Virus record (IMG/VR): IMGVR_UViG_2711768052_000007 | Location: 1-9,795 of that record | Length of the DNA stretch: 9,795 nucleotides | Direction: 5' to 3' (one strand) | DNA from: a virus | Lineage: Duplodnaviria > Heunggongvirae > Uroviricota > Caudoviricetes | In this document: piece by piece, positions 1-9,795 of the stretch | How positions within the stretch are numbered: the first letter of the stretch is position 1 | How the letters are laid out: every line of letters begins with the position of its first letter | Translations under genes and position numbers: made by a program | The notes under the pieces: model-generated | Seen by the model: the letters and a program-made list of their open reading frames with translations, nothing else | Told to the model about the DNA's origin: nothing | Databases searched by the model: none

Positions 1-564
1 TCAACGACTGCGCTTAGCGTGGCGCTCCCAGTTTTCTTGCTTCGCCTGCGCCGTTTTACGTAGTGCGACGTAACACGCCCCGCTGCCGCCATGATGCGGT
101 AGCGCAGTGCAATATGCCTGAACATCATCAAATTCGGTCAGCCAGCGCGCCACATAGCTGCGGACAATATTGGCATGCGATTTATCATCCCGTCCTTTGC
201 CATGAATAATCAGCACGTTACGCAAACCATCAGCCATGGCTTGTTGAATGAAACTGAACATCATTTTGCGGCACTCTTCCACCGGCTGGCGCAAAAGATT
301 CAGGCTCGCCTGTTGCGGATATTTACCACTGCGCAGCTTATCCAGCACCCCATGTTGCAACCCTTCCCGCCGAAACTCCAGCGGCTGACTTAGTGGGATG
401 ATGTCGAGAAATCCGGTGGTGAGGAAATTATCAAGCTGCAGCGTGTCGATACGCTGCGGCGCACGTTGGTTACGCGTTGGATGCCAGTGGACATCGGTAG
501 CACGTTTCAGCGGCTGGACATCTTCCATGGCGTCAAGAAACAGCGATTTGTCGTCAAGGTTCAT
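1..564 (-). CDS. smrA: Smr-domain protein SmrA (YdaL), probable DNA endonuclease
   Basis: Complete 187-aa ORF (ATG at 564-562, stop at 3-1). The translation matches E. coli SmrA/YdaL as I recall it, including length. SD-like GGAGGATG lies upstream at about 568-575. Confidence 0.85.
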   Translation of the reverse strand: MNLDDKSLFLDAMEDVQPLKRATDVHWHPTRNQRAPQRIDTLQLDNFLTTGFLDIIPLSQPLEFRREGLQHGVLDKLRSGKYPQQASLNLLRQPVEECRKMMFSFIQQAMADGLRNVLIIHGKGRDDKSHANIVRSYVARWLTEFDDVQAYCTALPHHGGSGACYVALRKTAQAKQENWERHAKRSR

Positions 565-1297
565 GTTACATCCTCCCGCAATTAAGAGCGCGATATGATA
601 ACCAGACCGGGTCGGTCCAACAACGTATTACCCAAAATTCCAGTAATAAGTTCCAAATATTGCCGATATTTTAAGCAAAATGCTTATGCATGATTATTCA
701 TTCACGATATTTATAATTAAATGCGCATAACTTATTGAATTTAACCAACAAACATCGCTGCAAATAACGTTAAAAATCGCAAATTAACTACACCATTAAC
801 TACACCGTTCGGTGCACTGTATGCAACAATGCGGAACAAATAGACACAAGCGACGGGCTATACCGTTATCATTTTCCGGCTATCCGCCATGAAGCTGGTG
901 GATGATCACGGATAAACCGTTATGGAAGTCCCCATATCGGCATCATGCCCACCAGCGAGATTAGTTATCTGGTTGCTGATGGGAGGCTGACGAACCTCGA
1001 TGCTAGGGTGCGCAAAACTAGTGAGACCTTTTTTCTCTGCAACAGGCCCATAATTCGCGTTTTCTTTGTCTGCCGTAAGGTGGGGGATTTTTGGCGGATC
1101 CAGCAATGGCGCGGATTTTGTGATTTTTTATAGATAGACCTCATCTATCAATCCCGTGCACACCTTCCCAAAAAAAGTTTTCGAACCTGCGGCGATGAGA
1201 ACAAGGGTAGGCGGGCGGTCCCATAAGCAATGGAGTGTAGGGATTCCGATCCCCCTGGGGGTATTAAACGCCCCACCCTATTTAAATACCGTCTTTT

Positions 1298-1339
1298 TTG
1301 TCACTGGTTGTCACTCTCCGTCACGGTATGTCACCACAA
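1298..1339. repeat. Four GTCAC-containing units phased exactly every 10 bp (candidate integrase arm-type or Xis/AlpA-type binding array)
   Basis: GTCAC occurs at 1300, 1310, 1320 and 1330 (ttGTCACtgg, ttGTCACtct, ccGTCACggt, atGTCACcac), directly 3' of the last island gene. It resembles the lambda Int arm-type consensus (A/C)AGTCACTAT, recalled from memory. Confidence 0.4.
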
Positions 1340-1340
1340 G

Positions 1341-1625
1341 TTAACGTCGTAACCGTTCCGGCTTCTTCCACTGGTAAGTAATTTTTTCTTTCTCCCGGTA
1401 CATCTCTACGCGGCGACGGTATGACAACATCTCCAGAACTCTGGTTCGTATATCGCGCATATCCACGCCGTTAAGCTCAATACCATCACGGCGCATCACC
1501 TCAGCCACTACACGCGCGTAATTTTCGGCTATCACGCTGTCCGGCTGCGTGGCCTCCTGTTTGCCTGTTGTCTGGCTGGCTCCGGTAACGCGGCGAATTA
1601 TTTTGAGCATTTCGGCTTCGGTCAT
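1341..1625 (-). CDS. Hypothetical protein (94 aa) downstream of the small-terminase-like gene
   Basis: ORF with internal ATG at 1625-1623 preceded by GGAGG with about 8 nt spacing. The longer track ORF (to 1715) has no RBS. I do not recognise a family. Confidence 0.5.
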   Translation of the reverse strand: MTEAEMLKIIRRVTGASQTTGKQEATQPDSVIAENYARVVAEVMRRDGIELNGVDMRDIRTRVLEMLSYRRRVEMYREKEKITYQWKKPERLRR

Positions 1626-1770
1626 GGTTATGGCCTCCGTGGTGATGGGAAACAATGCCGTAATTGTGGCGGGTCCTTCTTGGAAAATGAAATACCGGGG
1701 TAGCCATACGCGCAATTCTTAACTGTTTATGAAAATTTTTCGAGTTCCACTCCCGGTTTTTTTATGACCT

Positions 1771-1791
1771 AACCAATTGATTAAATTGGTT
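1771..1791. promoter_or_regulatory. Perfect 8-bp inverted repeat AACCAATT-N5-AATTGGTT (operator-like)
   Basis: Read directly from the sequence, in the 215-bp gap between the terS-like stop (1840) and the next gene start (1625). Confidence 0.3.
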
Positions 1792-1839
1792 TTAAATATC
1801 AAATCAACCGGAAGTCTGACCAGTTGAGGGAAATGATGA

Positions 1840-2301
1840 TCAGGTGTCGTTTTGCCTGATTAATTTACGCTTCTTTTTGTTTTCATTTGTGTGTTTTTTA
1901 AGGCGTTTTAATGTCAGTTCTCGCCCGATCTCAATTCCCTGCGCTCTGCCCCTAGCCTGTGCGATCTCGTCCGGTGAATAACCGTAAATTTCCAGACCTT
2001 TATTAAATTTTTTTTCGTACTCTTGTTTGTCTTCTTCTTCACCAACCATACTCAACATGATTTCACGCGAATGCATAATGCAATCAAGCGGATGAAGTTC
2101 GCCAGTCATACCCAGTTCTTTGAGTCCTTCCTGTCCTCTTACCCAAAAAAGAACATGTCCTAACTGGTAGCGCCCCGGCTTTCCTTTATCTCCTTCAATG
2201 AATGGCAAACCGCGTTTAGTCCATGCCCTGACAGTTGTCCTGTCTACTCCAAATTGATCTGCTATTTCCTGCTGGCTTAAGAAAAATTCTTTTTCACTCA
2301 T
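1840..2301 (-). CDS. Terminase small subunit-like packaging protein (Nu1-type N-terminal winged-HTH, divergent C-terminus)
   Basis: The N-terminus (LSQQEIADQFGVDRTTVRAWTKRGLPFIEGDKGKPGRY) aligns with lambda Nu1 (KKQLADIFGASIRTIQNWQEQGMPVLRGGGKGNEVLY). The track ORF begins at a TTG (2337); the ATG at 2301-2299 (MSEKEFF) matches the Nu1 N-terminus better. The gene lies immediately downstream of a cos-like site. Confidence 0.7.
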   Translation of the reverse strand: MSEKEFFLSQQEIADQFGVDRTTVRAWTKRGLPFIEGDKGKPGRYQLGHVLFWVRGQEGLKELGMTGELHPLDCIMHSREIMLSMVGEEEDKQEYEKKFNKGLEIYGYSPDEIAQARGRAQGIEIGRELTLKRLKKHTNENKKKRKLIRQNDT

Positions 2302-2379
2302 AATGTTACCAATAATTACTGGTTGAATATTAATCAAGTGGTGGTGGTGTACCCTTTCCCGGAAAGCGTCATAAATAGC

Positions 2380-2440
2380 GCTTTTTTGCGCGTCTGCCGC
2401 CCCGTAACCTTTCGGATCGCCGGAAAGGACCCGTAAAAAA
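2380..2440 (-). other. Lambda-type cos site (cosQ-proximal sequence, cosN-like 12-mer, start of cosB)
   Basis: Minus strand reads ACGGGTCCTTTCCGGCGATCCGAAAGGTTACG|GGGCGGCAGACG|CGC...GCGCTATTTATGA. The lambda genome ends and start, as I recall them, read ...ACGGGTCCTTTCCGGTGATCCGACAGGTTACG|GGGCGGCGACCT|CGCGGGTTTTCGCTATTTATGA. The cosN-like 12-mer is at 2391-2402 (plus coordinates). Confidence 0.7.
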
Positions 2441-2456
2441 GCCGGATTTCTCCGGC
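2435..2456 (-). terminator. Putative intrinsic terminator after the 137-aa gene, overlapping the cosQ-proximal region
   Basis: On the minus strand, hairpin GCCGGA-gaaa-TCCGGC is followed by TTTTTT, 7 bp after the stop at 2463. It may instead be part of cos architecture. Confidence 0.35.
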
Positions 2457-2462
2457 CTTGTC

Positions 2463-2876
2463 TCAGATGGTTTTCAGTATGCGATCGATGTCGTCGTCAT
2501 CACCCGGATTTCTTCCATCGTATTCCATGCCACCTGACACTGCTTTGGGGCTGTGCATATCCATAAAGTTTTCAAAGGCTGCAGTAAGCTCCGGCGGAAC
2601 CTTCGGGCGTTCCTGCTCTATGGTCATGTTCAGGATGTCTCTTGCCCCTTCAACATCGATACAAGGAACATTCGCCATTGCACGCAACATCGGCTGATAT
2701 TCGGCTGCTTCATGAAGCGCCATAATCGCATCAGCGCGCGGCTTGTCCTGTTCTTCCAGTTTGTTCAATCGGTGTATGGCTTCGTAGGTTGATAAACCTC
2801 TGTCAGCCATTGCCCGCGCTTCGGCCTTAAATTTACTCGCCAGCGGTAGCGCCATGATCTCTTCATTGATTGCCAT
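2463..2876 (-). CDS. Hypothetical protein (137 aa, acidic C-terminus) between the decoration gene and cos
   Basis: ORF with ATG at 2876-2874 preceded by AGGGGGGA. The track ORF extends to 2930 but that extension overlaps the upstream gene and has no RBS. Family not recognised. Confidence 0.5.
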   Translation of the reverse strand: MAINEEIMALPLASKFKAEARAMADRGLSTYEAIHRLNKLEEQDKPRADAIMALHEAAEYQPMLRAMANVPCIDVEGARDILNMTIEQERPKVPPELTAAFENFMDMHSPKAVSGGMEYDGRNPGDDDDIDRILKTI

Positions 2877-2889
2877 CGTTCCCCCCTGC

Positions 2890-3225
2890 TTATCGTGCCA
2901 GCGGCTGAACGGATACGCCAGAACCCGCAAAGGCAGCGCATTTTTTCGCGTCAGTATCGACGCTCTCGGGCCAGTTAACGACGGCGATATTGAATATCCC
3001 CGTCTTGTAACACTGTGCAGATTTTTGTTTTGCCGTGTCCAGTGGGTAGGAGGTCAGATAAATGGCCTTGCCTGACTCCTGACCGCCCCACGCCTTAAAC
3101 TCGCCGTTCTCCGTCATCATCAGCGGGGTAAGCTCGGGAATAACTCCGGCATCAGCGGCAAAGTGTACCAGCGTAGTGGAAACCTGCTGTGTACCGGACA
3201 ATAATTCAACATATGGAACGCCCAT
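2890..3225 (-). CDS. Head decoration protein (lambda gpD-like)
   Basis: 111 aa. TPLMMTENGEFKAWGG...CYKTGIFNIAVVNWPES...KKCAAFAG aligns with lambda D (TPLMLDTSSRKLVAWDG...FYKSGTFRYEDVLWPEA...KRTAFAG). ATG at 3225 is preceded by GGGGGA. Confidence 0.8.
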   Translation of the reverse strand: MGVPYVELLSGTQQVSTTLVHFAADAGVIPELTPLMMTENGEFKAWGGQESGKAIYLTSYPLDTAKQKSAQCYKTGIFNIAVVNWPESVDTDAKKCAAFAGSGVSVQPLAR

Positions 3226-3236
3226 AAAATCCCCCG

Positions 3237-4292
3237 TTAACCAATTTTTACGGTAACAAATTTGCGGATATCTGCCGGAACCGGCTGTGGTGCGCTGTGC
3301 GTCTGCACGTATTCAATCGACGGATCGCCGCCCTCAATCCAGTTTTTCGGGTAGTACATGTTTCGCGTTGCGCCAGTTCTTACCGCTTCCTGATCCATAA
3401 TCGCGCCATAGGCCACCAGTCCTTTATTGCTGGTATTACCCAGAACAAGCAAATCAGGCTCAAGGAAATATTTTTCCGTTCCGTCGCCGTCAGTGTATTT
3501 ACCGGAATAAACGATAAGGGCCAGATCGCCAAGATAGCCTTTAAAGCTCACCACTTCGCCCAGGTTTTTACACGCCAGCTCTGCGGCGGATTCTGAACCA
3601 CGGGAAAGATCGTACAGTTCACGAAATTTTTTAAAGCTGCGTAACGTGCGCCATACCTCAACGCCCATAATCATGACGTTGGCGGGGCAACCTGCCTGAT
3701 CGGTGTACAGTTCGATGTCATAAATTGGATCGTGCGTTTCCTTGTCAGCCTCTGACCACTTTTTACCTTGTCCCTGCGTAATGATGTTTTTAGTCGGGAT
3801 TTTCCAGTCGATTTCGTATCGATTTATACCTTCGCCTTCAATGATGTTTTTCCCGGTCGTGACTGCATTCACCGCCAGCCATTCCACACGCGCTTTAATG
3901 GAATTTACCTGGCGGCGCATGTTGCCCGTAATCAGGCGCATACGACGGTATGTAGGGTCGTTAAGCTGTGCTGGATCTTCACCAGCCATGCGTATGATGG
4001 TTTTTGATGGATCGATTTCGTGTTTGGGTTTCATGTAGCCAGGGCGGATAGTGCTTGTTTCGTACCCTTTATCTCGCTGAACCTGGCTACCCACCATAGG
4101 CGAACAAAACGCCGACATGGTGACTTCTTCAATATCCAGGGTATCTAACATGATGTCCTGCGTGTTGAAGGTCGCCACGTTCGGGAAAAACAGCGACGTA
4201 AACAGCGGACTAAATTTAAAATCTGGAATATCCTGGCGATTCAGATATGTAAAAAGCTGATGCGTGTTAAGCGCCTGCGCTTTGTCTGTCAT
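3237..4292 (-). CDS. Major capsid protein (lambda gpE-like)
   Basis: 351 aa with conserved blocks shared with lambda E: FKFSPLF, PGYMKPKHE, EDPAQLNDPTYRRMR, VVSFKGYLGDLALIVYSGKY, VLGNT, YPKNW, GDP, SAP. The start ATG overlaps the upstream stop (ATGA). Confidence 0.9.
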   Translation of the reverse strand: MTDKAQALNTHQLFTYLNRQDIPDFKFSPLFTSLFFPNVATFNTQDIMLDTLDIEEVTMSAFCSPMVGSQVQRDKGYETSTIRPGYMKPKHEIDPSKTIIRMAGEDPAQLNDPTYRRMRLITGNMRRQVNSIKARVEWLAVNAVTTGKNIIEGEGINRYEIDWKIPTKNIITQGQGKKWSEADKETHDPIYDIELYTDQAGCPANVMIMGVEVWRTLRSFKKFRELYDLSRGSESAAELACKNLGEVVSFKGYLGDLALIVYSGKYTDGDGTEKYFLEPDLLVLGNTSNKGLVAYGAIMDQEAVRTGATRNMYYPKNWIEGGDPSIEYVQTHSAPQPVPADIRKFVTVKIG

Positions 4293-4498
4293 TGCTCACC
4301 CCCATGAGTCTGATTCATGCCAAGCGCAGCGCGTAAATGGCTGCGTACCATCCAACCAACTGACGGCTTCACCATGCACAACGGATCAAGGCCGACTTTT
4401 TTGCCTGCTTCTGCGTTCTCCTCAAAGCGCGCATTAAGTGCCGCGATAATATCGGGGCTGATGTATACGGATACACCGCCCAGCTTCTGTGTTCCCAT
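4289..4498 (-). CDS. Hypothetical small protein (69 aa), translationally coupled to the capsid gene
   Basis: ATG at 4498-4496 is preceded by AGAGGA, and the stop overlaps the capsid ATG. The upstream part of the track ORF (to 4564) has no RBS. Confidence 0.4.
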   Translation of the reverse strand: MGTQKLGGVSVYISPDIIAALNARFEENAEAGKKVGLDPLCMVKPSVGWMVRSHLRAALGMNQTHGGEQ

Positions 4499-4550
4499 AA
4501 ATGAAATTCCTCTTTGACTAAAAAACAAACATAACGAAAAATCAGTCATG

Positions 4551-4580
4551 ATTTTAATCATCATTGCATTTTTTGCAATG
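4551..4580 (-). promoter_or_regulatory. Putative sigma70-type promoter for the head/packaging operon with an overlapping inverted repeat
   Basis: On the minus strand, -35 TTGCAA (4578-4573), 16-bp spacer, -10 TAAAAT (4556-4551). The 7-bp inverted repeat CATTGCA-N5-TGCAATG (4562-4580) overlaps the -35 and spacer. Confidence 0.3.
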
Positions 4581-4675
4581 CAATTGACTATTATTGCAAA
4601 TCATGAAAGTATAATTCCGCGGTTTTACCTTGTATCGTAGAGTTGTTAGCATCAATCACGTTAACGGCATGAAAT

Positions 4676-4709
4676 CCCCCCGGAACCTCATCCCGGGGGG
4701 ATTTTTTTT
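4676..4709 (+). terminator. Strong plus-strand intrinsic terminator
   Basis: 8-bp GC stem CCCCCCGG/CCGGGGGG (4676-4683 / 4693-4700) with a 9-nt loop, followed by A and T8 (4702-4709). Confidence 0.6.
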
Positions 4710-4713
4710 GCGC

Positions 4714-4741
4714 ACAAAAAAGCCGTGAAAAATCCCGGCTT
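4714..4741 (-). terminator. Minus-strand intrinsic terminator after the SSB-like gene
   Basis: On the minus strand, hairpin AAGCCG-N10-CGGCTT is followed by TTTTTT. It lies about 15 bp downstream of the alternative-frame TAA stop at 4758-4756. Confidence 0.45.
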
Positions 4742-4755
4742 CTGTCACTCGTTGC

Positions 4756-5122
4756 TTAAAACGGTATGTTATCCCCGTACGGATCATCATTTCCCGCCTG
4801 TTGTTTTGCCCTGTTCAGTGCGTCAGTAGCCTGGCCCTGTTGACCTTTTTTGCCGCCCGGGCGCGCCGTTCTGGCCTGTCCACTGGCTTACCTGCATGTT
4901 ACCCGCCACGCTCACAAGTTCGCCTTTCTGGTGCTTTGCCAGTGCGTCGGCCTGTCTGCCAAACGCCAGGACGGATAACCACATCGTCGCCGTTCCGTCA
5001 TCTGCCTGGCTGCACGGCAGGGGAACCGCCATACTCGCCATCGCCATTTGTGTCCCTTTGCTGGTGGTCTTTAACTGCGGGTCAGCCACCAGCCGCCCGT
5101 AAGCCGCTATCTGTGCTGTCAT
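4756..5122 (-). CDS. SSB-like single-stranded DNA-binding protein with an apparent +1 frameshift near an A6 tract
   Basis: The track ORF (4823..5122) shows an SSB-like OB-fold pattern (GRLVADPQL..., WLSVLAFGRQADALAKHQKGELVSVAGNMQVSQWTGQNG versus E. coli SSB [40 protein letters not shown]). The +1 frame downstream of the A6 run (4846-4851) continues to ...AGNDDPYGDNIPF and stops at 4758-4756. IPF is the hallmark C-terminal tip of bacterial SSBs. Confidence 0.5.
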
Positions 5123-5370
5123 GATTCCACCTCTCCGGTTTTAACATTGATGGTTGTCACCTGTTCCGCTTCGGCAATCTCCCGTTCTGTCAGCGTGGCA
5201 AAGTTTGCTGCCGCCGTGGTCATGAATGCGCTTATCAGTTCGGGGTGTGCTTTCGCGTATCCTTCCCCGGCATGGCGGTCTATCGTTCTGATTGCCACCT
5301 TTAAGGCGTGCTCTGTCATGTCTAATGCGCGATATTTTGGCGCTGTCTTATCTCTGGTTTTTCTGGTCAT
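5119..5370 (-). CDS. Hypothetical protein (83 aa) between the origin and the SSB-like gene
   Basis: ORF with ATG at 5370. Its stop overlaps the SSB-like ATG (ATGA). No family recognised. Confidence 0.45.
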   Translation of the reverse strand: MTRKTRDKTAPKYRALDMTEHALKVAIRTIDRHAGEGYAKAHPELISAFMTTAAANFATLTEREIAEAEQVTTINVKTGEVES

Positions 5371-5379
5371 TCCTCACTG

Positions 5380-5573
5380 CTCCCCACTTTTACTACCCAC
5401 TTTTTGAAATTACCCAACGTCTCCCCACTTCTTTTTTTTGTGATTCTAACGTGATGTTTTTCAATGTATTTTTTATTCCCCACTTTTTGGGGTATATACA
5501 GGTGGGAAAGTGGGGAATCGCGTTTCAATTTTGTTAAATTCCCCATACTCCCCACTTTTACTACCCACTTTTT
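5380..5573. repeat. Iteron-type origin of replication candidate
   Basis: An identical 26-bp direct repeat CTCCCCACTTTTACTACCCACTTTTT occurs at 5380-5405 and 5548-5573. The short motif TCCCCACTT occurs at 5381, 5422, 5477 and 5549, with an inverted copy AAGTGGGGA at 5508-5516. An AT-rich spacer lies at 5431-5476. The region is immediately 3' of the Rep-type gene. Confidence 0.6.
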
Positions 5574-6987
5574 ACAGTGGGCGCACGTCATCACCGTCAA
5601 TAGCAATAACGCCATCACCTTCCAGCTTGTACAGCCAGCGCCGGAAGTGTTTCATCTCATACCCCAGCTTTTTCATATCATCGCGCAACAACGGAATTGT
5701 GCATTTATCGCCGCGCTGTGTGCGTGAACGGATACAGCCCCATAGCGCGGCATGATTCTCCGTCTTGTTCCCGGCTTCCTCGATGCGCTCCAGTTCAACG
5801 GGTGGGCGCGGTTTATCCACAACCACCAGCGACGTGATTAACTCCTTGTCAGCGTCGGTAAAAAGCTCCACCACACGTAAATCGTATGCAGCCTCTTTCA
5901 GTTCCTCCGCGTCCTTCATTTTGGTGCAGGAGATAACCAGGGCTTCACTGTCTGCACCTTCACGGCGAATACGGTATTCAGCGTCCAGAGATGCACGAAA
6001 TGCACTGGAACCACGCGCCCCCTTTGTTTCATCCTTGCCGGAATGGTGAACCACCAGCACCGTGGCCCCTGTGCGGCGTTTCAGTTCGTCACATCCACGG
6101 ATAAACGCCCCCATATCCCGCGCGTCATTTTCATCATTACCGCCAAAGCAACGCGCCAGCGTATCAAGAATAATCATGCGTACCGGTTTACCCGTTTCCC
6201 GTTCAACCTGGCGGGAAGCGATGACCATTTCATCAACATCAAGCGGGACTGCCGGAAAAATCGGGCGGTTTACCAGGTACAGATTTTCCACCCGTTCATC
6301 ATTAACGATTTCCCATGCCTTGATACGGCGGGGGACACCAATGCCACCTTCACCGACAACATACATCACCGAACCATGCGCCACCCTGCGGCCTCCCCAG
6401 TGACGGCCAGTGGCAACATGACACGCCCAGGAACACGCGAGGAACGATTTATAGGAACCGCTCGCGCCGTATGTGCTGCACAATGAATTAGCCGGAATCA
6501 CGCCCTTAACGACATAATCAAGCTGTGTGTCGTACCCTGCAGATCCAATGCTCATTGGTAGCGTGGTTTTTCGCTGGCTGTATTGCTCGTCAGTAAGTAT
6601 TTCCCCGCGCTCTGCCTGTTCGCGGATCCGTTGCAGGTAGTCGTGCCAGTTCTCCAGCTTCTGGCTGTGCATTCCATCAGGGTAATAATTCGCATCCCGT
6701 ACACCTGCCGCCGCCAGCTTTTGCCCGATAGCATTAATATTTGACGGCTTGATGTGGCCTGCCTTGTACAGCCGGACACAATAGCGACCATCGTCGATGA
6801 TTTTCAGGTCTGCCAGTTCGTCAAGCTGGCTGTCTCCAAGCCATACGGGTGGCACGTTGTCGCCAGCAAGTCGCCCGTCCTGTTCCTGCCATTGTTTCGC
6901 GTGCGCCCAGGCATCACTACCCGCAAAAATAATGACTTCGGTCATTTTGTCGTGTGGCTGTTTTTTTAAGTTCGGTGCCAGTTTCAT
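5572..6987 (-). CDS. Replication initiator / helicase-type ATPase (RecA-like P-loop NTPase with C-terminal winged-helix)
   Basis: 471 aa with a Walker A-like YGASGSYKSF, then MIILDTLAR and VLVVHHSGKDETKG blocks typical of RepA/DnaB-like satellite and plasmid replication ATPases. The C-terminus looks like a DNA-binding domain. The start ATG overlaps the upstream stop (ATGA). Confidence 0.75.
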   Translation of the reverse strand: MKLAPNLKKQPHDKMTEVIIFAGSDAWAHAKQWQEQDGRLAGDNVPPVWLGDSQLDELADLKIIDDGRYCVRLYKAGHIKPSNINAIGQKLAAAGVRDANYYPDGMHSQKLENWHDYLQRIREQAERGEILTDEQYSQRKTTLPMSIGSAGYDTQLDYVVKGVIPANSLCSTYGASGSYKSFLACSWACHVATGRHWGGRRVAHGSVMYVVGEGGIGVPRRIKAWEIVNDERVENLYLVNRPIFPAVPLDVDEMVIASRQVERETGKPVRMIILDTLARCFGGNDENDARDMGAFIRGCDELKRRTGATVLVVHHSGKDETKGARGSSAFRASLDAEYRIRREGADSEALVISCTKMKDAEELKEAAYDLRVVELFTDADKELITSLVVVDKPRPPVELERIEEAGNKTENHAALWGCIRSRTQRGDKCTIPLLRDDMKKLGYEMKHFRRWLYKLEGDGVIAIDGDDVRPL

Positions 6988-7283
6988 TTTTTACCCCTGA
7001 ATGCGTTAATCATGTTTTTCATTTTCTGAATATTTGCCCGTGCCTTTGCGTTGCTGGTGGGCTGTTTGCGTGGTGTGGCCTGTATCAGTGAAAAATCACG
7101 CCGGAACTGATAAACAGGCATCACGCAGTCATAACCGTACCCATCACGGCGGTAAGTAACGCACCGTCCCGCCACGCTTTTAATCGTTACCGTGCCGCCG
7201 TAGTTATCCCGGAAAATATCGCCGGGGCGGATTTCAGGCCGAGCGGGGCCGCTGGCAGTAAAGCCAGAATTTTTCTTTTTCAT
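6984..7283 (-). CDS. Hypothetical protein (99 aa, basic C-terminal tail), translationally coupled to the rep gene
   Basis: ATG at 7283 is preceded by AGAGGA. No family recognised. Confidence 0.5.
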   Translation of the reverse strand: MKKKNSGFTASGPARPEIRPGDIFRDNYGGTVTIKSVAGRCVTYRRDGYGYDCVMPVYQFRRDFSLIQATPRKQPTSNAKARANIQKMKNMINAFRGKK

Positions 7284-7288
7284 GGTTT

Positions 7289-7498
7289 TTATTCCTCTGC
7301 GCGGGTCTTGTCGTGTATTTCCATAACCGCGTTTAATTCATCAATAACCGGGGTTAACAGAGTGCTGAAAGCAGAAAATAAATCCCCCCCCCGTTCGGCA
7401 TGAACTTCGGTTAATTTAATTAATACCGCTTTCATTTCCAGTGCCCGGTTTAATGCATTCTCAGAATGAATAAGAACATCGAAAGGGATTTTATCCAT
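7289..7498 (-). CDS. Hypothetical small helical protein (69 aa) containing a G10 homopolymer
   Basis: ATG at 7498 overlaps the upstream gene end by 8 nt. A run of 10 C (plus strand 7383-7392) lies inside the ORF. No family recognised. Confidence 0.4.
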   Translation of the reverse strand: MDKIPFDVLIHSENALNRALEMKAVLIKLTEVHAERGGDLFSAFSTLLTPVIDELNAVMEIHDKTRAEE

Positions 7499-7957
7499 GG
7501 CTTACATCCTCCGTGAATTTTCTTCTGTACCGTGCCTCTGCCACATATTCAGCATAGTCCGACGCAATAATAAGAATATCGTTGCCGGTTCCTGAATGTT
7601 CAGCGGTTCCAATTAAAAAACATGCGGCCTTTATCAGGTCATTAACAGCCAGCAACGCATCGCCTGTATCATCCGGTGCGCCATCAAATTCCTGTTTCAG
7701 GGCATTAAAACGATCATCACGCATAACCCCCCCCCATTTTCACAATCAGCAATCAGGATGGCTTTGGCCTCATTCAGTGCCATATCAGCGGTAAGCTGTG
7801 CGTAGGCCAGCGAATGGGGGATTATTGCCCCTGTATACTCCGGCTCTCTGGTAATGTGTTTTTCTGCGGTTGCTGCCGTGCATGAAATATCAATCAGCGC
7901 GTGCATCAGCGTAGTGAGCGCGGCGGCTGCTGCGTCCGGACGTGGGTTATTGCACAT
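7491..7957 (-). pseudogene. Hypothetical protein split into two ORFs at a G9 homopolymer (frameshifted or phase-variable)
   Basis: ATG at 7957-7955 has a strong RBS (AGGAGGT, 5-nt spacer). The frame runs to a stop at 7699-7697 just after the G9 tract (plus-strand C9 at 7727-7735). The 77-aa ORF 7491..7724 continues in the +1 frame, and one extra G would fuse both into about 157 aa. Confidence 0.4.
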
Positions 7958-8249
7958 GGCGCACCTCCTGACGAATACGGGCGGCGAATACAGCGACACA
8001 ACCGGACGGGCAACGGTTACGCGCTTCGCGTTCTGTCCATGCGGTGACGTGGATGATTTGAGATTCTCCGGCACTCAGTGCCAGAAAACGCCACACAAAG
8101 GCCGTTTGTGTGTGCGCTAGGCGTGGGGTATGCTGTGTTCCAGCCATAATCGTTACCTCGTTTAACGGTTTGGTTAGAAGCCCCGTTACTGCTCCAACAG
8201 TGCGGGGCTTCGTCGTTTCAATTGCTGAATTGCATGTATCAGCCCTTGT

Positions 8250-8316
8250 GGTATTCAGATTACATTTTGGTGAATACCATTTCAAGTCTTTTTTGGTATT
8301 CACTTTTGTATTACAC
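8250..8316. promoter_or_regulatory. Operator-like repeats GGTATTCA(C) upstream of the ribbon-helix-helix gene
   Basis: GGTATTCA at 8250-8257; a perfect 9-bp inverted pair GTGAATACC (8270-8278) and GGTATTCAC (8295-8303); a degenerate copy GTATTACAC at 8308-8316. A candidate -10 TATTAAT lies at 8327-8333. Confidence 0.35.
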
Positions 8317-8346
8317 TGCATCCCGTTATTAATCGGAGGTGCAAAC

Positions 8347-8652
8347 ATGTCCACGAGTTCTGTTAACAATAAGTCACAGCAACTGAATGCCAGATTTCCA
8401 CATGAAGTAGTGAGTGGCATTGAGGCATCCCTACAGCCAGGGGAAACTAAAGCGAATTTTATAGTTACGGCTGTACGCGGTGAGATCGCCCGCCGCCAGG
8501 CAGAAGGAAGCGGAGAAAATCCCCTGGTTTCTTCGCTCGATGCACTGGCGCAGGTGGAAAAAATCGGAGTCAAAGCAGCCGAGGAGATCGGGCAACTCGT
8601 CACCGTCGCGCGTGAAGAACTCCAGCGCCGCAAGGCCAAAGAGCAGGAATAG
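8347..8652 (+). CDS. Ribbon-helix-helix (Arc/CopG-like) DNA-binding protein, putative island regulator
   Basis: 101 aa with a strong RBS (GGAGGTG, 5-nt spacer). The N-terminus (QQLNARFPHEVVSGIEASL...ANFIVTAVRGEIARR) fits the beta-strand plus two-helix RHH pattern. It is the only convincing plus-strand gene in the island. Confidence 0.55.
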   Translation: MSTSSVNNKSQQLNARFPHEVVSGIEASLQPGETKANFIVTAVRGEIARRQAEGSGENPLVSSLDALAQVEKIGVKAAEEIGQLVTVAREELQRRKAKEQE

Positions 8653-8656
8653 CCCC

Positions 8657-8675
8657 ACCGGAATTTTTTTCCGGT
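8657..8675. terminator. Hairpin between convergent genes (possible bidirectional terminator)
   Basis: ACCGGAA-TTTTT-TTCCGGT lies 5 bp after the RHH stop and abuts an out-of-frame minus-strand TAA. There is no long U-tract on either side. Confidence 0.3.
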
Positions 8676-9143
8676 TACGCTTTGCCCACCAGCCGCAAAT
8701 GTGGCATTGTTGGTGATGCGTTCAAGTTTGATTTGCCGTAATACCCACTGGCGACCCTTTGCGGTCGCCTTTGTTTTGCCTGTTATCCGGCAATTGTGGC
8801 GCTTCGCCACACGGTTGATATAATCCCACTGCTCAGATTCATTTTTTGCGCAGTAGGTTAATTGTTCGCAAGGGCGCTCCGGCAACGGGGCGCTTTTTGT
8901 TTTTATTAGTTTGTAGAAAACTGACTCAGAGATAATGCTCATATTCTGATTGCCGTCAGGGGGGTAAGTTAAATTTACTCCCTTTTCATCAAGCATCTGC
9001 AACGCTCTGGCGTTAATAATATTGGTTTCACTCCCGCCAATAAGGCCGGAAATAACCGGAATAATTTCAGCGAAATTTTGCAGATTCTGGTTTTCAGGCC
9101 GAACGAAGCCCCGCCCCTGTACAGGCGTATATCCAGTATTCAT
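8675..9143 (-). CDS. Hypothetical protein with a weak Bro-N/Ant-like motif; C-terminal frame unresolved
   Basis: ATG at 9143. The first 150 residues or so look protein-like, and ISESVFYKLIKTKSAP resembles the SESGLYxLIxRSRKPEA motif of Bro-N/Ant-type proteins. The in-frame ORF has no stop until 7947 and runs antisense through the RHH gene; a TAA in the +1 frame at 8677-8675 is the likely true end. Confidence 0.4.
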
Positions 9144-9195
9144 GGTTAAATCTCTGTATTAGTGGATGGGTGGCGGCTGTGTGCCGCCAGCCTGA

Positions 9196-9384
9196 TTAGT
9201 GAACTGCCTCGCGGCTGTCCTTCCATGCCAGAACTTCGGATAAAGACCAGCCAACGGAACGACCACCGAGTTTACGCCGTGATGGGAATTGTCCAGTCTT
9301 CTCCAGGCGATACCGACATGAGCGGCTCAGGCCTGTAAGTTGCTGACATTCTTTTTCACGTATAAAGCGATCTGTGCTTAACAC
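9196..9384 (-). CDS. alpA: AlpA-family (Xis-like HTH) transcriptional regulator
   Basis: The C-terminal 62 aa (VLSTDRFIREKECQQLTGLSRSCRYRLEKTGQFPSRRKLGGRSVGWSLSEVLAWKDSRE) matches the AlpA pattern. A GTG start at 9384-9382 is preceded by AAGGGGGA. The track ORF's upstream 36 codons are low-complexity and lack an RBS. Confidence 0.7.
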   Translation of the reverse strand: MLSTDRFIREKECQQLTGLSRSCRYRLEKTGQFPSRRKLGGRSVGWSLSEVLAWKDSREAVH

Positions 9385-9680
9385 AATTCCCCCTTTGTTG
9401 TTTCTTAAAGAGTCATTGGGTGGATTATTGGGTTGGGTTGTGTCGGATTGTGTCAGGGTGTTTATGGAATGGCAAACACTGGTGGCGGTCATTTTACAGA
9501 AGTGGGGGTAGTGAGAATAAAAATCCTTTTAATTCATTATGATGTAAAGGCATAAAATTCTGTTTTTACGCCTTTTTTACATGTTTTTAAGAGTGATTCG
9601 CCAATGTACAAAAAGCCAGTAAAACGACTGAAAATCAACTTTTTAGGGTGTCAGTCAGATGATAATCAAGTTTGTTCCAG

Positions 9681-9730
9681 ATTGTTCGCCGTTGTTCGTC
9701 GTGGTGTCTCGTTGTTTCACGTTGTGTCCG
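9681..9730. repeat. Five degenerate direct repeats phased every 10 bp (candidate recombination or regulatory protein binding array)
   Basis: attgttcgcc / gttgttcgtc / gtggtgtctc / gttgtttcac / gttgtgtccg, in non-coding DNA about 300 bp to the right of alpA. All three minus-strand frames hit stops within 60 nt of the window end, so no integrase 3' end is present. Confidence 0.35.
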
Positions 9731-9795
9731 TTCTAAAAAATCGCAAAAAAAATTATATTTCTCTGGCTATTGGCAGTGTGGTTACGTTTTCGTGA

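Follow-up and report, generated by a model that had tools for sequence, protein, structure and literature searches.

Island, attachment site and gene layout

The DNA analyzed here, i.e., the window, is a stretch of 9,795 nucleotides that begins with the core gene smrA (bases 1-564, minus strand). When aligned with E. coli K-12, in which the site is empty, the left junction was found to end at 717, and the window from 718 rightwards is a mobile island inserted between smrA and mcaS/abgR. The attachment site is intergenic and involves no tRNA gene. Its 16-bp att core is present as a single copy (TCACGATATTAATAAT) in the K-12 empty site, and both island junctions map onto that copy. The left core (TCACGATATTTATAAT, 702-717) forms the left end of the island; the right core is located outside the window, 175 bp beyond the int start codon (ATG). 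The 16-bp direct repeat bounding the island (TCACGATATT[T/A]ATAAT) was found at 702-717 of the window and at 14574-14589 of the related sequence L002, and occurs once in K-12, in the smrA-mcaS interval. In several human isolates, a close relative of the island, which has the same int-alpA spacer and matches 70% of the window at 92% identity, lies inside an IS110-family (ISEc45-like) transposase gene (L003, 2775-3023 and 13834-14754); the integrase thus also inserts at a secondary site.

The island genes, all of which are on the minus strand but for one small plus-strand gene, comprise those for a small terminase subunit, head decoration, major capsid, SSB, a RepA-type helicase, DUF4222 and Icd-like proteins, as well as alpA and int. 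Judged by this gene content, the element is a PICI-type phage satellite, with a layout matching that of Gram-negative phage-inducible chromosomal islands (PICIs). Two prototypes, EcCICFT073 and EcCIEDL933, reportedly have int and alpA genes identical to each other (10.1101/2022.09.08.507074); the window island belongs to the lineage for which int and alpA identical to those of the prototypes have been reported (10.1101/2022.09.08.507074). The same int-alpA module is also carried by O157:H7, and genome L001 is 100% identical to the window over 9150-9795. Islands L001, L002, L132 and L133 have identical or near-identical int-alpA modules, yet their replication modules are unrelated (RepA helicase, primase family, DUF927) and their packaging modules differ, a comparison that shows shuffling of modules while the integration zone stays fixed. 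A 13-bp tandem repeat (TACTACCCACTTT x2, 5546-5572), which is AT-rich and directly downstream of the RepA-type helicase gene, is likely the replication origin of the island. A 398-codon ORF at 7947-9143 (minus strand) had no Pfam match and is unannotated in 97%-identical relatives, whose annotation instead has a YlcI/YnfO-family gene at 8347-8652 on the other strand; further relatives encode an AntA/AntB antirepressor in this part of the island.

At the right edge of the window is the 3' end of a tyrosine integrase gene (int), annotated as a CDS in the identical genome L001. Its last 13 codons and TAA stop occupy 9753-9795 on the minus strand, with the stop codon at 9753-9755 and the remaining gene to the right of the window. 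By alignment, the minus-strand translation of 9753-9794, HENVTTLPIAREI*, corresponds to the C-terminus of the L001 integrase. An earlier reading of this DNA from its letters (the original prediction) had held that no integrase 3' end fits in the window, which is incorrect, but had rightly expected an integrase gene to the right; the extension that it proposed was run and located both int and the right att core. Pfam analysis of the full integrase identified PF13356, an N-terminal arm-binding domain (residues 8-95), and PF00589.

The alpA gene (9196-9384, minus strand, GTG start at 9384) encodes a 62-aa winged-helix protein that is annotated in relatives and matches Pfam PF05930 (E = 2.7e-18). 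An AlphaFold model of AlpA (pLDDT 86.9) had excisionases as its best PDB matches, i.e., 8c3t (GIsul2 excisionase; TM 0.83-0.90), RdfS, TorI and Pukovnik Xis. BldC, a head-to-tail binder of direct repeats, also matched the model. The antitermination model of Pseudomonas AlpA was set aside, since that protein is much longer and its N-terminal ring is absent from the 62-aa AlpA (PMC9371919).

The spacer between int and alpA (9385-9752) is 368 bp long and non-coding, in agreement with the predicted gap of roughly 400 bp to the right of alpA. A 63-aa ORF at 9604-9795 (plus strand) was rejected as a gene: it has no Pfam match, carries 9-, 10- and 11-bp indels among relatives, and runs antisense across the int 3' end. 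An Rfam scan of the whole window gave no match in 9385-9795. A search of the minus strand of the spacer for an int terminator found none, and the sole plus-strand match, located within the repeat array described below, was at chance level.

Phased repeat arrays in the int-alpA spacer and on the att arms

A distal array of six 10-bp units (9670-9729, minus strand) starts 24 bp beyond the int stop, on its 3' side; each unit has a TTGT core on the plus strand, equivalent to ACAA in the int/alpA sense. The units start at 9670 (GTTTGTTCCA), 9680 (GATTGTTCGC), 9690 (CGTTGTTCGT), 9700 (CGTGGTGTCT), 9710 (CGTTGTTTCA) and 9720 (CGTTGTGTCC), and the core, at constant position, is TTGT in all but one, which has TGGT. 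The predicted 10-bp-phased array is thus real and exact in phase, with six units rather than the five first counted. Tandem Repeats Finder (TRF) assigned a period of 10 to 9682-9702 and to 9690-9732. Two matches to TTGT-N6-TTGT-N6-TTGT are present in the window (9672-9695, plus strand; 826-849, minus strand), compared with 0.01 expected from dinucleotide-preserving shuffles; when the window was extended with the identical genome, a search for phased TTGT chains yielded three arrays versus 0.02 expected. In a phased scan with a position-weight matrix (PWM), the distal array scored 36.1, the highest value of the island; shuffled sequence reached at most 22.3, with a 95th percentile of 17.3.

The same unit recurs in three other settings. 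On the left att arm, three units in 10-bp phase (GCAACAA, GGAACAA and GACACAA; 822-851, plus strand; PWM 28.3) form an array that is inverted with respect to the distal array, and arrays of this left-arm type are kept at the far ends of two other islands. On the right arm, the stretch from the right att core to the int ATG contains four units (PWM 33.0), located ~55-95 bp upstream of that start codon, with a weaker triple (PWM 19.9) nearer the core; the arrays upstream and downstream of int are mutually inverted. Finally, a proximal array is situated 50-80 bp upstream of the alpA start (9436-9465, minus strand), in which two strong units (GACACAA) are joined, in 10-bp phase, by one or two weaker ones. 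For this region, TRF reported a period of 10 at 9427-9454 and the phased PWM score was 16.7, near the shuffle 95th percentile of 17.3; relatives keep the array, which in the O157-type group is shifted in register by one unit. A whole-island phased PWM scan found the phased TTGT/ACAA unit only in the distal array, the proximal array and both att arms, all of which are non-coding, and no other island site scored >9.

Beside the left-arm array, TRF detected a doubled 12-mer (ATTAACTACACC x2, 783-806, plus strand), and ATTAACTACACC is doubled a second time beyond the window edge, 23-46 bp upstream of the int ATG. The original prediction had described the left-edge array as different in sequence from the distal array. 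This is true of the doubled 12-mer, but not of the adjoining units at 822-851, which have the same motif in inverted orientation.

Conservation was assessed across 53 distinct spacers, taken from genomes of E. coli and from viral contigs and representing at least four integration sites. Within a set of seven islands at four sites (abgR, roxA, yifB/ilvL and tqsA), the spacers were 70-100% identical, and the 10-bp phase of TTGT was kept while the intervening bases varied. All 53 spacers contained the distal array, with 4-8 units each; the ACAA core was 98-100% fixed and its flanks were degenerate, giving the unit consensus WGVAACAAYG in the int/alpA sense (CRTTGTTNC on the opposite sense). One relative had gained exactly one 10-bp unit. 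Fixed cores, variable spacers and whole-unit indels are the mark of selection on what appear to be phased protein-binding sites, not of selection on a coding sequence. The checks proposed at the outset, on coding and on conservation in related islands, were therefore passed: the region is non-coding and the repeats are kept.

Between the distal array and the int stop codon are two in-phase A-tracts (TAAAAAATCGCAAAAAAAA, 9734-9752), which probably constitute a static bend or a nucleoid-protein site. An element T7-8-N4-T5-6 beside the int stop was kept in all 53 relatives with varying central bases, and related copies are present on both att arms, between core and repeat module. On this alignment, what is conserved is a pair of in-phase A-tracts rather than the exact motif TAAAAATCGCAAA. 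The latter occurs at 771-783 and, with one mismatch, at 9735-9747, so the short motif noted as shared with the left edge does recur, at slightly shifted coordinates, against 0.04 occurrences expected by chance. By eye, the IHF consensus WATCAANNNNTTR was approached only by the int-proximal-arm copy of the A-tract motif.

A consensus scan identified a candidate alpA promoter at 9447-9475 (minus strand), with a -35 box TTGCCA (9475-9470), a 17-bp spacer and a -10 hexamer CACAAT (9452-9447). This -10 hexamer is itself a repeat unit, and the proximal units overlap the -10/start region, so that their occupant is predicted to limit the promoter. The arrangement TTGCCA-17-(C/A)ACAAT, 50-62 bp upstream of the alpA start, was present in 48/53 distinct relatives; these include the ones with a register-shifting 10-bp deletion, in which the neighbouring repeat unit provides the -10 hexamer. 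Conserved TGATTTT and TACAYT boxes immediately downstream of the distal array were considered as another sigma-70 promoter and discarded, since the 21-22 bp between them is too wide for a -35/-10 pair.

The spacer also contains, between its two arrays, a conserved hairpin (9542-9582) that folds as RNA in the int/alpA sense (minus strand) with -14 kcal/mol and z = -3.9, compared with z = -1.3 in the plus sense; one stem position is A-T, G-C or G.U across relatives. There is no U-tract after it in the int/alpA sense and there are T-runs after it on the plus strand, where it could stop transcripts antisense to alpA. In other Enterobacterales, distant AlpA genes (55-69% identical; L013-L026 and L118-L130) have an extra gene between int and alpA and a terminator-like hairpin (GCCCTCG...CGAGGGC then T5) directly before the alpA start codon, at ~40 bp. 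This layout suggests possible control of these distant alpA genes by attenuation or read-through.

Candidate binding proteins for the arrays

The doubled 12-mers and the phased units behave differently across islands. Those at yifB and tqsA have a variant block in Int residues 9-42, within the arm-binding domain, and their 12-mers are AATGACTACACC, AGTGACTACACC or AGTAACTACACC in place of ATTAACTACACC, with the same replacement at the int-proximal arm and at the far arm, ~10 kb away. The change, TTAAC to rTGAC or GTrAC, tracks Int residues 9-42 (window 783-806; L001 5856-5879; L132 6750-6773; L133 7077-7100). By contrast, the ACAA arrays are unchanged in these islands, and AlpA is also identical in the yifB island. 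A further 18 loci showed these same two Int/12-mer haplotypes with no exceptions. Since the 12-mers co-vary with the Int arm-binding domain and the ACAA arrays do not, we assign the 12-mers, as probable integrase arm-type sites, to Int, which leaves the ACAA units for another protein. Two haplotypes underlie this co-variation, which may go back to one evolutionary event, and in the excised circle the two arms lie side by side.

This pattern bears on the possibility that the units are extra Int arm-type sites, through which Int, bound at its own stop codon and at the alpA promoter, silences alpA and so acts as the missing repressor of Gram-negative PICIs. Tandem 10-bp-phased arm sites are found in lambda (P'1-P'3). 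The units also lie on both att arms, <200 bp from the core, the proximal units cover the candidate -10 hexamer, and the PICI repressor has been reported as not known (PMC6092414). However, one arm domain normally reads one motif, and it is the 12-mers, not the ACAA units, that change with the arm-binding domain at both arms; the annotated arm repeats of P4 are doubled 12-mers of the same kind. Moreover, the distal array is separated from the nearer att core by ~1.4 kb (the 1.23-kb int gene and 175 bp between), far beyond ~200 bp, and is on the far side of int. We therefore consider Int an unlikely reader of the units. The same distance bears on the proposal that the region is the alpA control region, an att arm, or both: the spacer is conserved upstream of alpA and its unit is common to both att arms, but the distal array itself as an att arm is not supported.

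Replication iterons, like the primase-bound ori/crr repeats of P4, are a scarcely credible identity for the units. The P4 iterons TGTTCACC resemble TTGTTC, and two separated arrays are reminiscent of ori and crr; yet the same spacer accompanies three unrelated replication types (RepA-type helicase, primase-family protein and DUF927 protein), the arrays flank int rather than a replication gene, and there is a separate AT-rich repeat at 5546-5572 downstream of the helicase gene. The TTGT arrays co-vary neither with the Int arm-binding domain nor with the replication genes.

A host protein is also very unlikely to be the reader, whether a winged-helix response regulator that binds 10-11-bp direct repeats or a nucleoid protein attracted by A-tracts. 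OmpR/PhoB-type regulators typically read direct repeats at ~10-11-bp spacing, and A-tracts flank the array; in a Shewanella prophage, H-NS silences alpA (PMC8034616). The motif, however, is limited to the att arms and int-alpA spacer of this island lineage, and EcCIMP1, another E. coli PICI, is without it and has its own motif at equivalent positions. EcCIMP1 has a different AlpA, an Int that is only 26% identical, and no ACAA arrays (best PWM 10.2). Its own 9-mer, ACTTTAGTA, is present in three copies in 21.5 kb, two in the int-proximal arm and one 27-35 bp 3' of the int stop (L131 19250, 20573 and 20636), a placement that mirrors the window array. The binder is therefore island-specific and the position conserved. 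That a motif occupies the same spot in a second PICI lineage suggests that the position itself matters.

Another candidate reader is a helper-phage protein that switches on alpA, with the distal array as its landing site, like P2 Cox on P4. P4 has TTAAAG x3 in 10-bp phase upstream of vis, and P2 Cox activates the P4 late promoter via three 10-bp-phased cox boxes at that position. In addition, EcCIMP1 alpA reporters spanning the spacer respond to the helper even without AlpA (PMC11773190), and the inducer is reported as not known (PMC6092414, PMC10803314). Units on both att arms, on the other hand, would be superfluous for an activator working at the promoter only; island helpers are diverse and the unit is fixed; and the array PWM had no score on lambda Xis sites X1-X2 or anywhere meaningful in P4. 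A helper protein as the reader thus has a small chance of being correct. We hold it similarly improbable that the distal array is a dedicated element for helper switch-on, at which a helper protein docks as P2 Cox does on P4, or at which AlpA or Int on the two inverted arrays loops out int and couples excision to alpA firing. The units (CRTTGTTNC) do not match the TTAAAG-type P4 box read by P2 Cox. Lambda Xis as the reader was rejected: its site X1 shares GTTGTGT with some units, but the array PWM gave no score on X1-X2.

We favor a different reading, i.e., that the arrays are operators for AlpA, which would act in excision at the att arms and in alpA self-regulation in the spacer, in the manner of Apl, Cox and Vis; we put its probability at roughly 0.55. 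Excisionase-type recombination directionality factors (RDFs) characteristically bind direct repeats one helical turn apart in a cooperative manner, bending the DNA, and Apl and Cox act at both att and a promoter (PMC7498355). In EcCICFT073 and EcCIMP1, excision requires AlpA, and the protein also activates its own promoter (PMC6092414, PMC11773190). AlpA must accordingly bind both at att and upstream of alpA, and the units are found at these very places. The region from -449 to +50 in EcCIMP1, equivalent to the spacer, has helper-dependent and AlpA-dependent promoter activity (PMC11773190). Two hallmarks of an excisionase operator, phased direct repeats and a winged-helix excisionase-type gene on the same element, were both found. 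A third, location on an att arm beside Int arm sites, is seen for the arrays at 822-851 and upstream of int, but not for the distal array.

According to this AlpA reading, each 10-bp unit would be bound by one AlpA monomer contacting the ACAA/TTGT core, and monomers would line up head to tail on the same face of the helix, binding cooperatively and bending the DNA, with the adjoining in-phase A-tracts increasing the bend. AlpA filaments on the att-arm arrays, beside the 12-mers read by Int, would direct excision. Those on the distal and proximal spacer arrays would control transcription of alpA itself, the distal array possibly being positive for alpA and the proximal array self-limiting. We infer the identity of AlpA as the binder, its cooperative binding and DNA bending, and the division of activating and limiting roles between the arrays.

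Several observations argue against AlpA as the reader of the arrays. AlpA and Int are co-inherited in all relatives found: scans with AlpA of one genome per species and of viral contigs recovered either the same lineage, in which the two are always linked, or distant AlpA genes in another layout, and a protein word search with AlpA gave 19 matches, all close relatives. Some 230-290 bp separate the distal array from the candidate promoter downstream of it, a long distance for simple direct activation. Overlap of the -10 hexamer by the proximal units predicts repression, whereas the published net effect of AlpA on alpA reporters in related islands is activation (PMC6092414, PMC11773190). Furthermore, an EcCICFT073 Pint reporter was unaffected by AlpA (PMC6092414), despite the four units ~55-95 bp upstream of the int ATG.

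In the literature searched, we found no paper mapping AlpA DNA sites in these islands. New here are candidate sites for the PICI master regulator, set apart by sequence from the presumptive Int arm sites, and an array directly 3' of int that is inverted relative to the 5' array and whose position is kept in a second PICI lineage. AlpA-type arrays beside att and a promoter are not surprising in principle, but are useful as a test of alpA control. AlpA is the master switch of Gram-negative phage-inducible islands, and exact candidate operators, together with a promoter-like site that has a unit as its -10, make alpA control and satellite switch-on directly testable by point mutations and footprints.

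Comparison with known excision and control systems

Small DNA-bending proteins acting on phased repeats are well described in 186 (Apl) and P2 (Cox), where they bind 5-7 direct repeats one helical turn apart, cooperatively and in a filament-like manner (PMC7498355, PMC3936717). Apl and Cox act beside the att core as well as at a promoter region; the island has candidate sites beside its att cores and over a promoter-like site. Unlike the island arrays, the Apl/Cox operators lie between face-to-face lytic and lysogenic promoters; in the island, one array abuts the int stop, a second overlaps the candidate promoter of alpA and units are present on both att arms, an arrangement known from sequence.

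P4 provides a further parallel, in that its Vis protein is 46% identical to the island AlpA. As in the island, doubled 12-bp arm repeats are annotated on both sides of the P4 attP core and next to the int start; beside these arm repeats are 10-bp-spaced GGACAAC-like units followed by AAAAAATCGC, and there are 10-bp-phased boxes upstream of vis. P4 differs in that int and vis are ~5 kb apart and the boxes upstream of vis serve the Cox protein of the helper. The unit PWM had no score in P4, and the integrases are only 21% identical.

In KplE1, the winged-helix excisionase TorI, which was among the fold matches of AlpA, binds short GTTCG-type repeats arranged in blocks, which overlap the int promoter and adjoin the arm sites of Int (PMC2951348). 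TorI sites are in attL only, unlike the island units, and KplE1 is not known to have an array 3' of its integrase gene.

Helper-embedded PICIs, described by the Williams laboratory, have a doubled motif at fixed distances on both attP arms, with either the Int arm domain or AlpA as its binder (PMC10111431). This motif corresponds to the doubled 12-mer of the island, not to the TTGT arrays, and had been reported as unique to helper-embedded islands (PMC10111431). On every feature that can be read from sequence, the island arrays match Apl/Cox, P4 attP/Vis and TorI/IntS.
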